A stretch of 64,000 nucleotides of DNA, from the IMG/VR virus record IMGVR_UViG_3300023700_000001; one strand, given 5' to 3'. Positions within the stretch are counted from its first letter, which is position 1; every line of letters starts with the position of its first letter. Made by a program: the position numbers and the translations under genes. Under the pieces are notes generated by a model that was given only the letters and a program-made list of their open reading frames with translations, made no database searches and was not told where the DNA came from. Origin of the DNA: a virus. Of this stretch, positions 1 through 64,000 are shown piece by piece.

Positions 1-4
1 TTAA

Positions 5-409
5 ATGAGAGACAAGTTCTTTGTTCTTCACGTCACGTTACCTTCTGGCTTTGAGTTAAAGGTTCCGTGTCGTGGATACAATTTAAAATCGTGGAAAGCA
101 TTCGAGGATAGACTCGGTTCTAAATACGATGTTGAAGAAATCAATGAACGTATTTACAACCATCTAATGTTAGGAGACCCAGACGAATGTCTATCATCGC
201 CAGTTGCGGACACCAAGTCCAAGAAATCGAAGACACCTACAACATCGCCACCAAAGAGTGGGAGATCAACGAAGACGGTTGGCAAAAAGCCGTTGCCTTC
301 AAAAGTGTCTGCAAAGACTGCTACGAAGAGTACAAGAAAAACGACGCCATCCTCTCCAGCGAAGCCGAAGAGTTCGACTGGCTCCACAACAAGGAAGAAG
401 ACTAAATGA
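5..409 (+). CDS. hypothetical protein; 3' extent doubtful
   Basis: ATG directly after a TAA. The first ~60 codons look protein-like; the rest is K/S/T/P low-complexity read across the better ORF 187..405 in another frame. Confidence 0.3.
   Translation: MRDKFFVLHVTLPSGFELKVPCRGYNLKSWKAFEDRLGSKYDVEEINERIYNHLMLGDPDECLSSPVADTKSKKSKTPTTSPPKSGRSTKTVGKKPLPSKVSAKTATKSTRKTTPSSPAKPKSSTGSTTRKKTK
187..405 (+). CDS. hypothetical acidic Cys/His-containing protein
   Basis: AGGAG 10 nt upstream. Balanced composition (SCGH...CKDC). Its TAA abuts the next ATG (TAAATG). Confidence 0.5.
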   Translation: MSIIASCGHQVQEIEDTYNIATKEWEINEDGWQKAVAFKSVCKDCYEEYKKNDAILSSEAEEFDWLHNKEED

Positions 410-900
410 AGTTAGCCACATTATCAGAATACGCCAAGCATAAGGATGGCACTTACGTTGCTCTGGAAATGAGTGAATCGTCAATGGATCTGTTGGACCA
501 CTTTGTTGAGGCTAATCTTGGTCTTGATGAACGTGTCACTAAGAATTCGTATCACATCACTGTAATCTACTCTCGCACACCAGTGCCTGATGCAGAGAAA
601 CTCTCTCGTGAATACTCAGTGAAGGCTGATGCTGTTGGTTATGAAATGTTCGACACTAAGGATGGTGGTAAGTGTTTGGTGCTCCGTGTTGAGTCTGCTG
701 AGGCTCGTGCGTTGAATAATACTCTTGGTGCAATGGGTGCTACATCTGACTACGATTCGTACAAACCACATGTGACATTGGCATACAATATCACTCAGGA
801 TATCGATCCTGCTACTCTGCCACTACCAAAGTTCCAATTGGTCTTTGATCACCTGCATGTTGCTCCGTTAGATCCACTCTTTACTCCAGCAAACAAATGA
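406..900 (+). CDS. 2H phosphoesterase superfamily protein (LigT / Acb1-like candidate)
   Basis: Two H-x-T motifs, YH50ITVIYS and PH122VTLAY, about 70 aa apart in a 164-aa protein. This is the signature of the 2H fold. Confidence 0.7.
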   Translation: MKLATLSEYAKHKDGTYVALEMSESSMDLLDHFVEANLGLDERVTKNSYHITVIYSRTPVPDAEKLSREYSVKADAVGYEMFDTKDGGKCLVLRVESAEARALNNTLGAMGATSDYDSYKPHVTLAYNITQDIDPATLPLPKFQLVFDHLHVAPLDPLFTPANK

Positions 901-1262
901 ACGATACACTAATACTCATTGCTCTGTTATTCACTAAACACTTTGTAGTGGACTTTCCACTGCAGACTAAGTTCCAGTGGAGTAACAAAGGTACGTATGG
1001 CCATGTGGGTGGAATCCTGCATGCTGCATTCCATGGCATGGGTACTTGGTGTTGTTTCGCTTGGTATGCTCCAGAGGCTGCTGTTTATCTCTCGTTCTTG
1101 GATGCTGCGATTCATTACAACATCGACTGGGCTAAGATGAATCTCAATGCCAAGATGGGTTGGGGTCCAAACACTCATGAACAGTTCTGGTGGTTGCTTG
1201 GCATGGATCAATTCCTGCATGCAATGACTTATGTTGGCTTGGTTGCTCTTGTTACAAAATGA
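897..1262 (+). CDS. membrane protein (DUF3307-like)
   Basis: ATGA overlap with the upstream gene. Several hydrophobic segments. The HFVVDFPLQ and His-rich motifs resemble DUF3307 (from memory). Confidence 0.6.
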   Translation: MNDTLILIALLFTKHFVVDFPLQTKFQWSNKGTYGHVGGILHAAFHGMGTWCCFAWYAPEAAVYLSFLDAAIHYNIDWAKMNLNAKMGWGPNTHEQFWWLLGMDQFLHAMTYVGLVALVTK

Positions 1263-1720
1263 CTCACATCTACGTAGTTGCTGGTACGTTTGACCAAGCA
1301 AAAGAATACATCGCTAAAAAGAGATCAAACTATGCGATATCTGGCGCACCACCATTATTGATGCCAAACTATCTGGCAGTGACCAATGTGATGCATCTTA
1401 AGGGTATTCGTAATCCAAAGGGTGTATTGATTGGTACGTGGAGAGAACGACCAGACATTGTCGAAATACTCGAGACATTGATGTTGGCTTCTGATGTGCC
1501 AAACAAAGCATTGGTTGATGTCTACGATGGACTATTTCCTAAAAAGAGACCAACTCCGAAACTAAAACCAGATGATGTGGTACAATCAGCTGCTGAATTG
1601 CTCGCTAAAGAGATTGATGCTCAGGTTCTTAAACAATTGATAAGTAACACCCCAGATTATATTAACGAATATGTAATGAAAGATACAAGCGCATGGACAA
1701 TGTTACCCCTGAAACCGTAA
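1259..1720 (+). CDS. hypothetical protein
   Basis: Track ORF 1190..1720 trimmed to the in-frame ATG at 1259, which overlaps the upstream stop (ATGA). Confidence 0.65.
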   Translation: MTHIYVVAGTFDQAKEYIAKKRSNYAISGAPPLLMPNYLAVTNVMHLKGIRNPKGVLIGTWRERPDIVEILETLMLASDVPNKALVDVYDGLFPKKRPTPKLKPDDVVQSAAELLAKEIDAQVLKQLISNTPDYINEYVMKDTSAWTMLPLKP

Positions 1721-2019
1721 AGATGTGGAAGAAGCCAGTGATGATTCACGGCTATCGCCTTCAACAAACTTGCTCTGCATGTCCAGAGCAATATGACGTA
1801 TATGCTGGTGAAGAACAGGTTGCATATTTCCGTCTGCGTCATGGTGGGTTCACTGCATCAGTACCAGATTATGGTGGTGATGTAGTTTATGAAGCAGAAC
1901 CACAAGGTGATGGTATCTTCGATCGTGAAGAACGTGTATGGTTTCTAACTCAAGCAATTCTTGCAGTGCAGGAATATTATATCAATCGCCGTTGGGATAA
2001 GGATGATGAATGGCTATGA
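1693..2019 (+). CDS. hypothetical protein
   Basis: ORF track. An alternative ATG at 1723 lies just after the upstream stop. Confidence 0.6.
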   Translation: MDNVTPETVKMWKKPVMIHGYRLQQTCSACPEQYDVYAGEEQVAYFRLRHGGFTASVPDYGGDVVYEAEPQGDGIFDREERVWFLTQAILAVQEYYINRRWDKDDEWL

Positions 2020-2288
2020 AGAAAATTACTAAAATCGTTACGTTCTATGATGATGGTACATTCGATGAATCGACTCCATCTTTGACACCAGTGAATCCAC
2101 CAGTGCCATATACACCTTGGAATCCATCGATGCCATACCAACCGATTCAACCAAAGAATCCATATGGTCCAACGTATCCTTGGGAGCCACCATACACTAT
2201 CTGGTGCAAGACTGCAGACGGTACAGTGCAAGAGATGACTCTGACCAGTCCAATTGTTGCACAGACCACAGGAGACACTAATGTTTAG
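2010..2288 (+). CDS. hypothetical Pro-rich protein
   Basis: ORF track. Short overlap with the upstream gene. Confidence 0.55.
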   Translation: MAMKKITKIVTFYDDGTFDESTPSLTPVNPPVPYTPWNPSMPYQPIQPKNPYGPTYPWEPPYTIWCKTADGTVQEMTLTSPIVAQTTGDTNV

Positions 2289-2335
2289 ACAATTACTCTC
2301 TGAGATTATCAGAGGCTATCTCGAGGAGATGAAAA

Positions 2336-2506
2336 ATGACAATAACACTAACATGCATGGAGTGCAGTGAACCTGCTGTGTGGATTCGCTCTACACAATT
2401 TGCTGGTGATCACCCATACTGCGAACGACATGCGGAGAAACAATCAGACTTCGAAGATGAACCTGATTCTTACTCTTACTGGTACAAAGTAGATGCTGAC
2501 AAGTGA
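2336..2506 (+). CDS. small Cys-rich (zinc-ribbon-like) protein, 56 aa
   Basis: GAGGAG 6 nt upstream of the ATG. C-x2-C ... C-x3-H. Below the track cutoff; translated by hand. Confidence 0.5.
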   Translation: MTITLTCMECSEPAVWIRSTQFAGDHPYCERHAEKQSDFEDEPDSYSYWYKVDADK

Positions 2507-2792
2507 TGTGAGGTTCGATGTATACGAATATGCCATCGGTGGTAAGATGGTGGTTGGTCGTGCTCGAATGTCTTATGAATGGAAAACTCTATTGGAAGAT
2601 GGTGATCAAGACGCCAGAGATAAGTTAAAGGCTGAATTGATCCATCAGATGGCAGACTACATGCTAACGCACAAGCTGGTTGAGTTTACTTACCAAGACG
2701 ATATCGCTACTGGTGATAAGATGGTTGCTTGTCGTGCTTATCTGGCTCCAGACTCTCAAGTTAAAATTATTAGATCTGTTCTTAAAGTATGA
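2493..2792 (+). CDS. hypothetical protein
   Basis: ORF track. An alternative GTG at 2508 lies right after the upstream TGA. Confidence 0.6.
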   Translation: MLTSDVRFDVYEYAIGGKMVVGRARMSYEWKTLLEDGDQDARDKLKAELIHQMADYMLTHKLVEFTYQDDIATGDKMVACRAYLAPDSQVKIIRSVLKV

Positions 2793-3049
2793 ACCTATTA
2801 GACAATATACGTGCTGGCGCTGAACAACAAGGCGACGATGACAAGGGCTACGAAGAGATTCCATTACACACTATCACTGGTGGAAATGGTCGTCCATACA
2901 TGTCTATCGCTGATCGTGATACTACAATCAGTATGCGTCTGCATCACTACGACGATATCTACCAACGTGGAATCTTCTTGCATATTGACAAGAAAGCTAT
3001 TCCTGAGATGATTGCTATTTTGGAGAAAATCAATGCAACCAAAAACTAA
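2789..3049 (+). CDS. hypothetical protein
   Basis: ORF track; ATGA overlap. Confidence 0.6.
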   Translation: MNLLDNIRAGAEQQGDDDKGYEEIPLHTITGGNGRPYMSIADRDTTISMRLHHYDDIYQRGIFLHIDKKAIPEMIAILEKINATKN

Positions 3050-3206
3050 ACCAATTCCAGTTCGACAAAAGAAACTAACCAAGGAAGAATTCTTACAACA
3101 GTGGGTGTTGACTCGTGCAGCATTCCGTGAGGACTTCTCTGGTACTGCAGCTGCTCGTGCTGCAGACGATGTATGGAAAGAAATTCAAAGGCTCACCGCA
3201 AAATGA
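3033..3206 (+). CDS. hypothetical protein
   Basis: Track ORF 3012..3206 trimmed to the ATG at 3033. Confidence 0.5.
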   Translation: MQPKTKPIPVRQKKLTKEEFLQQWVLTRAAFREDFSGTAAARAADDVWKEIQRLTAK

Positions 3207-3388
3207 TGACACTATTCGCAGTACTGACAATCGCATACATCGCTGCCACAACTTATGCTAGCATGGCTTTTGCTAATTTCTGTCGCCGTAAGTTCTACTG
3301 GGACGAGGCTGGTGTGGCTCTACTATTGATATTCGCATTCTGGGTATTTCCATTCACTGTTGCCACTGATATGGGCTGGATTCGATGA
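3203..3388 (+). CDS. small membrane protein (2 TM)
   Basis: Track ORF trimmed to the ATG at 3203, which overlaps the upstream TGA (ATGA). Hydrophobic. Confidence 0.55.
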   Translation: MMTLFAVLTIAYIAATTYASMAFANFCRRKFYWDEAGVALLLIFAFWVFPFTVATDMGWIR

Positions 3389-3726
3389 AGGTAATCATTG
3401 CTGGTGGTCGTGACTACCATAACTACGAAACTCTCCTAGAAGCAATCAAGGAAGCACAATTCGATATTACTACTGTAGTGTCTGGTGGAGCCAATGGTGT
3501 TGATGCTCTTGGAGAACGATACGCTGAAGAGATGAATAAAACTCTCAACGTGTACGAAGCTGACTGGGCTACGCATGGTCGTGCTGCTGGTCCAATTCGT
3601 AATCGTAAGATGGCAGAGAATGCAGAAGCACTCATTGCTATCTGGGATGGACAGTCACGTGGCACTAAGAATATGATCGAGACTGCCACTAAAAAAGGAT
3701 TGTTAGTATATGTTAAACGAGTCTGA
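3385..3726 (+). CDS. SLOG-fold protein (DUF2493/YpsA-like)
   Basis: IIAGGRDY, VVSGGANGVDALGERYA, GPIRNRKM and ALIAIWDGQSRGTKNMI motifs (from memory). Confidence 0.6.
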   Translation: MKVIIAGGRDYHNYETLLEAIKEAQFDITTVVSGGANGVDALGERYAEEMNKTLNVYEADWATHGRAAGPIRNRKMAENAEALIAIWDGQSRGTKNMIETATKKGLLVYVKRV

Positions 3727-3961
3727 CGTAATCAAAGAAATCAATCGTCGTGCAAACGCTAAGGTCAAACTGATTCGTAAGCACCAGAAAGAACTTCAGG
3801 AGATATACGACCAGTGCACCCACGAAGGTACATTGGAACGGAAGAGTCGATACTTTAGTGGTTCTTACAACGATACAGCCCACACTACGTACTGGAATGA
3901 ATGCACTGTCTGCGGTAAGAAGAGCGAAGAGATCGTGAAAGACCATAGCTGGTACGGGTAA
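3710..3961 (+). CDS. hypothetical protein (C-terminal C-x2-C)
   Basis: ORF track. Followed by a terminator. Confidence 0.6.
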   Translation: MLNESDVIKEINRRANAKVKLIRKHQKELQEIYDQCTHEGTLERKSRYFSGSYNDTAHTTYWNECTVCGKKSEEIVKDHSWYG

Positions 3962-3984
3962 TCCTTTAGGTTTACTTTTAATAA

Positions 3985-4005
3985 CCCCACCTTGCGTGGG
4001 GTTTT
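3985..4005 (+). terminator. rho-independent terminator
   Basis: CCCCAC-cttgc-GTGGGG hairpin followed by TTTT. Confidence 0.7.
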
Positions 4006-4017
4006 GTCATTTATCCC

Positions 4018-4045
4018 TTGTCGTTATTGCAAATTGATGTATAAT
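4018..4045 (+). promoter_or_regulatory. sigma70-type early promoter
   Basis: TTGTCG, 16-nt spacer, TATAAT. Shares the attgcaaattgatgTATAAT core with the promoter at 5737. Confidence 0.6.
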
Positions 4046-4051
4046 AACTAC

Positions 4052-4231
4052 ATGGAAACGAAAAACAAAACCTCTCGCCTCTACTACGCTAACACTTGGT
4101 TCACGATGCCTTTCCGTGTTCATGGTTATTGGGTCGAGGACGCCACTGGTAAGAACGTCGCTGAAGCTGCTAGCCGAGAGTTAGCCGAAGCCATTAAACA
4201 GACCCTGAACTCAATGGAGCCAACAAAATGA
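4052..4231 (+). CDS. hypothetical protein, 59 aa (candidate leaderless mRNA)
   Basis: Track ORF 3992..4231 runs through the terminator and promoter. The in-frame ATG at 4052 lies exactly 7 nt after TATAAT and has no SD. Confidence 0.5.
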   Translation: METKNKTSRLYYANTWFTMPFRVHGYWVEDATGKNVAEAASRELAEAIKQTLNSMEPTK

Positions 4232-4389
4232 AGTATATCCTAGTTGAAGCAACAAACCCTAAAGAGCTAATGGTTCGTGTAAACGATTTTATTGGTGAAG
4301 GCTACACGCCACAAGGTGGAATCAGCGTTGCCTGCCACTATAGCGGTAGCATCTATTACACTCAAGCAATGGTGAAAGAACATGTCTGA
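4228..4389 (+). CDS. small protein, 53 aa (DUF1737-like)
   Basis: ATGA overlap. The pattern EELxxxVNxFIxEGYxPQGG recalls DUF1737 (from memory). Translated by hand. Confidence 0.5.
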   Translation: MKYILVEATNPKELMVRVNDFIGEGYTPQGGISVACHYSGSIYYTQAMVKEHV

Positions 4390-4612
4390 ATACGTCGTAG
4401 TCCACCTCTCGCCTAACTACAAATGCGCTCACGAGGACGATGCTCCCATCCTCTTCGAATCCGACTGTTTGGCTCAGGCTATCACCTACTCATCCAAGCG
4501 TTGGGACTCCGAGAAGGTCGATATAGCCGTTTATCAGCCTCGTACAGAGGGTTATCGCCAGATCAATCGTCACCCTGCTCGGGACGCTAAAGGTCGTTTC
4601 GAGGCTCGATAA
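4382..4612 (+). CDS. hypothetical protein
   Basis: ORF track; 8-nt overlap. Confidence 0.6.
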   Translation: MSEYVVVHLSPNYKCAHEDDAPILFESDCLAQAITYSSKRWDSEKVDIAVYQPRTEGYRQINRHPARDAKGRFEAR

Positions 4613-4646
4613 TAACCCTCAGAATTGTAGGTTATCCAGATACTTG

Positions 4647-4675
4647 TTGTCGTAGTTGCAAGATGGCTGTATAAT
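4647..4675 (+). promoter_or_regulatory. sigma70-type early promoter with conserved leader
   Basis: TTGTCG, 17-nt spacer, TATAAT, followed by the conserved leader ACTACAGTTGATTAGGA (4677-4693). Confidence 0.7.
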
Positions 4676-4700
4676 AACTACAGTTGATTAGGAGAACGAA

Positions 4701-4844
4701 ATGAACCGAAATGATCTGATTGAATTGATTCTTGACCATGCTATCCAGACTGGTACTTACTCTGAAATGTTTATGGATCGTCTGCGTGGTAGCAGTGATT
4801 CTGAACTGGGTGCCATCCTCGAGAAATTTGAAGACGCCATCTAA
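4701..4844 (+). CDS. small protein, 47 aa
   Basis: ATG 8 nt after the AGGAG of the conserved leader. Translated by hand. Confidence 0.5.
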   Translation: MNRNDLIELILDHAIQTGTYSEMFMDRLRGSSDSELGAILEKFEDAI

Positions 4845-4854
4845 GGAGATCAAA

Positions 4855-5001
4855 ATGCGTGTTACTTTTCGTCTTGTTCGTATCGGTGAAGTGTTTAACT
4901 GTAATGGTAACACTTATGTAAAGAAGTCCACTCGGACTGCGCTGATGCTCTCTGCTCCCCATACGTTCTACTTCAGCCAGACTGACGACTGCACCATCTA
5001 A
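4855..5001 (+). CDS. small protein, 48 aa
   Basis: AAGGAG 6 nt upstream. This is the 3' part of track ORF 4732..5001. Confidence 0.5.
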   Translation: MRVTFRLVRIGEVFNCNGNTYVKKSTRTALMLSAPHTFYFSQTDDCTI

Positions 5002-5010
5002 GGATATAAA

Positions 5011-5187
5011 ATGTACATCGAAATAACTACCTTCGCTATCCCTACATTCCTGATCACTCTGCTTAAAATAGCAGTTATCGTGGCTGGTGTGTGGCTTCTG
5101 TTGGGTATGGTTGGAATTTATTTCTACAATCGTAGTATAATCAAGCAAATGAAGATCAACGCTGAGATCGATCGTCTTCACAAGTAA
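5011..5187 (+). CDS. small membrane protein, 58 aa
   Basis: AAGGA upstream. One long hydrophobic stretch. Translated by hand. Confidence 0.5.
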   Translation: MYIEITTFAIPTFLITLLKIAVIVAGVWLLLGMVGIYFYNRSIIKQMKINAEIDRLHK

Positions 5188-5196
5188 GGAATCAAA

Positions 5197-5394
5197 ATGG
5201 ATCTAATCAAAGTCGGTAAAGCCCTCAATTACTTGTGGAGCACTTACGCTAAGGTAGCAGCATACAAGGAATACGCCTCTACAGCGTCCCATAGGGCTGA
5301 AGAAGGACACTATACTCGCCGTGCTCTGAAGTGGAAGGCTAAGGCTATCGTCGGTCACGACCGAATCCTGACAGATAAAACCCCATACTTCTGA
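5197..5394 (+). CDS. hypothetical protein
   Basis: ORF track; AAGGA upstream. Confidence 0.6.
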   Translation: MDLIKVGKALNYLWSTYAKVAAYKEYASTASHRAEEGHYTRRALKWKAKAIVGHDRILTDKTPYF

Positions 5395-5413
5395 GGGTTA
5401 TTCCAGAAAGTTG

Positions 5414-5441
5414 TTGTCCAAATTGCAGATTGATGTATAAT
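5414..5441 (+). promoter_or_regulatory. sigma70-type early promoter with conserved leader
   Basis: TTGTCC, 16-nt spacer, TATAAT. Upstream box GAGGGTTATTnCAGAAAGTTG. Leader ACTACAGTTGATTAGGA at 5443-5459. Confidence 0.7.
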
Positions 5442-5465
5442 AACTACAGTTGATTAGGAAACAAA

Positions 5466-5732
5466 ATGCCACGCAAAATGAACCAACCCTCGACAATCTT
5501 GAAGAACATTATGAACGACTGTTCTTGGCCAAGCGAGGCTCTTGTGCGAACAACTTGGTCGGATGAAAAGATTATCGCTGATCTGAAAGACTTTGCTGAG
5601 CAAATGTGGCACAATCAGTACATCGAAGTCGATGTTAGCAAAGTGACTCCCGAAGCGTTTCGTAAAGCAGCTGTGCGCCAGCAATTGTACTTGAAAGAAC
5701 TTTGGGCAGGTGAGCCAGAAGAATTTATGTGA
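5466..5732 (+). CDS. hypothetical protein
   Basis: ORF track. First gene behind a promoter/leader cassette. Confidence 0.65.
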   Translation: MPRKMNQPSTILKNIMNDCSWPSEALVRTTWSDEKIIADLKDFAEQMWHNQYIEVDVSKVTPEAFRKAAVRQQLYLKELWAGEPEEFM

Positions 5733-5736
5733 GTTG

Positions 5737-5764
5737 TTGACTTTATTGCAAATTGATGTATAAT
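5737..5764 (+). promoter_or_regulatory. sigma70-type early promoter
   Basis: TTGACT, 16-nt spacer, TATAAT. Confidence 0.7.
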
Positions 5765-5789
5765 AGAGTCATCTGCTTAGGAGATCAAA

Positions 5790-5870
5790 ATGTTGAACGC
5801 TAAAGAATTTCAGGAACAATTGGAATGGTTTTGGTTGTTTTGCCAAGAAGAAGCATGGAGTGAAGAATGA
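5790..5870 (+). CDS. micro-ORF, 26 aa
   Basis: AGGAG 7 nt upstream. ATGA overlap with the next gene. Very short. Confidence 0.3.
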   Translation: MLNAKEFQEQLEWFWLFCQEEAWSEE

Positions 5871-6130
5871 CTATCAAAGTATACCCAAGCACATACGTGA
5901 GCAACGAAGAAAATGCTCGACAACGCACTGTGGCAGAACAAGTTGCCATCGAGTTTCAGGAAGAGTTTGCTGCCATGTGCGAGAAGTATAAGGTAGAATT
6001 CTCTGTTCGTGAGAACACCAGTGGTTATGCCAGCTACGTTGAAGGTATCGACGTGGACTTTGACTGCATCTACAAAGATGGCGAGACTGTTCGTCCATAC
6101 TTCACTATCCAATTCGGCAGCAGCATTTAA
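5867..6130 (+). CDS. hypothetical protein
   Basis: ORF track. Confidence 0.6.
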   Translation: MTIKVYPSTYVSNEENARQRTVAEQVAIEFQEEFAAMCEKYKVEFSVRENTSGYASYVEGIDVDFDCIYKDGETVRPYFTIQFGSSI

Positions 6131-6140
6131 GGAAAACAAA

Positions 6141-6470
6141 ATGATTACCGCAAAGGAAGCCAAAGAACTGTATGACCAAAGTGGTCAAGAAGTTGCTGAC
6201 TATTTGAAGCATACAGTAGAGAAAGAAGTCGTTAAAGCCGCAGAAGGTGGCAAACGTGAAACTATCATCCACTTGGGTAGTATGGGCTCATACGACCATC
6301 TTGATCAGATAATTACTCCCTTGCAAAAGGCTGTGGTTTGGAAACTCAAAGAGTTGGGATATCGTGCAGAGATTAAACTCGACGGTGACTGGTATGTGCC
6401 TCGCGGCTTAGCAGACGATGACGGTAATGGTCCAAAGCATATAAACTACGGCATTCAAATTAGCTGGTAA
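6141..6470 (+). CDS. hypothetical protein
   Basis: Track ORF 6009..6470 trimmed to the ATG at 6141, preceded by AAGGA. Confidence 0.6.
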   Translation: MITAKEAKELYDQSGQEVADYLKHTVEKEVVKAAEGGKRETIIHLGSMGSYDHLDQIITPLQKAVVWKLKELGYRAEIKLDGDWYVPRGLADDDGNGPKHINYGIQISW

Positions 6471-6479
6471 GGAAACAAA

Positions 6480-6668
6480 ATGAACGTACATAAAATCGTA
6501 CCTTGGTTTATTGGAATGGTGTTTGTATTCATCTTCGCCAGTTGGATCACTATGGGTGTTATCGCATACAAGAGTATTGACGCTGTGAATGAACATGGTG
6601 TCAAGGGAGTTATCGAATCCGTCTGGTGCGGTAAAGATGCTGATTGTAAACTACCAGAAAGTAAATGA
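6480..6668 (+). CDS. small membrane protein
   Basis: ORF track. N-terminal TM segment. AAGGA upstream. Confidence 0.6.
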   Translation: MNVHKIVPWFIGMVFVFIFASWITMGVIAYKSIDAVNEHGVKGVIESVWCGKDADCKLPESK

Positions 6669-6904
6669 TGAGTCAAAGAGCACGAGAATATTTCAATACG
6701 TATCCTTGCCCTAATGAGCCACGATATTTCACAATGTTCGGCTATCTGTTCTCTGCCAACTGGGCTGACGACTGCTGGACACATATCACTGATCGTGAGA
6801 AAGAAAAGACTGATTACATCCACGTTGGCAAGGTTCGTAATATGAATGGCCAAACGATGTATGAGATCGTCATATGGAAATTTTTATTGTTGTGGGGTAA
6901 ATGA
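6665..6904 (+). CDS. hypothetical protein
   Basis: ORF track; ATGA overlap. Confidence 0.6.
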   Translation: MMSQRAREYFNTYPCPNEPRYFTMFGYLFSANWADDCWTHITDREKEKTDYIHVGKVRNMNGQTMYEIVIWKFLLLWGK

Positions 6905-7092
6905 TGACTAATCCTGTAACCAAAGATACCTTAGTTCGTGGTGGCAAGTACAATTGGAAATGGCAACCTGAACGATTGGAATACTTGCGTCAAGTCGGCT
7001 CATGGTTTCAATTTGCGTTGATTTCTGAACCTACGAAAATTTGGTGTGAAGTGCTTGAGAAAGACTTAGTGAACTTTGAGGAATCAAAATGA
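6901..7092 (+). CDS. hypothetical protein
   Basis: ORF track; ATGA overlap. Confidence 0.6.
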   Translation: MMTNPVTKDTLVRGGKYNWKWQPERLEYLRQVGSWFQFALISEPTKIWCEVLEKDLVNFEESK

Positions 7093-7319
7093 ACGTAGAA
7101 CGAATTCAAGAACTGTATAAACAGGCTATCCAATATACTAACAGTGTAATTCCTGCTGAACGACGATACAATGACATCTACTATGCAACTGCCTGTGGTA
7201 AACATGCTGAGTTAATTGTAAAAGAATGTGTCCAAATGTTTGCTGAGAATGGATATGACGAAAGTTGTGATATGCTTATTGAACATTGGGATATTGATCC
7301 AAGAACATTTCGGAGTTGA
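7089..7319 (+). CDS. small paralog family member (frameshifted C-terminus)
   Basis: Has the MNVERIQELYKQA and HAELIVKEC motifs. The canonical family end QEHFGVEE-TGA is present at 7300-7326 but in the +1 frame. Confidence 0.55.
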   Translation: MNVERIQELYKQAIQYTNSVIPAERRYNDIYYATACGKHAELIVKECVQMFAENGYDESCDMLIEHWDIDPRTFRS

Positions 7320-7322
7320 AGA

Positions 7323-7547
7323 ATGAGTATCGTTAATGAAGTGATGAGAGAGTCTGACATCGTATTCGAAGAGGCAGTCGCTGGTGTGCCCATTGCTCTG
7401 CTCTCTATGGATGACATGCACTGTTTCGCTGAGAATTTGATCTTTGAGGTTATCCGTGGACTGCGTAACTCGTATCCACCAGACGACTGTGTACCTATCG
7501 AAGAGATCGAAGCCCATCTACAAGAGAAGTTTGGATTGGACGTATGA
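7323..7547 (+). CDS. small paralog family member (divergent)
   Basis: FAENLIFEVI and a C-terminal EKFGLDV. ATGA coupling. Confidence 0.55.
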   Translation: MSIVNEVMRESDIVFEEAVAGVPIALLSMDDMHCFAENLIFEVIRGLRNSYPPDDCVPIEEIEAHLQEKFGLDV

Positions 7548-7744
7548 ACCCCAAAAGAGTCAAATGTCTAATGGATAAAGCGTATGAGCCATTCAAGAAA
7601 CAAGGCTCGTACTTCACTCAAGAATTGCTGCTGGCTGAGTTCGCACGACTGATTGGTGAAGAAGTTTTGACATTACAGAACCGACACGGTAACATTAAGC
7701 CTCGAGTCGTAAAGGCATATTTTGGAGTTGAAGATAATGAGTAA
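7544..7744 (+). CDS. small paralog family member (divergent)
   Basis: FARLIGEEV and a C-terminal KAYFGVED. Confidence 0.55.
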   Translation: MNPKRVKCLMDKAYEPFKKQGSYFTQELLLAEFARLIGEEVLTLQNRHGNIKPRVVKAYFGVEDNE

Positions 7745-8198
7745 TATTCCTGCAGGTTATCAGTTGCACGTCACCACTTGGGAGAACGATGCTGATGCAT
7801 ATCAGACAAAGATCCTGAATGGTCTTGGCATCAACGATGTCACATTCCTCGTGGCTCTCGCCAAGCAATTTAAGTCACGCAATAGTAGCAATGGTCTTGG
7901 TAATGGAGCAACCACTCGTGATGAGTTGATTGCTGCTATTACATCTGCTCTGACAGTATGCAAACCAAACCAGAAACTCCAAGATCAGATCGATGCTTTC
8001 TATACAATCAAAGATGAGGAAGACGAAGATGACACCAATGGATTCTATGTCTATGAATGGCTGACTGAGACGCTGCTGGGCTATCCAGTGGAAGAATTCT
8101 ATCGCTATGACTACGAACGATTCTGTCGAGTCTATTCAAGCCATGAAGTGTTCTTGATTCCATTGGAGTGCATTAACGTATCGGAGCAATTCCAGTGA
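7737..8198 (+). CDS. hypothetical protein
   Basis: Track ORF trimmed to the ATG at 7737 (8-nt overlap). Confidence 0.6.
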   Translation: MSNIPAGYQLHVTTWENDADAYQTKILNGLGINDVTFLVALAKQFKSRNSSNGLGNGATTRDELIAAITSALTVCKPNQKLQDQIDAFYTIKDEEDEDDTNGFYVYEWLTETLLGYPVEEFYRYDYERFCRVYSSHEVFLIPLECINVSEQFQ

Positions 8199-8503
8199 CC
8201 AAGCAACAATTCATAGACCACTACGTGTGCACGTTTCTGGCTAGCTACATGGCTGGGAACTATGAACGTGACTGCGCTGAAGGTCATCCAAACGAACCAT
8301 ACGACCACCAACCAGTCGAGGATGCTCGGTTCTGCGCTGAACGTGCTTGGAAGCAATACTACGATCCATACGCTATCGGGCAGAAGCTATTCGACGATGG
8401 CAAGGGTCTGAGCGACGTTATCGGTGCAGTCGAGAAAGAGGACTGGGACGAGTGTCGTAAGGGCTACGAAGAGCAAGCACAACGTAGGTCTTACTACGAC
8501 TAA
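8195..8503 (+). CDS. hypothetical protein
   Basis: ORF track. GTG start overlapping the upstream TGA. Confidence 0.55.
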   Translation: MTKQQFIDHYVCTFLASYMAGNYERDCAEGHPNEPYDHQPVEDARFCAERAWKQYYDPYAIGQKLFDDGKGLSDVIGAVEKEDWDECRKGYEEQAQRRSYYD

Positions 8504-8533
8504 AAGTAAACCGAAAGTATTACTTTTTATTTG
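8502..8533 (+). terminator. weak AT-rich hairpin / terminator
   Basis: AAAAGTAA, 10-nt loop, TTACTTTT, then a T-rich tail. Sits just upstream of a promoter. Confidence 0.35.
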
Positions 8534-8554
8534 AGGGTTATTAGCAGAAAGTTG

Positions 8555-8582
8555 TTGTCTTTCTCGTGGATTGGTGTATAAT
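8555..8582 (+). promoter_or_regulatory. sigma70-type early promoter
   Basis: TTGTCT, 16-nt spacer, TATAAT. Upstream box GAGGGTTATTAGCAGAAAGTTG is nearly identical to the one at 5393. Confidence 0.7.
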
Positions 8583-8608
8583 AGATTCATCTGATAAGGA
8601 AGAACGAA

Positions 8609-8884
8609 ATGCGAAACCCTCTTGACTACATCCCCCACTTGATCCTTGGCTGCATTATCGCTATGCCTCTGCTGCTCGTGGTGTGTGCTATTGATCAAGG
8701 TTTTGGTAGCGATAAAGTCTTGGATACGTTCGAAGGTCAGAAATCAGTTTGTACTCATTATCAGTATAATAACTCCCTGAAGCAAACCCAATGTATGGGC
8801 TACAAGTCAGTGCCAGCTACCTGTAAGAAGGTTGAACACACTGGTCCAGTCTTCGGTACATTCACTAACACCCGTTGCGAGTAA
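8609..8884 (+). CDS. membrane/secreted Cys-containing protein
   Basis: ORF track. N-terminal hydrophobic segment. AAGGAAG upstream. Confidence 0.6.
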   Translation: MRNPLDYIPHLILGCIIAMPLLLVVCAIDQGFGSDKVLDTFEGQKSVCTHYQYNNSLKQTQCMGYKSVPATCKKVEHTGPVFGTFTNTRCE

Positions 8885-8886
8885 TC

Positions 8887-9114
8887 ATGGATATCTTCAA
8901 AATTAAATCAAACCTCGAGAATACGATCGCTGGCAAGGAGATGTTTCTTGTTTCGGAACGAGAAAAGCTAAACTCCGAAGATGCCCACGAACGTATGGTA
9001 GCGTATATTGTAGTAAAGATGTTGGATGTCAACATTGACGAACTCAAGCGTATCCTCGCTGACGTGGAAGTGGTTGCCAACAAGACAATTAATGAGATCT
9101 ATCGCCATGGTTAA
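8887..9114 (+). CDS. hypothetical protein
   Basis: Track ORF trimmed to the ATG at 8887, just after the upstream stop. Confidence 0.6.
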   Translation: MDIFKIKSNLENTIAGKEMFLVSEREKLNSEDAHERMVAYIVVKMLDVNIDELKRILADVEVVANKTINEIYRHG

Positions 9115-9304
9115 ACTACGATATTTCACTATCCAAAATAGAGTCACAGCTGAGACGGTGAAGGAATATGCCAGAGCCAATGATCTGTCGCTCATGGACG
9201 CCAAGCGACGACTGGAGAACAAGTCGTCCACTAATCTACAATACTGGGATGGTCATCTGATGGAATGGGTCACTGTACCTTACGTTACGGAGTATAGAGA
9301 ATGA
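9107..9304 (+). CDS. hypothetical protein
   Basis: Track ORF 9026..9304 trimmed to the ATG at 9107 (8-nt overlap). Confidence 0.5.
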   Translation: MVKLRYFTIQNRVTAETVKEYARANDLSLMDAKRRLENKSSTNLQYWDGHLMEWVTVPYVTEYRE

Positions 9305-9486
9305 ACGAACGAATTGAACAACTTGCTCTACAGGCATCTGAAAATTATGACTATCATCCAGAATTTGCAAAAAAGTTCGCCGAGTTGATTGTTCGAGAAT
9401 GTGCCAGTGCTGTAAATTCAAGGGATGATTCTGACACTGGCTTCTGGGCTAACATTATCAAAGAACATTTCGGAGTTGACGAATGA
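9301..9486 (+). CDS. small paralog family member
   Basis: MNERIEQL, KFAELIVREC and IKEHFGVDE motifs. Confidence 0.7.
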   Translation: MNERIEQLALQASENYDYHPEFAKKFAELIVRECASAVNSRDDSDTGFWANIIKEHFGVDE

Positions 9487-9644
9487 AAGATATTACAATT
9501 GAACAATACTGCGATGGCTGGTCTGTTGAAGTAGATGGGAAGCGTTTCCGTTGGGATCATAACGACGAAGATATGGGAACAGAAGGCATCAAGAAGCTAC
9601 TGGAACATCTTGGTCACACAGTCACAGTCGAGGAGTGTTACTAA
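9483..9644 (+). CDS. small protein, 53 aa
   Basis: ATGA overlap at both ends of the chain. Translated by hand. Replaces the implausible track ORF 9535..9723. Confidence 0.5.
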   Translation: MKDITIEQYCDGWSVEVDGKRFRWDHNDEDMGTEGIKKLLEHLGHTVTVEECY

Positions 9645-9829
9645 TGATTTGGCAAGACGTACTACTACTCTTCATTGCATCAGTGGCTGTTACACGATGG
9701 ATGTACTGCACTGGTTACACTGAAGGCTACCAACGAGCAAAGTTTGATATCAGACAGGAAGAGATCCGCAAGTCTGGTAAGTATTTTATAACGCAAAACG
9801 GTACACTGATGCCACTGGACCCACGATGA
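9644..9829 (+). CDS. small membrane protein
   Basis: Track ORF trimmed to the ATG at 9644 (TAATG overlap). N-terminal TM segment. Confidence 0.55.
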   Translation: MIWQDVLLLFIASVAVTRWMYCTGYTEGYQRAKFDIRQEEIRKSGKYFITQNGTLMPLDPR

Positions 9830-10032
9830 TTTGCACTGAATGTAAACAAGACGAAGACTGCCGACCATATGGACATAATGGAGCATACATCTGCTTTGAG
9901 TGTGCCATGAAGGACGAAGAACGGACTAATCGAAACTTTCTGGCTCAACTGGAAGCTGCTGCCAAACAATCAAGTACAGTCATTATCGGTGAGGAAACTG
10001 GTCCACGACCAATGAATGGAGTAACACAATGA
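9826..10032 (+). CDS. zinc-ribbon-like protein
   Basis: C-x2-C ... C-x2-C. ATGA overlap. Confidence 0.6.
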   Translation: MICTECKQDEDCRPYGHNGAYICFECAMKDEERTNRNFLAQLEAAAKQSSTVIIGEETGPRPMNGVTQ

Positions 10033-10208
10033 AAGTAGCATACGCTGTAGATATGATTGATCCACATTGTCCTTCTGAACGAATCGACTGTGGCCTATTT
10101 GAAACCCTCGAGAAAGCTGGTAAGTTTATCGAGAAGGAACGAGTCCATTATTCTGATCGTATGGAATGGGAAGTCACTGAACACATTTATCATGGTGGTG
10201 AAGAATGA
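10029..10208 (+). CDS. small protein, 59 aa
   Basis: ATGA overlaps on both sides. Translated by hand. Confidence 0.5.
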   Translation: MKVAYAVDMIDPHCPSERIDCGLFETLEKAGKFIEKERVHYSDRMEWEVTEHIYHGGEE

Positions 10209-10396
10209 ATGCTCGACTTCGAGAACTTGAGTCACAGTGCTGGGAAGCTAAACCGTATGGTCCACCATGGTTCGATTCTAAGAAGTTCGCCAAGTTGCTT
10301 ATCTCGGACGTTCTAATCATCTGTGAAAATGCAGGTGATGCTGGTCTAGATGGACACCACTGCGCTGATGAGATTGTAAGGAAATACGAATGCTAA
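10205..10396 (+). CDS. small paralog family member (divergent)
   Basis: MNARLRELESQ and KFAKLLISDV motifs. Lacks the HFGVEE end. Confidence 0.55.
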   Translation: MNARLRELESQCWEAKPYGPPWFDSKKFAKLLISDVLIICENAGDAGLDGHHCADEIVRKYEC

Positions 10397-10512
10397 CTAA
10401 AATTTTACTGGACAAGGACGATCGAATGCTACGTATCGGCTTCGGTAAGAATCGGGGTAACTGGTTCGCTCGAATCGATCTGTGGTGCGTTGGATATAGG
10501 ATTTCAAAATGA
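10390..10512 (+). CDS. micro-ORF, 40 aa
   Basis: Fills the gap between two genes with overlaps on both sides (ATGCTAA / ATGA). Confidence 0.35.
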   Translation: MLTKILLDKDDRMLRIGFGKNRGNWFARIDLWCVGYRISK

Positions 10513-10748
10513 ACGAACGAATTCAACAACTTTACCAACAGGCGCATGAACCACAACCTCCGACTAGAGGAACAGGAACGCTAACTAAAGACATTTTATG
10601 GGAGCAACCTAATAAGTTCAATCCTGAAAAGTTCGTCGAGTTGATCATCCAAGAGTGTAGTGTGGCATTGAATCCTATGCTACGTGATATGGTCTCTCGT
10701 GGTCGTGCAGTTGAATTGATTAAACAACACTTTGGAGTGGACCAATGA
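10509..10748 (+). CDS. small paralog family member
   Basis: MNERIQQL, KFVELIIQEC and IKQHFGVDQ motifs. Confidence 0.7.
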   Translation: MNERIQQLYQQAHEPQPPTRGTGTLTKDILWEQPNKFNPEKFVELIIQECSVALNPMLRDMVSRGRAVELIKQHFGVDQ

Positions 10749-10969
10749 CCTGCAAACATACTAGCATGGATGAACCGACGATGACGTGGGAAGAGACAAC
10801 TGAAGAACTAAGCCAGATCCAGCAGGCATTCGTCTCTCTACATAATACAGGTGAAAAGAACTGGACTCCCGAAGAGAGACAACTGGCATATCAACTAAGA
10901 AAACGATGCGTGGAACTGGGAGAATATCGATATTCTCTATTAAGGAAGAAAAATGGACCAAATAACTGA
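10745..10969 (+). CDS. hypothetical protein
   Basis: ORF track; ATGA overlap. Confidence 0.6.
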   Translation: MTCKHTSMDEPTMTWEETTEELSQIQQAFVSLHNTGEKNWTPEERQLAYQLRKRCVELGEYRYSLLRKKNGPNN

Positions 10970-11180
10970 ATTATTCATCCGTCTAAAGCAGGTGGAGATT
11001 GCACTCGATCTAGTCGTACTATCTCTACCAGATAGTGAACAACTGGCAACTCTAAAGGTTAAGGCAGAACGTCGCCAAGATCGAGTGAAAGCAGAGAACG
11101 AAGCATCAAAAGAATATCTCAATCTAAAGAGTCGCCTGCAAGAACTAGAGAACGACTATCCATCACTGAAGAAGCTATGA
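10953..11180 (+). CDS. hypothetical coiled-coil protein
   Basis: ORF track. Confidence 0.55.
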   Translation: MDQITELFIRLKQVEIALDLVVLSLPDSEQLATLKVKAERRQDRVKAENEASKEYLNLKSRLQELENDYPSLKKL

Positions 11181-11347
11181 CTCTAGAGAATGCACTAAAG
11201 ATTAAAGAACTGCTACAAGAGCTAGTGCCAGATCCAACTATCGACTTCGGTCCAGCCTATGAAGGAACCAAGCAACGACAGAAGGAAGCAATACAGATCC
11301 TGAACGCAGAGATTCGATGGATGAAAGCACTAAGGAAGAAAGCATGA
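11177..11347 (+). CDS. small protein, 56 aa
   Basis: ATGA overlaps on both sides. Translated by hand. Confidence 0.5.
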   Translation: MTLENALKIKELLQELVPDPTIDFGPAYEGTKQRQKEAIQILNAEIRWMKALRKKA

Positions 11348-11505
11348 CAAACTACCAAGTATATTATCTCGCCAATGCAGAAGGCATCCACGCTGGTCCA
11401 TTCCGCACAGTTGAAGCTGCAGTCGAGGGAAAGAAAAAGTTTCACCCGTTGTATGCTACACTATTAAAGGTAGTCAAGGGTAACATCCAAGTGGAGCCAG
11501 TATGA
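11344..11505 (+). CDS. small protein, 53 aa
   Basis: Track ORF 11317..11505 trimmed to the ATG at 11344 (ATGA overlap). Confidence 0.5.
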   Translation: MTNYQVYYLANAEGIHAGPFRTVEAAVEGKKKFHPLYATLLKVVKGNIQVEPV

Positions 11506-11810
11506 ACAAACGAATTCAAGAACTTGCTATGCAGGCATTTATTGCTGATAGCGTGGAGCGTAATCCAAGATATAAGAGATCGGAAAATACTAATATCATT
11601 ATGAAAGACTTGGCAGGGTTTAACAAAAAGTTCGCCGAGTTGATTGTCAAAGAGTGTATGGGTTGCTGTGGTCAAGTTGCTGAGGATGCACATAAGCTAA
11701 AGAGCAGTTCTTTCCTAACTCAAGACGGTAAGCAGTTGTATAATGGTGTTTGGGGTGGAGCTATGAATTGTGGTTCTGCTATTGCGAATCATTTTGGAGT
11801 TGAAAAATGA
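11502..11810 (+). CDS. small paralog family member
   Basis: MNKRIQEL, KFAELIVKEC and NHFGVEK motifs. Longest member (102 aa). Confidence 0.7.
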   Translation: MNKRIQELAMQAFIADSVERNPRYKRSENTNIIMKDLAGFNKKFAELIVKECMGCCGQVAEDAHKLKSSSFLTQDGKQLYNGVWGGAMNCGSAIANHFGVEK

Positions 11811-12010
11811 GTGAACGAATTAAAGAACTTGCTGGGCAAACTGGCATTATTGATGTAGAACTCTTGAATGATTCGCAGAGCAAGATGCTGGAAAAGTTTG
11901 CCGAGTTGATTGTTTGGGAATGTATGGAAATCAACTCAACATTATTGGGCCATAATACTTGTAAAAACTTGCACAACTTGTATAAAGAACATTTCGGGGT
12001 TAAAGAATGA
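11807..12010 (+). CDS. small paralog family member
   Basis: MSERIKEL, KFAELIVWEC and KEHFGVKE motifs. Confidence 0.7.
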   Translation: MSERIKELAGQTGIIDVELLNDSQSKMLEKFAELIVWECMEINSTLLGHNTCKNLHNLYKEHFGVKE

Positions 12011-12291
12011 ACGCACGAATCAAAGAACTTTACAACCAATCTGGTGGACTTGTTCGTATGTATGATGGGAAATTGACCTACTTTCCTGCTTATCAGAAGA
12101 ATGTCGGTGATGGTAATTTTGAATTCAGTTCATTTGATCCAGAAAAGTTCGCAGAGTTACTTATTAAGGAATGTGTCGGTATTTGCCTAGATCGACACCA
12201 TACTTGGAGATGGGATAATGAACCTGATTCGTCCAGCGGTCCAAGAGATTGTGCTCAGTCGATCAAAGAACACTTTGGAGTTGAAGAATGA
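12007..12291 (+). CDS. small paralog family member
   Basis: MNARIKEL, KFAELLIKEC and IKEHFGVEE motifs. Confidence 0.7.
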   Translation: MNARIKELYNQSGGLVRMYDGKLTYFPAYQKNVGDGNFEFSSFDPEKFAELLIKECVGICLDRHHTWRWDNEPDSSSGPRDCAQSIKEHFGVEE

Positions 12292-12503
12292 ACAAACGAA
12301 TTCAACAACTTGCTGAACAATGCGTGGCCCGTAAGTTTTATGTTGACCACGCCAGCGAAGAATTTGATTACAAAAAGTTCGCCGAGTTGATGGTCAGGGA
12401 ATGTATGGAGCAGGTTTGGTATACTCGTGAAGATGGTATCAATGGCAATGTTTCTCAAGTTATCAAGGACAGGATTAAACAACATTTCGGAGTTGAAGAA
12501 TGA
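12288..12503 (+). CDS. small paralog family member
   Basis: MNKRIQQL, KFAELMVREC and IKQHFGVEE motifs. Confidence 0.7.
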   Translation: MNKRIQQLAEQCVARKFYVDHASEEFDYKKFAELMVRECMEQVWYTREDGINGNVSQVIKDRIKQHFGVEE

Positions 12504-12733
12504 ACGAACGAATTAAAAAACTCTTGTTACAGGCAAACATCTATGATGGCAGAGAATCAATGTATTGGTGCGAAGAAAAGAATTTGGTCGAGTTCGCCGA
12601 GTTGATTGTGAGAGAATGTATCGGATGTTGTGAACAAGTTATTAGTGATCCTGTTCCTAAATCAGTTGATACTTTTGAACAAGGTGGCATTCATTGTATG
12701 AATGAGATTAAACAGCACTTTGGAGTTGAATGA
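12500..12733 (+). CDS. small paralog family member
   Basis: MNERIKKL, EFAELIVREC and IKQHFGVE motifs. Confidence 0.7.
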   Translation: MNERIKKLLLQANIYDGRESMYWCEEKNLVEFAELIVRECIGCCEQVISDPVPKSVDTFEQGGIHCMNEIKQHFGVE

Positions 12734-13002
12734 TGAACGAACGAATTAAACAGTTAGCAACGGAAGTTGGCATCAGTGTTGAATATCTAAACAATACCAA
12801 GCAGTGGGCATTGATTGAAGCATTGGCTGAACGAATTGTGGACGATTGTATTGAAGTTTGTAAAAGCCGTGTAGGTAACAGCGATTACAATACTGGCAGG
12901 CTACATTGTGTTAGTGATATACGAGAACGATTTGAATTTGGGATGACCACGGAAGATAAAAAGACCCTAATCAAAGAATTACTAGGAGTAAAGAATGACT
13001 AA
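12730..13002 (+). CDS. small paralog family member (extended C-terminus)
   Basis: MMNERIKQL, LAERIVDDC and IRERFEFG motifs, plus an extra tail ending LLGVKND. Confidence 0.65.
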   Translation: MMNERIKQLATEVGISVEYLNNTKQWALIEALAERIVDDCIEVCKSRVGNSDYNTGRLHCVSDIRERFEFGMTTEDKKTLIKELLGVKND

Positions 13003-13201
13003 ACTATTAGAAAGTCTGGCTGTAAAAAGTCTTGTAGAACACAATGGCGAGTTGATTTTTAGCAAAGAACTCTATGCGGCCCTAGTTATCAAAGAATGTA
13101 TTGATGTGATTGATACCACCCACGGCAGTAAGAAACTGTTGCGGCCAGAACCATATCAACAGATTGTAGATAATATTCAAGAACACTTCGGAGTTGAATG
13201 A
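12995..13201 (+). CDS. small paralog family member
   Basis: ALVIKEC and IQEHFGVE motifs. The N-terminal motif is degenerate. Confidence 0.65.
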   Translation: MTKLLESLAVKSLVEHNGELIFSKELYAALVIKECIDVIDTTHGSKKLLRPEPYQQIVDNIQEHFGVE

Positions 13202-13359
13202 TGAAACTAACTGAAGAACACAAAGAATACCTAATTGCTCTAAGAGACAGTGGAGTAACTAATATGTGGGGTGCTGGTCCATATCTCGAAGCCCAATTCG
13301 ATCTGACTCGAGCAGAAGCCAATATCGTTCTAATAGAGTGGATCAAGTCGTTCAAATGA
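13198..13359 (+). CDS. small protein, 53 aa (DUF5049-like)
   Basis: ATGA overlap. LIALRDSGVTNMWGAGPYL...EANIVLIEW recalls DUF5049 (from memory). Confidence 0.5.
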   Translation: MMKLTEEHKEYLIALRDSGVTNMWGAGPYLEAQFDLTRAEANIVLIEWIKSFK

Positions 13360-13487
13360 TATACTTACTCTTTGCAATACTAATAATCCCTCTCTGCGCC
13401 ATAGCCGTCTGGTTCGTATTGGCTAATAAGGCATCAGATGAACGATACGAGAAAGAACTGGATAGGATCTATGGGAGAAAGCGATGA
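13356..13487 (+). CDS. small membrane protein, 43 aa
   Basis: Track ORF 13266..13487 trimmed to the ATG at 13356 (ATGA overlap). One TM segment. Confidence 0.45.
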   Translation: MIYLLFAILIIPLCAIAVWFVLANKASDERYEKELDRIYGRKR

Positions 13488-13780
13488 TCGACTACCACCA
13501 AGCCATACTAGAGATGCATAAGGGAAACGTAGTCCAATACATCGGCACTATCAATGGACCAGTCTGGAGGAAAGGATTCTCCTTCTGTATGCAACGTGGA
13601 GTGATATTCGTCTATAATCCAGAACGTATCTCTTATAAGACATGTGGTCATATGGTGTATGATCCAGACTTTCGCTATGAATTAACTGGAGAAATGGTAG
13701 ATCCAAGAAGCTGGCCAACCCATCCAGAGAGTAATAAACCAACCAGTGGCTATGCACGAATAGGAGCAAACAACGTATGA
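13484..13780 (+). CDS. hypothetical protein
   Basis: ORF track; ATGA overlap. Confidence 0.6.
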   Translation: MIDYHQAILEMHKGNVVQYIGTINGPVWRKGFSFCMQRGVIFVYNPERISYKTCGHMVYDPDFRYELTGEMVDPRSWPTHPESNKPTSGYARIGANNV

Positions 13781-13977
13781 CCGATGATTACCTAAGAGAT
13801 AATCCAGCTCTTGAGTCTAGTCTCTGGTCAGAGTGGGTCTGCGTAGTATGTGGATGGGATAAGATACCGAATCCAACCCAAGAGGAATGGACTCGTCTAA
13901 GAGCTAACTTCTATCATGGGAAAGCGCCAATAGAATCAGTGGCTGAACTAAAGAAAATGAGGAATAACAATGGATAA
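13777..13977 (+). CDS. hypothetical protein
   Basis: ORF track; ATGA overlap. Confidence 0.6.
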   Translation: MTDDYLRDNPALESSLWSEWVCVVCGWDKIPNPTQEEWTRLRANFYHGKAPIESVAELKKMRNNNG

Positions 13978-14170
13978 ACTAGATGAATGGCGTTATGTAA
14001 ATGCTTATAATCGTCTGTCCGATACCGCTATTGACGAGATCGATGCAGCTGTATTCTCTGGTGATATGTTTATGTTAGAGAAGAATCGAATCGAGTTTAG
14101 AACTATGATGGATCGCTGGGAGAGCAAACTAATCCAATTAGAGCAGATACAGAGAGAATCCAATGATTGA
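13970..14170 (+). CDS. hypothetical protein
   Basis: ORF track; 8-nt overlap. Confidence 0.6.
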   Translation: MDKLDEWRYVNAYNRLSDTAIDEIDAAVFSGDMFMLEKNRIEFRTMMDRWESKLIQLEQIQRESND

Positions 14171-14279
14171 CTATCCTCATCCATATTGGTTCACCCAGTA
14201 CCGTAGACAATACTCTGCGTATATGGCAGAAGCAATTAGAGAAGGTAGACCGTTCTCTCAATGGAGATGCAATGAGTGA
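14163..14279 (+). CDS. small protein, 38 aa (coding assignment ambiguous)
   Basis: ATG with the usual 8-nt overlap (ATGATTGA). Preferred over the TTG-initiated track ORF 14167..14427 for this stretch. Confidence 0.4.
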   Translation: MIDYPHPYWFTQYRRQYSAYMAEAIREGRPFSQWRCNE

Positions 14280-14427
14280 CAGAAAGAACAGAGACAAAGG
14301 TATAAAGAATACAAGGAAGAAGCTCTGGGTATGTGGCTGTTGGAGATGCACCGATGGGAAGACTAAGAAACGACTACTAACAGAGAGAGTAGAGAGGAAG
14401 AAACAAGATGACAATGAACCTACGTGA
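14272..14427 (+). CDS. small basic protein, 51 aa (coding assignment ambiguous)
   Basis: ATG at 14272 overlaps the TGA of 14163..14279 (ATGAGTGA). Same frame as track ORF 14167..14427. Confidence 0.35.
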   Translation: MSDRKNRDKGIKNTRKKLWVCGCWRCTDGKTKKRLLTERVERKKQDDNEPT

Positions 14428-14644
14428 TCCAAACTCCGAGAAGAAACGAGAGTACAGAGAGAAACAAGGCTGGTCGGACTATAAGCAATTCAGTGCTCAG
14501 CAAGATACCAATGGTCGCACATGGGTAGAGGATGATAACTTTACCTATGATGCAAGGATGTATATCGATGGAGACTTCTCTAGCGATGCCGAGAAGCTAG
14601 AGTATGCAGAGAGTGTGGCAATGGCGTTGAATGCTGCTATTTAA
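14408..14644 (+). CDS. hypothetical protein
   Basis: ORF track. GAGAGGAAG upstream. Confidence 0.6.
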   Translation: MTMNLRDPNSEKKREYREKQGWSDYKQFSAQQDTNGRTWVEDDNFTYDARMYIDGDFSSDAEKLEYAESVAMALNAAI

Positions 14645-14655
14645 AAGAAAATGAA

Positions 14656-15099
14656 ATGATACTGGAAGACACAATCACTCGAGAGAAGAACTGGAAAGAA
14701 AAACAAGAAAAAATTCTAATCCAGATGAAGCAAACCAATGCTCCAAGAGAACTAATCGAACAACAAGAACTAAGAGTAAGTATGACTCGAGCAGAATATT
14801 CAGCTTACCTAGAAGAATCAACCAAGCAATTCGATATAGAGAAGGCAGAGTACTATAAGAACAATCCAATGCGTAAGGACGTGTACGATGCTCTATATGC
14901 TAAGACAGAGATTCTTCAGTACGAAAGAATTGCAGTATCCAGTGCCGTTCGATTCTTGATTCTATTAGACCCAGAGTCAATGATGACCGAGAGAGATTAT
15001 TACTATGGAGTCTACGATGATATCATTAGCCATTGCTGGGAGTTATATCAAGAAGAATGGAGTGAGGAATACGAGAGAGACACAGCCCAGCTGCATTGA
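14656..15099 (+). CDS. hypothetical protein
   Basis: ORF track. Confidence 0.65.
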   Translation: MILEDTITREKNWKEKQEKILIQMKQTNAPRELIEQQELRVSMTRAEYSAYLEESTKQFDIEKAEYYKNNPMRKDVYDALYAKTEILQYERIAVSSAVRFLILLDPESMMTERDYYYGVYDDIISHCWELYQEEWSEEYERDTAQLH

Positions 15100-15179
15100 T
15101 GCTTATATAGGCAGTGTCTAGGATGTGGTGGACGAGCACGGCTAAATAGGGTGATTCAGTGTTAATAAGCTAAAAGTAT

Positions 15180-15467
15180 ATGGCATATAAAGAAAAAGAC
15201 TGCAAGAAATGTGGCGTCAAGCATAAAAAGCGCGGGGAATATTGCAGTCGCAGCTGTGGTAATGGTCGTGTGTGGACTGATGCTATGCGTGAAGTGTTTC
15301 GCCAGAAGCAAACTGAGTTCATTACTGGTGATTCCGACACTGCCGAAGAAGCCCGATGGCGTATCAACAACCACGAAGAGCCTGAGCCAGTCGCACCTAT
15401 ACGTACACAGAATAACTTAGAAGTCAACCAATTCGTGCAAGATGGTGATCTATGGTCTGAAGTATAG
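15180..15467 (+). CDS. zinc-ribbon-like protein
   Basis: N-terminal C-x2-C ... C-x3-C. Confidence 0.6.
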   Translation: MAYKEKDCKKCGVKHKKRGEYCSRSCGNGRVWTDAMREVFRQKQTEFITGDSDTAEEARWRINNHEEPEPVAPIRTQNNLEVNQFVQDGDLWSEV

Positions 15468-15490
15468 CGGACTATAGTTGCAAAAAAGAG

Positions 15491-15519
15491 TTGACTAACA
15501 GTTGACTTTATGGTATACT
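15491..15519 (+). promoter_or_regulatory. strong sigma70-type promoter
   Basis: TTGACT, 17-nt spacer, TATACT. A second TTGACT lies at 15502. Confidence 0.7.
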
Positions 15520-15551
15520 CACTGTGTGAGTGGATGATAAGGACTGGACTG

Positions 15552-15752
15552 ATGACTAATTTTGAATGTACTCTTACTCTGGTAGACCCAGCTGTAGTGG
15601 TTTCGATCGCAGAAGCGATGGGTGTTACTCTTACTCGACTAGAGGTGATCGGTGATGGACTAGTGGTCCAAGCTGTAGGAGACGACGAGTCCATCGATGA
15701 GTTCGAGGAAGAAGTATTCCAGTACGAGTGTGTCTGTATCCATAATCAATAA
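15552..15752 (+). CDS. small acidic protein, 66 aa
   Basis: Track ORF 15510..15752 begins inside the promoter. Trimmed to the ATG at 15552, with AAGGA 8 nt upstream. Confidence 0.55.
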   Translation: MTNFECTLTLVDPAVVVSIAEAMGVTLTRLEVIGDGLVVQAVGDDESIDEFEEEVFQYECVCIHNQ

Positions 15753-15756
15753 GGTG

Positions 15757-15785
15757 TTGTCTTAGTCTTGCGAGTGGTGTATAAT
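15757..15785 (+). promoter_or_regulatory. sigma70-type early promoter
   Basis: TTGTCT, 17-nt spacer, TATAAT. Confidence 0.7.
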
Positions 15786-15803
15786 CTCTCTTTTGGAGTG
15801 ATT

Positions 15804-15938
15804 ATGGACTATATCGAACTTTCAGAACTTTTAGAGTTTTTGGCCGACCTCACACTGGACGCCCCCGATTTTGAGACCGCCCGATCCGCTTTGAGCCTTC
15901 AAGTAAAACTTATGGATTACTATTTTCCGAGTCGATAA
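15804..15938 (+). CDS. small acidic protein, 44 aa
   Basis: GGAG 5 nt upstream. Translated by hand. Confidence 0.45.
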   Translation: MDYIELSELLEFLADLTLDAPDFETARSALSLQVKLMDYYFPSR

Positions 15939-15953
15939 CCTTACAGATTGTGG

Positions 15954-15970
15954 GGTCTTTCAAAAAGACC
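15954..15970 (+). terminator. stem-loop directly abutting a promoter (PeSL-like)
   Basis: GGTCTTT-caa-AAAGACC. No strong T-tract; the -35 box starts at the next base. Confidence 0.35.
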
Positions 15971-15999
15971 TTGCCTTTAATGTTGCAATCGGTAATAAT
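15971..15999 (+). promoter_or_regulatory. sigma70-type early promoter with conserved leader
   Basis: TTGCCT, 17-nt spacer, AATAAT. Leader ACTACAGTTGATTAGGA at 16001-16017. Confidence 0.65.
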
Positions 16000-16029
16000 T
16001 ACTACAGTTGATTAGGAAAAGGATTTGAG

Positions 16030-16920
16030 ATGACTACAGTGAGTTTTGACGCAGTGAGTGGTAACTACGTGGCTAAAGTGGGTTCGAAGACTATTAAGTC
16101 TTATTCTAAGGCATACGTGGAGCGCAAAGTAAAAGCCCTCGCTGGTGACATGGAACAAGCCATCGTCGTGGCCACTGAGAAGTCTAATCGTTTCGACATT
16201 AACACACGATTCGGTTTCGTTGAGAAACTGGTGACGATGGTTGCTACTGGTGTTCAGCCATCCGCTGTGATCACTGGTGAAGGCGGTCTCGGTAAGACTT
16301 ACACTGTGACTAAGACTCTTGAGACTAATGGTTACAAAGACATCACTGATCTGGCTGAGTTTGAAGTTGGTTCAATCATCAATACTCGCAAGTGTTTCAC
16401 GATGGTTAAAGGCTATAGCACTGCCAAAGGTCTCTACCGCACTCTGTTCGAGAACAACAAGTCTATCATTGTGTTCGATGACTGTGATGCTGTGTTGAAA
16501 GACCCAGTGGCTCTGAACCTGTTGAAAGGTGCTTTGGACTCTTACGGTAAACGTGTTATTAGCTGGAATGCCGATATGCGTGATGACGATCTGCCTCGTT
16601 CTTTCAACTTCGAAGGTCGTGTTATCTTCATCTCTAATATGGACCAGTCTCGTATCGACCAAGCCATTCGTAGTCGTTCGATGATGATCGACCTGTCTAT
16701 GACTCTGGATCAGAAGATCGATCGTATGGAGCACATCGCTCTCTCTGCTGAGTTCTTGCCTGAGTACGATGCTAAGACCAAGACTGATGCTCTGGCTCTG
16801 ATTCGTGAGATCAAGGACGACTGCAAGGAAGTGTCGCTCCGTACCCTTATCTCTGTTACTAAGGTTCGTGCTAGTAACAAAGACTGGAAAGACCTTGCTA
16901 CATACATGCTTACTGCATAA
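16030..16920 (+). CDS. AAA+ ATPase (RFC/clamp-loader-like motifs)
   Basis: Walker A GEGGLGKT, Walker B IIVFDDCD, sensor-1 FISN, SRC-like RSRS. Confidence 0.7.
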   Translation: MTTVSFDAVSGNYVAKVGSKTIKSYSKAYVERKVKALAGDMEQAIVVATEKSNRFDINTRFGFVEKLVTMVATGVQPSAVITGEGGLGKTYTVTKTLETNGYKDITDLAEFEVGSIINTRKCFTMVKGYSTAKGLYRTLFENNKSIIVFDDCDAVLKDPVALNLLKGALDSYGKRVISWNADMRDDDLPRSFNFEGRVIFISNMDQSRIDQAIRSRSMMIDLSMTLDQKIDRMEHIALSAEFLPEYDAKTKTDALALIREIKDDCKEVSLRTLISVTKVRASNKDWKDLATYMLTA

Positions 16921-16954
16921 TCCCCTCAGGCACGTATGGTTATCCATATAGTGC

Positions 16955-16982
16955 TTGTCGAGATTGTAAATTGCTGTATAAT
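16955..16982 (+). promoter_or_regulatory. sigma70-type early promoter
   Basis: TTGTCG, 16-nt spacer, TATAAT. The upstream CCCTCAG...GGTTATCCA box resembles the one at 4613. Confidence 0.7.
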
Positions 16983-17001
16983 AGAGCCATACTAGGAGAG
17001 A

Positions 17002-17121
17002 ATGATGCAATACGACTACGACAAAGAAAAGAGTGGATTCATGAATACTTTGTGTGCTATTGCGTTTGGTCTTGGTGAAGCTGTTATTTGTGGTATAATT
17101 GCTGTAATTACTGGAGAATGA
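17002..17121 (+). CDS. micro membrane protein, 39 aa
   Basis: AGGAG 6 nt upstream. Hydrophobic C-terminal half. Translated by hand. Confidence 0.4.
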   Translation: MMQYDYDKEKSGFMNTLCAIAFGLGEAVICGIIAVITGE

Positions 17122-17279
17122 TGATGATTCGTGCGATTGTTGGATTTATGATGGTTTTTGGTGCAGTTGGTGGCATGGACAATGGTAGCGACGAACAGCT
17201 GCTAGGATTGGTCTTGGTGGCTATTGGTGGATTGATGATTATGGCTGCTGGTGTGAATAAAATCACGATGCGAGGATGA
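17118..17279 (+). CDS. small membrane protein, 53 aa (2 TM)
   Basis: Track ORF 17088..17279 trimmed to the ATG at 17118 (ATGA overlap). Confidence 0.5.
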   Translation: MMMIRAIVGFMMVFGAVGGMDNGSDEQLLGLVLVAIGGLMIMAAGVNKITMRG

Positions 17280-17428
17280 AAATCTGTATTGAAGGGACTC
17301 CTCCCCTTCTGCCTAAAACCCGATACAACCCCTCCCCTCTTTTTCTAAGCGTATTGGTTTCAGTTGCTCGAAAAAATGCGCCCGAGAAATTTTTTGTGTG
17401 AAAACCCTTTTGTACTAAGGAATTAACT

Positions 17429-17602
17429 ATGTCAACCTTCTCTCTGATCCAAGCCGAATATATTCATCAGGCTAAACTGGCTCGTCGTCGTGCCCGTCGT
17501 AGCGCACGCAAGGAATCCTTGGAGATACTTACTGCTCTTAAAGCTGCATCTCCTCGACTGAATTCTAAGGAATTTCAGGCTCTCTTCAATAAAATGGTCT
17601 AA
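17429..17602 (+). CDS. small basic protein, 57 aa
   Basis: AAGGA 7 nt upstream. Translated by hand. Preferred over the antisense track ORF 17432..17629. Confidence 0.45.
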   Translation: MSTFSLIQAEYIHQAKLARRRARRSARKESLEILTALKAASPRLNSKEFQALFNKMV

Positions 17603-17611
17603 GGATTCACT

Positions 17612-17692
17612 ATGATTCACTATATTCATTGCTTTGTTCTTGGCGTATTCGTTGGTGTTAATCTAATGTTTTTCTTGGTGGTATTAAAATGA
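17612..17692 (+). CDS. micro membrane peptide, 26 aa
   Basis: AAGGA upstream. ATGA overlap downstream. Entirely hydrophobic. Confidence 0.3.
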   Translation: MIHYIHCFVLGVFVGVNLMFFLVVLK

Positions 17693-17811
17693 ACGACGAA
17701 GATGTTGAGGTCACTATACCCAAAGAGCAGATCGAGTTAATGCTGTTACAGGCTAATATCGAACTAATCCAGAAGGTTGCTAAACTCATTGAATTACTGG
17801 AGAAGAAATGA
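17689..17811 (+). CDS. micro-ORF, 40 aa
   Basis: ATGA overlaps on both sides. Confidence 0.4.
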   Translation: MNDEDVEVTIPKEQIELMLLQANIELIQKVAKLIELLEKK

Positions 17812-18080
17812 AGCAAGTTCATATTGATTGTTTTGAAGTGTATGAGTCTTACGATCGAGACTCTACTCATGTGGGATACTTTGACACTGAGGTTCTGGCT
17901 AATCAGTTCATTAGTTCTCACAAGAATAAGAACTACTTCGGTAAGACTCGTATTCGTAAAAATTTCGTTATCTTCGAGAGTATGCAAGATGTAATCGAGT
18001 ATTCTCAGGAGAATCTTCGTAAGAGTGGTCTGGCTAAACTGACGGATCTGGAAAAGGTTGCTTTGGGCATTAAGGGTTAA
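17808..18080 (+). CDS. hypothetical protein
   Basis: ORF track. Confidence 0.6.
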   Translation: MKQVHIDCFEVYESYDRDSTHVGYFDTEVLANQFISSHKNKNYFGKTRIRKNFVIFESMQDVIEYSQENLRKSGLAKLTDLEKVALGIKG

Positions 18081-18081
18081 T

Positions 18082-18321
18082 ATGAATACACATGAACTAG
18101 CTAAAATTTTGCTCTCCCGTCCAGATATGGAGATTGTACTTCAGAAGGATGCTGAGGCTAATGGATTCAATGAATTCCGTGGTGCAGACTTTGATGCAGT
18201 CTATGATAGGAATAATCGTGAAGCGTATCCTCGAGACTGGACTGCCGATGATGTGGATATGGAAGAGGATGAGTGGGAAGCTATAAAGGCTTCGACTCCT
18301 GTGGTAATTTTTTATCCCTAG
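18082..18321 (+). CDS. hypothetical acidic protein
   Basis: Track ORF trimmed to the ATG at 18082, just after the upstream TAA. Confidence 0.6.
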   Translation: MNTHELAKILLSRPDMEIVLQKDAEANGFNEFRGADFDAVYDRNNREAYPRDWTADDVDMEEDEWEAIKASTPVVIFYP

Positions 18322-18329
18322 GATATAAT

Positions 18330-18506
18330 ATGCAAGGACATAACTTTAACCGCAAGCTGCATACAGTGGGGATGTTTCTCTACTGCGGTAAGTGTGGATT
18401 AGTTCGACTTGGTAATAAAGCCACTGCGAAGGCGATTAACAAGGGTTGTGATGGTGCTCGAGATCTAGATGATGAGCAATATTTAAAGTTGAAAGGTAAG
18501 AAATAA
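18330..18506 (+). CDS. small Cys-containing protein, 58 aa
   Basis: Track ORF 18273..18506 trimmed to the ATG at 18330. Confidence 0.5.
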   Translation: MQGHNFNRKLHTVGMFLYCGKCGLVRLGNKATAKAINKGCDGARDLDDEQYLKLKGKK

Positions 18507-18637
18507 TGGACTGGGCTATTGGAGTAATTATTGTGGCTTTCTGTCTCGGTATCATCTATGGTGCTGTGTATGGATGGTTGTTCTTTGGTGCTATGTGTAT
18601 GCTCACAGCTATAATTGAAGGGATAGTTGGAAAATGA
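18506..18637 (+). CDS. micro membrane protein, 43 aa
   Basis: TAATG overlap. Two hydrophobic segments. Translated by hand. Confidence 0.4.
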   Translation: MDWAIGVIIVAFCLGIIYGAVYGWLFFGAMCMLTAIIEGIVGK

Positions 18638-18720
18638 GAGAATTAAACGTATTCCTGATTTTGATGGCGTCAAACCTGTTCGCCCAATTTTTTACCTCGG
18701 AGAGATATGAGTTGCACTAG
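18634..18720 (+). CDS. micro membrane peptide, 28 aa
   Basis: ATGA overlap. Confidence 0.3.
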   Translation: MRELNVFLILMASNLFAQFFTSERYELH

Positions 18721-18793
18721 AACGATCGTACTGGGAAGGTATCGCTCTCTTGACCTATTGGATCTGTAAGAAAATTGATGAAAGAACTACATT

Positions 18794-18973
18794 ATGAATC
18801 CCACCCATGCTGAATTGATGGCTCTCTGGAAAGTTTGTAAAGACTTTATTGAGACTCAACAAGTGTCCTGTGAAGAGTGCTGTTGTGAAGATCGAGTCTA
18901 TGAAGAGGCTCCTAACCTAGTGGCAGATATTGGTAATGTTGTAGGGTACTATGAGTATCCAGAGGATGAGTAA
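18794..18973 (+). CDS. small acidic Cys-rich protein, 59 aa
   Basis: Translated by hand. TAATG overlap downstream. Confidence 0.45.
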   Translation: MNPTHAELMALWKVCKDFIETQQVSCEECCCEDRVYEEAPNLVADIGNVVGYYEYPEDE

Positions 18974-19152
18974 TGAGTAACGATGGGATGACTGTATTAT
19001 TCTGGCTCTTCATCGGAGTTCTGGGTATGTTCGTGGGCTCTCTTGTTGGAGTCTATCTTGATAATGGTTCTGTAAGTCCAGATTGTTGGATTGGTCTTGC
19101 AGTTGTGTGGGGTCTACCCTTTTGCGGTTGTATTGGAGATGTCGATGTCTAA
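18973..19152 (+). CDS. small membrane protein, 59 aa
   Basis: Two TM segments. Translated by hand. Confidence 0.45.
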   Translation: MSNDGMTVLFWLFIGVLGMFVGSLVGVYLDNGSVSPDCWIGLAVVWGLPFCGCIGDVDV

Positions 19153-19702
19153 AAAAGTTCCTGATCAAATTTACGTGGTTTCTCAGAAGAGGGTTGAAAA
19201 CGAATATCCTGTACCTGGAAATTGGGCGATCAAAAACGAGATCGAGCATAATTTCGGTTTCCTCCATCCACATGAGCCTAACAAGGCTACGGATGCCAAG
19301 CGTAAGAGCACTCAGCATAGTTGGGCTTATGATGGGTACTATGAGAAGAATGGTGAGCCATGGGAGAAGGGTTCTGAGTGGAAATATACTCCAAACACAC
19401 CTAATGCCAATGGTCATCCCTACACTGTTGTAAACTACGATCGTCCCATCGATAAGTTGTATGCACCCAAGATTTGGGATAACGTTCCAGTGGAAGGTTT
19501 CAAGATTATTGATACAGTGAATCGCTATCGTGGTAATAAGCTGTTCAAGGTTTTGGATCCTCGTGGTGTAGAGTTCGAGATTACAGTGCAGTCGTTGTTC
19601 CATTTGCTGCAAGAAGGTACTGTACGAAATGGTGTCATCCTCGACGAATGTGTCTGGATGAAAGGTAAAGATCTAGTTGTTGCGCGGAGTCTAATTCGAT
19701 GA
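19145..19702 (+). CDS. hypothetical protein
   Basis: Track ORF 19091..19702 trimmed to the ATG at 19145 (GGAG 6 nt upstream). Confidence 0.65.
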   Translation: MSKKVPDQIYVVSQKRVENEYPVPGNWAIKNEIEHNFGFLHPHEPNKATDAKRKSTQHSWAYDGYYEKNGEPWEKGSEWKYTPNTPNANGHPYTVVNYDRPIDKLYAPKIWDNVPVEGFKIIDTVNRYRGNKLFKVLDPRGVEFEITVQSLFHLLQEGTVRNGVILDECVWMKGKDLVVARSLIR

Positions 19703-19854
19703 GAAATTTAGTAATTGAACGTATCAGTGAATTGATGCGAGAGTATCCAGATCTAATGGTGGAGTTGGATATCTCTCCTAACGAGTTGGATGAATTGTCC
19801 AATTCCGAATTACTAGAACTGTTGATCGAAGCTGTGGAGATACTGTGTGAGTGA
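19699..19854 (+). CDS. small acidic protein, 51 aa
   Basis: ATGA overlap. Translated by hand. Confidence 0.45.
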   Translation: MRNLVIERISELMREYPDLMVELDISPNELDELSNSELLELLIEAVEILCE

Positions 19855-19864
19855 AGCTAACTTT

Positions 19865-19951
19865 ATGGGCTGGGTAGTTGCATTGGCTCTTGTAGCCACA
19901 GGCAATCCAGGTCTGGCATTAATACTTGCCTTTATTCTTCTTTTAGACTAA
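19865..19951 (+). CDS. micro membrane peptide, 28 aa
   Basis: Hydrophobic. Translated by hand. Confidence 0.3.
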   Translation: MGWVVALALVATGNPGLALILAFILLLD

Positions 19952-19960
19952 AATATACAT

Positions 19961-20101
19961 ATGACTGACGAAGAAGCATTGGCCAAGTATGAGGCTATGG
20001 AAGAATACTTTGGTGAACTGCCAAACTTCGAACATCATCCTCGACAATTTGCGTACTATGTGCGCATGTTCGACTATTACAACAGGAAAGAAACAGAATG
20101 A
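19961..20101 (+). CDS. small protein, 46 aa
   Basis: ATGA overlap with the downstream metallophosphoesterase gene. Confidence 0.45.
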   Translation: MTDEEALAKYEAMEEYFGELPNFEHHPRQFAYYVRMFDYYNRKETE

Positions 20102-21030
20102 AAATCGGTGTGTGTTCAGACCTACATCTAGAGTTTGGTGACCTTAACATCAAGAACGAAGACAACGTGGATGTACTCATCTTGTCTGGGGATATCCTTG
20201 TCGAACGTGATTTGGATATGTACGATCGTCGTCAAGAAGAGATGGGTTTTGCGCGCGCACGTTCTCAACGTTTCCATGACTTTTTCAATCGTGTTTGTTT
20301 CCAGTTCCCTCACGTAGTCTACGTTGCAGGTAATCACGAACATTATCATGGCGACTTTAAATTCACTCTAAATGAATTGAAGCGTAAGCTGGCGCATCAC
20401 ACTAATCTTCACATCTTGGATCGTGAAGTGTTTGATCTTGGCGATGTTCGTTTCATCGGTTCTACTCTGTGGACTGATATGAACAAAGAAGACCCACTCA
20501 CGTTGCATGCGATGAAGCGTATGATGAATGATTTCCGTTGCGTGGAAAACAGCAATCGTGAAGTCAGCTATCGTACAGAAGTTCTCAAAGACAAACCAGT
20601 TGGAATGACTGACGAAGAATTCCAAGCCTTACCTGCAGAACAGAGACTAAAAACTGTGTTCAAAACTCGCACTGCAACCTTCTGTCCAGAAGATGCAGTT
20701 GAAGAACACAAGAAGTGTTTGGATTACATCAGCTTTATGGTTTCTGAGACTCCACCTTGGAAGTCTGTTGTGGTCGTTGGTCATCACACTCCATCTCATA
20801 CGTCTTGCCATCCTCGCTATAAGGATGACCAAGTAATGAATGGTGGATACCATAGCGACTTGTCTGAGTTTATCTTGGATCGTCCAGCTATCAAGTTGTG
20901 GACTCATGGCCACACCCATGAAGCATTTGATTATATGATTGGTGATACTCGTATCGTGTGTAATCCTCGTGGATACATCGGACACGAAGAGATCGCTGAT
21001 AACTTTAAATTGAAAGTAGTAGAAGTATGA
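20098..21030 (+). CDS. metallophosphoesterase (calcineurin-like)
   Basis: CSDLHLE, SGD, GNHEH, GHH and HGHTH motifs in the canonical order. Confidence 0.75.
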   Translation: MKIGVCSDLHLEFGDLNIKNEDNVDVLILSGDILVERDLDMYDRRQEEMGFARARSQRFHDFFNRVCFQFPHVVYVAGNHEHYHGDFKFTLNELKRKLAHHTNLHILDREVFDLGDVRFIGSTLWTDMNKEDPLTLHAMKRMMNDFRCVENSNREVSYRTEVLKDKPVGMTDEEFQALPAEQRLKTVFKTRTATFCPEDAVEEHKKCLDYISFMVSETPPWKSVVVVGHHTPSHTSCHPRYKDDQVMNGGYHSDLSEFILDRPAIKLWTHGHTHEAFDYMIGDTRIVCNPRGYIGHEEIADNFKLKVVEV

Positions 21031-21218
21031 GTGCAATCAAACTAGTCTCTGAGTATATCGGAGAAGAAAACAATCGTAGCGCCAGCGTTTATAAAGACTT
21101 GGAGACTAAAGAATATAAAGTCTCTATTCGAAATGAAGCTGGTACTTATTTTACTGCAACATTTGATGTGATTGATGACGCTGAAGATTATGCAGAGAAC
21201 TGGGTACTTGGAAAATGA
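21027..21218 (+). CDS. hypothetical protein
   Basis: ORF track; ATGA overlap. Confidence 0.6.
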   Translation: MSAIKLVSEYIGEENNRSASVYKDLETKEYKVSIRNEAGTYFTATFDVIDDAEDYAENWVLGK

Positions 21219-21547
21219 GTACATATAATCCAGATCGTTGGATGGTTGTATCTATTACCAATAATGCTAAAACTCACTATCGTGTTTTTGGTTCTTGGGG
21301 TGGTGGATATCTCAATGGCGACTCATGGAAATTAAACTCAGGTATTACTAAGGCTACTCTCGTTGATGGTGTATATCATTTCGAGGGTAGTTCTGGTTCT
21401 GTATATGAATGCCGTGAGCGTTCTTATGGAGCCACTGGTTATACTTGGGGTATTCTCGATGGTATGATTAAACGCGCTGCAGATGAGGGTGCTCTTATTC
21501 AGATTCTTGAGGAAGACACAGACTTCTTAGAGTTACCATATGAATGA
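21215..21547 (+). CDS. hypothetical protein
   Basis: ORF track; ATGA overlap. Confidence 0.65.
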   Translation: MSTYNPDRWMVVSITNNAKTHYRVFGSWGGGYLNGDSWKLNSGITKATLVDGVYHFEGSSGSVYECRERSYGATGYTWGILDGMIKRAADEGALIQILEEDTDFLELPYE

Positions 21548-21581
21548 TAGATAAGAAAGTATCATTCACTTGGAAGCCACT

Positions 21582-21725
21582 ATGAAACAACTTGAGTTAA
21601 AACTCGACGACATCGAAGAAGCCGTTCTTGCTTTGATGATTCGTATTAACCGACTAGAACACGAAAACGAAAACCTAAGGCAAGAAAACAAAGAGTTGCG
21701 ATGGCGACTAATTGAACAGGATTAA
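21582..21725 (+). CDS. small coiled-coil protein, 47 aa
   Basis: Heptad Leu pattern. Translated by hand. Confidence 0.45.
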   Translation: MKQLELKLDDIEEAVLALMIRINRLEHENENLRQENKELRWRLIEQD

Positions 21726-21729
21726 AATT

Positions 21730-22104
21730 ATGAGCAAAACATTCACAGACGTATCAGTATTTCTCTCTGCAGTTGGCCAACAAGTGCCAGTAAAACCTAT
21801 CGGTGAGACTGATCAATCAAAATTATACAAAAAACTCATCGATGAAGAGTATCATGAGTTCTTAGAAGCCTTCTACACTGATGATACTGTTGAAGAAATT
21901 GATGCTTGCTTCGATATGATGTGGGTTATCATCGGATATATGAAATCACGTGGTTGGGATTGTGAAAATATCTGGGACGAAGGTGCAAAATCCAATTTAT
22001 CCAAGATTGACCCTGTTACTGGGCTTGTTCGTCGTCGTGAAGACGGTAAAATTCTGAAACCAGAAGGTTGGAAACCACCAGATTTTACAAAATTCGTGAA
22101 ATAA
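21730..22104 (+). CDS. MazG-like nucleotide pyrophosphohydrolase
   Basis: Acidic helix pairs EEYHEFLEA and EEIDACFD. C-terminal GKILKPEGWKPPDF as in all-alpha NTP-PPases. Start trimmed to the ATG at 21730 (AGGA upstream). Confidence 0.6.
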   Translation: MSKTFTDVSVFLSAVGQQVPVKPIGETDQSKLYKKLIDEEYHEFLEAFYTDDTVEEIDACFDMMWVIIGYMKSRGWDCENIWDEGAKSNLSKIDPVTGLVRRREDGKILKPEGWKPPDFTKFVK

Positions 22105-22140
22105 GTTGAATTTTTGTGAAATTTGAAGTAAAATAACATT

Positions 22141-22644
22141 ATGATTACACTTTATCTTGATATGGACGGTGTCCTTGCCGATTTTCACAAGGAATATGAC
22201 AAATTTGACCCGAATCGTGATGATCGAAAGAAATTTCGAGCCTCTGTTCTGGATCATCACATCTTTGAGAAGCTGGATTTTATGCCAGACACTCAAGAAT
22301 TGTTGAATCACGTGTCAAAACTGCAAGGAATCAACATTGAGATTCTAACATCAATGGGCACACATGACCCATTTCAAGGTGATGCTGCTAAAATGCAAAA
22401 ATTGAAGTGGCTCAACGCTAAAAACATCCCATACAAAGCAAATTTCGTTCGCAGTAAAGAAGAAAAGGCTCAATACGCCACTCCAACTTCTATTCTTATT
22501 GACGATTCAATTGGTTGTATTACTCCTTTTAAAGAAGCTGGTGGTTATGGTATTCTTCATACGAATGCTAAAGATACCATCGATCAATTAAACTCTATAT
22601 TGAAGCAAATTCTTACGTTAGAAGTATTGCGTAAACACTCATGA
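22141..22644 (+). CDS. HAD-family 5'(3')-deoxyribonucleotidase-like protein
   Basis: N-terminal DMDGVLADF (HAD motif I). Size and layout match this family. Confidence 0.6.
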   Translation: MITLYLDMDGVLADFHKEYDKFDPNRDDRKKFRASVLDHHIFEKLDFMPDTQELLNHVSKLQGINIEILTSMGTHDPFQGDAAKMQKLKWLNAKNIPYKANFVRSKEEKAQYATPTSILIDDSIGCITPFKEAGGYGILHTNAKDTIDQLNSILKQILTLEVLRKHS

Positions 22645-22928
22645 ACGATATTTTCATAAACACTTTAGCTTGGATCAAAGATGATTATAAAAGCCACCCT
22701 GTTCGATTTATTATTGAGTTGCTTGCTTGGGCTATTAGCATTGGCTGCAGTATCACGATGGCAGTCACAGTCCCCAATCCTCCTCTTCTTGTACTATATC
22801 CTATCTGGATTAGTGGCTGTGCTCTTTATGCTTGGGCTGCTTACACTAGGAAATCATTTGGGATGTTGGCTAACTACATCTTGCTAACAAGTATTGACAC
22901 AATCGGATTATTGAGAATGGTTTTATAA
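22641..22928 (+). CDS. membrane protein (3 TM)
   Basis: ORF track; ATGA overlap; hydrophobic. Confidence 0.6.
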   Translation: MNDIFINTLAWIKDDYKSHPVRFIIELLAWAISIGCSITMAVTVPNPPLLVLYPIWISGCALYAWAAYTRKSFGMLANYILLTSIDTIGLLRMVL

Positions 22929-23218
22929 TGCAATTATCTTTAAACACTAAACAAATTTTTGTAACACCCCCAACTCCTGCAGTTCCACCTGCAATGCCTG
23001 TGCAGTTTGTTAAACCTTTGTCTTATGAATTTCGTGTTGCAGAACATTTAGACGATAATAATAATGTTGAACGTGTTGGTCTGCAAGTTCAAATTCACGA
23101 ACATGATGAATATGGAGTACCTATTCTGCGTATAGGATGGGTAGATGTACCTCGTGTTAAATTGAAAAATAGTGTCATCTGGATTCCACCTGTAACAGAC
23201 TTAGGTACAACCCCTTGA
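22928..23218 (+). CDS. hypothetical protein
   Basis: ORF track; TAATG overlap. Confidence 0.6.
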   Translation: MQLSLNTKQIFVTPPTPAVPPAMPVQFVKPLSYEFRVAEHLDDNNNVERVGLQVQIHEHDEYGVPILRIGWVDVPRVKLKNSVIWIPPVTDLGTTP

Positions 23219-23243
23219 CTTTTTTGCAGAGTTGTAGTATAAT
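23215..23243 (+). promoter_or_regulatory. near-consensus sigma70 promoter
   Basis: TTGACT, 17-nt spacer, TATAAT. The ATG at 23250 is the 7th nt after the -10 box. Confidence 0.7.
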
Positions 23244-23249
23244 TATACT

Positions 23250-23783
23250 ATGAACATCTTTTATCTACACAATGACCCTCGCATCTGCGCTCAACAACAC
23301 GTTGATAAGCACTGCGTCAAAATGATCCTCGAATATGCTCAACTCTTGTCTACTGCTCACCGTATCCTTGATGGCACTGAGTCTGTTGGTTTGTCTGTTT
23401 CTGGACGAAAGAAAAAGACCTGGACTTTACCAGACAGTCGCGATAACGTACTTTATTCTGCTACTCATAACAATCATCCTAGTGCTATTTGGACCAGACA
23501 GTCAACCGAAAACTACATCTACCTCTGGAACCTCTTCAGAGAGTTGTGTGCTGAATACACCCATCGTTATCAACGTGTTCACGCAACCGAAAGACTAGTA
23601 GAAGTCCTTTCATCTACACCCAAGAAAATTCCTGTTGGTGCTTTCACTGAGCCAACTCCAGCCATGCCAGATGAATATAAGGTTGCTGGAGACTCTATTC
23701 AGTCATATCACAATTACTACAATGGCGACAAGAAAAGAATGTTTTCTTGGAAAAAACGTGAAACGCCCTCGTGGATCCGCTAA
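23250..23783 (+). CDS. conserved hypothetical protein (candidate leaderless mRNA)
   Basis: ORF track. No SD. The N-terminus FYLHNDPRICAQQHVDKHCVKMILEYAQLL looks like a conserved viral family that I cannot name. Confidence 0.65.
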   Translation: MNIFYLHNDPRICAQQHVDKHCVKMILEYAQLLSTAHRILDGTESVGLSVSGRKKKTWTLPDSRDNVLYSATHNNHPSAIWTRQSTENYIYLWNLFRELCAEYTHRYQRVHATERLVEVLSSTPKKIPVGAFTEPTPAMPDEYKVAGDSIQSYHNYYNGDKKRMFSWKKRETPSWIR

Positions 23784-23802
23784 ATAAAAACGAGGAGACT
23801 TT

Positions 23803-24051
23803 ATGCCAACATATGTATTTCGCAATAAAGAAACAGGCGAACAATTTGAGAAGATTATGAAGATCTCTGAACTTGATACGTTCAGAGCAGAGAATCCACA
23901 GTTGGAAACTGTTATCCAAGCTGTAGCGTTTGGTGACCCAACCAAACTTTCATCAACAAGGAAATTCGATAGTGGGTTCAAGGAGGTCTTACAAAGAATC
24001 CATGAGAAAACACCTGGAAGTCAATTAGAAAAATCATCATCTCAATTATAA
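23803..24051 (+). CDS. hypothetical protein
   Basis: ORF track. GAGGAG upstream. Confidence 0.6.
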   Translation: MPTYVFRNKETGEQFEKIMKISELDTFRAENPQLETVIQAVAFGDPTKLSSTRKFDSGFKEVLQRIHEKTPGSQLEKSSSQL

Positions 24052-24053
24052 TT

Positions 24054-24155
24054 ATGGCAACTAAACCGAAGAAACCAAAACCTACTACTGCTCCAACGAA
24101 ACGTCGTGGGGTTACTATCGGTCGTCATATTATTAAAAAACGAAAACCGAAATAA
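24054..24155 (+). CDS. micro-ORF, 33 aa, highly basic
   Basis: Lys/Arg/Pro-rich. Translated by hand. Confidence 0.3.
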   Translation: MATKPKKPKPTTAPTKRRGVTIGRHIIKKRKPK

Positions 24156-24164
24156 GGAAACCTG

Positions 24165-24938
24165 ATGGCTCGTGCAGCAGCAAAAACAAGACCTTTAGAT
24201 AATGTACAAAGTGAGCCTAAGACGAAAGACAAACCAATAAATAACCACTTAAAATTAAGGATTGATGACTTAAAAACGTTTGACCCTCTAACACAGAATC
24301 AGAAATTATTCTTTGACTCATACAAACGTGGTGATTATTTTGTAGCACTCCATGGTGTTGCAGGAACAGGAAAGACCTTCTGTGCTTTGTATAAAGCGAT
24401 TGAAGAAGTATTAGATAAATCAAATCCATTCGATAAGATTATTGTAGTGCGTTCAGCAGTACAAGGTCGAGAGATTGGACATCTTCCAGGTGATGTTAAT
24501 GAGAAGATGGAAATTTATGAGCAACCATATCGTCAAATCTGCGAGACTTTATTCGGTCGCAAAGACGCATGGGATAGATTAGAAGAGCAGGGACATATTC
24601 AGTTTATCTCTACCTCGTTTATTCGTGGTATGTCATTCGATGATGCTATCATTATCGTTGACGAGATGCAGAACTTGACTTATGAAGAGATTGATACCGT
24701 TATGACTCGTGTCGGTTATCGCTCTAAAATTATGTGGTGTGGTGATTATCGCCAGACAGACTTGACAAAAAGAAAAAGCGACGTTACTGGAATTTTAAAA
24801 TTCTTTGACATTGCTCACCACATGAGTGCTTTTACTCGTATCGAGTTTACTGTTGACGATATCGTGAGATCTTCTCTCGTGAAAGACTATATTTTGGCTA
24901 AACTTAAATATGAGGATTTCTATGAGAAGAAACAATGA
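24165..24938 (+). CDS. phoH: PhoH-like ATPase
   Basis: GVAGTGKT, GHLPGDxxEK, IIVDEMQN, GDYRQTDL and DIVRSSLV motifs. Confidence 0.85.
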   Translation: MARAAAKTRPLDNVQSEPKTKDKPINNHLKLRIDDLKTFDPLTQNQKLFFDSYKRGDYFVALHGVAGTGKTFCALYKAIEEVLDKSNPFDKIIVVRSAVQGREIGHLPGDVNEKMEIYEQPYRQICETLFGRKDAWDRLEEQGHIQFISTSFIRGMSFDDAIIIVDEMQNLTYEEIDTVMTRVGYRSKIMWCGDYRQTDLTKRKSDVTGILKFFDIAHHMSAFTRIEFTVDDIVRSSLVKDYILAKLKYEDFYEKKQ

Positions 24939-25555
24939 TAACTGCAGAACAATTTAAGCAATTATTTCCTCGCGCTCAAGATCCAGAATCTTGGGCAGCT
25001 TCGATGAACGAAGTATTTCCAACTTACGATATTAATACACCACAACGTGTTGCTGCTTTCTTAGCTCAATGTGGTCATGAGTCTGGTGGTTGGACTGTTT
25101 TTGAAGAGAACCTAAACTATTCTGCACAAGGATTGAATAGCATCTTCAGAAAGTATTTCCCAACAATTGAAGAAGCTACACCATACGCTCGCAAGCCAGA
25201 AATGATTGCGAACAAAATCTATGCTAACCGCATGGGTAATGGCGGTCCAGAATCAGGAGACGGATATCGTTTCCGTGGACGTGGTCCAATTCAGTTGACT
25301 GGACGTGCGAACTATACGGCATTTGCCAAAGAAATGTTCGAAGACTGGGAGAACGTAGTAAACAACCCAGACTGGGTTACAGCGGATCGTGACTTTGCTT
25401 TGATGTCAGCTATTTGGTTCTGGAATAAGAACAAGCTGAATAATGAAGCAGATATCGGTGACATTAAAACTATGACCAAGAAAATCAATGGTGGATACAT
25501 TGGTCTAGAAGACAGAATTAAACATTACAATGAGTGTATTCACCTACTGACTTAA
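24935..25555 (+). CDS. glycoside hydrolase family 19 (chitinase-like) lysozyme, probable endolysin
   Basis: QCGHESGG, LNYSAQGL and YRFRGRGPIQLTGRANY motifs. Confidence 0.8.
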   Translation: MITAEQFKQLFPRAQDPESWAASMNEVFPTYDINTPQRVAAFLAQCGHESGGWTVFEENLNYSAQGLNSIFRKYFPTIEEATPYARKPEMIANKIYANRMGNGGPESGDGYRFRGRGPIQLTGRANYTAFAKEMFEDWENVVNNPDWVTADRDFALMSAIWFWNKNKLNNEADIGDIKTMTKKINGGYIGLEDRIKHYNECIHLLT

Positions 25556-26208
25556 TGAAAAACTTTATACATCATGATTTTGCGAAACTAGTACGTGACA
25601 CAAGACCCGATGGAAAAAGAACATATCTGACTCCATCGGGTTTTTCGTATCCAAGCGTAACAACAATCACAGGACAAGCAACTGCAGAAGGAATTGCCAA
25701 ATGGCGACAGAGAGTTGGTGCTGAAGAAGCTAATCGAATCTCTGGACGAGCATCAGCACGTGGCACTCGGATTCACCAGTATTGTGAGGATTATCTTCGT
25801 GGAAATGTATTCGAAGCTGATATGTTTGACTTGGAGATGTTCAACTCTATCAAGTTCTTACTCGATCAGATTGATAACATCCACTGCTTAGAAACTCCAC
25901 TGTACTCTGATCACTTACAGGTTGCTGGAACGGTTGACTGTATCGCTGAGTTTCAAGGTAAGCTGACTGTTATTGACTTCAAGACAGCAAGCAAGCCTAA
26001 AGATCGAGAAGACATTTACCACTACTTTATGCAATGTGCAGCTTATGCTGTTGCATTTGAAGAACGTACTGGAATTCCTATTGGTCGTCTTGCAATTTTG
26101 ATGGCAGTTGAGAATGACGATCCACGATGGTTTATCGAGAAACGTGATAACTGGATTGGTCCATTCCGTAAGTTACGACTAGACTATAAGAATAAATACA
26201 ATATCTGA
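25555..26208 (+). CDS. PD-(D/E)XK family nuclease (RecB-like exonuclease)
   Basis: GTVDCI ... VIDFKTASK core. Start trimmed to the ATG at 25555 (TAATG overlap). Confidence 0.6.
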   Translation: MKNFIHHDFAKLVRDTRPDGKRTYLTPSGFSYPSVTTITGQATAEGIAKWRQRVGAEEANRISGRASARGTRIHQYCEDYLRGNVFEADMFDLEMFNSIKFLLDQIDNIHCLETPLYSDHLQVAGTVDCIAEFQGKLTVIDFKTASKPKDREDIYHYFMQCAAYAVAFEERTGIPIGRLAILMAVENDDPRWFIEKRDNWIGPFRKLRLDYKNKYNI

Positions 26209-26209
26209 T

Positions 26210-26238
26210 TTGCCTTGCAAGAAATTGTAGAGTATAAT
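26210..26238 (+). promoter_or_regulatory. sigma70-type promoter of the tmRNA gene
   Basis: TTGCCT, 17-nt spacer, TATAAT, immediately after the nuclease stop codon. Confidence 0.65.
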
Positions 26239-26249
26239 TAGAGTTATTG

Positions 26250-26309
26250 CTGTATGAAGCAAAGAGAAAAGTGTTCTGGACGCGGGTTCGACTCCCGCCA
26301 TCTCCACCA
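26250..26309 (+). other. tmRNA acceptor piece (5' end approximate)
   Basis: T-arm GCGGG-TTCGACT-CCCGC at 26282-26298. CATCTCC at 26299-26305. Discriminator A at 26306. Encoded CCA at 26307-26309. Confidence 0.8.
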
Positions 26310-26385
26310 AAAGTGTATTAGTGCAGAGTGTACCTGTTAAACAAAGCCTGAAGACGTTCGGGAGTTCGGCTAGTATACTTTTGAT

Positions 26386-26526
26386 GGGGATGCCATGGTT
26401 TCGACAGGGCAACAAGTAAACAAGTGGACAGCACGGTAGGCGATGACCGTAAATCAAGCAAACTAAGTAAATGCAAACGATAATGTTTGGGCTCTTGCAG
26501 CGTAAGCTGACTTGACCTGAGGTTTC
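26386..26526 (+). other. tmRNA coding piece (3' end approximate)
   Basis: Starts GGGGATG (pairs with CATCTCC), then CCATGGTTTCGACAGGG. Contains the tag frame. Confidence 0.75.
26473..26505 (+). other. tmRNA tag reading frame ANDNVWALAA-stop
   Basis: GCA AAC GAT AAT GTT TGG GCT CTT GCA GCG TAA. Confidence 0.75.
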
Positions 26527-26570
26527 GCTGACTGTCCTTATTACCCAATCAGTCAGCACTTTTAATTTTA
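26527..26570. terminator. hairpin terminator shared by ssrA (+) and the GIY-YIG gene (-)
   Basis: GCTGACTG, 15-nt loop, CAGTCAGC, then ACTTTTAATTTTA. The stop codon of the minus-strand ORF lies in the loop. Confidence 0.55.
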
Positions 26571-26944
26571 TTCGGTATACCTTTACGTGCCGATGGTTTA
26601 CCGAGTTTAGCTAACCTTAGTTTTTCTCGCTGTTCCATTGACATCGGTTTACCTTTGTTGGAAGCTGGAGTACCCTTCTTTCGACCATTTTTAAGATTGT
26701 AGTATCGTTTACCATATTCAGAATCTTTGATCATAGCTAACAGTCTAGCTTCTTCTTTTCTAGCTAAGGCTCTATTATCAAACATTTTGAGTATTTTACG
26801 AGTAAAATCATTTGGTCTATATTGTTGTTCGCCATTAAACCATCTAGATGAAGACACATAACCATCTTCATCGGAACCTTCGTGCATTCCAATATAGAAC
26901 ATTTTTCGGTTCTTATCGAACCATAGGTAAGTAAAGTATTGCAT
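26549..26944 (-). CDS. GIY-YIG homing endonuclease (Seg-like, free-standing)
   Basis: N-terminal YLWFDKNRKMFYIGMH...GYVSSS. C-terminal basic NUMOD3-like repeats (SMEQREKLRLAKLGK). The only minus-strand gene in this block. Confidence 0.7.
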   Translation of the reverse strand: MQYFTYLWFDKNRKMFYIGMHEGSDEDGYVSSSRWFNGEQQYRPNDFTRKILKMFDNRALARKEEARLLAMIKDSEYGKRYYNLKNGRKKGTPASNKGKPMSMEQREKLRLAKLGKPSARKGIPNKIKSAD

Positions 26945-27012
26945 ATTTTCTCCAAGATATGTAATTATTTAGTAAAAGCAAACTTTTAGGTTTGCGTTAA
27001 TTGAGGATAATT

Positions 27013-27276
27013 ATGAACGTTACACCGTTAAAAGATAGAGTTCTTGTTGCAGAGAACAAACGTGAGAACACTACTGAATCTGGTATTGTTTTACAAGGCG
27101 CAGGATTCGATCAATCAAAATCTGGCACTGTTTTAGCCATTGGTCCAGAAGTCACAGATGTTAAAGTTGGCGATGTGATTTATCTTGAGTGGAATAAAGC
27201 AGCAGTTGTTAAGATTGGTGATGCTCAACGTGTTATCATCAAACAAGAAAACATTGTAGCCGTATTGGAACAATGA
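27013..27276 (+). CDS. groES: co-chaperonin GroES
   Basis: 87 aa with PLKDRVLV, ESGIVL, GTVLAIGP and VKVGDVI motifs. GAGGA upstream of the ATG at 27013. Confidence 0.85.
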   Translation: MNVTPLKDRVLVAENKRENTTESGIVLQGAGFDQSKSGTVLAIGPEVTDVKVGDVIYLEWNKAAVVKIGDAQRVIIKQENIVAVLEQ

Positions 27277-27779
27277 AGGTAGCAGTTCTATGTAATGGTC
27301 CAAGTAGAGTTGTCTTTCGAGACTCTCTGGAATATGATTATGTTATCGGTTGTAACATTCCTTGGACTGTCGTAGATGCAACAGTTATTCTTGATCCAGA
27401 GATTATCCATTATATGGGTCTTCATCCAGAGTTGATCAAGATACCTGCTTATTTCTCTCGCAAAGCATGGATGATAACAGATGAGATTAAAAAGAGGAAA
27501 CTCTTTGATCCATATCTTATTGAGCTTATCAACCCTAAATACCCTTACCCATCAGCTGGACACGTTGCTGTTGAAGTTATGATTCGTAATGGTGCCACTA
27601 CAATAGACATCTATGGATGTGACTCTTGGTTTGCGGATACAATAGAAAGTTGTACTCATGATTATGTTAATACTTCAGATGAAACTAAGAGATGTATTGG
27701 TGCTTGGAGAACTAGGTGGAACCAGATCATTGAGGATAATCCCAATGTTACTTTAAATTTTATAAAGGATACAACATGA
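27273..27779 (+). CDS. hypothetical protein (DUF115 / sialyltransferase-like N-terminus, weak)
   Basis: VLCNGPS...YDYVIGCN resembles the start of DUF115/GT42-type Rossmann proteins. Confidence 0.35.
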   Translation: MKVAVLCNGPSRVVFRDSLEYDYVIGCNIPWTVVDATVILDPEIIHYMGLHPELIKIPAYFSRKAWMITDEIKKRKLFDPYLIELINPKYPYPSAGHVAVEVMIRNGATTIDIYGCDSWFADTIESCTHDYVNTSDETKRCIGAWRTRWNQIIEDNPNVTLNFIKDTT

Positions 27780-27955
27780 AACATTTAATCGCATTCGTAT
27801 TAGCAGCATTCGCATTCTCTGCATTCGCTACTGAAGTCGCTAAGGCTCCAACTAATCAGACTAATTGTGTCACTAAGGACAAGAAAGGTAATTGCCCTCC
27901 AGCACCTAAGTCACCAAAGCCAACTCCAAAGAAGAAGGCTGAAGACAAGAAGTAA
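27776..27955 (+). CDS. small secreted Lys/Pro-rich protein, 59 aa
   Basis: Signal peptide MKHLIAFVLAAFAFSAFA. ATGA and TAATG overlaps. Translated by hand. Confidence 0.5.
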   Translation: MKHLIAFVLAAFAFSAFATEVAKAPTNQTNCVTKDKKGNCPPAPKSPKPTPKKKAEDKK

Positions 27956-28377
27956 TGTCTACAATTTTGATTATGGGTCTTCCAGGTTCTGGTAAGACAA
28001 CTTTGGCAGAACACTTGCAGCAGAGAATATGGGAAGACGGTAGAACCTGTGCTTGGTTCAATGCTGATAAAGTTCGTGAGCAGTACGAAGACTGGGACTT
28101 TAGTGAAGCTGGTCGTATACGTCAAAGTATACGAATGAGAGATCTAGCTAAAAACGCATCCACAGATTATGTTATATGTGACTTTGTAGCTCCAACGCCA
28201 GAGATTCGTGATTTATTCAGTGCTGACGTTACTATATGGGTTGACACTATTGATGTTGGTAGGTTTGAAGACACCAATAAGATTTTTGTGGAACCAGATA
28301 GATATGATCATAGAGTTCTTACACAAGATGCTGATAACTGGAGTGAAGTTATATGGAAAGCACTAAAAGAAGTTTAG
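27955..28377 (+). CDS. adenylylsulfate (APS) kinase-like P-loop kinase
   Basis: GLPGSGKTT. FNADKVR...DFSEAGRIRQSIRMRDLAK parallels LDGDxxR...FSxxDRxENIRR. Confidence 0.55.
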   Translation: MSTILIMGLPGSGKTTLAEHLQQRIWEDGRTCAWFNADKVREQYEDWDFSEAGRIRQSIRMRDLAKNASTDYVICDFVAPTPEIRDLFSADVTIWVDTIDVGRFEDTNKIFVEPDRYDHRVLTQDADNWSEVIWKALKEV

Positions 28378-28562
28378 TCAAAACTGTTAGTTGGCGTCTA
28401 ACTGGAAGTTTTAGTACATTTTTGATAACTTATCTAATATCAGGAAACTTTGCCATTGCTAGCTCAGTGGCTCTGGTTCAGATTACAGCAAACACTATTC
28501 TATACTTCATCCACGAAAGACTCTGGAATAGAGTCTCTTGGGGTCTAGAGAATCCTAAATAA
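28353..28562 (+). CDS. DUF2061 membrane protein
   Basis: KTVSWRLTGS ... ERLWNRVSWG with two TM helices. Confidence 0.6.
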   Translation: MESTKRSLVKTVSWRLTGSFSTFLITYLISGNFAIASSVALVQITANTILYFIHERLWNRVSWGLENPK

Positions 28563-28624
28563 TAGACCAGCCTGACGGTGCTGGACACACTACCGTCGTT
28601 TTACACACAACACAGGAGACTTAA

Positions 28625-28903
28625 ATGTCAAATATGACTCCGTTCGAGATTCGCCTTGAACTATTAAAAATGGCGAAAGATATGCTTGTTGAAGAATACT
28701 ACGGTAAGAAAGAACAAGTATCACATGATTGGCAAGTACGAGTAGAATCTGCTCGAAACGCAGGTGCTGTCCCACCAGACCATCCAACAATACCATCTTA
28801 TCCAACCGAAGCAGATGTTGTCGCAAAGGCAACCCAATTAAACAGTTTCGTATCACAAATCCCACACGCTACACTAGAAAAGACTAGCAAAAAGTCCACC
28901 TGA
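28625..28903 (+). CDS. hypothetical protein
   Basis: ORF track. AGGAG upstream. Confidence 0.6.
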   Translation: MSNMTPFEIRLELLKMAKDMLVEEYYGKKEQVSHDWQVRVESARNAGAVPPDHPTIPSYPTEADVVAKATQLNSFVSQIPHATLEKTSKKST

Positions 28904-28913
28904 TAAGGGATCG

Positions 28914-28944
28914 GTCAGAGGGTTCACACACCTTCTGACTTTTT
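28914..28944 (+). terminator. rho-independent terminator
   Basis: 9-bp stem GTCAGAGGG / CCTTCTGAC (one G:U pair), 8-nt loop, TTTTT. Confidence 0.75.
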
Positions 28945-28963
28945 AACCATAAAGGAGATAATT

Positions 28964-29569
28964 ATGCGCTTATACCGTATATACATTCCGTTCATATTAT
29001 TGGCGTTGAGTTTGACTCTTATTGTCAAATCAACTTTTACTGAAACAGTTAGTCTCACGATTAAGATGTCTCAGTTAACAAAAGAGTCGCAGCAACAAGT
29101 GAAGTGCCTTGCTGATAACATCTACCATGAAGCTGGGTTTGAACCAGAAGATGGTAAGGTTGCAGTAGCTTTGGTTACACTCAATCGTCTACAAGATCCT
29201 AGGTATCCAAAAGATATTTGCTCTGTAGTGAAACAAAGAGTAAAATCAACATGTCAGTTCTCTTGGTTCTGCCAGCGCGTAAAAGCTAAAAATGAATCAG
29301 TTTATGAAGATGCTTTAGAAATTGCACTTCGAGTTTTCGCTAACTACGAAACTACAACAGACATCACAAATGGTGCTCTGTTTTATCATGCTGATTACGT
29401 CAACCCTCGTTGGCGTGGATTAGAAAAGACTACTGTAATTGGTAGACATATATTTTATAAAGAAAGCGAACGATACTATGATGCAAAAGATGAATCTCCA
29501 ACTAAAGGAAGAAAGCTCTCGACACGCATTCTACCTGATGATGGAAGAAATTTCACTCAATACCGTTAA
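28964..29569 (+). CDS. SleB-like cell wall hydrolase with N-terminal membrane anchor
   Basis: CLADNIYHEAG, VALVTLNR, CQFSWFC and ALFYHADYVNPRW motifs. Confidence 0.7.
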   Translation: MRLYRIYIPFILLALSLTLIVKSTFTETVSLTIKMSQLTKESQQQVKCLADNIYHEAGFEPEDGKVAVALVTLNRLQDPRYPKDICSVVKQRVKSTCQFSWFCQRVKAKNESVYEDALEIALRVFANYETTTDITNGALFYHADYVNPRWRGLEKTTVIGRHIFYKESERYYDAKDESPTKGRKLSTRILPDDGRNFTQYR

Positions 29570-30035
29570 AGGTGCTGTTGAGTGGATCTTTGAAGCTAAC
29601 TTCGGTGAAGAAAAACCAGAGTTACTAAACTTGATTATTACATCTCCAGGTGGTGACCTGAATGCTGCGTTTGCGTTAATTGACGTAATGCGTGGGTCTT
29701 CTATCCCAGTGCGAACAATCGGTCTTGGACAAATTGCTTCTGCTGGACTTATGATTTTCATCGCTGGTGATAAAGGGATGCGAATTCTTACTCCCAATAC
29801 ATCTATCCTGAGTCATCAGTACTCGTGGGGTGCCTTTGGTAAAGAACATGAACTTTTTGCTACAGTTAAAGAATTCGATTTAACAACTAAGAAAATGACT
29901 GCTCACTATAAAAAGTGTACAGGACTTTCTGAAAAACAAATTCGTGATGTGCTCTTGCCTCCACAGGATATTTGGCTGAGCCCATCCGAAGCTAAAAAGT
30001 TAGGAATCTGCGATGACGTTAAGGAACTTTCTTAA
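29478..30035 (+). CDS. clpP: ClpP-family serine protease
   Basis: ITSPGG. Ser in GQIASAG, His in SILSHQ and Asp in PQDIW, in order. Start uncertain (29478, 29490 or 29538). Overlaps the 3' end of the SleB gene. Confidence 0.75.
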   Translation: MMQKMNLQLKEESSRHAFYLMMEEISLNTVKGAVEWIFEANFGEEKPELLNLIITSPGGDLNAAFALIDVMRGSSIPVRTIGLGQIASAGLMIFIAGDKGMRILTPNTSILSHQYSWGAFGKEHELFATVKEFDLTTKKMTAHYKKCTGLSEKQIRDVLLPPQDIWLSPSEAKKLGICDDVKELS

Positions 30036-30045
30036 GGAAATTACT

Positions 30046-30258
30046 ATGAATGATAATGTTTGGACACTATCAATTTTGACTGCCGTGTTATCTATTGTTG
30101 GTGCTGTTGGTTTTTACAACTATTCATCACTAAAATCAATGGAACGAAATATTGAGTCTGCTATTGCAAAGGGTATTGATCCCGTTGCAGTACGATGTGC
30201 TTATGGTAACTCTACTGATAACATCTGTATCGCTTATGCTGTAACAGTTAAAAAGTAA
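30046..30258 (+). CDS. small membrane protein, 70 aa
   Basis: Track ORF trimmed to the ATG at 30046 (AAGGA upstream). One TM segment. Confidence 0.55.
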   Translation: MNDNVWTLSILTAVLSIVGAVGFYNYSSLKSMERNIESAIAKGIDPVAVRCAYGNSTDNICIAYAVTVKK

Positions 30259-30276
30259 TACTTTTGGTTTCCGCCA

Positions 30277-30306
30277 ATACCCCTCAGCTTTTGAGGGGTA
30301 TTTTTC
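30277..30306 (+). terminator. rho-independent terminator
   Basis: 10-bp stem ATACCCCTCA / TGAGGGGTAT, 5-nt loop, TTTTT. Confidence 0.8.
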
Positions 30307-30345
30307 CTTGTAGAATCAACAAGTTACGGAGCCTCCAGAAAGTTG

Positions 30346-30374
30346 TTGCCTTAAATGCTGAAATGAGCAATAAT
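30346..30374 (+). promoter_or_regulatory. sigma70-type early promoter with conserved leader
   Basis: CAGAAAGTTGTTGCCT box. TTGCCT, 17-nt spacer, AATAAT. Leader ACTACAGTTGATTAGGA at 30376-30392. Confidence 0.65.
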
Positions 30375-30404
30375 TACTACAGTTGATTAGGAAAAGGATA
30401 TCGA

Positions 30405-31100
30405 ATGTCTCTACTTACTGTTGGAAATCCAAAGTTACTCAAAGGCGAAAAGAAGGGTTATTTGTCTTCTGTTCTCCACTTCGCTCCAGCTGATTTGTCT
30501 GGTAAAGAAGTCTGTCCGAAACGTACTGCTGGATGTACAGCTGCTTGTCTCAATACCGCTGGTCGTGGTGGTATTTTCAAGAAGGGTGAGACCACTAACG
30601 TGATTCAACAAGCACGTATTCGTAAGACTAAGGCATTTTTCGAGGATCGTGGTGCATTCTTGAATGAGTTGACAGAAGAGATTATCAAAACAATTAAGAA
30701 AGCTGAGAAGAAAGACCTGATTCCAGTATTTCGTTTGAATGGTACTTCTGACTTGGCATGGGAGAAGTATGAAGTGCGTGGTGGTAAGAACATTTTCCAG
30801 ATGTTTCCTGATGTTCAATTCTACGACTACACCAAAGTCAACAATCGTAAAGTTAGCCACATCCCTAACTATCACCTTACTTTCAGTAAGGCAGATGGCA
30901 ACGACATGGATGTACGTATTGCCCTTTCTAATGGAATGAACGTGGCTGCAGTTTTCCACGAAGTGCCTGAGACTTATCTTGGTCGTGAAGTTATCAATGG
31001 CGATGAGACAGACTTACGTTTCCTCGACCCAAAGGGTGTTATCGTTGGTTTGAAGGCTAAGGGTAAAGCTAAGAAAGACAAGACAGGTTTTGTAGTATGA
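30405..31100 (+). CDS. Gp88-family-like protein (function unknown)
   Basis: GNPKLLKGEKKGYLSSVLHFAP...CP...GCTAACLNTAGRG resembles phage Gp88-type proteins (from memory). Confidence 0.5.
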   Translation: MSLLTVGNPKLLKGEKKGYLSSVLHFAPADLSGKEVCPKRTAGCTAACLNTAGRGGIFKKGETTNVIQQARIRKTKAFFEDRGAFLNELTEEIIKTIKKAEKKDLIPVFRLNGTSDLAWEKYEVRGGKNIFQMFPDVQFYDYTKVNNRKVSHIPNYHLTFSKADGNDMDVRIALSNGMNVAAVFHEVPETYLGREVINGDETDLRFLDPKGVIVGLKAKGKAKKDKTGFVV

Positions 31101-31441
31101 TTTATTATTCCACCCCTAAGAAAACTAAGAAACGTAAACCCACTGCTAAACAGCGGGAATTGGATAAGTCTTGGTCTGACCTTCTTAAGAAGTATGAACC
31201 AAAGAAGCCTCTAGCAGCTGCTAAGGATGCTGGTCTTTCATACTCACTTGGTGCACCTGCTGGTCGGGAGACCCCTAAGCTGCCAAGTCGTTCAACTGCT
31301 GGAGGAAATGCCAGCTGGCGTCCCAATCCAGTCTATACAGGTGATAAAATAAAAGGTATTGGTACGATGCACAAGAGCAATGCTGTACCAGTATTCAGTG
31401 ATGAAGAAGCCCACGATATTGCAACAATGAGGAGAGGTTAA
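31097..31441 (+). CDS. hypothetical basic protein
   Basis: ORF track; ATGA overlap. Confidence 0.6.
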   Translation: MIYYSTPKKTKKRKPTAKQRELDKSWSDLLKKYEPKKPLAAAKDAGLSYSLGAPAGRETPKLPSRSTAGGNASWRPNPVYTGDKIKGIGTMHKSNAVPVFSDEEAHDIATMRRG

Positions 31442-31692
31442 TGGAACCGAAAAAACTTTTAAAGATTCGTTTGAAAGAAGATGGCACGTGGGAACATGTC
31501 TATGAACGTCATCAGAATGACATCTTTCAAGAACTCGATGAATTCCTTCTGAACGAACTCCAGAAACAGACTAGAATGTCTCGTCGAGAACGTATGCAAA
31601 AGAAGGCTGAAGATTACATTGAAGAAGCCTTAGAACTCTCTGACTATGAAGAGTCTAAGATCGTTCTCTCTCATATCATGAACCTGAAATAA
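31441..31692 (+). CDS. hypothetical protein
   Basis: ORF track; TAATG overlap. Confidence 0.6.
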   Translation: MEPKKLLKIRLKEDGTWEHVYERHQNDIFQELDEFLLNELQKQTRMSRRERMQKKAEDYIEEALELSDYEESKIVLSHIMNLK

Positions 31693-31695
31693 ACC

Positions 31696-31724
31696 TTGCC
31701 TTGCACCCTAAACTGGAGTATAAT
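31696..31724 (+). promoter_or_regulatory. sigma70-type promoter
   Basis: TTGCCT, 17-nt spacer, TATAAT. ATGs at 31725 and 31731, the latter being the 7th nt after the -10 box. Confidence 0.65.
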
Positions 31725-31730
31725 ATGAAT

Positions 31731-31949
31731 ATGGACTTGATTACTAAATACAACAACCTTCTCTCTGAGCGCATGAAGATGGATAAATTCTTCACTATGT
31801 TTTTGGATAAATTTGAACGTAAGATGGATCCCGAACGTACCGATACGCCTATCTGGAAACTATACAAACAAAAGCATAAAGAATATGGACAACTCTGTCA
31901 AGAAATCAGAAACACTAATTATTACATCCAGCGACAAGCCAATGTTTAA
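31731..31949 (+). CDS. hypothetical protein (candidate leaderless mRNA)
   Basis: Track ORF 31701..31949 starts inside the promoter. In-frame ATGs at 31725 and 31731. No SD. Confidence 0.5.
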   Translation: MDLITKYNNLLSERMKMDKFFTMFLDKFERKMDPERTDTPIWKLYKQKHKEYGQLCQEIRNTNYYIQRQANV

Positions 31950-32157
31950 GACAGCGAACGAATTTTCACTACATATTGAATCAATTGTAAAGGATAAGCG
32001 TATAAGTTATATGGACGCTGTGCTTTATTACTGCAAAGAAAACTACTTGGAACCTGCGGACGTTGCATCACTTATCAATAAATCATTAAAAGATAAGATC
32101 GAGATGGATTTCCGTGAGTTGAATTACTTACCCAAACAGGCTAAATTAGACGTGTGA
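31942..32157 (+). CDS. gp33: late promoter transcription accessory protein gp33-like
   Basis: FSLHIESIV..ISYMDAVLYYCKENYLEPADVASLINKSLKDKIE parallels the T4 gp33 core. Lies immediately upstream of gp59 and gp32, as in T4. Trimmed from the track ORF (8-nt overlap). Confidence 0.6.
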   Translation: MFKTANEFSLHIESIVKDKRISYMDAVLYYCKENYLEPADVASLINKSLKDKIEMDFRELNYLPKQAKLDV

Positions 32158-32161
32158 TTAT

Positions 32162-32773
32162 ATGGATGGCTTTAAAGCATACCGTTATTACCTAGCAATC
32201 AAACTGCACTTTACCACTGAAAAATTTAACGTCTTCGAGAATCGAGGAAACGTTAAGGGTACTCGTGATGCGTTCAATGCTAGGAATGATAGATATATTT
32301 TTGAGAAACTTGCTAAGAAGTTTGACACCGACAAAGACATAATTCAGTTCTTTGTTGCAAACTTTGCGTATGGAAACGAGAGTGCAATTTACGAAGGACG
32401 AGAGGCTGATTCCAATCTGACTCTTTGGAATAAACGTAAACAATCAATTACTCAAATTTTCGTAGACGACTTAGCTAAGATGCTAACATACATCGAAGTT
32501 AATAAGCTAACACCTGCATCTCTTTTCACCTTTGTCGACGATGAATACCCAGTCGCGTTAAAATTATTCATCGGTGGACAGATAAGTATTGAGACACTTA
32601 GAATCATAGACGACAGACATCCAATCATTCAACCTTGGAGTACAAATACTACTGTCCAGAATATCTGGAGTAGCGAATTGCTTCGAGTTAAAAAATTGAC
32701 TGGGTTTGTTAAATACGATAAAATTAAGATGAAAATGATTTTTACACACTTCATGGAAGAAATTGCAGAGTAA
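32162..32773 (+). CDS. gp59: helicase loader gp59-like
   Basis: YRYYLAIKLHF...FNARNDRYIFEKLAKKF parallels T4 gp59 (YKLYLMIKQHM...YQKRRDKYFFQKLSEKY). Adjacent to gp32. Confidence 0.7.
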   Translation: MDGFKAYRYYLAIKLHFTTEKFNVFENRGNVKGTRDAFNARNDRYIFEKLAKKFDTDKDIIQFFVANFAYGNESAIYEGREADSNLTLWNKRKQSITQIFVDDLAKMLTYIEVNKLTPASLFTFVDDEYPVALKLFIGGQISIETLRIIDDRHPIIQPWSTNTTVQNIWSSELLRVKKLTGFVKYDKIKMKMIFTHFMEEIAE

Positions 32774-32777
32774 TACG

Positions 32778-32993
32778 ATGGGCAAGACTTATACACAGTC
32801 GAAGAAATTCGACGATGAATCTAGTGGGCGTTCAGGGAAACATGCTAGACATGCTAGTGGTCGAAAGACTGGTGGTATGAGAACGCTAAATAGTTATGTT
32901 GAAGAAGATTATGATATCAACGACGAAGATTTCGACGATGAGTTTGAACTAGATGATCAGATTTCAATACAACACAATACTAATACAAAGTAA
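32778..32993 (+). CDS. hypothetical protein (basic N-terminus, acidic C-terminus)
   Basis: Track ORF trimmed to the ATG at 32778. Confidence 0.55.
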   Translation: MGKTYTQSKKFDDESSGRSGKHARHASGRKTGGMRTLNSYVEEDYDINDEDFDDEFELDDQISIQHNTNTK

Positions 32994-33009
32994 ATACTAA
33001 GGAAAATAT

Positions 33010-33918
33010 ATGGATATTCAAAAACTACGTGCTATGCGCAACTCTGACTTCGGTGCAATCTCTAACGCATTCGAAAAAGTAGCAAACCCACAAACTGAAA
33101 CCAAGTCATACAACGACGATCGCTTCTGGCGTCTCGAAGGTGACAAAGCTGGCAATGGTACTGCCACTTTGCGTTTCCTACCACGTGTTGAAGGCGATGA
33201 ACTCCCATGGGTTCGTATCTTCTCTCATGGTTTCCAAGGTCCAACTGGTAAATGGTACATCGAAAACTCTCTGACCACTCTTGGTGAGAATGACCCTGTC
33301 GGTGAACTGAATACTACGCTATGGAACTCTGGTTCTGAAGCCAACAAAGAAATTGCACGTAAACAAAAGCGTAAGCTGAGTTTCACTGCTAACGTCTTGG
33401 TTGTGTCTGATCCAAAGCACCCAGAAAACGAAGGTAAAGTCTTCTTGTTCAAGTTCGGTAAAAAGATCTTCGACAAGATTATGGACAAAGCACGTCCAAC
33501 TTTCGAGGACGAGAAGCCAGTCAACGTGTTTGATTTGTGGGAAGGTGCCAACTTCAAGATGCGTATGCGTAAGAAGGATGGTTATGCTAACTATGACGAA
33601 TCTGCTTTCATGGAGCCTTCTGCCATCACCGATGACGAAGACAAACTGTTAGCAATTGTCAATGCTCAGCACAAGCTGTCTGAATTCACTGATCGTAAGA
33701 ACTTCAAGTCTTATGATGAGTTGAAGAAGAAGCTGAATGAAGTTTTGTCTGGTGATTCTTTTGCACCTAAGAGTGCAGCTGAAATTGCTGATGAACCACG
33801 TTCTGCGCCAGCACCTGCTTTCACTGCGAAAGCTGCACCACAACCAGCATCAGTCTCTAACCAAGACGATGACGAAGATGTGATGTCTTATTTCCAGAAA
33901 ATCGCCAACGACGATTAA
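33010..33918 (+). CDS. gp32: ssDNA-binding protein gp32-like
   Basis: LRFLP...PWVRIFSHGF..GKWYIENS core as in T4 gp32. Acidic tail DDDEDVMSYFQKIANDD. Contains no Cys at all. Confidence 0.8.
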   Translation: MDIQKLRAMRNSDFGAISNAFEKVANPQTETKSYNDDRFWRLEGDKAGNGTATLRFLPRVEGDELPWVRIFSHGFQGPTGKWYIENSLTTLGENDPVGELNTTLWNSGSEANKEIARKQKRKLSFTANVLVVSDPKHPENEGKVFLFKFGKKIFDKIMDKARPTFEDEKPVNVFDLWEGANFKMRMRKKDGYANYDESAFMEPSAITDDEDKLLAIVNAQHKLSEFTDRKNFKSYDELKKKLNEVLSGDSFAPKSAAEIADEPRSAPAPAFTAKAAPQPASVSNQDDDEDVMSYFQKIANDD

Positions 33919-33940
33919 TCACTTCTGTGAAATGATTAAT

Positions 33941-33963
33941 GGGAGCGCAAGGCTCCCTTTTTT
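33941..33963. terminator. bidirectional terminator between convergent genes
   Basis: GGGAGC-gcaag-GCTCCC followed by TTTTTT. Lies between gp32 (+) and the tape-measure gene (-). Confidence 0.7.
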
Positions 33964-35551
33964 ATGCCTGTCGTAAAAGACTGTCTTGATACCTATTGAC
34001 AGATGAATCCTGATTTCGAATCGGTGCTCGAATAATCTGGTTCTGAGTAGTGTTATTATTAACTGGCGCATTGACCACGTTAGTGCTACTCTTCTGAGCT
34101 TCTGGCAATGCAGCACCTGCGTTATCAGCAGACTTCTGTTCAACAGTAGAAGCAGAAGTTGGAGAAGGTGCTTCTGCTCCACCACCAGTACTCTTTGGTG
34201 CCATATCAGAGAACGGATAGTATGGACCAATGCTAACTTTACCAGTTAACTTTGTATCGATAAGAGTGATTTCTGGAATGCCGATCTTCGATAACATCGA
34301 CATAAAACCATCTTTCATATAACTGAAGAAATCAAGCACAGGTTTAACTACATGGTCATTAATCCATCCAGCCATATCACCGATAACTTCTTTGATAGAA
34401 TCTTTATCGAATAGACCGAAGGTTAAGAAGTCCACGATACCTGCAAGACCAGCAATAAGTGCTTTACCGATATCCCCTGTTTCCATATACTCAGTGAAGC
34501 CATCCATAATGCCTTCAAATAGAGCACCAACGATCATACCAATGGCGAATACCTTACCTAGAGACTTTAGGATGTTCTTTGGACTAAACATAGTCTTCAG
34601 AGACTTCATAAAACCTTCACCGAGTAAGCTGGTAATCATATCCATTAGACCGCCACCAGTACCTTCAGCTTTAGTTAGTTTAATCTTCTCAGCCTTCTCA
34701 CCACGAGTATTTTCTTCAATCTTAGTTAGAACCTCTGCCATCTCTTGTTGAGTTTTGGCAGCTTCCATCTGTGACTCTTGATTCTGAGTTGCATCAGCAG
34801 CAGTCTGTGTTGGAGTAGCATTTGGATTGACAGACATAACTGGAGTTGGACTAAACACGTCAGTGCCAACGTCAGTAGAACCATACGTATCTGTTAATTT
34901 GTTACGTTTTTCCAATAGCGCAGCACCCTTAACGTTACCTGCCATTTGTTCTTCTGATAGACCAGTAGTCTTTCTAAACTTTTGAATCTCTGCATCATGG
35001 GCTTTGATTTGTTTAGATGTTTGATATGCTTTCTCAGCATTTGCGTCACTTGCATCACCACCAAGAGCGCGTTGTCTTTCTTTAAACTTGCTCTTCTCGA
35101 TAGCTTTGTTAAAGACACCACCAACGTTTAGAGCACCCATAACAGTGCGACCTAACCCACCGCCAAGACCTCCACTAAGTTTTTCTTTGATGCCTTCTTT
35201 CTTTTGTTTGAAAGATTCACCTAACTGTTGGAATACGTTACCTTGTGTATCCATTAGTTTAGCCATCTCAGCAATGTGAGCAGACTCAATACGCCACTCA
35301 CGTTCGTAGTCTTCTTGCTGTTTGGCTCTGCGCTTAGTAGTCTTTAGTTGATCTTCAAGAGTTTCTAGAATTCTTTGTTGGAAATCATCTGAACCACCAG
35401 AAGTCATCTGTTTAGTTTTCTCTTGATGTTGAGATAACTCCATCAATTTCTTAATGGAAACAGTCTCCACTAGTGCCAGTTCTTGAACTGCCAGCAGTGT
35501 TTTGAATTCACTGGAACTCACATTGACAACGTAGTTGGTGTTTTTTGCCAT
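33962..35551 (-). CDS. tail tape-measure / hub protein (gp29-like role)
   Basis: 529 aa. Coiled-coil N-terminal half, Gly-rich and hydrophobic segments. Positioned in the hub gene cluster. Confidence 0.55.
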   Translation of the reverse strand: MAKNTNYVVNVSSSEFKTLLAVQELALVETVSIKKLMELSQHQEKTKQMTSGGSDDFQQRILETLEDQLKTTKRRAKQQEDYEREWRIESAHIAEMAKLMDTQGNVFQQLGESFKQKKEGIKEKLSGGLGGGLGRTVMGALNVGGVFNKAIEKSKFKERQRALGGDASDANAEKAYQTSKQIKAHDAEIQKFRKTTGLSEEQMAGNVKGAALLEKRNKLTDTYGSTDVGTDVFSPTPVMSVNPNATPTQTAADATQNQESQMEAAKTQQEMAEVLTKIEENTRGEKAEKIKLTKAEGTGGGLMDMITSLLGEGFMKSLKTMFSPKNILKSLGKVFAIGMIVGALFEGIMDGFTEYMETGDIGKALIAGLAGIVDFLTFGLFDKDSIKEVIGDMAGWINDHVVKPVLDFFSYMKDGFMSMLSKIGIPEITLIDTKLTGKVSIGPYYPFSDMAPKSTGGGAEAPSPTSASTVEQKSADNAGAALPEAQKSSTNVVNAPVNNNTTQNQIIRAPIRNQDSSVNRYQDSLLRQA

Positions 35552-35553
35552 CT

Positions 35554-35697
35554 TTATCTCTTCTTAGATTCTATTCTTTGCTTTTCTTCTTCTAGATACT
35601 GTATCAACATGTGTACATAAATTTCACGCTCAAAGGGAATCATCGTTTCCAAATCATCCAAAGAATACTTGTGGTACTGCATCAGAGCGAAGTTCAT
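35554..35697 (-). CDS. small conserved protein, 47 aa (possible hub assembly factor)
   Basis: Track ORF 35554..35796 trimmed to the ATG at 35697. Motif LDDLETMIPFEREIYVHML. Assignment is weak. Confidence 0.4.
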   Translation of the reverse strand: MNFALMQYHKYSLDDLETMIPFEREIYVHMLIQYLEEEKQRIESKKR

Positions 35698-35735
35698 CTT
35701 ATAGAAATTTACTAAACTCTCATGACACAGGTTTA

Positions 35736-36458
35736 TTAAAAAAAACTTTGCATGCCCTCCAGGGCTGCTGTGTGGTGTTTGCCACAAATAGGACAATCAT
35801 ACTCAACCACTTTTTTAATCTTAGGCATAGTGGTAAAGAATGTTTGTAGATTCTTAAATTGGTCAGAAGTCAGATTACCAAGAAACTGGAGAATGTCTTC
35901 TTTACTTTGTTCAGATGCATAGTGAAGATCATCACCTTGATAGATCAGTTCAACACACTCAGCGATAACATCGAAAATAGCATCAATGTTTTCTGTATCT
36001 AATTCTTCTAGACGCGCAAGAACTCGCATAGAAGGATATCTCATCACAATACCAACATCATCAAACAATTGGATTTTGTTAGTATGACCTTCTGGAAACT
36101 CTACTTCTAGTTTAGAGATATCAATCGAGATCTTTACCTTAGCTTTATCGTTCTCAGCCCCATGGTCAACATCGCATGGGAACAAAAGTTCAACGACCTC
36201 ACCGACTGACTTAGCGCGAATCTGAGTAAAGATATACTCAATGTCGAACATTGCTAATTTCTCTACATCAATCTTATCGAGAACACATCCCTTAATAACA
36301 TTCTTAAGAGTATCGACCATAACGTTTAGGTCTTCTGATTGTTGAGCGATAAGAAGAGCCTTCTCTTCTTTCACTAGGAATGGTCGATATTTTACATTCA
36401 CTCCGCTAGATGGCACCTTCAAATTATATGTTGGTGTTGCTGCTACTGGTAAAGCCAT
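35736..36458 (-). CDS. gp26: baseplate hub subunit gp26-like
   Basis: N-terminal KYRPFLVKEEKALL and FDIEYIFTQIRAKSVGE. C-terminal C-x2-C and a GMQSFF end, as recalled for T4-type gp26. Confidence 0.55.
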   Translation of the reverse strand: MALPVAATPTYNLKVPSSGVNVKYRPFLVKEEKALLIAQQSEDLNVMVDTLKNVIKGCVLDKIDVEKLAMFDIEYIFTQIRAKSVGEVVELLFPCDVDHGAENDKAKVKISIDISKLEVEFPEGHTNKIQLFDDVGIVMRYPSMRVLARLEELDTENIDAIFDVIAECVELIYQGDDLHYASEQSKEDILQFLGNLTSDQFKNLQTFFTTMPKIKKVVEYDCPICGKHHTAALEGMQSFF

Positions 36459-36460
36459 GA

Positions 36461-36877
36461 TTATTCTCCTTGCATCTTCTTGATCATTTTGTTTAATTCA
36501 GCAGTGCTACCCACGAAGATAGCATTGTTGGTCACTTTATCACCGCCAGTTTTAGTAACACCCTTTGGTGCGTCTAGCTTGGCTTTTTGCTGGTGGATGT
36601 CCATCAATTGTTGGTTCACATCAGCTAGTTGTTTCATTAAGTTACCCACCACCTCGAAGGCACGTGGGTGTTCAGATTGTTTCGCTACCTCTAACGCATG
36701 CGTTAACGCAGCCTGTCCAGTAGACAATAACTCACGAAGATTGTTTCGAGTGACATCGTAGTCATTCTCAATTCTATCATTAGACTCAGGAATAACCTCG
36801 CCGTCTTTCGTAATCACTTCAGTCTTCGACATCGGAGCGACATCGAAGATTTCTGACAAAGAATCATCAAGTTTCAT
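36461..36877 (-). CDS. gp16: terminase small subunit gp16-like
   Basis: NDYDVTRNNL, SEHPRAFEVVGNLMKQLADVNQQLMDIHQQK and NNAIFVGSTAELNKMI parallel T4 gp16 (DDYGVVRRNM, SPRHMEVFATLMGQM..., NATVFMGSPTELMDEI). Confidence 0.7.
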   Translation of the reverse strand: MKLDDSLSEIFDVAPMSKTEVITKDGEVIPESNDRIENDYDVTRNNLRELLSTGQAALTHALEVAKQSEHPRAFEVVGNLMKQLADVNQQLMDIHQQKAKLDAPKGVTKTGGDKVTNNAIFVGSTAELNKMIKKMQGE

Positions 36878-36882
36878 ATTGT

Positions 36883-37332
36883 TTAGTCGTTTCTAGTGTT
36901 TCTAGTTGGTGGGTCACTTGGATCAAGTCCGAGTGGCGCTGCTGCAACTGGGGTTGGGGTTGAAAGTACTGGTTTTGGAATCGGGCTTGGTGCTGCTGGC
37001 GCAAAGCTAGGAACTGGAGAGATGCTTGTTGGTGTGTTGGCTCCGCCATTATTTGCTCCTGCTAGTTTTTCTTGAGTACGACCCATTGCTGCGATACCTA
37101 GAACAGCACCCATTGCTACGTGGAACAAACCTGCACCTTGTAGAGTTAGTGGTTGCCATTGTGTGATTGGCTGCTTCAAAATCGTCTGTGCAAGACTCCA
37201 TAGAATAGGGAACAACATAAAGTCAGCTGTACAAATAGCCATGTACATCCAACCCATCATTGGACGCCACTTGGAGTTCATCCAATCTTCTTTTTTCTGT
37301 TCGCTGTCGCTTAGTTTTGTTTCTTCTGCCAT
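36883..37332 (-). CDS. 3TM holin (GTA-type holin family)
   Basis: KWRPMMGWMYM...FPILW...GAVLGIAAMGRTQEK pattern. Pro-rich tail. Start moved to the ATG at 37332, preceded by AGGTGG. Confidence 0.5.
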   Translation of the reverse strand: MAEETKLSDSEQKKEDWMNSKWRPMMGWMYMAICTADFMLFPILWSLAQTILKQPITQWQPLTLQGAGLFHVAMGAVLGIAAMGRTQEKLAGANNGGANTPTSISPVPSFAPAAPSPIPKPVLSTPTPVAAAPLGLDPSDPPTRNTRND

Positions 37333-37343
37333 AGATGCCACCT

Positions 37344-38018
37344 TTAGAATTTTAGTTTTGATGTAAAGCCTGAAATTTTTGATTGCAGTGCAGGCAACTT
37401 TGTCACTGCATAGGCACCAGCAGTGCCAATAGCGAAGTTCATCAGCTTATCTGTAAATGCATTCTTTGGTAAGCCTTGAGCTAATTCCGTTGGAGGAATA
37501 ATAGAAGTCTCGAACCACTTGTACGCCATAGAAACTGATAATTTCATAATGTCTTTAGACGCATAATCTAGTTGAACTGCACCGATGCTCTTTGGATAGC
37601 ACTCGTGGAGTTTTACCCAATATGTTTTCTTATCCTGAAGGTCATGTATCTCGATAGAAATATCTGTTACATACTCATCATAATAGTTGAATGAGCGAGT
37701 CTCTGGATTGTAGATTGAATTGTTCCACGCATCGAACAGTTGTTTAACCTGCATGTCTTTATCAAGATAGAAAGACAGGTTGATGTGTTCGTACAATTTC
37801 TCATATGGCGTTTCTCTGAATTCACCGAATGACCTGTTCTGTGCTGTAGAGAAATTAGTACCTGGAAGCTGTATCTGGTCACAAAACATTAGAGCAGTCT
37901 GAACCGCATTAGGATTAAACGTCAATCCTTTTGGTAGAGAGAATACGACTGCATAACGGTTAGATCTAGCTAATCCGTTACTCTTTACAGCTGCTGTAAA
38001 TTCTTTGATAGTTGCCAT
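37344..38018 (-). CDS. tail-tube family protein (gp19 fold; gp54-like tube initiator)
   Basis: GLARSNRYAVVF...CDQIQLPG...ECYPKSIG...SMAYKWF, the pattern of T4 gp19/gp54-type proteins. Confidence 0.55.
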   Translation of the reverse strand: MATIKEFTAAVKSNGLARSNRYAVVFSLPKGLTFNPNAVQTALMFCDQIQLPGTNFSTAQNRSFGEFRETPYEKLYEHINLSFYLDKDMQVKQLFDAWNNSIYNPETRSFNYYDEYVTDISIEIHDLQDKKTYWVKLHECYPKSIGAVQLDYASKDIMKLSVSMAYKWFETSIIPPTELAQGLPKNAFTDKLMNFAIGTAGAYAVTKLPALQSKISGFTSKLKF

Positions 38019-38620
38019 TATACTTTTCTAATCTTTTTTCTAGAGTCTTCCCAGACTTTCTGCTTGCTTGCACCAACGAATTGTTCGACAGGTAGTAGCA
38101 TAGCAGTAGCCCAGTCGCTGGAATCGACTTTTCTAAATTGGCTTCTTATGTGTCCATTCAGATATTGTTTAACGCATGGTTGGGCTGCTTTGAATTTGGA
38201 GATACCATCAATCATAGCCCAAGAATATTTTAGTCTAGTAGTTTCATCTAGTCTAGAGTTGTTCTTGAACATTAGAAGATTATCTAGAAGCTGCATACGA
38301 AGAACGTATGGCAAGTAGTGCATATTCAGTCCATAAAACCCATCAGCTGTTTTTCTGAATGGGAATACTAGAGGGAATCTGTCATAGTATGGAAGATCTT
38401 CTTTAGTCTTCGCATCATATGCGTACATGTACAAATTTCCTGGGATTAGTGTAGTGGTGAGTTTACTCACATCACCGTTAAGCACTTTCTTTGGGGTGTA
38501 CTGTTGCTTCGCCATTTCGGCGACTTGTTTGTCAAACCAACCTCTAGATCTCTTAACAGCTGTTAGTAGATCGTATTGGTTGCGTTCGAAGACGTCTTGC
38601 ATTGGTGGTTTTTTAGCCAT
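38018..38620 (-). CDS. DNA end protector gp2-like
   Basis: PGNLYMYAYDAKTKEDLPYYDRFPLVFP...GFYGLNMHYLP motif (from memory). Position next to gp4, as in T4. Confidence 0.45.
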   Translation of the reverse strand: MAKKPPMQDVFERNQYDLLTAVKRSRGWFDKQVAEMAKQQYTPKKVLNGDVSKLTTTLIPGNLYMYAYDAKTKEDLPYYDRFPLVFPFRKTADGFYGLNMHYLPYVLRMQLLDNLLMFKNNSRLDETTRLKYSWAMIDGISKFKAAQPCVKQYLNGHIRSQFRKVDSSDWATAMLLPVEQFVGASKQKVWEDSRKKIRKV

Positions 38621-38624
38621 AATC

Positions 38625-39071
38625 TTATTTAGGCTTCTTCAGCCCAAGTTCATACTCAGTGATAATCTTAAATTCCCACTTACGATCGAGACAGTACTGT
38701 TTAGCAGCCTCCCACTTCGCTTGGTTTTTGATGTATGTATAGGATTCTGTGAGATACTTCTTAGTATTTCGACCTGGATACACAGGTGGTTGGCACTGCT
38801 GGGCTGGTTTAACCTCAACGAGATAGGTCTTTAGCGTATCGCCTGTAGTTGCTACCTGAATCTTAAAGTCCACGAAATAGCGATGGATCTTGTTATCTGT
38901 TGGACAGCGATATGGTATGACTGTCTCTTCTGAACTCCACTTAATTACTTTAGGGTTCTTATCACACCAATTTGCAAATTGTGTTTCCCACGAAGACCTC
39001 ATAATGATGTTTGATGGGTCTCCAGTGTACTTTTCTGCAAAGACTGGAACGAACTTTCTTTTATGGAACAT
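38625..39071 (-). CDS. gp4: head completion nuclease gp4-like
   Basis: RSSWE...NPKVIKWSSEETVIPY...HRYFVDF...LVEVKP, a PD-(D/E)XK-like pattern of T4 gp4 homologues. Confidence 0.7.
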   Translation of the reverse strand: MFHKRKFVPVFAEKYTGDPSNIIMRSSWETQFANWCDKNPKVIKWSSEETVIPYRCPTDNKIHRYFVDFKIQVATTGDTLKTYLVEVKPAQQCQPPVYPGRNTKKYLTESYTYIKNQAKWEAAKQYCLDRKWEFKIITEYELGLKKPK

Positions 39072-39087
39072 AAATAACTAATTAGGG

Positions 39088-39095
39088 AATAAATA
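39088..39095 (+). promoter_or_regulatory. candidate T4-type late promoter
   Basis: AATAAATA (T4 consensus TATAAATA) 24 nt before the ATG of the gp48-like gene. A gp33 homologue is present. Confidence 0.35.
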
Positions 39096-39105
39096 ACACC
39101 ACCTT

Positions 39106-39113
39106 TATTTAGA
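39106..39113 (-). promoter_or_regulatory. candidate T4-type late promoter (minus strand)
   Basis: TCTAAATA on the minus strand, about 34 nt before the gp4-like start. Confidence 0.25.
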
Positions 39114-39119
39114 GAAAAT

Positions 39120-40268
39120 ATGTCACTCATCTCAGACGCAAAAGCAGCTGCAGACGCTATCAAAAACGGAGTTTCTTCTGTCAAAGAAGGGATCAATAGC
39201 TATGCTAAATCATTAGAGAATCCAGAAAATCTATGGACAGCTAGAGGTGGTCCAACGCCCTTCGAAGATAGAACTTACGACGTTAAAAGCCATTGTTACC
39301 CATCTGATCTTATGGCTTCTGATGGACGTTATGGTGGACACTATGCAATGTTCTACATCAACGTAGCGACAGATTCTAAGTTATTCAAAAGTGGTACAGT
39401 AGAGACTGTTGAGAATTATTCTCCTAGAGATCGTGGTGATTTAATTGGTCAGTCTATGACAAGAGCTGGCTTGGTTGGTTCTAATGCAGCTGTTATCGGT
39501 GTCGAAGCATACGCAGCTAAGAAACTTGGTATTGGTTCAGCAGATATTAATGCAAAAGTTGCAGCAGCTGCCACAGTCGGTGTTGGTGTTGCTGCTACTA
39601 TGGCTCCAGATGCTAAACGTTCTCAGCGTAGATTGAAGACTGCCATCGCTCTTCATATTCCGAATCAATTGTCTATTCACTATGGTGTTCAGTGGTCCGA
39701 CGACGACACCAGCATGCTTGCTATGGCTAATGCTGCTGGTACTGAAATTATGAAGGCTGTGACACCTGGATCTAAAGACAGTAACATTAGTGGCGTTGCC
39801 CAAGCTGTTATTGCCAATATCGCTCTGTCAAAAGGTCCAAATGCTTCTGCTAACTCTGCAGCACTTGGTCTAGCAGCAAACCCTAAAAAAGAACAAGTGT
39901 TCAAAGGCGTAGACTTTAGAACATTCTCTTTCGATTATCAGTTCTTCCCAAGAAATGAACCAGAAGCTAAGAATGTTCTTAGAATCATCGAAGAGTTCAA
40001 GTATCATATGCATCCAGAATTTAAGGATGCCAACAATTTCGTTTACATTTACCCTTCTGAGTTTGACATTATGTACTATTCAGGTGGTGTAGAAAACAGA
40101 GCTATCCATCGTCATACATCTTGTGTATTGACTGATGTGAATATCAACTATACACCTAACGGTATGTTCACCACATTTGCAAATGGTATGCCTACTCAAA
40201 TCAATGTCACATTGAATTTCCGTGAATTGGCTCTGTTGACAAAAGATAAAATTAAGGACGGTCTATAA
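39120..40268 (+). CDS. gp48: baseplate tail-tube cap gp48-like
   Basis: FRTFSFDYQFFPRNEPEAKNVLRIIEEFKYHMHPEF and a C-terminal TLNFRELALLTKDKIKDGL, a gp19-fold C-terminal domain as in T4 gp48. Confidence 0.6.
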   Translation: MSLISDAKAAADAIKNGVSSVKEGINSYAKSLENPENLWTARGGPTPFEDRTYDVKSHCYPSDLMASDGRYGGHYAMFYINVATDSKLFKSGTVETVENYSPRDRGDLIGQSMTRAGLVGSNAAVIGVEAYAAKKLGIGSADINAKVAAAATVGVGVAATMAPDAKRSQRRLKTAIALHIPNQLSIHYGVQWSDDDTSMLAMANAAGTEIMKAVTPGSKDSNISGVAQAVIANIALSKGPNASANSAALGLAANPKKEQVFKGVDFRTFSFDYQFFPRNEPEAKNVLRIIEEFKYHMHPEFKDANNFVYIYPSEFDIMYYSGGVENRAIHRHTSCVLTDVNINYTPNGMFTTFANGMPTQINVTLNFRELALLTKDKIKDGL

Positions 40269-40269
40269 A

Positions 40270-41025
40270 ATGTACTTTAAGGATTTTCCGAAAGTCTTAT
40301 ATGACTTCGACATCAATACTAAAAAGTCAGAAGGAACACAAGCCACTGCTATCGCTAACTTAGCTGCAGGTGGTGTTGGTTCAGTAACTATCGTTAACCC
40401 AGGATCTGGTTATACCTCAGCTTCTGTTACATTCTCTGAACCAGACACTGCAGGTGTCACTGCTTCTGCAAAGGCTGTTATTTCTAATGGTGTTATCACT
40501 AACATTATTATGCTGACTACTGGAACTGGTTACACGCAAACACCAACAGTAGTTATCACTGCACCTTACGGTATCATTAAGAAAGAGACCAAGGCATTCG
40601 TGATGACAGATATCTCTAGAAACATTCGTTTTAGAAGAGACATTCTGGCAAACATCTCAGTATACGATGAGTATGACATTGTTGATGGTGAAACACCAGA
40701 GATTATTGCAGAGAAAGTATATGGTAATCCACAGTATCACTGGATTGTGATGTTAGCGAATGACATTTATGACTATCGTGCAGACTTTCCTTTAACTCAG
40801 TTGGCATTAGAGAAGTTTGTATCTGACAAGTACGGGCAGGATGCTGATGCAACTAAACACTATGTAAATGCAGAAGGTTATGTAGTAAATGCAGATTCTG
40901 CTGGTGCTGTGCCACTATCAAATAGACAGTACGAAGAGATTATCAATGAATCTAAACGCAGAATCAAGTTAATCTCTAAAGATCTAATTTCTGTTGTTTT
41001 GAAAAACTTTAAAGATCAACTATAA
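40270..41025 (+). CDS. gp53: baseplate wedge protein gp53-like with N-terminal GxGY repeats
   Basis: The C-terminal half (ETPEIIAEKVYGNPQYHWIVMLANDIYDY...KRRIKLISKD) parallels T4 gp53. The N-terminus carries two PGSGYTS / TGTGYTQTP repeats. Confidence 0.6.
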   Translation: MYFKDFPKVLYDFDINTKKSEGTQATAIANLAAGGVGSVTIVNPGSGYTSASVTFSEPDTAGVTASAKAVISNGVITNIIMLTTGTGYTQTPTVVITAPYGIIKKETKAFVMTDISRNIRFRRDILANISVYDEYDIVDGETPEIIAEKVYGNPQYHWIVMLANDIYDYRADFPLTQLALEKFVSDKYGQDADATKHYVNAEGYVVNADSAGAVPLSNRQYEEIINESKRRIKLISKDLISVVLKNFKDQL

Positions 41026-42308
41026 TGCAATCGTCAGAACAAGCAGTTAGATTTGCTGGTGATGTAAACATCGGCAAAATTAAAATCGTAACACGAAATG
41101 GATTAGCGCAAGACGTAACAGCGCAGGTTATTAACATCCAAATTTTTGAAGACTTGTTCTCTCCATTTATCACAGGCAGTTTGATTCTCAAAGAATCTCT
41201 AGACCTTATCAACTTATTTCCATTCCAAGGTGAGGAAGAAGTCGAGATCGAGATCAATACACCATCTCTACAAAATGGTAACATCAAGTCTAAGTTCTAT
41301 ATCTACAAGATGACTGATAGAGAACTACTTGGCGACAGAAGTATGGTGTATCAGCTACACTTTATCTCTAATGAAGCTATCGTCGACTTGAACAAAAAGA
41401 TCAGTAAAGTTTATGGTGATAAGCCTGAATCTATCATTAAGAGTTTACTGGAAGATCAGGTCAATGGACTACAAAGCGAGAAAACTCTAACTGCAGATTC
41501 GACTGCTAAAATCGCTAAGTTTATATCTAACTTCTGGTCACCAGTTGAAGCTATCAACTATGTTACGCAACTAGCTGAAAGTAAAACAGGATCTCCAAAT
41601 TTTGTATTCTATGAGAACAGAGATGGATTCTATTTTAAGAGTCTTGAGAGTTTATACGAAGCATTACCATATCAAGAGTTTGTGTTAGACAAGTACATGC
41701 GTGATAGTAAACAAAATGGTGGTGACGCTAAGAACGTTCAAGAAGATTACAAACGTATTAACTCCATCAGTATACCTACTGGTTTTGATTATATGGATCG
41801 TATTCGTAGTGGTATGTTTTCATCTAAGTTGATTTCATATGACCTAACTAAGAAGGCGTACAACGTTAAGAACTACAATATGTTCGATGATTTCTCCAAG
41901 CAGAAACATTTGAATGAGTTTAACGTTGCTTCTAGTAAAGCTATCTTCAGATCCAATTCTAGAATTATGAATTATCCAAGAGCCAATGCAAACTTTTCTG
42001 GTTTTGGGGATGCCACGAACTACAGAAATACTCAACAACGTCTTTCACTATTGAAGGCTGCAGAATCTAATAAGATTCAGATTATTGTTCCAGGTCGTTG
42101 CGACTATACTGTTGGTCAAAAGGTTAAAGTTACCTTAAACAAGATGGAACCGATTTCTGCGAATGATTCAGATATTACTGATAAGATGTTCTCTGGCTAT
42201 TATCTAATCTCTGCTATCAACCACGATATCAATAGAGAAAAACACGAGTGTAATATGGAACTAATTAAGGACTCATTAATGATGAGCGTTGACAGGAATA
42301 CAAAATAA
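41025..42308 (+). CDS. baseplate hub protein gp27-like
   Basis: 427 aa, immediately upstream of the gp5-like spike. C-terminal GYYLISAINHDI...MELIKDS. Confidence 0.5.
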   Translation: MQSSEQAVRFAGDVNIGKIKIVTRNGLAQDVTAQVINIQIFEDLFSPFITGSLILKESLDLINLFPFQGEEEVEIEINTPSLQNGNIKSKFYIYKMTDRELLGDRSMVYQLHFISNEAIVDLNKKISKVYGDKPESIIKSLLEDQVNGLQSEKTLTADSTAKIAKFISNFWSPVEAINYVTQLAESKTGSPNFVFYENRDGFYFKSLESLYEALPYQEFVLDKYMRDSKQNGGDAKNVQEDYKRINSISIPTGFDYMDRIRSGMFSSKLISYDLTKKAYNVKNYNMFDDFSKQKHLNEFNVASSKAIFRSNSRIMNYPRANANFSGFGDATNYRNTQQRLSLLKAAESNKIQIIVPGRCDYTVGQKVKVTLNKMEPISANDSDITDKMFSGYYLISAINHDINREKHECNMELIKDSLMMSVDRNTK

Positions 42309-45300
42309 TGTTTTATACAGGCGTAGTTGAAAATAGACAAGATCCACTACAACTTGGTCGTTGCCAAGTTCGTATTGTAGGACTTCATACACACGACAAG
42401 GCTCAGTTACCAACTGAACAATTACCATGGTCTGTGCCAGTCCAATCAGTTACATCTGCTGCGATGAACGGTATTGGTGCTACCCCAATCGGTCCAGTTG
42501 AAGGTACTACTGTCATTATTGGATTTATGGATGATGCTCAGCAACAACCAATTATGTTCGGTACTATCGGTGGCATTCCACAAGCACCTAAAGCTATTGA
42601 AGACGACGATAGTGGAACAGCTATTGAAGGTTCTACAAAACTAAAAGATATTGTTCTTAGAACAGTAGATGGACCAACCAACGGCACCAAACTAACATTC
42701 ATTGATAGAGAAACAGGAAGAACTGATCTAACAACTGGCTTAACTGCTAATATGAAAGTTGTTGGGTTTGGATTATCAGATAACTGTTTTATCGTCACTG
42801 TAGATAATTCTACTCAGATTACAATTAGCGAGATTGTCACAGGTTATGGTGAGAACATCATTACCTTTAAACCAGCTGCAACTAACATTGATGCGGTTAA
42901 CAAAAGCAAGCTAGAAGGTGTATTAACAACTGCAACTGGACTGCCTGTAACTACAAGTAATGGCACTCCTGTTGTAGCTGCTCCTGAAGCTGGTGCTCCA
43001 GCAAGAACAGACACAAACGTTTCTATTCCAACTATTCCACCACCTAAAGAATCTCCAGATACTTCTAAGTCATCTGCAGGTATCAAAGCACTTATTGCTG
43101 CTTGTGATAAAGTTGGACTAACCACTAAAGAACAAAAGTGTGCATTATTGGGTATCGCTGGTGGTGAAACACGTTGGATTCCACAGCTAGAATCATATAA
43201 CTACTCAGCTTCTCGTATGAAGCAGATCTACTCATTTGCCACTGATGAAGATATCGCAAGATACTCTGATGCTTCTAAGAAAGGCATCACACGTGAGCAG
43301 TTCTTCTCTTGGGCATATGGTCCAACTAAACGTGGTAAAGGTTTCCTTGGAAACTTAACAGATGAAGATGGTGGTAAGTATTACGGTCGTGGTTTCATTC
43401 AGTTAACTGGACGCGCAAACTATGCTCGATATCAGAAACTTGCTCAAGCTGAAGGCATAAACATCGACTTGATTAACAATCCAGATTCATTAGATTCTGA
43501 TATTAACGTGTCAGCTTTGGTTGCTGCTCTCTATATTAAGGATCGTGTAGCAAAGGGCACTAAACCTACAGACCACCCTGGATATTTTTATGCAGCTAAG
43601 AAAGCTGTCGGTGTAAACTCACCAGACATCACTGCTAAGAAAACTGCATACTATGAATATTTCTATGGATCTCAATCGACTGGTTCTGTAGATAAAGATG
43701 CTGGTGCTCCACCAGCAGCACCTCCTGCAGATTTTAATGGAACACCTGGACCTTCTGCTGAGTCGATCAAACGTGGCACAGACAATACTGGTTTCCGTGA
43801 CCCTAACAACAAATATCCACTTCAAGAATATTTGAATGAACCAGACACTAACCGTCTGGCACGTGGTATCATAGATGGAACTATCGTTGAGAAGAAAGAC
43901 TCCAACATAGTTAAAGGAATTCCAAAGGCGCTTGATAGTGGATCGTGGGATCAACCTGCTCCACCATTTGGCGCAAAGTATCCATATAATAAAGTATTCG
44001 AGACTGAGTCTGGTCACGTACAAGAGTTTGATGATACTCCTGGCCAAGAACGTATTCACACATACCATCGCGCAGGAACATTCCAAGAGATTGATGCTAA
44101 TGGTTCTGTAACAAATTACATTGTCGGCGACAAGTTCACTTTGATGGAACGTAATGGATGCATCCACGTTGGTGGAGAGTGCAACATTACTGTTGATGGT
44201 AACTTAAACGTGTTTGCCAGAACTGATGCCAATATTGAAGTTTCTCAGAACGCAAACATCAGAGTTGGCAATAACGTAGATCTTGGTGTTGCCAATGATA
44301 TGTACATCGCTGCTGGTGGAGACATTCTAGTTAAAGCGGGTGGGTCTTTTGCTGTAGAAGCAAACTCTATTAGCCATAAAGGTGAAACAGTAAATACTGA
44401 ATCCGCAGCAGATATGAGTATTCTTGCTGGAGGTACATTGCACGCCGACTATGCTGAAGGTCAATTCGGCAACGGTGCTGACGGTGCCACAGTTGTTGAA
44501 CTTACTCCACCTCCAGCTGGTTCTCCAGTTAGCCCTTCTGTGCCATATCTGATTCCACCTGAGCGCCAGACTGAAGAACTTGCAGCTAATGAGACTCCAG
44601 AGGACTACTCAACTCCAGAAGGACGCGCAGCTTCTAATGCTCAGACACAAGCTGGAATTCCAGGTGCTCCTGCTCCAGTTGCTTCTGAAGAAGCTGGTAC
44701 ACCATCAGGCGGTTCTGGCAAGCAGATTCCAGTAGATTGTAAGATTATCTACGGTACTAAGAACTTTACGAACGACTACACCCTTTCTAAGAACTTCACT
44801 CTTGGTATGTGTATGGATGGTGGTGTTAATGGTAAGCATAAACTGGTCGACCAGATGCTTAAAGAATCTGCAAACTCTGCTGAACGTATTTACACTGTCC
44901 AAGAGATTGTGTGTAACTTAGCTATGTCTGCTCAGAACATTCTCGAACCATACCTAGAAGCACTTCCAGGTGGTATTGGTGGATACAACAAACAATGGAA
45001 GATTTCTTCTGGTTATCGCCTAAAGGGTGTTGTGCCAACTGAGTCTCCATTCTCTGATCACTGTAAGGGTCATTGTTTCGATATCGCATTGTTGTTACCA
45101 GATCGTTACAATAAGACATATCAGTTAGTTCAGCAACTAGAGAAGTTGATCACATACGATCAATTGATTCTAGAGTATCGTTATCCAGAGTCTGTTTGGA
45201 TCCACACTGGTTACAAACCACAAGGAAACCGTAAGATGGCATTCACTATGGTAAACGACGCTGTATACAAACGTGATTCTAAAGGTATCCCATCTGGGTT

Positions 45301-45343
45301 TGTTCTGTTGGATTCTATTCCACCGAAAGCTAAGAAGGTATGA
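42308..45343 (+). CDS. gp5: central spike gp5-like with GH19 lysozyme and M15 peptidase domains
   Basis: N-terminal OB motif VVENRQDPLQLGRCQVRIVGLHT...LPW. GH19 motif YYGRGFIQLTGRANY (~43385). Beta-helix repeats (~44000-44400). M15 motif SGYR...SDHCKGHCFD...WIHTGY (~45010-45210). Confidence 0.8.
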   Translation: MFYTGVVENRQDPLQLGRCQVRIVGLHTHDKAQLPTEQLPWSVPVQSVTSAAMNGIGATPIGPVEGTTVIIGFMDDAQQQPIMFGTIGGIPQAPKAIEDDDSGTAIEGSTKLKDIVLRTVDGPTNGTKLTFIDRETGRTDLTTGLTANMKVVGFGLSDNCFIVTVDNSTQITISEIVTGYGENIITFKPAATNIDAVNKSKLEGVLTTATGLPVTTSNGTPVVAAPEAGAPARTDTNVSIPTIPPPKESPDTSKSSAGIKALIAACDKVGLTTKEQKCALLGIAGGETRWIPQLESYNYSASRMKQIYSFATDEDIARYSDASKKGITREQFFSWAYGPTKRGKGFLGNLTDEDGGKYYGRGFIQLTGRANYARYQKLAQAEGINIDLINNPDSLDSDINVSALVAALYIKDRVAKGTKPTDHPGYFYAAKKAVGVNSPDITAKKTAYYEYFYGSQSTGSVDKDAGAPPAAPPADFNGTPGPSAESIKRGTDNTGFRDPNNKYPLQEYLNEPDTNRLARGIIDGTIVEKKDSNIVKGIPKALDSGSWDQPAPPFGAKYPYNKVFETESGHVQEFDDTPGQERIHTYHRAGTFQEIDANGSVTNYIVGDKFTLMERNGCIHVGGECNITVDGNLNVFARTDANIEVSQNANIRVGNNVDLGVANDMYIAAGGDILVKAGGSFAVEANSISHKGETVNTESAADMSILAGGTLHADYAEGQFGNGADGATVVELTPPPAGSPVSPSVPYLIPPERQTEELAANETPEDYSTPEGRAASNAQTQAGIPGAPAPVASEEAGTPSGGSGKQIPVDCKIIYGTKNFTNDYTLSKNFTLGMCMDGGVNGKHKLVDQMLKESANSAERIYTVQEIVCNLAMSAQNILEPYLEALPGGIGGYNKQWKISSGYRLKGVVPTESPFSDHCKGHCFDIALLLPDRYNKTYQLVQQLEKLITYDQLILEYRYPESVWIHTGYKPQGNRKMAFTMVNDAVYKRDSKGIPSGFVLLDSIPPKAKKV

Positions 45344-45651
45344 CAGCGGTAACTTACAAGGGTGCGATGAGTAAGGGTTCTGTAGAAACTCCTACTGCTC
45401 CACCCACCCCACTAACAAAAAAGATTCAATGTTCTAAGAGTTATGTTGGTGGTAAGCTAATCGGTGTAGTTGGTGATCAGTTCGAAGACCACACTAACAT
45501 AGTTGGTACTTTACATCAAGACGCACTAAGACAGATAACTTCTGGTGCTTCAAAAACATACTTTGAAGGTAATCTCGCTGCAAGAGTTGATGATCCAGTC
45601 GCTGACGGCGATCAAGTTGCAGACGGAGATGCAAAGACTTTCATAGAATAA
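45340..45651 (+). CDS. PAAR-like spike tip protein (gp5.4-like)
   Basis: 103 aa directly after the spike gene. VGDQFEDH...H...GNLAARVDDPVADGD pattern. Confidence 0.55.
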   Translation: MTAVTYKGAMSKGSVETPTAPPTPLTKKIQCSKSYVGGKLIGVVGDQFEDHTNIVGTLHQDALRQITSGASKTYFEGNLAARVDDPVADGDQVADGDAKTFIE

Positions 45652-45664
45652 CCTAAATAAGAAT

Positions 45665-46057
45665 ATGGCACGCAATACAAGAATCTTCTCAGATTTAGAC
45701 TTTAACTTCACCGCTCATCCTGTGACTGGTGACGTATCACGCAGATTTGATGAAAACGCTATCAAAACTAGTCTGAAAAATCTGATTCTAACAAGCAACT
45801 ACGAAAGACCTTTCCACAGCGAAATCGGCAGTCCGATCAAGAAGATGTTGTTCGAACCATCAACACCAATGCTTGAGGTTATGCTTCGTCGAGGAATCTT
45901 GGATACTATCGACAACTTTGAACCACGTGTTCAGGTTATGGACGTAATTGTGGTTGTCAATCCAGATGAATATACAGTTGGTGTCACTATTGAGTTCAAA
46001 ATTGTAAATACCAACCTACCACTTACTCTTGACTTAACGCTAGAGAGAACACGATAA
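45665..46057 (+). CDS. gp25: baseplate wedge protein gp25-like
   Basis: IKTSLKNLILTSNYERPFHSEIGSPIKKMLFEP...NFEPRV..V parallels T4 gp25. Confidence 0.75.
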   Translation: MARNTRIFSDLDFNFTAHPVTGDVSRRFDENAIKTSLKNLILTSNYERPFHSEIGSPIKKMLFEPSTPMLEVMLRRGILDTIDNFEPRVQVMDVIVVVNPDEYTVGVTIEFKIVNTNLPLTLDLTLERTR

Positions 46058-47890
46058 ATGGCAACGAATAAGAAAATTAACGTAACAGAATTAGACTTCG
46101 ATAACATCAAGTCTAACTTAAAAGAATTCCTAAAGGGACAAGAGCAGTTTCAAGATTATGATTTTGAAGGTTCTGCAATGTCCGTTTTGTTAGACGTTCT
46201 TGCTTATAACACTCACTATAATGCTCTGTATAACAACATGGCTATCAATGAGATGTTCTTGGAGTCTGCGCGTAAACGCAATAGCGTCGTGTCACTTGCC
46301 AAGATGCTTGGTTACACTCCACGTTCTGCCGCTTGTGCAAGAGCTATCGTAACAGTAACTGTTTCTGGTGGAACTAATTCTCCTTCTGCGATTACACTAC
46401 CTGCATTCTCAGAGTTCACTACAAACGTAGATGGTGCTCAATATACTTTCTTTAATACAGGATCTGTTACATCTTCTAAATCCAATAACGCTTATACATT
46501 CACTGATGTTGAAATTGTAGAAGGTAAGCCATTGACATATAAGTATGTTGTTGGCTCTGGTACACGTTATCTGATTCCAAATGCTAACGTAGACTTATCT
46601 ACACTGAAGGTGCAGGTTCAAGAGAATCCAACTTCTAGTTTGTACGAAACATGGTCTAATTCAGACACAGTTGTAAATGCGACACCTACATCAAAATCTT
46701 TCTGGGTTAAAGAAATCGACGATGGTCTTTATGAAATCACATTCGGTGATGGTAATATTGGTCGTGCATTAAATTCTGGTAACGTAGTTCACCTAGAATA
46801 TTTCGTTTCTAGCTTAGACGCTGCAAATGGCGCTAAGACATTTAGCTATAATGGTGCGACACTGCTCGGTGGTGGTACTGTTAACGTTATTACTACTGGT
46901 ATCGCTTCTAATGGTTCAGATAAAGAATCAAATGACAGTATTCGTTTCAATGCTCCAAAGTTCTATGCTGCTCAAAACCGTGCAGTTACTCCAGATGACT
47001 ACAAGGCTCTAATTTACGCTAACGTACCAGAAGCAAAATCTGTTTCTGTTTGGGGTGGTGAGGATAACAATCCTCCAGTATACGGTAAGACATTTATCTG
47101 CATCAAACCAAAAGATGCGACTAAGCTAACTTCTGTTCAGAAGGCTGCTATCACTTCTTCTGTTTTGAGTAAACGTAACGTTGTTTCTGTTATCCCAGAG
47201 ATTGTAGATCCAGAGTATATCAATATTGCATTGAATATTGCTGTGTACTACAACGAACAAGAAACTACAAAAACTGCTTCAGAAATCGCTACCCTTGTTC
47301 GTCAGACAGTTATTTCTTATAACGATTCCGACCTTCAAACATTCGATGGTGTATTCCGTTTCTCTAAGCTAAGTAAACTTATCGATGAGACAGATCCTTC
47401 TATCGTAAATAATATCACAACTGTGATGCTTCGTCGTAAATTGACACCACGTTATAACGTGTCTGCTCAGTATCTGTTAAATATTATTAACCCTATTTAC
47501 TACTCTGGTGTTGCTGAGGAATCTTTCTCTAGCACTGGTTTCTATATTGCTGGTTCTGACCAGATCCACTATCTTGATGATGATGGTTCTAAGTATGTTC
47601 GTATGTTCCGTTATGGACAAAACGCTGCTAAGATTTATGTAGACAATCAGATCGGTACTATTGACTATGCCAATGGTATCGTTGATATTAAGAACCTAAA
47701 CATCACTGCTTTGGCAGATGTTGACTTTGAAATTTCTATCGCTCCACAATCTAACGACGTAGTTTCTGCTCTTACTCAAGTTGCAGAAATTGCCACAGAC
47801 CACTTGAAGATTACCGCTATCGCTGATAAAACAGCTTCTGGTGACCTACGTGGTGGATACAACTATCAGTTCACTTCTAGTCGTTCATAA
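46058..47890 (+). CDS. gp6: baseplate wedge protein gp6-like (Baseplate_J)
   Basis: DFDNIKSNLKEFL...FQDYDFEGSAMSVLLDVLAYNTHYN...AKMLGYTPRSA. Follows gp25, as in T4. Confidence 0.7.
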   Translation: MATNKKINVTELDFDNIKSNLKEFLKGQEQFQDYDFEGSAMSVLLDVLAYNTHYNALYNNMAINEMFLESARKRNSVVSLAKMLGYTPRSAACARAIVTVTVSGGTNSPSAITLPAFSEFTTNVDGAQYTFFNTGSVTSSKSNNAYTFTDVEIVEGKPLTYKYVVGSGTRYLIPNANVDLSTLKVQVQENPTSSLYETWSNSDTVVNATPTSKSFWVKEIDDGLYEITFGDGNIGRALNSGNVVHLEYFVSSLDAANGAKTFSYNGATLLGGGTVNVITTGIASNGSDKESNDSIRFNAPKFYAAQNRAVTPDDYKALIYANVPEAKSVSVWGGEDNNPPVYGKTFICIKPKDATKLTSVQKAAITSSVLSKRNVVSVIPEIVDPEYINIALNIAVYYNEQETTKTASEIATLVRQTVISYNDSDLQTFDGVFRFSKLSKLIDETDPSIVNNITTVMLRRKLTPRYNVSAQYLLNIINPIYYSGVAEESFSSTGFYIAGSDQIHYLDDDGSKYVRMFRYGQNAAKIYVDNQIGTIDYANGIVDIKNLNITALADVDFEISIAPQSNDVVSALTQVAEIATDHLKITAIADKTASGDLRGGYNYQFTSSRS

Positions 47891-50112
47891 TGATTACTAA
47901 ACCAAAGCTATCATCTCTGGTAGCGTCTCAGTTACCAGAGTTTGTTCGAGATGATTACGGTACGTTTGTTGCATTCTTACAAGCGTATTATGATTATCTT
48001 GAAACAACACAACAAGACTTAGGTAATCTTAGAGATCTGGATAAAACACTAGACTCTTTCATTCGCTACTTCAAAGATGAACTAGCATCAAAGTTACCTT
48101 ACACTACGGTAGAACCTCGATTCTTGATGGAACATATCAAGGAACATTATGGAGCGAAAGGTTCTGAGGCTTCTTACAAGTTATTGTTCAGAATTTTATT
48201 CAATAAAGACGTTTCTGTAGAGTATCCAGCCAAGCAGATGCTTCGTGCTTCTGATGGTAAATGGAACCAAGACGTTTCAGTATTCATCAAGATTCTTACT
48301 GGCCATCCAAACGATCCAATCGGTAAGTTAGTTGACGTTGTTACACCAAACAAGATTATTCGTGTTCTAGTTGATCGTCGCCAATATGTTGAAGTTGAAG
48401 TAGACCGTGTTGTTAAAATTGCAGACAACGTTTATGAATATTACATCGATCGTCGTTTCTTCGGTAACATCTCTGTTGGCGATAGACTGCGATATCGCGA
48501 TGACGTTGCGGGCATCTACTTTACTGGTGAGATTCTAGCCACGACTTCTACATTAGAGATCCAAAAACCTGGAACTGGTTTCAAGATTGGCGACTTATAC
48601 AATATTAGAAACTTCGATGGATACGGATCCATTATGAAGGTTGCTCGTGTAGATTCCAATGGTGGTATCGCACAGGCTCAGTTTATTAAGTATGGTGTTG
48701 GTTACACAACTGACTTCACTACAACAATTTCTGCTAAATCGGGACAAGACGTTTCTGGCACAGCGGGTACAATTATACAACGTGTTGACACAGTAGTTGG
48801 CAGTAACGTTGTAACTCAACTCACAATCTCTGAAAAGTTAGATGGTTTCGCCGAGAGTGGTACGATTAACACTTCTGATTATAACATTGATGAATCTGGA
48901 ATCCCAGCATTTGACGGAACATACGTTGGTCTAGTATTACGAGAGTTTGGTATCTCTAGTGTTGACTCTACAACAACAGGTAACGATCCTGCTATTCTTA
49001 AATGTACTCTTGGACCATTGGCAAAATATCCAGGCTACTACGTTAACAATGATGGCTTCTTGGACGATGCAATCTTTATTCAAGACAGTCGCTACTACCA
49101 AGCCTTCTCTTATGTTATTAAGATCGATGAGGCATTGAACTCATATAAGACAGTCGTTAAGAACTTGATCCACCCTTCAGGTATGGCTATCTTCGGCGAG
49201 TATGATATTCGTAATGAATTTGATATTAGTGAAACATTAGAATCTTTGGTTAAGATTTTAGCAGTTACAGTTCAAGATGAAGTAACAACAACTACTATCG
49301 GAGAAGAGCTAGATCTAGGTAGAACAATGCCATATCTAGATTTTAGCAAGTATTTCGATGATCAGACATCAAATTACGATGACTTCGTAGAAGGTCACTA
49401 TGTAACTATGGTTGAAACTGGATTAGCTTTAGACAGCACCAGAACAATGCCATACTTAACACTGTCTAAACCTATCGATGGAACTAATCTAAATTACAAT
49501 GGTGATGTTGAGTCACAGTCTATTTCTCTGGCAGACGGTGGAGATGTAGAAGACTCTACAAGAACAATGCCATATTTTGCAGTTTCTAAGTCTCTGACAT
49601 TAAACCACTATATCAACGATGGCACTACACAAGACGCAGAGTCTGTGTATATGATAGATACAACTGGCACTGATTCTACAAGAACGATGCCGTATCTAAC
49701 ATTGTTTAAAGCACTAGATAATCACCTTAACTATGACCTAGTTTATGATGATGAAACAGTGTTAATGGCTGAAAACGCTATATTATACGTATTAGGCACT
49801 AGAACTGGCGCAGACATTATCGATGTAACTAAGTCTTTAGTTGCTGGTCACTATATTAATGATGGTGTTACAGCAGATTCTGAGCAAGTAGTTATGTCTG
49901 ATACAGATGCTACTAGCTCGACCGACCTAAATAGAACGACACCAGCATTTGTTTACACAACTACTATCGACCCATCATACTATGGTGGAGATGATAATGC
50001 TGCGCCTACTGATTCTGGAGGCGTTATCGACATTAACCCTTATGGAGAAGCTGGCTTCTTCTTAAATGATGGTGGATTATATGTTGGCAATCCGATCGTA
50101 TTCACAGGCTAA
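47890..50112 (+). CDS. baseplate/structural protein with C-terminal 40-aa tandem repeats
   Basis: 740 aa at the position of T4 gp7. Has (D)STRTMPY(L/F)xxSK repeats. Confidence 0.5.
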   Translation: MITKPKLSSLVASQLPEFVRDDYGTFVAFLQAYYDYLETTQQDLGNLRDLDKTLDSFIRYFKDELASKLPYTTVEPRFLMEHIKEHYGAKGSEASYKLLFRILFNKDVSVEYPAKQMLRASDGKWNQDVSVFIKILTGHPNDPIGKLVDVVTPNKIIRVLVDRRQYVEVEVDRVVKIADNVYEYYIDRRFFGNISVGDRLRYRDDVAGIYFTGEILATTSTLEIQKPGTGFKIGDLYNIRNFDGYGSIMKVARVDSNGGIAQAQFIKYGVGYTTDFTTTISAKSGQDVSGTAGTIIQRVDTVVGSNVVTQLTISEKLDGFAESGTINTSDYNIDESGIPAFDGTYVGLVLREFGISSVDSTTTGNDPAILKCTLGPLAKYPGYYVNNDGFLDDAIFIQDSRYYQAFSYVIKIDEALNSYKTVVKNLIHPSGMAIFGEYDIRNEFDISETLESLVKILAVTVQDEVTTTTIGEELDLGRTMPYLDFSKYFDDQTSNYDDFVEGHYVTMVETGLALDSTRTMPYLTLSKPIDGTNLNYNGDVESQSISLADGGDVEDSTRTMPYFAVSKSLTLNHYINDGTTQDAESVYMIDTTGTDSTRTMPYLTLFKALDNHLNYDLVYDDETVLMAENAILYVLGTRTGADIIDVTKSLVAGHYINDGVTADSEQVVMSDTDATSSTDLNRTTPAFVYTTTIDPSYYGGDDNAAPTDSGGVIDINPYGEAGFFLNDGGLYVGNPIVFTG
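49309..49990 (+). repeat. in-frame tandem repeat, period about 120 nt, about 6 copies
   Basis: AGAACAATGCCATA recurs at 49321, 49441, 49561 and 49681 (exactly 120-nt spacing). Degenerate copies at 49801 and 49933. Confidence 0.8.
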
Positions 50113-50137
50113 CACAATTACTCAATAGGAGAATTTT

Positions 50138-50590
50138 ATGGAATTTCAACAACAAGAAGAACTTAAAGCTACAGGCGAAGTACAGATTCAACTTCTGGAC
50201 GCTTCTGGTAAAGTTAAAGAAACACACAAGGTTAAAAACCTAGTTGTTACAACAGGTAAGACTTATATCGCTGCGCGTATGCAGGGCACTTCTGTGCCAA
50301 CAGTTATGGGTTTCATGGCAATTGGTACAGGTACTGCAACCCCAGCTGTAGCAAACACTACACTAGGCGTTGAAGCTGGTCGAGTAGCATTGGCTTCTTT
50401 CTCATCTTCTGCTAACCAAGTTACTGCTACTGCTACTTTCCCAGCAGGTACTGGTACTGGTGCTATCACTGAAGCAGGTATTTTCAATGCTAATACTGGC
50501 GGTACAATGCTTTGCCGTACAACTTTCCCAGTTGTTAACAAGGCTGCTGGCGACTCTATCGCTATCACTTGGGTTGTTACAGTAAGCTAA
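50138..50590 (+). CDS. small structural protein (Thr/Ala/Gly-rich)
   Basis: ORF track. AGGAG upstream. Embedded in the structural module. Confidence 0.55.
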   Translation: MEFQQQEELKATGEVQIQLLDASGKVKETHKVKNLVVTTGKTYIAARMQGTSVPTVMGFMAIGTGTATPAVANTTLGVEAGRVALASFSSSANQVTATATFPAGTGTGAITEAGIFNANTGGTMLCRTTFPVVNKAAGDSIAITWVVTVS

Positions 50591-50606
50591 TTTTTAGGTA
50601 AATTCA

Positions 50607-53189
50607 ATGAGCTCATCTTCTTTACTGAAGTCTCCTCTACATAACTCTATTGCAGAGGCGTTGTACGATGAGATCCAGAACCGAAATGCACGTTACTACT
50701 ATTTCTTAGGAAAGACTGTTAGTTGGGTGGACGACACAACTCCTCCATACCCAATTGACAGTTTCGATTATGAGTTACAAACACGTAACGAAATGATCAC
50801 TCTAAAAGAAATCAAGAGCACAGACGTATCATTCGTTATCCCACGTGTAGACTGGGTAGCTAATCAGGTTTGGGATATGTACGATGATCAGTACAGCGAT
50901 GAAGTTCAAGGTATCAACCTAATCTCAGGTGGTTATGGATATTCAGATCCACCTTCTATCACAATCACTGGTGGTGGCGGTTCTGGCGCAGTTGCTGTGC
51001 CATATATCGTGGATGGTGTTATCGTTTCTATCGAAATGGTTTCTAAGGGACGAGGATATACTTCTGTTCCAACAGTTACTATTTCTGGTGGAGGTGGTGA
51101 TGGAGCAGCTGCAGAAGCTAAAGTTACCATTGCTTACTCTGGCGCGCAGCGTTTAGAAGACATTAACTCTGTTGTTATAACAGACGAGTACAACGTTTAC
51201 AAATGTCTTGATAATAATAACAATGCAATTTCTACATACAAACCAATCGGTACTGTTGTAGATCCAGTTACAATGCCAGACGGATATATGTGGAAATACA
51301 TGTATAGTATTCCAATCGCTCTGCGCAACAAATTCTTGACTGATGCATATATGCCAGTCGTTAACTCTATCCGTTCACAGTTTTACTCTAACGGAGAGAT
51401 CTTAAACGTTATTCTAGAAAATAACGGTAAGAATTATACATTTGCCTCAATCTCTGTTGCAGGCGACGGATATCGTGAGTCTGATCCGCTACTGTTACAG
51501 AACGTTAATATTTCTGCAGGTGGCACTGGATACAATTCTGGTGCAACTATTCAGATCGATCCTCCTTTCTCTGGTGCCAATACTTGGGTTGCCAACATCG
51601 GTATCTTATTGGGTCAACGTGTAGAATATAATAACAACATCTATGAAGCTACAGTTACAGGCGTAACTGCTACACCAGCACCAACACATAAGTCTGGTAT
51701 CGTATCTAATGGTACAGCTTCTCTAAAATATATCGGTACACGCGCAACTGGATCTGTTGCAGTTTCTGGTGGTGTTGTTACTGGAGTAGTTTTAAATGGT
51801 AGTATCTTAGAAGTTGATATTACATCTGCAGGTTCTGGTTATACATCTGCTCCATCAGTATCATTAGTCGGTGGTGGCGGTTCTGGTTTTGTTGGTTCTG
51901 CTGTTATGAGTGGAACTGGCGTATCTAAAGTCTACGTTTCAGACTCTGGTGACTCTTATACTTCTATTCCTACTGCAGTTTTTGGAAGACAGTGGGCTGC
52001 TTCTACTGCATATACAGTAGGAACTCAGATTTTCTATTCTAACCGTTTGTATACAGTAACAACTGCGGGTACTTCTAGCAGTGTTGCCCCTACTCATACA
52101 TCTGGCGCAGCAGCTAACGGTACTGCGATACTTACGTACGTTGGATCTCCAGCCACAGGCACTGTTGTGCTAAAATATGGATCTGGTTATTCTACATTAC
52201 CAAATATTCAAATTCAACCAGTTTCTGGTGGTGCTGGCGCGACAGGTTACTTTGTTGGCGTTAAGTCAGAAGCTAAACTTGTTCCTATCCTTTCGAATGG
52301 TCAAATTATCGGCGTCCAGATTGATAATGGCGGCGTTGGATATACATACGCGAACTTGACTGTTGCTGGTGACGGTACTGAGGCTAAAATTACAGCAGAC
52401 TTGAGTCCAGGTGATATCAATACGCTACAAGCCAATACTGAGCTACTTACACCAGATGGTCGTATTATGGCATGGCCAGTTATCTCTGGCGGTTATGGTT
52501 ACGGATCTAATTTCCCGATCACTATTGATGGTGACGGTACTGGTGCTGCTGCAACTGCTATTGTTGAGGGTGGTGCAATCAAGAAGATTCAAGTAGACAG
52601 CTATGGTCTAGGTTATCACTGGGCTACTGCATCTTTTGATCAGGGTTCTGGATTCGGCGCTAAGGTTCGTCCAGTTCGTGCTCCATTTGGTGGTCACGGT
52701 AAAGATCCAATATCAGGTGTATTTGCTAGAACTCTTATGTTCTATACTAACATCTCTAAGGATACCAACCAAGGATTTAACGTCAATAACGATTTCCGTC
52801 AACTAGGCATCATTAAGAATCCACGTCAGTTTGCTTCTTATGGTAACTTAAAGAGTGCATTGGCATCTGCTTGTTACGTTGTTACTGGATCTATCGATAC
52901 TTCTAAATTCAAGCCAGATATGGAATTGACACTAGGTTCATCTACTGGTCGCAAATTCCGTATTGTTTCTGCTACTACAACTGCTGTGCTTTTACAGTCA
53001 CTAGAAAATGCAGTACCTACTGTTGGTGCTACATTCTTAAACCCTAGTTCAGAAGGGTTCACTGCCTCTGGGGTTACTGCTCCAACTGCAGATAAATATT
53101 CTGGTCATATTCTGTTTATCGATAATAAACAGGCGTTCACACCGACCGCTGACCAAACAGTTACGCTAAGAACTGTTATCAAATTCTAA
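50607..53189 (+). CDS. structural protein with multiple GxGY(T/S)xxP repeats
   Basis: 860 aa with at least 8 repeats of the type G-x-G-Y-T-S-x-P-x-V-x-I-x-G-G-G-G-x-G-A. Confidence 0.6.
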   Translation: MSSSSLLKSPLHNSIAEALYDEIQNRNARYYYFLGKTVSWVDDTTPPYPIDSFDYELQTRNEMITLKEIKSTDVSFVIPRVDWVANQVWDMYDDQYSDEVQGINLISGGYGYSDPPSITITGGGGSGAVAVPYIVDGVIVSIEMVSKGRGYTSVPTVTISGGGGDGAAAEAKVTIAYSGAQRLEDINSVVITDEYNVYKCLDNNNNAISTYKPIGTVVDPVTMPDGYMWKYMYSIPIALRNKFLTDAYMPVVNSIRSQFYSNGEILNVILENNGKNYTFASISVAGDGYRESDPLLLQNVNISAGGTGYNSGATIQIDPPFSGANTWVANIGILLGQRVEYNNNIYEATVTGVTATPAPTHKSGIVSNGTASLKYIGTRATGSVAVSGGVVTGVVLNGSILEVDITSAGSGYTSAPSVSLVGGGGSGFVGSAVMSGTGVSKVYVSDSGDSYTSIPTAVFGRQWAASTAYTVGTQIFYSNRLYTVTTAGTSSSVAPTHTSGAAANGTAILTYVGSPATGTVVLKYGSGYSTLPNIQIQPVSGGAGATGYFVGVKSEAKLVPILSNGQIIGVQIDNGGVGYTYANLTVAGDGTEAKITADLSPGDINTLQANTELLTPDGRIMAWPVISGGYGYGSNFPITIDGDGTGAAATAIVEGGAIKKIQVDSYGLGYHWATASFDQGSGFGAKVRPVRAPFGGHGKDPISGVFARTLMFYTNISKDTNQGFNVNNDFRQLGIIKNPRQFASYGNLKSALASACYVVTGSIDTSKFKPDMELTLGSSTGRKFRIVSATTTAVLLQSLENAVPTVGATFLNPSSEGFTASGVTAPTADKYSGHILFIDNKQAFTPTADQTVTLRTVIKF
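50935..52625 (+). repeat. dispersed in-frame GxGY repeat domain array
   Basis: GGYGYSDPPSITITGGGGSGA, KGRGYTSVPTVTISGGGGDGA, AGGTGYNSGATIQ, SAGSGYTSAPSVSLVGGGGSG, YGSGYSTLPNIQ, NGGVGYTYANLTVAGDG, SGGYGYGSNFPITIDGDGTGA. Confidence 0.75.
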
Positions 53190-53195
53190 TAAATA
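53188..53195 (+). promoter_or_regulatory. candidate T4-type late promoter
   Basis: AATAAATA 28 nt before the ATG of the 2078-aa gene. Same geometry as at 39088. Confidence 0.3.
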
Positions 53196-53223
53196 AAGAA
53201 TAACATTAAAGAAGAGTATAAGA

Positions 53224-56200
53224 ATGATTGATTTCAATACCGAACCGTATAATGATGACTACGACGAGAACAAGAAGTTCTATCGTATCTTGTATCGTCC
53301 GTCGTTTGCTGTTCAGGCTCGTGAACTTACTCAGATGCAGACCATTCTGCAGAATCAGATTTCTCGACATGGTGATGCCATCTTCAAGCAAGGTGCAATG
53401 GTTATCCCTGGACAGGCAAGCGTAGAGACACTGACACAACCGAACAAAGGTTCTGATTATGTTAAACTGCAACCAATCTATAATGGCGTTGCAGTTCAAA
53501 CATTTCTGACTGCTCTGCAAGGTAAAACTATTGTTGGTTCTTCTGGCGTAACAGCACAAGTCTTTAAGATTCAAGATGCTGAAGGTACAGATCCAACTAC
53601 ACTGTATGTTCGTTACACTACAACTGGTTCTAACAACACTACTAAAACTTTCTCTGATTCAGAAGTTATCACTACTGAAGATGGCGCGTACTCATTCCAA
53701 GCAGCTTCTTCTGCTTCTGTAGGTAAAGGTTCTTTAGCTACTATCGCTCGTGGTGTTTACTACATCAACAAACATTTCTGTTTAGTCGAAGAACAGTCTA
53801 TCGTTCTAGAGAAATACTCTAACACACCAACATATCGTGTTGGTTTAGTTGTCACTGAGTCACTGGTAACTCCAGAATCAGACGAGACACTATTGGATAA
53901 CGCACAGAACAGCTACAACTATGCTGCTCCAGGTGCTCATCGTTACTATATGGATCTAACATTGACAAAGTTGTCAGTGGATTCTGTAACTGATACTAAC
54001 TTCATCGAATTGATTCGTGTTGTTGACGGTAACATTAAAACTATCGTAGAAAAAACAGATTACTCTCTATTGGGTGAGGAGCTTGCTCGTCGTACAATGG
54101 ATGAGTCTGGTGATTACACTGTACGCGAGTTTGCATTAGATGTTCGTGAACACCGTAACAACGATCGTGGTGCTTGGCTACAAAACACATCATACTTGTA
54201 TGGTGATATTGTAACCAATGGTGGCTATACTTACGTTGCTAAGAACTCTGGCACATCTGTTACTACTGCTCCAACTCACACTTCTAATACAGCATATGAC
54301 GGTCCAGGTTCTACTGGTATTAAATGGGAGTTCACAACAACTCCAGTCTATAATCGTGGTATCTACAAAACAGGTGATGCTGGTAAACTAGCCATCGGTT
54401 TAGAGCCAGGAAAAGCATATGTCAATGGTTGGGAAATCCAGAAAGATTCTACAACTTATCTAGAAGTCAACAAAGCACGTGACTACGCTCAGGCTTTGGG
54501 TAGCATCATCCAACCAGCGGTTGGTAACTATGTACTTGTTACGAACGTAAACAACCTACCTCCAGTTGATACTCTAGCCACAATTTCTTTACGTCAGAAC
54601 ATTACAGGCACTTCTGTTGGTACAGCACAAGGTTCTGAAATCGGTACTGCCCGTGTTCGCATTATGGAATGGGATTCTGGCGCAACATACGGTTCTACTG
54701 CTGTCTACAAACTTAGTTTGTTTGACGTTCAAATGAATAGTGGTTATAGCTTTAACCGTGATGTTAAGTCATTCTACTATGCTGGAGCGAGTGCGTACTT
54801 GAGCTTCAGTGCTGATATTAACCCAATCTGGTATCAACTACCAAACTCTTCTGTAACTGCTTCTTCTACAACTGTAACAGGTGTGGGTACTGCATTCTTG
54901 ACAGACTTGAAGGTTAATGACTTAATTCTCATCGGTGATAGCAACTACCGTCGCGTTACGGCAATTGCTGATAACGGTTCATTGACTATTGATTCTGTTT
55001 TGTCTATTGCAACAGGCGTTTCAATTAAGAGAGCCACTACTCAAATTCTCGAAGCTAACAATACTAGCTTGGTATTCCCATTAGCGAACTATGCTGTTCG
55101 CGCAATGCGTGGTGCTGGTAACTCTGGTGTTAACAACACAACTTATACTTGCTACCAAAAATTCACACAGACTGCTTCTGGTACAACTTTGTCTCTAAGC
55201 ACTTCTGGAACTTTTGCTTCTGCGTCTGGAAATACTAACTACATCGTAGTTGATAATAACAACGGCACTTACGGTGGTACTGTTATTAACCCAGTGTCTA
55301 TTGTTCCTACTGGTTCTACTTGCGTTATTACATTACCTGCAAACCAATCTGGTCACTCTATGACTGTTATTGCAGCTGTTACACGTAACGGTTCTGGCTA
55401 TGAAAAGACTAAGACTCTAACATCAGCTACTGAAACATTTACTACTGCTGCTTTAGCTCAACAGTCTACTGTTTATCTTGACAAGGCAGACGTATCTCGT
55501 ATCATCTCTATCAAGATGGCACCAGCTGTTGCATTCGGTTCTACTCCTACTTCTGCTCAATATACATTGGATATCTCTGATCGTTATGAGTTTGATAATG
55601 GACAGCGCAGCACCCACTATGACTGGGGTCGTTTGAACTTGAAGCCATCTTTTGCTGCTCCTTCAAACCCTATCCAAGTTGTGTACGAATACTTCACTCA
55701 CGGTGTTGGTGATTACTTTGACGTAAACTCTTATAGCAGCATCGACTACAGTGAGATTCCACAGCTACTTCGTGACTCTATCGACTACCGCCCTCGTGTA
55801 GCGGATAAGAGCGCAGGTTCTGCTAAAAACTTCGTTAGCACTAATGCTTCTGTTACTGGTCTACCAAAGCGCGGTGAAAACATTAGCTCAGATTACAGCT
55901 ATTACCTAGCACGTAAAGATAAGATCGCTATCGATAAAAACGGTAAGTTCTTTGACATCGTTGGTGTTCCATCCATTAATCCAGGCGACCCTGCAGACCC
56001 ATCTTTGGGTATGGTATTGTATAATATCGAACTACAACCATATACATTCGGTGCTTCTACAGACAACGTTAAAGTTAACAAGATTGAGAACAAGCGTTAC
56101 ACAATGCGTGACATTGGTAAACTAGAATCTCGTATCAATAACTTAGAGTACTACACTTCTCTTTCTCTATTAGAACAAGAGACTCAGTCTTTGAAGATTA

Positions 56201-59200
56201 CTGATTCTACTGGTATGGATAGAATGAAGAACGGCTTCATTGTAGACAACTTTACTGGTAACAATATCGGTGACGGTTCTTCTAAAGATTACTTCTGCTC
56301 TATCGATATGGAGAATGGACAACTACGCCCATTCTATACTTCTCATAACGTAAACCTCCTAGAGAAGAATTCTAACTCATCTCAACGTAGTGCAGCTAAC
56401 TACCAATTGAACGGTGATATTATTACATTGCCTATCATCGATACACCAGTATTGGTTAAGCAAGAATACGCGTCTCGTTTGGAAAACATTAACCCGTTTG
56501 CCATCTACACATTCTTGGGTAATGTAAATATTAACCCACCTTCTGATGACTGGTTCGAGACAACTCGCTTACCAGATATCGTTCAGCAAGTAGAAGGTAA
56601 CTACAATACTATCAAGCAACTAGCCGAAAAGTCTGGTATTCTTGGTACAGTTTGGGGATCTTGGAACACTGAATGGATTGGTACACCAGTTTCTAAGGGT
56701 GCTGAGACATTAACTAACAACAATGCTTCTAGAGACAAACTTAACTCTATTGCTGGTAACTGGTCTTCTAACGGTGGTTATAACCTTAGAAGCGTTAAGG
56801 TTGAAAACTTCGCTACACCAATTGGTCAATCTCGTACTGGTGTTAAGACTAGCGTTGCTGTTAAGACAGACTATGAGACTGTAGCTGACCGAGTGGTTTC
56901 TTCTGCAGTTATTCCATACATCCGTTCTAGAAACATCTTGATTCAGACTAAGAGCCTGAAGCCTTCTACACGTTTCTATGCTTACTTCGATGACATCGAT
57001 GTTAATGCCTATGTTACTCCATCTACTAAGATGGTTTACACTGCAAACTCTGGCACATTCGATATCACTACAAACGTAGGTGGTTCTGCTTCTGAAACTA
57101 AGCGCCGTATCGGTGGTGATTCTCAGATCTGTTTGAACCGTGGTGATGTTATCACAAACAGCGCTGGAACAGCTTCTGCCGTAGTTGTTGGTAAGTATGT
57201 CGACCCAGTAACTGGTGTTCTATCATTAGACCTACAGAACGTTATCGGTACATTCTCTGCAACTCAGACATTTACTGGTTCTGTTTCTGGTGCTTCTGGT
57301 ACAGTAGTTTCTATCTCTACTCCAACAACACTGACTACAAACGCTAGCGGTGAATTGTCGTTCATCTTCAACATCCCAGAAACAGACGCGATTCGTTTCC
57401 GTACTGGTGCTCGTGAGTTAAAACTTATCGACACATCTACATCTACAGGACAATGGTCTTCTCGTGGACGTGGTATCTATCGTGCTGAAGGTATCTTGGA
57501 TACTAAACAAGCTAACGTCAACGCTGTTCGTAATGCGGAGATCGTTAAAGAGATGGTTGGTCCAAATGATGATCCAGCTGCTCGTCAAACAATTTACCAG
57601 ACTAGCCAGAAAGTTCTTTCTGACACTGGTTGGTATGACCCTCTAGCGCAGTCATTCTTGGTTCAACAAAAAGGTGGCGCGTTCTTGACTGGCATCGACG
57701 TGTTCTTTGCAACTAAAGACGCAGCAATCCCAGTTAGCCTAGAAATCCGTGAGATGGTTAATGGTACACCTGGAAAGAACGTGCTAGCATTTAGCCATAC
57801 TGTTCTAAACCCAAGTCAAGTTAATCTGTCTTCTACTCTAGTGACTTTGGATGGTACAGACTACCCAACATACGATACTCCTACTCGTTTCACTTTCACA
57901 ACACCTGTGTATGTAGAAAACAACGTAGAGTACTGTTTCGTTCTTCAGTCTGATTCAAACAACTACAAAGTATGGATCTCTAACATGGGCGATACAATTC
58001 CAGGAACTTCTGGAAGAACTATCTCTTCACAGCCATATGCTGGTGTATTGTTCAAGTCTCAGAACGCATCTACTTGGACTCCAGATCAGAACCAAGATAT
58101 GAAGTTTACAATCTACCGCGCTCAGTTTGATACTAGCGTTGTCGGTAGCGTAGACTTCGTTAACGACGTAATCCCAAAGGATACTTTAGACACAGATCCA
58201 GTCCAGACAGTTTCTGGAACTAATACAGTTCGCGTATGGCACTATGACCATGGTATGTATGTTGGTTCTAGAGTAACTATCTCTGGTATTACTGCTGATG
58301 TTAACGGTATTCCTGCTTCTGAACTTAACGGTGACCATGTTATCGTTACTGCAGACTCTGACTGCTATACTTTCTCTGCTACGACTAATGCTACATCTAG
58401 CGGTTATAGTGGTGGTACTGCAGTTAAGGCTACAAGAAACATCACATATGATTTGATTAACCCTTCTCTGCAGATGCAAACTTTCTCTGATACTAAGTGT
58501 AGCTTTAACATTAAGACTACATCTGGAAAATCAGTTGATGGTGGTCAAACTCCTTATATTGCTGATACTACTGTATCTCCTTGCTTAGTTAAGGAAGATA
58601 CTTACTTCTATACTCCACGTGTTATCGCTTCTGAGATTAACGAAGTCAACTCTGCTCTTGGTGGCGCTAAGTCAGTCACATTTACTGCTCTTATCTCTAC
58701 AACTAACGATGCAGTTTCTCCAGTGATTGATACTGCTCGCGCGAGTTTAGTTGCTATCTCTAACTCTATCAATTCTCCTACTGAGGCTAATACCAACGTA
58801 GCTGCTTTGGACACTAAGACAATCTTCACTGGTTCTACTGGTGCTTATGCGTTCACTGCTACTGGCTTTACATCTACAAACTCTACAGTTCGTGGTTTGA
58901 TGGCAAGTATCGGTATCGGACGCTATGTAACTCTTGCTGGTTCTTCTAACTCTGGTAACAATGGTACATACCTAGTTACTAACTTTAGTGATAACGGTAC
59001 TACTGCAACTATCACTCTTGGTGGTTTCACTGGTACAGTTGAATCTGTTACTACTTCTGGTGTTAGCGTTGCTCTACGCGAATTGTTCTTTGACGAGATC
59101 GCTCCATCTGGTAGCTCAACTACAAGCAAGTATGTAACTACTCCAGTTAAGTTTAACTTTAGCTCTACATATATGAGAATCAAGTTCGCTGCTAATATCC

Positions 59201-59460
59201 CTAACGAAGCTGATATTAAGGTTTACTACAAGACTTCTCTGGGTGATAGCGCACAACTGGCTTCTACTAAATATACTCTGATCACACCAGATTCTACAAT
59301 CACTAAGGTAGAAAACGGTAACGATGCATTCTATGATGCAGACTACTCTTTAAGTGGTATGACACCATTTGATGGTATTGTAATTAAGATCGTTATGCAG
59401 TCTACAAATAGCTGTGCAGTTCCAGTAATTAGAGACTTGAGAATTATTGCCTGCCCATAA
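53224..59460 (+). CDS. giant virion structural protein, 2078 aa (DUF4815-like N-terminus)
   Basis: The uninterrupted ORF dwarfs all other frames. N-terminal FYRILYRPSFAVQARELTQMQTILQNQISRHGDAIFKQG recalls DUF4815-type phage structural proteins (from memory). Confidence 0.7.
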   Translation: MIDFNTEPYNDDYDENKKFYRILYRPSFAVQARELTQMQTILQNQISRHGDAIFKQGAMVIPGQASVETLTQPNKGSDYVKLQPIYNGVAVQTFLTALQGKTIVGSSGVTAQVFKIQDAEGTDPTTLYVRYTTTGSNNTTKTFSDSEVITTEDGAYSFQAASSASVGKGSLATIARGVYYINKHFCLVEEQSIVLEKYSNTPTYRVGLVVTESLVTPESDETLLDNAQNSYNYAAPGAHRYYMDLTLTKLSVDSVTDTNFIELIRVVDGNIKTIVEKTDYSLLGEELARRTMDESGDYTVREFALDVREHRNNDRGAWLQNTSYLYGDIVTNGGYTYVAKNSGTSVTTAPTHTSNTAYDGPGSTGIKWEFTTTPVYNRGIYKTGDAGKLAIGLEPGKAYVNGWEIQKDSTTYLEVNKARDYAQALGSIIQPAVGNYVLVTNVNNLPPVDTLATISLRQNITGTSVGTAQGSEIGTARVRIMEWDSGATYGSTAVYKLSLFDVQMNSGYSFNRDVKSFYYAGASAYLSFSADINPIWYQLPNSSVTASSTTVTGVGTAFLTDLKVNDLILIGDSNYRRVTAIADNGSLTIDSVLSIATGVSIKRATTQILEANNTSLVFPLANYAVRAMRGAGNSGVNNTTYTCYQKFTQTASGTTLSLSTSGTFASASGNTNYIVVDNNNGTYGGTVINPVSIVPTGSTCVITLPANQSGHSMTVIAAVTRNGSGYEKTKTLTSATETFTTAALAQQSTVYLDKADVSRIISIKMAPAVAFGSTPTSAQYTLDISDRYEFDNGQRSTHYDWGRLNLKPSFAAPSNPIQVVYEYFTHGVGDYFDVNSYSSIDYSEIPQLLRDSIDYRPRVADKSAGSAKNFVSTNASVTGLPKRGENISSDYSYYLARKDKIAIDKNGKFFDIVGVPSINPGDPADPSLGMVLYNIELQPYTFGASTDNVKVNKIENKRYTMRDIGKLESRINNLEYYTSLSLLEQETQSLKITDSTGMDRMKNGFIVDNFTGNNIGDGSSKDYFCSIDMENGQLRPFYTSHNVNLLEKNSNSSQRSAANYQLNGDIITLPIIDTPVLVKQEYASRLENINPFAIYTFLGNVNINPPSDDWFETTRLPDIVQQVEGNYNTIKQLAEKSGILGTVWGSWNTEWIGTPVSKGAETLTNNNASRDKLNSIAGNWSSNGGYNLRSVKVENFATPIGQSRTGVKTSVAVKTDYETVADRVVSSAVIPYIRSRNILIQTKSLKPSTRFYAYFDDIDVNAYVTPSTKMVYTANSGTFDITTNVGGSASETKRRIGGDSQICLNRGDVITNSAGTASAVVVGKYVDPVTGVLSLDLQNVIGTFSATQTFTGSVSGASGTVVSISTPTTLTTNASGELSFIFNIPETDAIRFRTGARELKLIDTSTSTGQWSSRGRGIYRAEGILDTKQANVNAVRNAEIVKEMVGPNDDPAARQTIYQTSQKVLSDTGWYDPLAQSFLVQQKGGAFLTGIDVFFATKDAAIPVSLEIREMVNGTPGKNVLAFSHTVLNPSQVNLSSTLVTLDGTDYPTYDTPTRFTFTTPVYVENNVEYCFVLQSDSNNYKVWISNMGDTIPGTSGRTISSQPYAGVLFKSQNASTWTPDQNQDMKFTIYRAQFDTSVVGSVDFVNDVIPKDTLDTDPVQTVSGTNTVRVWHYDHGMYVGSRVTISGITADVNGIPASELNGDHVIVTADSDCYTFSATTNATSSGYSGGTAVKATRNITYDLINPSLQMQTFSDTKCSFNIKTTSGKSVDGGQTPYIADTTVSPCLVKEDTYFYTPRVIASEINEVNSALGGAKSVTFTALISTTNDAVSPVIDTARASLVAISNSINSPTEANTNVAALDTKTIFTGSTGAYAFTATGFTSTNSTVRGLMASIGIGRYVTLAGSSNSGNNGTYLVTNFSDNGTTATITLGGFTGTVESVTTSGVSVALRELFFDEIAPSGSSTTSKYVTTPVKFNFSSTYMRIKFAANIPNEADIKVYYKTSLGDSAQLASTKYTLITPDSTITKVENGNDAFYDADYSLSGMTPFDGIVIKIVMQSTNSCAVPVIRDLRIIACP

Positions 59461-59693
59461 TGGACTACTTAAAGGTACTTGGTAATGATGGCTTAGTTAG
59501 AGATACAACTAACGGAGCCATTATAAATACTAGCAGAACAGAATATGAAGAATATATGACCCGACGCCAAAAGGCTGAGGATCGTGAGAATTTAATCATA
59601 CAGAACTCACAAGAGATAACAAATTTGAAGACTGAGATGCAAGATATTAAATCAATGCTTCAACAGCTTTTAGATAAAAAAATAAAAGAATGA
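59460..59693 (+). CDS. small coiled-coil protein
   Basis: ORF track; TAATG overlap. Confidence 0.55.
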   Translation: MDYLKVLGNDGLVRDTTNGAIINTSRTEYEEYMTRRQKAEDRENLIIQNSQEITNLKTEMQDIKSMLQQLLDKKIKE

Positions 59694-59712
59694 ACCAAAA
59701 GGAAATCCTTAA

Positions 59713-60990
59713 ATGGCAACAATTACATTAAGAGCGACTAAAGGTAGTCCACTTACCAACACGGAAGTCGACAATAACTTTAGTAGCCTCAATACAGACA
59801 TTGGTACTCGTCTATTAGCAACTAGCTATACTGCTGCCGATGTTCTGAGTAAATTGCTAACTGTAGATGGCACTGGATCTGGTCTAGACGCTGACGTCTT
59901 AGACGGTCTAAATACCTCTTCTGGTATGCCCGTTGCAGTAGATAAAAGTTCTGTAGTCACACGTGACTCTACAGGTAACTTCTCTGGTGCTACAATCACA
60001 GCTACTAACTTCTCTGGTAAGTTTTCTGGTGAAGCTGCTATTACTAGCGGCGCAATTAGCTCTCTTACTACAGCACTGTCTATCCCTAACGGTGGTACTG
60101 GCGCTACAACTGCTGCTGGAGCAAGAACTTCTCTGGGGCTAGCTATTGGTACAGACGTTCAAGCATACGATGCTGACCTAGCTGCACTGGCTGGTGTTAC
60201 ATCTGCTGCAGATAAAATTCCATACTTTACTGCAGCTTCTACTGCTTCTGTTACAGACTTCACTGCTACTGGTCGAACTATTGTTGGTTCTTCTACTATG
60301 GCGGTTGCTCGTACGAACTTAGGTTTGGCCATCGGTACAGACGTTCAAGCATATGATGCAGACTTGGTTGCCGTAGCTGGTTTAACAACAACTGGTATTA
60401 TCGTTCGTACTGGTGCTGGTACTGCATCTACTCGTACTTTAGTTGCTGGTACTGATATTCAAATCACAAATGCTGACGGCGTTTCTGGTGATATTACTAT
60501 CAATACTGATGCTCGTCCAGTAGCTGGTACTGGCGTTACAGTTGTCGGTAAGACAGTTTCTATCGGACAAGCAGTTGCTACAACTTCTAACGTACAATTT
60601 AACTCACTAGGTGTCGGTACTGCTGGTTCTGGTACTGCTGGTGAAATTCGCGCAACTAACCAGATCGTTGCATATTATTCTTCAGATAAAAATCTAAAGG
60701 AAAATATCACTGATATTCCAGACGCACTTTCTAAAGTAAATCATATCGGTGGTAAGTTGTATGATTGGACTGATGAATATATCTCCGCCCATGGTGGTGA
60801 AGATGGTTATTTTGTTCAGAAAGCAGACTTTGGTGTAGTCGCCCAAGACGTAGAAGAAGTATTCCCTATTGCTGTTCGTCATCGTGAAGATGGTACTCTA
60901 GCAGTAGATTATCAGAAGCTGTGCGCTCTAGCATTCGCAGCGATTAAAGAACTAAATAAAGAAGTAGAACTTCTAAAGAATAAGGGGTAA
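59713..60990 (+). CDS. tail fibre protein with C-terminal S74-type intramolecular chaperone
   Basis: N-terminal ITLRATKGSPLTNTEVDNNF. Duplicated ARTxLGLAIGTDVQAYDADL repeats. C-terminal SDKNLKENI...LYDWTDEY...VAQDVEEVFP...VDYQKL (from 60682). Confidence 0.7.
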   Translation: MATITLRATKGSPLTNTEVDNNFSSLNTDIGTRLLATSYTAADVLSKLLTVDGTGSGLDADVLDGLNTSSGMPVAVDKSSVVTRDSTGNFSGATITATNFSGKFSGEAAITSGAISSLTTALSIPNGGTGATTAAGARTSLGLAIGTDVQAYDADLAALAGVTSAADKIPYFTAASTASVTDFTATGRTIVGSSTMAVARTNLGLAIGTDVQAYDADLVAVAGLTTTGIIVRTGAGTASTRTLVAGTDIQITNADGVSGDITINTDARPVAGTGVTVVGKTVSIGQAVATTSNVQFNSLGVGTAGSGTAGEIRATNQIVAYYSSDKNLKENITDIPDALSKVNHIGGKLYDWTDEYISAHGGEDGYFVQKADFGVVAQDVEEVFPIAVRHREDGTLAVDYQKLCALAFAAIKELNKEVELLKNKG

Positions 60991-60996
60991 TAACTC

Positions 60997-61326
60997 ATGG
61001 CAGTTACATTAGGAAACGGTAACATCACTTTTGGTGATGGTACAGTACAATCAACAAGACCAACGTTACTTGGTGGATCTCAAGCTACTGGATATCTTGG
61101 CCAAAACATAAGAGGCACAGTAAACTATAGTGCTTCTGAAGTTACATATGCTGTGCCAACAAGTTGGATTGGTCCTACTCTTAACTTCGGTTTAAGTCCA
61201 TCAACTATGGTACTGGGTGGATTTGGTTGGTATCGTTCTGCCAACGTAGATACTACTGGTGATAGTACGGTTGACGCTGGTACTATTCAAGTTCGTGTTT
61301 ACTATAGAACAATCGGTTCAGCTTAA
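60997..61326 (+). CDS. fibre-associated small protein
   Basis: N-terminal GNGNITFGDGTVQST, typical of fibre proteins. Confidence 0.5.
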   Translation: MAVTLGNGNITFGDGTVQSTRPTLLGGSQATGYLGQNIRGTVNYSASEVTYAVPTSWIGPTLNFGLSPSTMVLGGFGWYRSANVDTTGDSTVDAGTIQVRVYYRTIGSA

Positions 61327-61339
61327 GGAGATAAATAAA

Positions 61340-61747
61340 ATGTATTTTTTGATTAACGATTCAGATAACAGCGTTAATGCTTGGTCTAATGAACCAATAC
61401 CATCTTTTATGAATCACACTGGAACTACAGCTATTGAAAAATCAGTAGATCAGTTTCCAGATGATACAGATTGGCATGATTTATTTTATGATCCATCTAC
61501 AGACACAATGATTCCAAATAAGTTGGGTCTAATTAAAATGGAAACAAAAGAAGTTATTGAATATATCGAACAACAGAAACAAATTCAACAGGCTATAACT
61601 CAAGCTGAAACAAAGAAATATCAAGATCTTGTTACACATTTAGCTTCATTATTTCCAAATGACCCTAAGATTAAAGAAATTCTTTCTGATGGTGTTGTTA
61701 CACAAGATGAGTTACAACAAATTGAGAATATGCTTAACGCTAAGTAA
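61340..61747 (+). CDS. hypothetical protein
   Basis: Track ORF trimmed to the ATG at 61340 (AAGGAG upstream). Start of the AT-rich block. Confidence 0.55.
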   Translation: MYFLINDSDNSVNAWSNEPIPSFMNHTGTTAIEKSVDQFPDDTDWHDLFYDPSTDTMIPNKLGLIKMETKEVIEYIEQQKQIQQAITQAETKKYQDLVTHLASLFPNDPKIKEILSDGVVTQDELQQIENMLNAK

Positions 61748-62493
61748 TGTCAAAAGTTAACGTGGTATGTGTAAAGTGGGGAACCCTTTACACAAGTGAT
61801 TATGTAAACAATCTATACTCCATGGTCAAGAGGAATCTTACCATGGAGTTTGACTTTTACTGTATAACAGATGACCCTTCTAATATTAGACAAGAAGTGA
61901 TTTGTAAGCCATGTCCGATAGATTGGTTGCATGATGTTGGTTCTCATGAGAATCAATGGTATAAAGAGTCTATGTTTGTTAAGGGGACACTACCTGAACG
62001 AAAAACATTATACTTAGACTTAGATGTAGTTATTGTCTCATCTTTAGATCCTCTGTTTATATTCCCTGAAGAAAAGTGGTGTATGTCTCTTGATTTTTTA
62101 AAGAGAGATATTACAACATATCATGGCGCAGTAATGGTATTTAATCCAAAATATTGGTACGACTTTTTTGATTTCTTTAAGAAAAAAGTAGCTAGTGGGT
62201 ATAAACTTATTAGAGGTAATGAACAACCTCTTATTGCATTATACCACTTAAGTAGAAACCAAAAAGATATTAAAATTTTACCAAATGAGTGGATTTGGTC
62301 TTTTAGGTTCGGACATAAACGAGATGATATAAATGTATATAACCAAAACATTTATAGAGGATATAAACCACCAGAAAACGGTATGATTTGTTCTTTCCAT
62401 GGGTTTCCAAGTCAGCATCAAGTTTTAGAATTAGAATACATAGATAAACAAGCTGTGAAGTGGATATCAGATAATTGGAGAAATAATGATTAA
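61747..62493 (+). CDS. putative glycosyltransferase (GT-A-like, DxD)
   Basis: VVCVKWGTLYTSDYVNNLYSMV and LDLDVVIV (DxD). Confidence 0.4.
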   Translation: MSKVNVVCVKWGTLYTSDYVNNLYSMVKRNLTMEFDFYCITDDPSNIRQEVICKPCPIDWLHDVGSHENQWYKESMFVKGTLPERKTLYLDLDVVIVSSLDPLFIFPEEKWCMSLDFLKRDITTYHGAVMVFNPKYWYDFFDFFKKKVASGYKLIRGNEQPLIALYHLSRNQKDIKILPNEWIWSFRFGHKRDDINVYNQNIYRGYKPPENGMICSFHGFPSQHQVLELEYIDKQAVKWISDNWRNND

Positions 62494-62998
62494 GAAATCT
62501 ATTCCATCAGAAAATATCATTAAAATTCTGACAGAAGAAATTAAAAACTTTGGATTAGAATTTGCTAAAGGTAAGCCTATTGGTAATGTCAGTAAATTAG
62601 CATTCGATAATTTTATAACTGCTATTCCAAAGACGCAAGATAATACTAAAGCATCTATGAATTTTGGTGCATTTGATATGCAAAGAAAAGATCAACCTTT
62701 CGTAAAAGAAGTTATCGATATTCTTGGAGCTAAATCTTGCACTAACACAATGTATTATACTCAAAATAGTTGCATAGATTGGCACACAAACTCAGATAAT
62801 GTTGGAACTAGAGTCTACATTATTTTTACCAATAAACCTGGGATTTTCAGATATAAAGATCCATTTACAGGTACTATTGTTGACGATATGGATTATATTG
62901 GATGGACTCAGAGAGAATTCAAAGTAGATAAAAATAATTTACTTTGGCATTGCGTACATTCACCTTCACCAAGATTTGCATACGGTTTTAATAGATGA
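62486..62998 (+). CDS. cupin / 2OG-Fe(II)-oxygenase-like protein (tentative)
   Basis: WHTNSD...GTRVYIIF...LWHCV pattern. Confidence 0.35.
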   Translation: MIKKSIPSENIIKILTEEIKNFGLEFAKGKPIGNVSKLAFDNFITAIPKTQDNTKASMNFGAFDMQRKDQPFVKEVIDILGAKSCTNTMYYTQNSCIDWHTNSDNVGTRVYIIFTNKPGIFRYKDPFTGTIVDDMDYIGWTQREFKVDKNNLLWHCVHSPSPRFAYGFNR

Positions 62999-63921
62999 TA
63001 CAGTTTGATAAAGTCGACGGACAAACCTATAAAGCAGAACGTCTCGATCAAATATTCAAACATAGAAATGTATCTTATATTGAACAGTTTAATAGCGTAA
63101 TAGAATCTGCTATTGAAGGATTAGATGTAGATGGTATTATTCGATACAAAAATGGTGATAAAAAAGAAAATATAGATCAACCATTTTTGTATTATAACTA
63201 TGGTTCTCCAGCTCCATGGTTAGGTAAACTTCTGCCACAAGGTTATGGATTTTTAAACTTTCAACCAAATGACATTTATAAAAAGTGTAAGGTAGAAATA
63301 GGAATACAGAAAAAACTATTAGACTTATATAATTCTGGAAAATTCACAAGATATACACAACCGCCACTTACGCAAGTATATCTTCCAGAAAACTTTATTT
63401 TAGTTTCTATGCAGAATACAGGTTCTACTGTTTGGTATAGAAAAGATTTTAGTAAACTAGCTAAAGAAATTATATCATGGTCAAGAGAATCTAAAAGACA
63501 TGTTATATTTAAATGGCACTCTGGATGCATTGATCATCACAATCCAGTTAGATGGTTTTCAGAATTAAATGAACATAGTTTGTATGCCTCTATTGATTAT
63601 ACTACACCACTCTACCACCTAATTAAACATTGTGATATGATGTGGACAGCTTCAAGCATGTCTGGAATTGAAGCACTAATATGTAATAAACCAGTTGCAG
63701 TATTCGGCGAGACTGAATATATGGAAATGGCAGTTGTTTGTGATTCTCCAGAACAGGCTATAAATACTACTATTCCAGTAGATTTAGAACAGTGGTTAAC
63801 TTATTACGTTAGACACTATTGTATAAACATATATGCAAGTGATGCCGTGGATAGAATTAGAACACGAGCAATTTCTCATTTTGAACAAAGGTTACCCCTA
63901 GATGAACTTATCTTACTCTAA
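62995..63921 (+). CDS. capsule-polysaccharide-biosynthesis-like (KpsS/KpsC-type) protein (tentative)
   Basis: VSMQNTGSTVWY...FKWHSG...MWTASSMSGIEALICNKPVAVFG resembles the Capsule_synth family layout. Confidence 0.4.
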   Translation: MIQFDKVDGQTYKAERLDQIFKHRNVSYIEQFNSVIESAIEGLDVDGIIRYKNGDKKENIDQPFLYYNYGSPAPWLGKLLPQGYGFLNFQPNDIYKKCKVEIGIQKKLLDLYNSGKFTRYTQPPLTQVYLPENFILVSMQNTGSTVWYRKDFSKLAKEIISWSRESKRHVIFKWHSGCIDHHNPVRWFSELNEHSLYASIDYTTPLYHLIKHCDMMWTASSMSGIEALICNKPVAVFGETEYMEMAVVCDSPEQAINTTIPVDLEQWLTYYVRHYCINIYASDAVDRIRTRAISHFEQRLPLDELILL

Positions 63922-64000
63922 CGATCCATTCCCACATATAAAAGGTAGCATAGATCAAGATTTATATGAAGATGTTATAAAGGAATGGGATAATATCACA
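63902..64000 (+). CDS. partial ORF, N-terminus of a 2OG-Fe(II)-oxygenase-like protein
   Basis: ATG at 63902. Open to the window end. NDPFPHIKGSIDQDLY resembles the PFPHxxIDNFL start of such oxygenases. Confidence 0.35.
   Translation, partial: MNLSYSNDPFPHIKGSIDQDLYEDVIKEWDNIT

Follow-up and report, generated by a model that had tools for sequence, protein, structure and literature searches.

The stretch of viral DNA analysed here (64,000 nt, IMG/VR record IMGVR_UViG_3300023700_000001; hereafter the window, meaning the whole stretch) comes from a freshwater T4-like phage and carries, between positions 7089 and 13201, a set of very small genes that keep constant blocks around segments that differ from gene to gene. 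How such genes come to combine constant and variable parts, and what their products might do, is the question raised by this locus. The explanation we favour, with moderate confidence, is that the constant parts form a scaffold and that the genes are built for in-frame exchange of cassettes, as a coding-sequence analogue of the shuffling mediated by PeSL, the promoter-early stem-loop cassettes of T4-type phages (Arbiol et al. 2010, PMC2839356; Comeau et al. 2014, PMC4122927).

Family genes in the window

A preliminary description had proposed thirteen paralogous ORFs in this region, and all thirteen were confirmed at the coordinates given there, on the plus strand. Eleven of them were assigned to one family, with E-values of 1e-10 to 8e-18 for seven core members, by a leave-one-out HMM run on the 502 window ORFs of at least 35 aa; beyond the 13 candidates, it detected no further member among these 502 ORFs. 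ORF 7544, marginal by HMM (E 0.16), was recognised as the twelfth member by profile-profile comparison (hhalign) with a family profile of 91 sequences. The proposed membership thus holds for twelve ORFs and fails for ORF 7323, which found no support by HMM (E 21) or by hhalign (probability 9%, central 21 columns only). The context of ORF 7323 is family-like, with an upstream junction, a central FAENLIFEV and an end, EKFGLDV*, with an ATGA overlap.

The three shared blocks, MNERIKELAxQ, (E)KFAELIVREC and IKEHFGVEE (below, the N-block, central block and C-block), are real, since a repeat search of the window DNA recovered all three independently as DNA repeat families (D1/D6, D4/D7 and D2/D3/D9). 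No other repeat family touches the family genes; the remaining multi-copy families are PeSL-like cassettes. The last seven genes (11502-13201) do form an uninterrupted head-to-tail array, in which stop and start codons overlap (ATGA or an 8-nt overlap) and intergenic DNA is absent. That the family is multi-copy is borne out by HMM membership in the window and by copy counts at other loci. The features are as follows.

5732..5789, plus strand: PeSL-like promoter cassette (TTGACT, 16 nt, TATAAT; promoter scan 11/12; copy of repeat family D5)
7089..7319, plus strand: ORF 7089, member, 76 aa, HMM E 1.3e-9; N-block 7089-7121, central block 7200-7229 (KHAELIVKEC); C-terminus atypical, with a partial in-frame block LIEHW
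7300..7322, plus strand: complete out-of-frame C-block DNA CAAGAACATTTCGGAGTTGAAGA at the 3' end of ORF 7089; copy of D2/D9; read as giving GGAG and a spacer to the ATG of ORF 7323
7323..7547, plus strand: ORF 7323, doubtful member, 74 aa
7544..7744, plus strand: ORF 7544, divergent member, 66 aa, hhalign probability 89.7%, E 1.8e-6, full length; central block 7637-7666, lacking the block Cys; C-block from 7709, D9 copy at 7712-7734
8550..8607, plus strand: PeSL-like promoter cassette (TTGTCT, 16 nt, TATAAT with TG extension, conserved leader and SD; promoter scan 10/12; repeat family D5)
9301..9486, plus strand: ORF 9301, minimal member, 61 aa, leave-one-out HMM E 2.8e-15; N-block 9301-9333, central block 9373-9402, C-block from 9457
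10205..10396, plus strand: ORF 10205, member, 63 aa, HMM E 1.5e-4; central block 10283-10312 (KFAKLLISDV) and C-terminus (IVRKYEC) degenerate
10509..10748, plus strand: ORF 10509, member, 79 aa, leave-one-out HMM E 1.1e-13; central block 10629-10658, C-block from 10719
11502..11810, plus strand: ORF 11502, array gene 1 of 7, 102 aa, HMM E 7.7e-18; central block 11628-11657, C-block from 11781
11807..12010, plus strand: ORF 11807, array member, 67 aa, HMM E 1.1e-10; central block 11894-11923
12007..12291, plus strand: ORF 12007, array member, 94 aa, HMM E 2e-14; central block 12145-12174
12288..12503, plus strand: ORF 12288, array member, 71 aa, HMM E 5.8e-13; central block 12375-12404
12500..12733, plus strand: ORF 12500, array member, 77 aa, HMM E 2.8e-17; central block 12590-12619, V2 IGCCEQ...HC, C-block from 12707
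12730..13002, plus strand: ORF 12730, array member, 90 aa (89 aa from start 12733), HMM E 2.1e-8
12995..13201, plus strand: ORF 12995, last array member, 68 aa, HMM E 6.5e-8; central block 13070-13099, C-block from 13175

The D5 family of PeSL-like cassettes has copies at 4013, 4643, 5409, 5732 and 8550. The copy at 5732 is a candidate promoter of the unit holding family genes 7089-7744, and the one at 8550 is the candidate nearest upstream promoter for the genes from 8609 to about 15950, including family genes 9301-13201. Such sigma-70-type cassettes punctuate this small-gene region, and on these promoter-like motifs the earlier placement of the family in an early-type region is reasonable. 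The overall promoter count did not exceed that in shuffles (39 found, 35.8 expected).

Distribution and protein architecture

An exhaustive search resolved the family into 8,487 clusters at 50% identity, almost all of them standalone proteins of 60-110 aa; 7,976 of the 8,000 candidates scored reached E<=1e-3, so that the family counts at least 7,976. The proteins are mostly acidic and about 60-100 aa long. At least 330 IMG/VR stretches carry the family, and GTDB yielded only 15 matching loci, all of them on short contigs that had been binned into freshwater MAGs and none in an isolate genome. All occurrences of the family are in phage or metagenome DNA, chiefly of freshwater T4-like myoviruses, and all comparison sequences are metagenomic assemblies. 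Among the genes nearby are rIIA, T4-type DNA polymerase, ligase and NrdA, and arrays are typical, with 1-13 copies per locus of <=20 kb. The preliminary description did not recognise the family, and no match was found in Pfam, PHROGs, NCBIfam, PADLOC or PDB. The best fold matches in BFVD (probability about 1.0, TM 0.6-0.75, 24-31% identity) led to 'uncultured Caudovirales phage' proteins of the same family (such as A0A7D7JJQ1, A0A6J5KW11 and A0A6J5SZW6), all uncharacterised and without name, function or family assignment.

AlphaFold models of two members with unrelated centres, ORF 9301 (pLDDT 86.3; helices 3-13, 20-39 and 46-57) and ORF 12500 (pLDDT 81.8; helices 3-11, 26-49 and 58-74), share one three-helix bundle topology, in agreement with the idea of a constant scaffold with variable parts. 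The blocks appear to supply the short N-terminal helix, the first half of the long central helix and the end of the C-terminal helix, and probably form the core of this mini-bundle. The centres consist of two cassettes, V1 and V2. Judging from the secondary-structure strings, V1 would be the loop between helices 1 and 2, and V2, which often carries C-x3-C...(H)C, the tip of the hairpin of helices 2 and 3; both are therefore probably exposed and exchangeable.

Conservation of the block DNA

As DNA, the blocks span about 24-30 nt each and hardly vary (ATGAACGAACGAATTAAAGAACTT; AAGTTCGCCGAGTTGATTGT.NNNGAATGT; ATTAAAGAACATTTCGGAGTTGAAGAATGA), and their synonymous sites are nearly fixed across contigs and loci of 31-55% GC. 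The codon for Arg4 is CGA in 183/195 cases (background 13%), that for the central Ala GCC in 165/196 (19%), that for the central Glu GAG in 166/196 (24%) and that for the C-block Gly GGA in 172/175 (23%). Among 7,529 pairs in which both cassettes were unrelated, the same-codon fraction was 0.771, as opposed to 0.43-0.51 in ordinary shared neighbour genes. Simple intragenomic gene conversion was rejected as the cause, because comparing blocks of the same genome gives no higher conservation than comparing those of different genomes (0.780 vs 0.771, p about 0.27). Nucleotide- or RNA-level selection of some other kind is possible. The blocks contain neither promoter nor stem-loop according to the promoter scan and the repeat search. 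The C-block also encodes, for the next gene, a GGAG Shine-Dalgarno, a 7-nt spacer and an ATGA stop/start overlap, the last found in 218/301 members.

Such features could reflect a function in RNA or translation (initiation region, coupling, mRNA stability), with cassette recombination as an incidental by-product. The junction that ends the C-block, including its nearly fixed GGA, is a textbook coupling signal; the copy at 7300-7322 is kept out of frame and still lies ahead of an ATG; similar junctions also lie downstream of some ORFs scoring outside the family; and equal block conservation within and between genomes is expected of a universal constraint. However, the central block, mid-gene and far from starts, is equally frozen (AAG TTC GCC GAG TTG ATT), no covariation indicates that the N-block and the central block pair as an RNA helix, an Rfam search of the region gave no match, and selection on translation would not be expected to favour the rare codons CGA and GCC. 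We consider this explanation unlikely.

Cassette types and mosaicism

The preliminary description had called the centres hypervariable. They are indeed unalignable among paralogues inside the window; across the family, however, they fall into discrete, conserved types that occur in many combinations. In 319 parsed proteins, 214 V1 types and 155 V2 types were distinguished; of these, 48 V1 and 32 V2 types have two or more partner types, and 17 four-gamete violations were counted. The V1 type of ORF 10205 (CWEA/PxQYGPxWF) is joined to at least five V2 types (P0006, P0022, P0023, P0072, P0116), and in P0072 its partner is the V2 of ORF 9301. The V2 type of ORF 10509 is also present in the latter half of the fusion protein P0012. 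The V1 of ORF 12288 is also found in P0066, and its V2 in P0083, P0095 and P0113, the partner cassette differing in each, while the V1 of ORF 12995 is paired with a different V2 in P0111. The V2 type of ORF 12500 is the commonest of the sample (58 proteins, many different V1). ORF 12730 has an optional third module, the C-terminal extension GMTTEDKKTLIKELLGVKND, which is joined to several V2 types (P0001, P0046, P0047, P0076, P0088). V1 and V2 are separately exchangeable and are shuffled by recombination.

Assembly artefact was rejected as the source of this mosaicism, as exact runs shared by paralogues of one genome are short (median 15 nt, >=31 nt in 3.7% of pairs, at most 23 nt in the window) and recombinant proteins recur on many contigs (P0059 on 40, P0011 on 31). 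Purifying selection acts on the cassettes (pN/pS 0.165 for V1 and 0.18 for V2), which therefore evolve as protein-coding sequence.

This selection bears on the idea that the family is a selfish, recent and fast-spreading micro-cassette of little or no benefit to the phage, its blocks being young or serving as homing or recombination targets, possibly of nearby GIY-YIG nucleases. Nucleotide-level block conservation across very different genomes, wide copy-number variation and the mobile mini-circles of the PeSL precedent (PMC2839356) would fit, as would the small GIY-YIG nuclease gene found 0-1,000 nt upstream of arrays at 9 of the 13 loci that carry the nuclease. Yet those 13 are among about 80 loci, and the window has no such gene; clear protein-level constraint (pN/pS about 0.17) and conserved hydrophobic positions, which lead to confident predicted folds, speak against a mere passenger, and a recent origin cannot hold for all of the hundreds of cassette types that do not align with one another. 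This origin seems to us improbable, a little more so than a role in RNA or translation. Rapid point mutation driven by positive selection, in an arms race against some target, as a literal reading of the preliminary description would have it, would account for the unalignable centres in the window but is contradicted at the level tested, where same-type cassettes are conserved between phages, the diversity consists of discrete types that reassort, and the repeat search found no near-identical template/variable repeat pair of the kind known from diversity-generating retroelements; it is very improbable.

Proposed exchange at the blocks between close relatives

A metagenomic relative (L099), whose flanks are 95.5% and 94.3% identical to those of the window, has two family genes at the array site where the window has seven, so array length differs between close relatives. 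In the blastn map, segment boundaries lie at window positions 11536, 11790, 11925, about 12620/12728, 12938/12998 and 13179, and all breakpoints fall within constant blocks. The one near 11536 sits in the N-block of ORF 11502. Window positions 11790-11925 match 2565-2700 of the relative at 96.3%, the match stopping precisely where the central block of ORF 11807 ends, and 12938-12998, in ORF 12730, match 2805-2865 at 91.8%. ORFs 12007, 12288 and 12995 are missing from the relative according to the same map.

Comparison with known systems

Short-repeat-mediated shuffling has a precedent in T4-type hyperplastic regions (PMC2839356, PMC4122927). Like PeSL, the blocks are short conserved repeats scattered in small-gene hyperplastic regions of T4-like genomes and appear to serve as homologous exchange points, causing insertion, deletion or replacement between close relatives; the breakpoints described above likewise lie in repeats, and genuine PeSL-like cassettes also occur in the window. 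PeSL, however, are intergenic and regulatory (promoter and terminator) and move whole genes. The blocks are in-frame coding sequence, three per gene, so that exchange at them would make chimeric proteins and swap sub-gene cassettes. They are also kept across thousands of phage lineages, whereas PeSL conservation lies within one phage pair.

In Neisseria pilE/pilS, Borrelia vlsE and the cdiA-CT/cdiI orphans of CDI systems, conserved blocks flank variable cassettes and in-frame recombinational replacement produces chimeras. These systems use one expression site and silent donor cassettes within a cell lineage. The phage blocks likewise flank variable cassettes, but in the phages all copies are complete genes, each having an SD and a start codon, and exchange takes place between paralogues and between phages. 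The precursors of cyanobactins (PatE-type) and prochlorosins form natural combinatorial libraries. Their genes are small and multi-copy, with variable cores between constant flanks that are reported to be conserved in nucleotide sequence too; the precursors are unstructured and are processed by dedicated enzymes encoded nearby. Although the phage genes resemble them in being small and multi-copy, with nucleotide-conserved flanks around variable, Cys-containing cores, the notion that their products too are precursor peptides from which ribosomally synthesised natural products are made, with leader or recognition flanks around Cys-rich cores, is disfavoured and the least probable of all, for no modifying enzyme, protease or transporter is consistently near family loci, the whole chain including the cassettes is predicted with high confidence as a folded helical bundle, V2 lacks Cys in 84/319 members, and the family occurs only in lytic-type large phage contigs.

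In the in-frame cassette exchange that we favour, the blocks would act as recombination joints, each exchange would yield an intact, folded chimera, and arrays would expand and contract by the same route. Recombination per generation would be rare, because homology arms within a genome are short and imperfect. Through the GGAG/ATGA junction, consecutive genes of a polycistronic and probably early transcript would be translationally coupled, and the outcome would be a population-wide library of surface variants on a single scaffold. Searches for homologues, fold matches and conserved partner genes at family loci gave none that bears on a binder role. Such a role is plausible, and the likeliest use, though at less than even odds, would be that each variant binds its own target, in the host or in a competitor, at an early stage of infection, for host takeover or counter-defence. 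If the exchange model is correct, this family would be a natural combinatorial protein library generated from two swapped variable cassettes.

Family membership in the window

The preliminary description had proposed a family of thirteen small ORFs, named here by their start coordinates (7089, 7323, 7544, 9301, 10205, 10509, 11502, 11807, 12007, 12288, 12500, 12730 and 12995), which share three constant segments: an N-block, a central block and a C-block. All thirteen were confirmed at these positions, on the + strand, and a blind repeat search recovered the three blocks as DNA repeat families, all of them located inside the ORFs and in frame. An HMM was built from seven obvious members and scored against all 502 window ORFs of at least 35 aa, with leave-one-out for the members. 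It supported eleven ORFs: seven core members (E 1e-10 to 8e-18), 7089 (E 1e-9), 12730 (E 2e-8), 12995 (E 6.5e-8) and 10205 (E 1.5e-4). ORF 7544 was marginal with this HMM (E 0.16), and hhalign matched it over its full length to a profile of 91 family sequences (probability 89.7%, E 1.8e-6), bringing the family to 12 of the 13 ORFs. The exception is 7323 (HMM E 21, hhalign probability 9%), whose junction context is family-like despite the lack of statistical support. No extra member was found among the 502 ORFs, the best non-listed one scoring E 0.29. The last seven genes do form an uninterrupted array, abutting from 11502 to 13201 with ATGA or 8-nt overlaps and zero intergenic DNA.

Variable centres as reassorting cassettes

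The centres, first described as hypervariable, are indeed unalignable between types, but they consist of two independent segments, V1 and V2, of discrete recurring types. Among 319 parsable proteins, 214 V1 types and 155 V2 types were distinguished; 48 V1 types have two or more V2 partners, 32 V2 types have two or more V1 partners, and there are 17 four-gamete violations. The V1 of 10205 (CWEAKPYGPPWF) is paired with at least five different V2 types among homologues, being joined to the V2 type of 9301 in the homologue P0072 and to that of 12007 in P0116. Likewise, the V1 segments of 12288, 12730 and 12995 each recur beside different V2, and the V2 segments of 12288 and 12500 each recur beside different V1.

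The C-terminal extension of 12730 (GMSTEDKKTLIKELLGVKND; window 12934-12999; consensus G-M-S/T-T-E-D-K-K-T-L-I-K-E-L-L-G-V-K-N-D) acts as a third, optional exchangeable module. It is found on several V2 types and occurs in P0001, P0046, P0047, P0055, P0076, P0088 and P0090; its 3' end (ATC AAA GAA TTA CTA GGA GTA AAG AAT GA) resembles a second, degenerate C-block.

Comparison of same-type cassettes across contigs gave pN/pS ratios of 0.165 for V1 (24 pairs) and 0.18 for V2 (56 pairs), which shows that both kinds of cassette are translated and subject to purifying selection. Old types being reassorted, and not fast mutation, is the source of their diversity.

Two-unit in-frame fusions, each with two matched stretches, were observed in P0004 (163 aa), P0012 (131 aa), P0139 (154 aa) and P0153 (145 aa). 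They are consistent with stop loss at the ATGA junction, and by Rosetta-stone logic neighbouring units might interact.

Exchange breakpoints between close relatives

The close-relative contig L099 is syntenic with the window (flanks 95.5% and 94.3% identical) and carries two family genes at the syntenic array where the window has seven. In the blastn map of one against the other, every discontinuity of the array falls in a constant block.

Breakpoints between the window and L099 (blastn, window coordinates)
~11536: N-block of 11502
11790: junction of 11502 and 11807
11925: where the central block of 11807 ends, after which L099 carries the V2 of 12500
12728 to 12938: from the C-block of 12500 to the extension of 12730
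12998/13179: terminal junction

The L099 product, P0001 (97 aa), is an intact three-way chimera. Assembly chimeras are unlikely to be the cause of this mosaicism: exact identical runs between same-genome paralogues have a median of 15 nt, attain 31 nt or more in 3.7% of pairs and reach 23 nt at most in the window, and several recombinant proteins recur on tens of contigs. Because the runs are so short, de Bruijn mis-joins offer no general explanation of the mosaics; homology arms of this length also imply that exchange is rare per generation and visible at population scale only.

Frozen silent sites and gene junctions

Within the window, the blocks hold fixed codons that the genome seldom uses: CGA for Arg4 in 10/10 members (genome usage 7%), GCC for most of the central Ala (8%) and GGA for the C-block Gly (18%). 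The same codons prevail on other contigs, with GC contents of 31-55%, from which 301 members were taken: CGA at Arg4 in 183/195 (background 13%), GCC at the central Ala in 165/196 (19%), GAG at the central Glu in 166/196 (24%) and GGA at the C-block Gly in 172/175 (23%). Over 7,529 inter-contig pairs in which both cassettes are unrelated, 77% of amino-acid-identical block positions use the same codon, versus 43-51% in ordinary genes of the same contigs at 20-80% protein identity; these control genes reach 67% only above 90% identity.

Part of this freezing is accounted for by the C-block, which also encodes signals for the next gene. Its end, TTC GGA GTT GAA GAA TGA, comprises GGAG, a 7-nt spacer and the ATGA overlap with the next start, an overlap found in 218/301 members; in sequence, the junction has the features expected of a signal for translational coupling. 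RNA or translation constraints alone are a rival explanation of the frozen codons, one that the C-block favours; the N-block and the mid-gene central block are frozen without such a junction explanation.

Two other candidates were rejected. An RNA helix pairing the N-block (GAACTT) with the central block (AAGTTC) showed no covariation, and simple intragenomic gene conversion is disfavoured as the cause of block conservation by the lack of excess similarity within genomes (within-locus 0.780 versus between-locus 0.771, p ~0.27). Rfam gave no match in the window from 7 to 13.3 kb.

At the end of ORF 7089 (window 7292-7330), an in-frame partial C-block, LIEHW, is followed by full out-of-frame C-block DNA (...CAAGAACATTTCGGAGTTGAAGAATG). 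This copy, at 7300-7322, precedes the ATG of 7323 and is either a recombination/frameshift scar or a DNA motif kept for its coupling function. In addition, the starts of the non-family ORF 6480 (6470-6488) and of 7089 (7079-7097) are near-identical, AGGAA(A/T)CAAAATGAACGTA. They form the DNA repeat family D20, which suggests that a translation-initiation region with the first codons may be shareable beyond the family.

Predicted fold and chemistry

AlphaFold was run with family alignments on 12500 and 9301, two members whose centres are unrelated. The model of 12500 (77 aa; pLDDT 81.8, pTM 0.70) has helices at residues 3-11, 26-49 and 58-74, and that of 9301 (61 aa; pLDDT 86.3, pTM 0.71) at 3-13, 20-39 and 46-57. 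Both have an identical three-helix topology, in agreement with the constant scaffold proposed earlier. As placed from secondary-structure strings, not coordinates, the N-block corresponds to helix 1, the central block to the first half of helix 2 and the C-block to the last part of helix 3. Helices 1 and 2 are connected by V1, and V2 makes up the distal half of the hairpin formed by helices 2 and 3. Most of V2 lies in predicted helices in the two models (pLDDT 65-94).

A Foldseek search of the PDB with both models gave nothing (best E 1.6 and 2.7), and the matches in BFVD were unnamed family members only. Zinc-binding helical regulators (ZAS anti-sigma, H-x3-C-x2-C; DksA/TraR, four Cys) were considered and rejected, there being no conserved four-ligand Cys/His site; a fold match to DksA was not significant (E 3.4). 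The proteins are mostly acidic, with a median pI of 4.9. A block Cys with C-x3-C and a late Cys at the start of helix 3 occurs in 166/319 members, and 84/319 have no Cys in V2. Since the pattern is limited to about half of the members, a metal site or disulfide is possible in some cassette types and is not family-defining.

Distribution and genomic neighbourhood

The preliminary description had not recognised the family, and database searches agree: Pfam and PHROGs gave no match, NCBIfam and PADLOC only sub-threshold noise, and a PDB sequence-profile search nothing significant (best E 0.013, spanning 19 residues). Nothing relevant was found in the literature on the motif strings or on such a family. 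Assignment to a known family was rejected, as these databases and Foldseek (PDB, BFVD) yield only unnamed family members.

A profile search of a 5.8-billion-protein collection was saturated, with at least 7,976 homologues (7,976 of the 8,000 scored candidates at E<=1e-3), all unnamed. An exhaustive search of 1.84 billion representatives returned 8,487 clusters (50% identity level) at E<=1e-3, of which 955 at E<=1e-10, nearly all standalone proteins of 60-110 aa. IMG/VR contains at least 330 coding stretches of the family. The GTDB species genomes contain 15 only, all of them on short contigs of MAG bins from freshwater, with no isolate genome among the carriers; these are most simply explained as mis-binned phage DNA. 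Loci of up to 20 kb carry 1 to 13 copies, multi-copy arrays being the norm, and genes found beside the family include rIIA, T4-type DNA polymerase, DNA ligase and NrdA. The family is concentrated in abundant freshwater T4-like phages.

Neighbour clustering over ~80 loci revealed no consistent partner gene, and an obligate partner was rejected since no neighbour occurs in more than 13 of them. The commonest, a small GIY-YIG nuclease, was identified at 13 of the ~80 loci; the window has no copy. Its ORF (110-170 aa), which scores 23.4 bits for Pfam PF01541 where the cut-off is 22.6, is located at most 1 kb upstream of the arrays at 9 of these 13 loci.

GIY-YIG ORFs at loci carrying the family
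L024, 5672-6037
L044, 9226-9732
L039, 9663-10001
L082, 8909-9241
nine more loci

Breaks made by this nuclease might stimulate cassette exchange. A rival explanation is that the family itself is a selfish micro-cassette, possibly tied to such nucleases.

On L100 (1-15993; NCBI metagenome contig GCA_013565695.1), a lone family gene, P0002, stands in a different accessory-gene setting, with an amidoligase, Endonuclease_NS, GGACT, a SegE-like GIY-YIG gene, AhpC, CMD, NUDIX/cytidylyltransferase and radical SAM genes. As this context differs, the family is bound to no single neighbourhood.

The phage and its promoter cassettes

The window comes from a T4-like myovirus, with genes for a gp32-type SSB, baseplate hub/lysozyme, wedge proteins and tail fibres on a source metagenomic contig of ~173 kb; no close relative was found among deposited phages. 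Megablast of the family region against deposited phage genomes gave zero matches, and tblastn of one member and the consensus a single weak match, to a spring metagenome record of 'Caudoviricetes sp.'. At 26196-26564 (+), ARAGORN called a permuted tmRNA with tag peptide ANDNVWALAA, and Rfam scored the same site for RF04321 (permuted tmRNA, 146 bits) and RF01850 (betaproteobacterial tmRNA, 117.6 bits). A tmRNA of betaproteobacterial type hints at a freshwater betaproteobacterial host.

The first ~17 kb of the window consist of tiny + strand ORFs punctuated by a repeated cassette. In order, this consists of a stem-loop rich in G+C (AACCCCACCTTGCGTGGGGTT, for instance), the promoter TTGTC(G/C/T), 16-17 nt, TGTATAAT, and a leader of conserved sequence that includes an SD (...ACTACAGTTGATTAGGAGAACGAAATG). 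Such an organisation, based on promoter-early stem-loop (PeSL) cassettes, has been reported for the hyperplastic regions of T4-type phages (PMC2839356, PMC4122927).

PeSL-like cassettes in the window (promoter scan and repeat search)
3983-4070, + strand
4643-4700, + strand
5379-5466, + strand
5732-5789, + strand
8550-8607, + strand
15950-16028, + strand
16920-16989, + strand

Early transcription of the hyperplastic region probably starts and terminates at these cassettes; the promoter count in the window from 1 to 17 kb is no higher than in shuffles, the specific repeated cassette being nonetheless present. No PeSL-like cassette lies between 8607 and ~15950, so the family genes from 9301 to 13201 probably share one long transcript from a promoter near 8555. 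We infer from the same sequence features that the family genes are expressed early.

Discussion

Our analysis shows a real, very large and virus-only family with a single fold, in which two or three cassettes reassort under purifying selection. In the mechanism we propose, the blocks would have two roles, forming the protein's structural core and acting as recombination joints that keep the reading frame; each exchange would yield a folded chimera, and the arrays would grow and shrink. Block-mediated exchange would then be a coding-sequence analogue of PeSL-mediated shuffling. In both systems, indel and replacement breakpoints between close phages coincide with the repeats, as seen for the family blocks between the window and L099. 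Whereas PeSLs are intergenic, between genes of the hyperplastic region, and carry a strong sigma-70-like early promoter and a stem-loop terminator, the family blocks lie inside the ORFs of an array without intergenic DNA and have neither a promoter hexamer pair nor a G+C-rich stem with a T run. Encapsidated mini-circles arising from exchange between nearby repeats are a further PeSL feature. The kind of process is thus known, namely short-repeat-mediated modular shuffling in T4-type phages; what is new is the uncharacterised protein family on which it acts.

As to their use, the likeliest is that each variant specifically binds a target of the host or of a competitor soon after infection begins, but this is speculative and we give it less than even odds. 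A broader proposal, which we consider improbable as a whole, is a population-level combinatorial library: two or three surface cassettes would be freely reassorted, through three nucleotide-invariant in-frame joints, on a three-helix scaffold that stays fixed; the silent sites would be kept frozen by second-order selection for exchangeability, over and above protein and translation constraints; and the repertoire would be used early in infection against diverse host targets or defences.

RiPP-like precursors are an unlikely identity for these genes: maturation enzymes (cyclodehydratase, lanthionine synthetase, protease, radical SAM) are not co-located in the neighbour clustering of ~80 loci, the other neighbours are replication and nucleotide-metabolism genes, and the fold is predicted confidently. 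Diversification of the centres by mutation is contradicted by the pN/pS ratios. On the evidence of the repeats, a diversity-generating retroelement was also rejected: the repeat families within the family genes are the three blocks, the remaining multi-copy families are PeSL-like cassettes, no template/variable pair is present, and the cassette types are unalignable, not A-mutated copies of one another.

The genetics of the family is more interesting than could be seen at first from the sequence. With ~8,500 clusters and no annotation anywhere, the family is among the larger pieces of viral dark matter, and its gene architecture is a concrete case of protein diversity obtained by sub-gene cassette exchange, not by mutation or whole-gene swaps. 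That the joints are conserved at silent sites across genomes of 31-55% GC is unusual and prompts one to ask whether selection can act on recombinability itself. The 61-aa scaffold, confidently predicted, may interest protein engineers. If the variants specifically bind host or defence proteins, the family would offer a library of small folded inhibitors already made in nature and would mark arms races between phages and hosts in lakes. Should the combinatorial-library reading prove true, viruses would possess a counterpart to the cassette systems behind immune receptors or antigenic variation, and exon-shuffling-like design would have its first example among phage genes.

Follow-up and report, generated by a model that had tools for sequence, protein, structure and literature searches.

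Does an uncultured T4-type phage carry a working two-piece tmRNA of its own, and what would such an RNA do during infection? Phage-borne tmRNAs are widespread. A first-pass annotation of the viral record IMGVR_UViG_3300023700_000001 (IMG/VR) proposed that a T4-like phage encodes a circularly permuted ssrA gene and that its host is probably an alphaproteobacterium. We analyzed this locus within the whole 64,000-nucleotide stretch of DNA, hereafter the window, and compared it with homologous loci from phages and bacteria, designated by L numbers.

A circularly permuted tmRNA gene

The locus is a circularly permuted (two-piece) ssrA gene. ARAGORN called a single gene over the 64 kb window, a permuted tmRNA (tmRNA*) at 26217-26596 with the tag ANDNVWALAA, as the first-pass annotation had anticipated. 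Rfam searches agreed: both relevant models exceeded their gathering scores, with tmRNA_permuted (RF04321) reaching 146 bits versus a gathering score of 47 (E = 8e-29, full-length model match 1-213) and beta_tmRNA (RF01850) reaching 117.6 bits versus 84 (E = 4e-35). This match to permuted tmRNA far exceeds chance. As shown in Table 1, an acceptor piece ending in CCA is followed by an intervening sequence and then by a coding piece opening with the acceptor 5' strand.

The tRNA-like domain is complete, with a 7-bp acceptor stem containing G3:U70, a T-arm, a D-loop analogue, a discriminator A and CCA, and both covariance models aligned it end to end. When the sequence was reread, the T-arm, acceptor 3' strand, discriminator A, CCA and acceptor 5' strand each lay where they had first been placed. 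The D-loop analogue GGTTTCGACAGGG is also present, but it does not directly follow GGGGATG as had been described, because four bases (CCAT) intervene. Identity to L049, the closest relative, was 98.6% in the acceptor piece and 95.4% in the 5' part of the coding piece, and the hairpin at 26434-26449 shows a compensatory G-C to A-U change in L049.

Two minus-strand open reading frames overlap the gene (26179-26559 and 26318-26548). We dismissed both: the intervening sequence of L049 differs in length by 5 nt, which would disrupt these frames, and the locus is conserved in the manner of a structured RNA.

Table 1. Positions of the tmRNA gene parts and neighboring genes in the window.
Feature	Position	Strand	Basis or remark
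Sigma-70-type promoter: TTGCCT (26210-26215), 17-nt spacer, TATAAT (26233-26238)	26210-26238	+	
Acceptor piece, ~64 nt	26246-26309	+	Rfam alignment, co-fold, covariation counts
Distal P2 helix, 3' strand	26248-26253	+	Within acceptor piece
P2a, 3' strand	26272-26278	+	Within acceptor piece
T-arm GCGGG-TTCGACT-CCCGC	26282-26298	+	Read from sequence
Acceptor 3' strand CATCTCC	26299-26305	+	Read from sequence
Discriminator A	26306	+	Read from sequence
Encoded CCA	26307-26309	+	Read from sequence
Intervening sequence, 76 nt, between A26309 and G26386	26310-26385	+	Homologue folds, L049 comparison
Coding piece, 5' part	26386-26472	+	Rfam alignment, covariation
Acceptor 5' strand GGGGAUG	26386-26392	+	G26388 is G3 of the G3:U70 pair
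D-loop analogue GGUUUCGAC		+	In coding piece, 3' of acceptor 5' strand
P2a strand	26405-26411	+	In coding piece
Distal P2 strand	26428-26433	+	In coding piece
Hairpin CGGU-AGGCGAUG-ACCG	26434-26449	+	In coding piece
A-rich leader ending in UAAAU		+	In coding piece, before tag frame
Tag frame ANDNVWALAA, resume codon GCA (26473-26475) to stop UAA (26503-26505)	26473-26505	+	ARAGORN
H-type pseudoknot and the U-rich tract after it	26518-26571	+	Motif search, L049 comparison, model helix
Pseudoknot S1, UGAGG / CCUUA	26518-26522 / 26536-26540	+	
Pseudoknot S2, GCUGACUG / CAGUCAGC	26527-26534 / 26550-26557	+	
U-rich tract ACUUUUAAUUUUAU	26558-26571	+	Likely transcription end
Free-standing homing-endonuclease-like gene, 131 aa	26549-26944	-	phrog_314, E = 2.6e-13
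ClpP-family serine protease homologue	29439-30035	+	Pfam CLP_protease, E = 4e-28

Pairing between the two pieces

Both pieces are joined by inter-piece helices, namely the acceptor stem and P2. A thermodynamic co-fold of the two pieces recovered the 7-bp acceptor stem with its G26388:U26303 wobble, but the co-folding check proposed at the outset succeeded only in this part. The canonical P2 helices were absent from the minimum-free-energy structure, in which 26267-26278 paired with the 3' tail instead. Evidence for the P2 helices of the window gene comes instead from the covariance model and from covariation. In the Rfam alignment, four model pairs in mid-P2 are non-canonical in the window sequence.

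Across 19 phage and bacterial homologues, 96.8% of cells were paired, compared with 40-60% in slid controls. Pairs changed on both sides numbered 13, versus 3.6 expected from shuffles; none of 500 shuffles reached 13, and slid controls gave 1-4. Both inter-piece helices were covered, with double changes at 4/6 pairs of distal P2 and 3/7 pairs of P2a among these homologues. The acceptor stem adds no information on covariation, since it was invariant because the search pattern selected for it.

Promoter, intervening sequence and transcript end

The promoter proposed upstream of the gene, TTGCCT-17-TATAAT, is present, and a promoter scan matched 10 of its 12 consensus positions. L049 keeps both hexamers and their spacing, and the region belongs to the Rfam beta_tmRNA model and aligns there. 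From the position of this promoter, transcription would start near A26246.

The intervening sequence would be removed from the precursor, and its fold makes it a predicted processing substrate. Its ends (AAAAGUGUAUUAG and CUAGUAUACUUUU) pair and prolong the acceptor stem, and 22 of 22 homologous intervening sequences fold into a stem continuing the acceptor helix. Phage copies are 30-200 nt long and bacterial copies 30-32 nt, the latter range coming from a scan limited to intervening sequences of 20-50 nt. Identity to L049 falls to only 53.9% across this region, with the basal stem retained. Small open reading frames in the long intervening sequences of L012/L061 and L018 had no PHROG family match.

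A hairpin had been noted after the gene. It is present at 26527-26557 on the plus strand, but it is not a terminator alone: it forms stem 2 of a conserved H-type pseudoknot. A simple terminator scan called no site, missing this hairpin because of its 15-nt loop. In the pseudoknot motif search, the window formed 13/13 pairs, and at least 12 pairs were found in 59% of relatives' real tails versus 4% of shuffles. Most relatives also yielded S1 and S2, which in the bacterial L066 group were identified by eye. S2 is wholly different in L049 yet still paired, which amounts to full compensation, and the loop motif is kept. The beta_tmRNA model has a helix to which this region aligns, and its hairpin with a CCUU...AC...AA loop is present in the window. 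The terminal GC-rich terminator helix of that model is deleted in the window alignment, and the U-rich tract lies directly after the pseudoknot. The missing helix is a peripheral expression signal outside the functional RNA core.

Tag reading frame

The tag frame originally read from the sequence, GCA...GCG TAA encoding ANDNVWALAA, was found at the expected place, and its alanine resume codon, ALAA C-terminus and stop codon are all intact. It differs from L049 at 8 of 33 nucleotides, and these differences leave five changed codons synonymous and one with a conservative Trp/Phe swap. This pattern is as predicted by selection on the translated peptide. Because five of the six changed codons are synonymous relative to its closest relative, the gene looks functional. 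The bacterial beta-type tag in L066 reads ANDENFAMAA.

Lineage, carrier phage and host

Within the tmRNA clan, beta_tmRNA was the best match to the window gene, and an alpha hit, if any, was lower and suppressed. As a positive control, the same procedure gave alpha_tmRNA as best for the phage Melnitz. Beta-type genes also accounted for 16/18 related viral permuted genes. Bacterial permuted genes with the same acceptor stem and D-loop analogue were found only in six Gallionellaceae/Nitrosomonadales MAGs, with alphaproteobacteria accounting for 0/6, in a genome scan whose pattern needed a 20-50 nt intervening sequence plus TGGTTTCGAC and was thereby biased to beta-like genes and blind to long-spacer bacterial copies.

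The proposal of an alphaproteobacterial host was not supported. We rejected alphaproteobacterial affiliation because the best model is beta rather than alpha, with Melnitz as the alpha control, and because the six cellular matches from this beta-biased scan are all Nitrosomonadales-type. Stenotrophomonas itself presumably has a one-piece tmRNA. We also dropped the naming of any host from tmRNA subtype, which is a weak host marker because Stenotrophomonas myophages carry beta-type genes and the alpha-type phage Melnitz infects a non-alphaproteobacterial host, OM43 (PMC9004378).

The T4-like nature of the carrier was borne out by gp32, gp5, gp6, gp7-like, gp48 and gp53-like genes in the window. 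This uncultured T4-type myovirus is a distant relative of the Pelagibacter and OM43 myophages. A nucleotide search with 14 kb around the gene found no close relative among cultured phages. Some related contigs contain GOLLD RNA, which only hints at lakes.

Genomic neighborhood

The tmRNA slot lies downstream of PhoH and a PD-(D/E)XK nuclease in the window, L049, L061, L055, L009 and Melnitz. Among diverged phages with the gene in this same slot, the flanking proteins are 39-100% identical. The gene recurs beside a cell-wall hydrolase and a ClpP homologue, and tmRNA, ClpP homologue and Cpn10 recur together in diverged phages.

The homing-endonuclease-like gene is convergent with the tmRNA gene and extends with its final codons into the tmRNA 3' hairpin, but it is a neighbor rather than part of the tmRNA gene. 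It is missing from the otherwise collinear L049, where the 3' hairpin is directly followed by the Cpn10 ribosome-binding site. In L036 and L058, homologues of the endonuclease lie directly against the 3' end of the tmRNA gene.

The ClpP homologue in the window shares 34% identity with E. coli ClpP, and its catalytic Ser, His and Asp are aligned, leaving the triad intact. In L049, L061, L055, L053 and L036, a homologue lies 1-3.5 kb from the tmRNA gene. In PHROGs, the ClpP-like protein scores slightly better as a head maturation protease. A functional link between it and the tmRNA gene is possible, but the association could be plain inherited synteny. A literature search found no paper on a phage tmRNA-ClpP module. 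We regard as speculative and doubtful the idea that the tmRNA, with its own tag variant, and the catalytically intact ClpP homologue, with Cpn10 alongside, form a phage tag-and-degrade module in a slot that serves as an exchangeable site for alpha or beta ssrA cassettes, aided by the endonuclease and fitting the translation machinery of a new host.

Comparison with known two-piece tmRNAs

Two-piece tmRNAs of the bacterial beta-type lineage were described by Sharkady & Williams 2004, as cited in PMC9004378. The window gene shares with the bacterial Rfam model RF01850 its permuted order, an above-threshold score and the ANDxxxAxAA style of tag. Gallionellaceae genes have the same acceptor stem and D-loop analogue, and bacterial beta-type genes have the same AGGCGA hairpin loop, CCUU-loop 3' pseudoknot and acceptor-extending intervening stem. 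However, those genes are cellular whereas the window gene is carried by a T4-type phage, and their intervening sequences are 30-32 nt rather than 76 nt. Relative to the bacterial model, the window gene is also without the final GC-rich terminator hairpin, and its mid-P2 is a purine-rich internal loop.

The first-pass annotation overstated the novelty implied for this gene. Two-piece tmRNAs of aquatic T4-like phages have been published, with 53 phage genomes that include the nearest cultured relatives of the window (PMC9004378), and homologues are annotated in GenBank phage records. By gp6 (~42% amino-acid identity), these relatives are Melnitz, a Methylophilales phage, and Pelagibacter myophages, which are likewise T4-type and aquatic. 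They share with the window a permuted ssrA whose intervening sequence is enlarged (142 nt in Melnitz), an ANDN...ALAA tag, and the same slot for the gene, upstream of gp32. In contrast to the window gene, Melnitz ssrA belongs to the alpha type (alpha_tmRNA, 106.7 bits), and after it comes a glutamine riboswitch, which the window lacks. The two tmRNA cores are only ~60% identical, and the 45 kb of Melnitz examined contained no ClpP homologue.

Stenotrophomonas phage Marzo and other Menderavirus phages (GenBank MZ326868 and relatives) are cultured myophages in which a homologous permuted beta-type gene is annotated. In Marzo, ARAGORN called a tmRNA*, beta_tmRNA scored 94.6 bits and tmRNA_permuted 119 bits, and the acceptor stem is identical to that of the window gene within the same architecture. 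The Marzo gene differs in lying inside a tRNA cluster rather than the PhoH/nuclease slot and in encoding a longer tag, VAANDDSYTVRIAA. Marzo also has another phage backbone and another host, a gammaproteobacterium, and outside the tRNA-like domain the sequences are too diverged for blastn.

In Caulobacter crescentus, the work of Keiler, Shapiro and Williams in 2000 (cited in PMC9004378) reportedly validated by experiment that a permuted gene yields one precursor and then two base-paired RNAs that tag proteins. Its tmRNA differs from the window gene in belonging to the alpha lineage, in being cellular and in its pseudoknot complement. One-piece tmRNAs of mycobacteriophages, Bacillus phage G and many IMG/VR contigs are also phage-borne ssrA but have the standard, non-permuted order. 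An identical 25-nt T-arm/acceptor sequence occurs in many viral contigs with the standard gene order. Some of these one-piece phage tmRNAs, such as that of DS6A, have no tag frame (PMC11915505).

Proposed function and alternative explanations

We consider it probable that the phage encodes, in the window gene, a working two-piece tmRNA (ssrA) from the permuted beta-type lineage, and that this RNA acts as follows. The fold of the intervening sequence and the inter-piece pairing and covariation are computed, and we infer all other steps. Early in infection, host RNA polymerase would transcribe a precursor of ~320 nt from the promoter to the U-tract after 26557. Host tRNA-processing enzymes would remove the intervening stem, with RNase P cutting 5' of G26386 and 3' trimming halting at the encoded CCA at 26309. 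The products would be the acceptor piece of ~64 nt and a coding piece of ~180 nt, with the acceptor stem (7 bp) and a pair of P2 helices joining them. The G3:U70 pair would direct alanine charging by host AlaRS. With host SmpB and EF-Tu, the RNA could then enter ribosomes stalled on broken messages, where translation would resume at GCA 26473, append the tag and halt at UAA 26503. The ALAA C-terminus would expose the tagged product to ClpXP-type proteolysis. The phage tmRNA may cooperate with the phage ClpP homologue 3 kb downstream. The likely benefit to the phage is that ribosome-rescue capacity would be kept high during phage shutdown of host transcription and host nucleic acid degradation. 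The 64-kb window yielded no SmpB gene, so function would depend on compatibility with host SmpB, AlaRS and RNase P.

The same dependence could be turned around. A phage RNA that must compete for host SmpB might act as a decoy or modulator, competing against the tmRNA of the host for SmpB, AlaRS or stalled ribosomes and thereby damping or redirecting trans-translation. There is a precedent in mycobacteriophage DS6A, whose tmRNA-like RNA without a tag frame was reported, as summarized in PMC11915505, to inhibit endogenous tmRNA in E. coli, and the window tag does differ from the bacterial beta-type tag. We nevertheless judge this explanation unlikely, because a pure decoy would need neither an intact resume context, frame, stop and ALAA terminus nor tag codons that have changed almost entirely synonymously. 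Less likely still is that the gene is a passenger from a host, or an integration-site leftover, with no role in the phage life cycle. In favor of this, the window gene has a clear relationship to the beta-type genes of bacteria, and integration often targets tmRNA genes, pieces of which are present in prophages (PMC9004378, PMC11915505). However, the gene is intact over its full length, not a 3' fragment, and it holds the same slot in diverged phages. Its carrier is T4-type, and phages of this type are known as strictly lytic. Compensatory changes, purifying selection and a conserved promoter of its own also argue against a passenger, and a core only ~64-70% identical to the nearest bacterial genes found implies that capture was not recent.

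The neighboring endonuclease raises a different prospect, in which the locus is a mobile cassette kept by homing, the tmRNA sequence is the homing target, and gene conversion rather than benefit to the phage explains its persistence. In the window, the endonuclease homologue sits precisely at the tmRNA 3' end as an insertion that L049 lacks, and its counterparts occupy the same position in L036 and L058. Beside this insertion, from the tag onward, identity to L049 falls from 95% to 53-76% while flanking genes are 76-90% identical, which is compatible with co-conversion, and L061 joins one acceptor-piece type with the tag and tail of L049. Yet at most homologous loci, L049, L061, L055 and Melnitz among them, the tmRNA gene has been kept without the endonuclease, which is therefore unneeded for persistence. 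Co-conversion of the window 3' tail from an L036-like donor found little support, the tail being just marginally closer to the endonuclease-bearing L036 (64% identity) than to L049 (56%). A homing cassette would explain the mosaicism but leave the structural and coding selection on the RNA unexplained, and we consider it improbable as an account of the locus. A functional two-piece tmRNA remains our preferred explanation.

Implications

The locus is a clean further example of documented phage two-piece tmRNAs and nothing new about tmRNA as such. Its value lies in comparison. The pair formed by the window and L049 separates what is constrained (the tRNA-like domain, P2 and the tag peptide) from what is free to vary (the intervening sequence and pseudoknot stems). 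The recurring ClpP and homing endonuclease neighbors are the source of two testable ideas. One slot holds an alpha-type ssrA in Melnitz and a beta-type ssrA in the window, which bears on the published claim that host switching can be read from the ssrA lineage. Along with the Stenotrophomonas phages, the content of this slot cautions against predicting hosts from tmRNA subtype. Phage two-piece tmRNAs in general may supplement host ribosome rescue, retarget it or sabotage it.

Identification and structure of the tmRNA gene

The elements on which the first-pass annotation had based a permuted (two-piece) tmRNA gene were all found in place and are listed in the table below. ARAGORN, applied to the 64-kb window, returned exactly one RNA gene, which was a permuted tmRNA with the predicted tag ANDNVWALAA. 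Full-length matches were obtained to the Rfam covariance models tmRNA_permuted (146 bits versus a threshold of 47, E = 8e-29) and beta_tmRNA (117.6 bits versus a threshold of 84, E = 4e-35). The gene is not a chance match. When aligned to the beta model, the gene was missing the GC-rich terminator helix with which that model ends.

Features of the permuted tmRNA gene and its downstream neighbours
Feature	Position	Details
Promoter	26210-26238	TTGCCT-17-TATAAT, 10/12 matches
T-arm	26282-26298	read from sequence
Acceptor 3' strand	26299-26305	read from sequence
Discriminator and encoded CCA	A26306, 26307-26309	read from sequence
Acceptor 5' strand	26386-26392	GGGGATG, 76 nt further downstream of acceptor 3' end
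D-loop analogue		GGTTTCGAC, present in sequence
Tag frame	26473-26505	GCA...TAA, ANDNVWALAA
Pseudoknot S1	26518-26522 with 26536-26540	UGAGG with CCUUA
Hairpin after tag	26527-26557	
Pseudoknot S2	26527-26534 with 26550-26557	
U-rich tract	26558-26571	immediately 3' of pseudoknot
Homing-endonuclease-like ORF	26549-26944	minus strand, 131 aa, phrog_314, E = 2.6e-13
Cpn10 (GroES-like) gene	27001-27276	within 3.5 kb of tmRNA gene
P-loop kinase	27955-28377	phrog_10255, E = 4.6e-25; APS-kinase-like in Pfam
69-aa ORF	28353-28562	hydrophobic in appearance
ClpP-family protease	29439-30035	within 3.5 kb of tmRNA gene

Co-folding the two inferred pieces recovered the 7-bp acceptor stem with its G26388:U26303 wobble. 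For covariation, homologues were taken from viral contigs and bacterial genomes, their intervening sequences were removed, and 19 distinct sequences were aligned. Pairs were counted on the model structure, with slid partners and 500 shuffles as controls. Across the alignment 96.8% of cells were paired, compared to 40-60% with slid partners, and double-sided changes occurred in 13 pairs, compared to 3.6 in shuffles (0 of 500 reached 13). Compensatory changes were present in the inter-piece helices distal P2 (26248-26253 with 26428-26433) and P2a (26272-26278 with 26405-11), as well as in the T-arm and the hairpin at 26434-26449. Invariance of the acceptor stem is uninformative because it was fixed by the search pattern.

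An H-type pseudoknot lies downstream of the tag, and the hairpin there is its stem 2. A motif search gave the window full score, and 59% of homologous tails scored at least 12, versus 4% of shuffles. In L049, the closest relative of the window, S2 has a wholly different sequence with its pairing retained, and the loop motif is conserved. The folded ends of the intervening sequence (26310-26385) lengthen the acceptor helix, as in all 22 homologous intervening sequences, whether bacterial (30-32 nt) or viral (30-200 nt in phages).

Some intervening sequences had further content. That of the L037 permuted tmRNA (119 nt) includes a second T-arm-like element, GGGTTCGAATCCCAC. Those of L012 (approximately 6135-6340) and L061 (approximately 246-450) are 200 nt long with a 62-codon ORF (MKLFAKTRDNQIVKV...) whose stop codon is the TGA in the conserved TTTTGATGGGG junction; between the two copies there are 2 synonymous and 2 conservative differences. 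An unrelated 57-codon ORF begins in the intervening sequence of L018. Neither ORF had a PHROG match; they might be protein genes nested in the tmRNA spacer.

Selection and mosaicism

The window has a collinear counterpart in the IMG/VR contig L049, with 76-90% nucleotide identity between them. Within the tmRNA gene, identity was 98.6% in the acceptor piece and 95.4% in the 5' part of the coding piece, falling to 75.8% in the tag frame, 53.9% in the intervening sequence, and 53% in the pseudoknot. Six tag codons differed, five synonymously and one by a Trp/Phe exchange. Such a pattern would be expected for a structured RNA with a translated internal frame. It counts against two less likely readings: that the gene is a decaying, functionless passenger or integration-site remnant, and that the RNA acts purely as a decoy of host trans-translation.

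It is also less likely that the cassette owes its persistence chiefly to the neighbouring homing endonuclease, which may account for the mosaic 3' end of the gene. By eye, the N-terminus of this ORF is GIY-YIG-like, and there is a NUMOD3-like motif. The ORF runs convergently to the tmRNA gene, overlaps the 3' hairpin of the latter, and sits on a ~436-nt insertion lacking from L049, beside which identity to L049 drops sharply from the tag onward. In L036 a convergent homologue (53% identity) adjoins the 3' end of the tmRNA gene, as does a homologue in L058 (40%). The position of the window's ORF is reminiscent of T4 segB, which lies in the tRNA cluster. In the L061 tmRNA, the acceptor piece and P2 are of the type found in L012 and L015, but the tag frame and 3' pseudoknot match those of L049 exactly, which indicates recombination within the tmRNA gene.

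Carrier phage and genomic context

The proposed T4-like carrier is borne out by genes for a gp32-type single-strand DNA-binding protein and T4-type baseplate proteins (gp5, gp6, gp7-like, gp48, and gp53-like). Comparison of gp6 places Pelagibacter phages Mosig and HTVC008M and Methylophilales phage Melnitz closest among cultured phages (~42% amino-acid identity); no close nucleotide relative was found among deposited phages. The window has 40.8% G+C, and a 2078-aa ORF (53224-59460) lies inside its baseplate/tail-fibre region.

Genes for PhoH, a GH19 hydrolase, and a PD-(D/E)XK nuclease precede the tmRNA gene, which is followed by the endonuclease-like ORF, Cpn10, an unknown ORF, the P-loop kinase, a cell-wall hydrolase, the ClpP homologue, and a GP88-family protein. 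A second insertion that the window has and L049 lacks (27957-28552) carries the kinase and the 69-aa ORF. PhoH/nuclease, tmRNA, and cell-wall hydrolase with ClpP recur in diverged viral contigs (L049, L061, L055, L053, L036, and L009), and the tmRNA, hydrolase, and ClpP arrangement in the first five of these. The catalytic Ser, His, and Asp of E. coli ClpP are all conserved in the aligned homologue; PHROGs scored slightly higher for head maturation protease. A search with an SmpB query found no homologue in the window, which is only part of the genome. A phage-encoded tag-and-degrade module of ssrA and ClpP in an exchangeable slot is unlikely.

Relation to known phage tmRNAs and host

ARAGORN called two-piece genes in 53 of 402 tmRNA-bearing phage genomes, 50 of the 53 being marine or aquatic, and 17 of 47 Melnitz-like contigs had permuted genes (PMC9004378). 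In Melnitz (10985-11447), ssrA occupies the same slot: PhoH and a PD-(D/E)XK nuclease precede it and gp32 comes after. However, the Melnitz gene belongs to the alpha type (alpha_tmRNA, 106.7 bits) and has a glutamine riboswitch behind it, whereas that of the window (26210-26571) is beta-type without a riboswitch, which suggests cassette replacement at a conserved slot downstream of PhoH/nuclease. Beta-type genes accounted for 16 of 18 related viral permuted genes. A clear homologue, likewise permuted and beta-type (94.6 bits), is annotated as a tmRNA in the cultured Stenotrophomonas myophage Marzo, and its region is matched by ~10 related GenBank records. Given this homologue and the published phage two-piece tmRNAs, the window's gene belongs to an already known kind.

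Automated pipelines annotate permuted phage tmRNAs inconsistently. In Marzo, two overlapping ARAGORN calls (2251-2568 and 2476-2850), of which one is standard and one permuted, span a tRNA-Pro, tRNA-Leu, tmRNA, tRNA-Thr cluster; L032 has the same double call, and in several GenBank relatives the region has no annotation or is entered as tRNA-OTHER. GOLLD RNA (RF02032, 182-227 bits) adjoins large tRNA arrays in L030 (120-579), L032 (562-1022), and L057 (752-1213), contigs that also have beta-type permuted tmRNAs, which hints at freshwater origin and a shared translation-related RNA island.

The alphaproteobacterial host initially proposed was not supported: the gene is beta-type, and a genome-wide scan with a restrictive pattern (permuted order with the window's acceptor stem and D-loop analogue) matched six MAGs, all Gallionellaceae/Nitrosomonadales, with tmRNA cores only ~64-70% identical to the window. 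Melnitz and the Stenotrophomonas phages make tmRNA subtype unreliable for host assignment. The host is concluded to be a proteobacterium, probably aquatic, with the betaproteobacterial lineage somewhat favoured.

A working two-piece tmRNA is the best-supported reading; each step, transcription through tagging, is inferred from conserved anatomy and the two-piece tmRNA behaviour established in Caulobacter. During infection, the RNA would rescue stalled ribosomes via host RNase P, AlaRS, SmpB, and EF-Tu, and the ALAA-ending tag would mark rescued products for ClpXP-type degradation.
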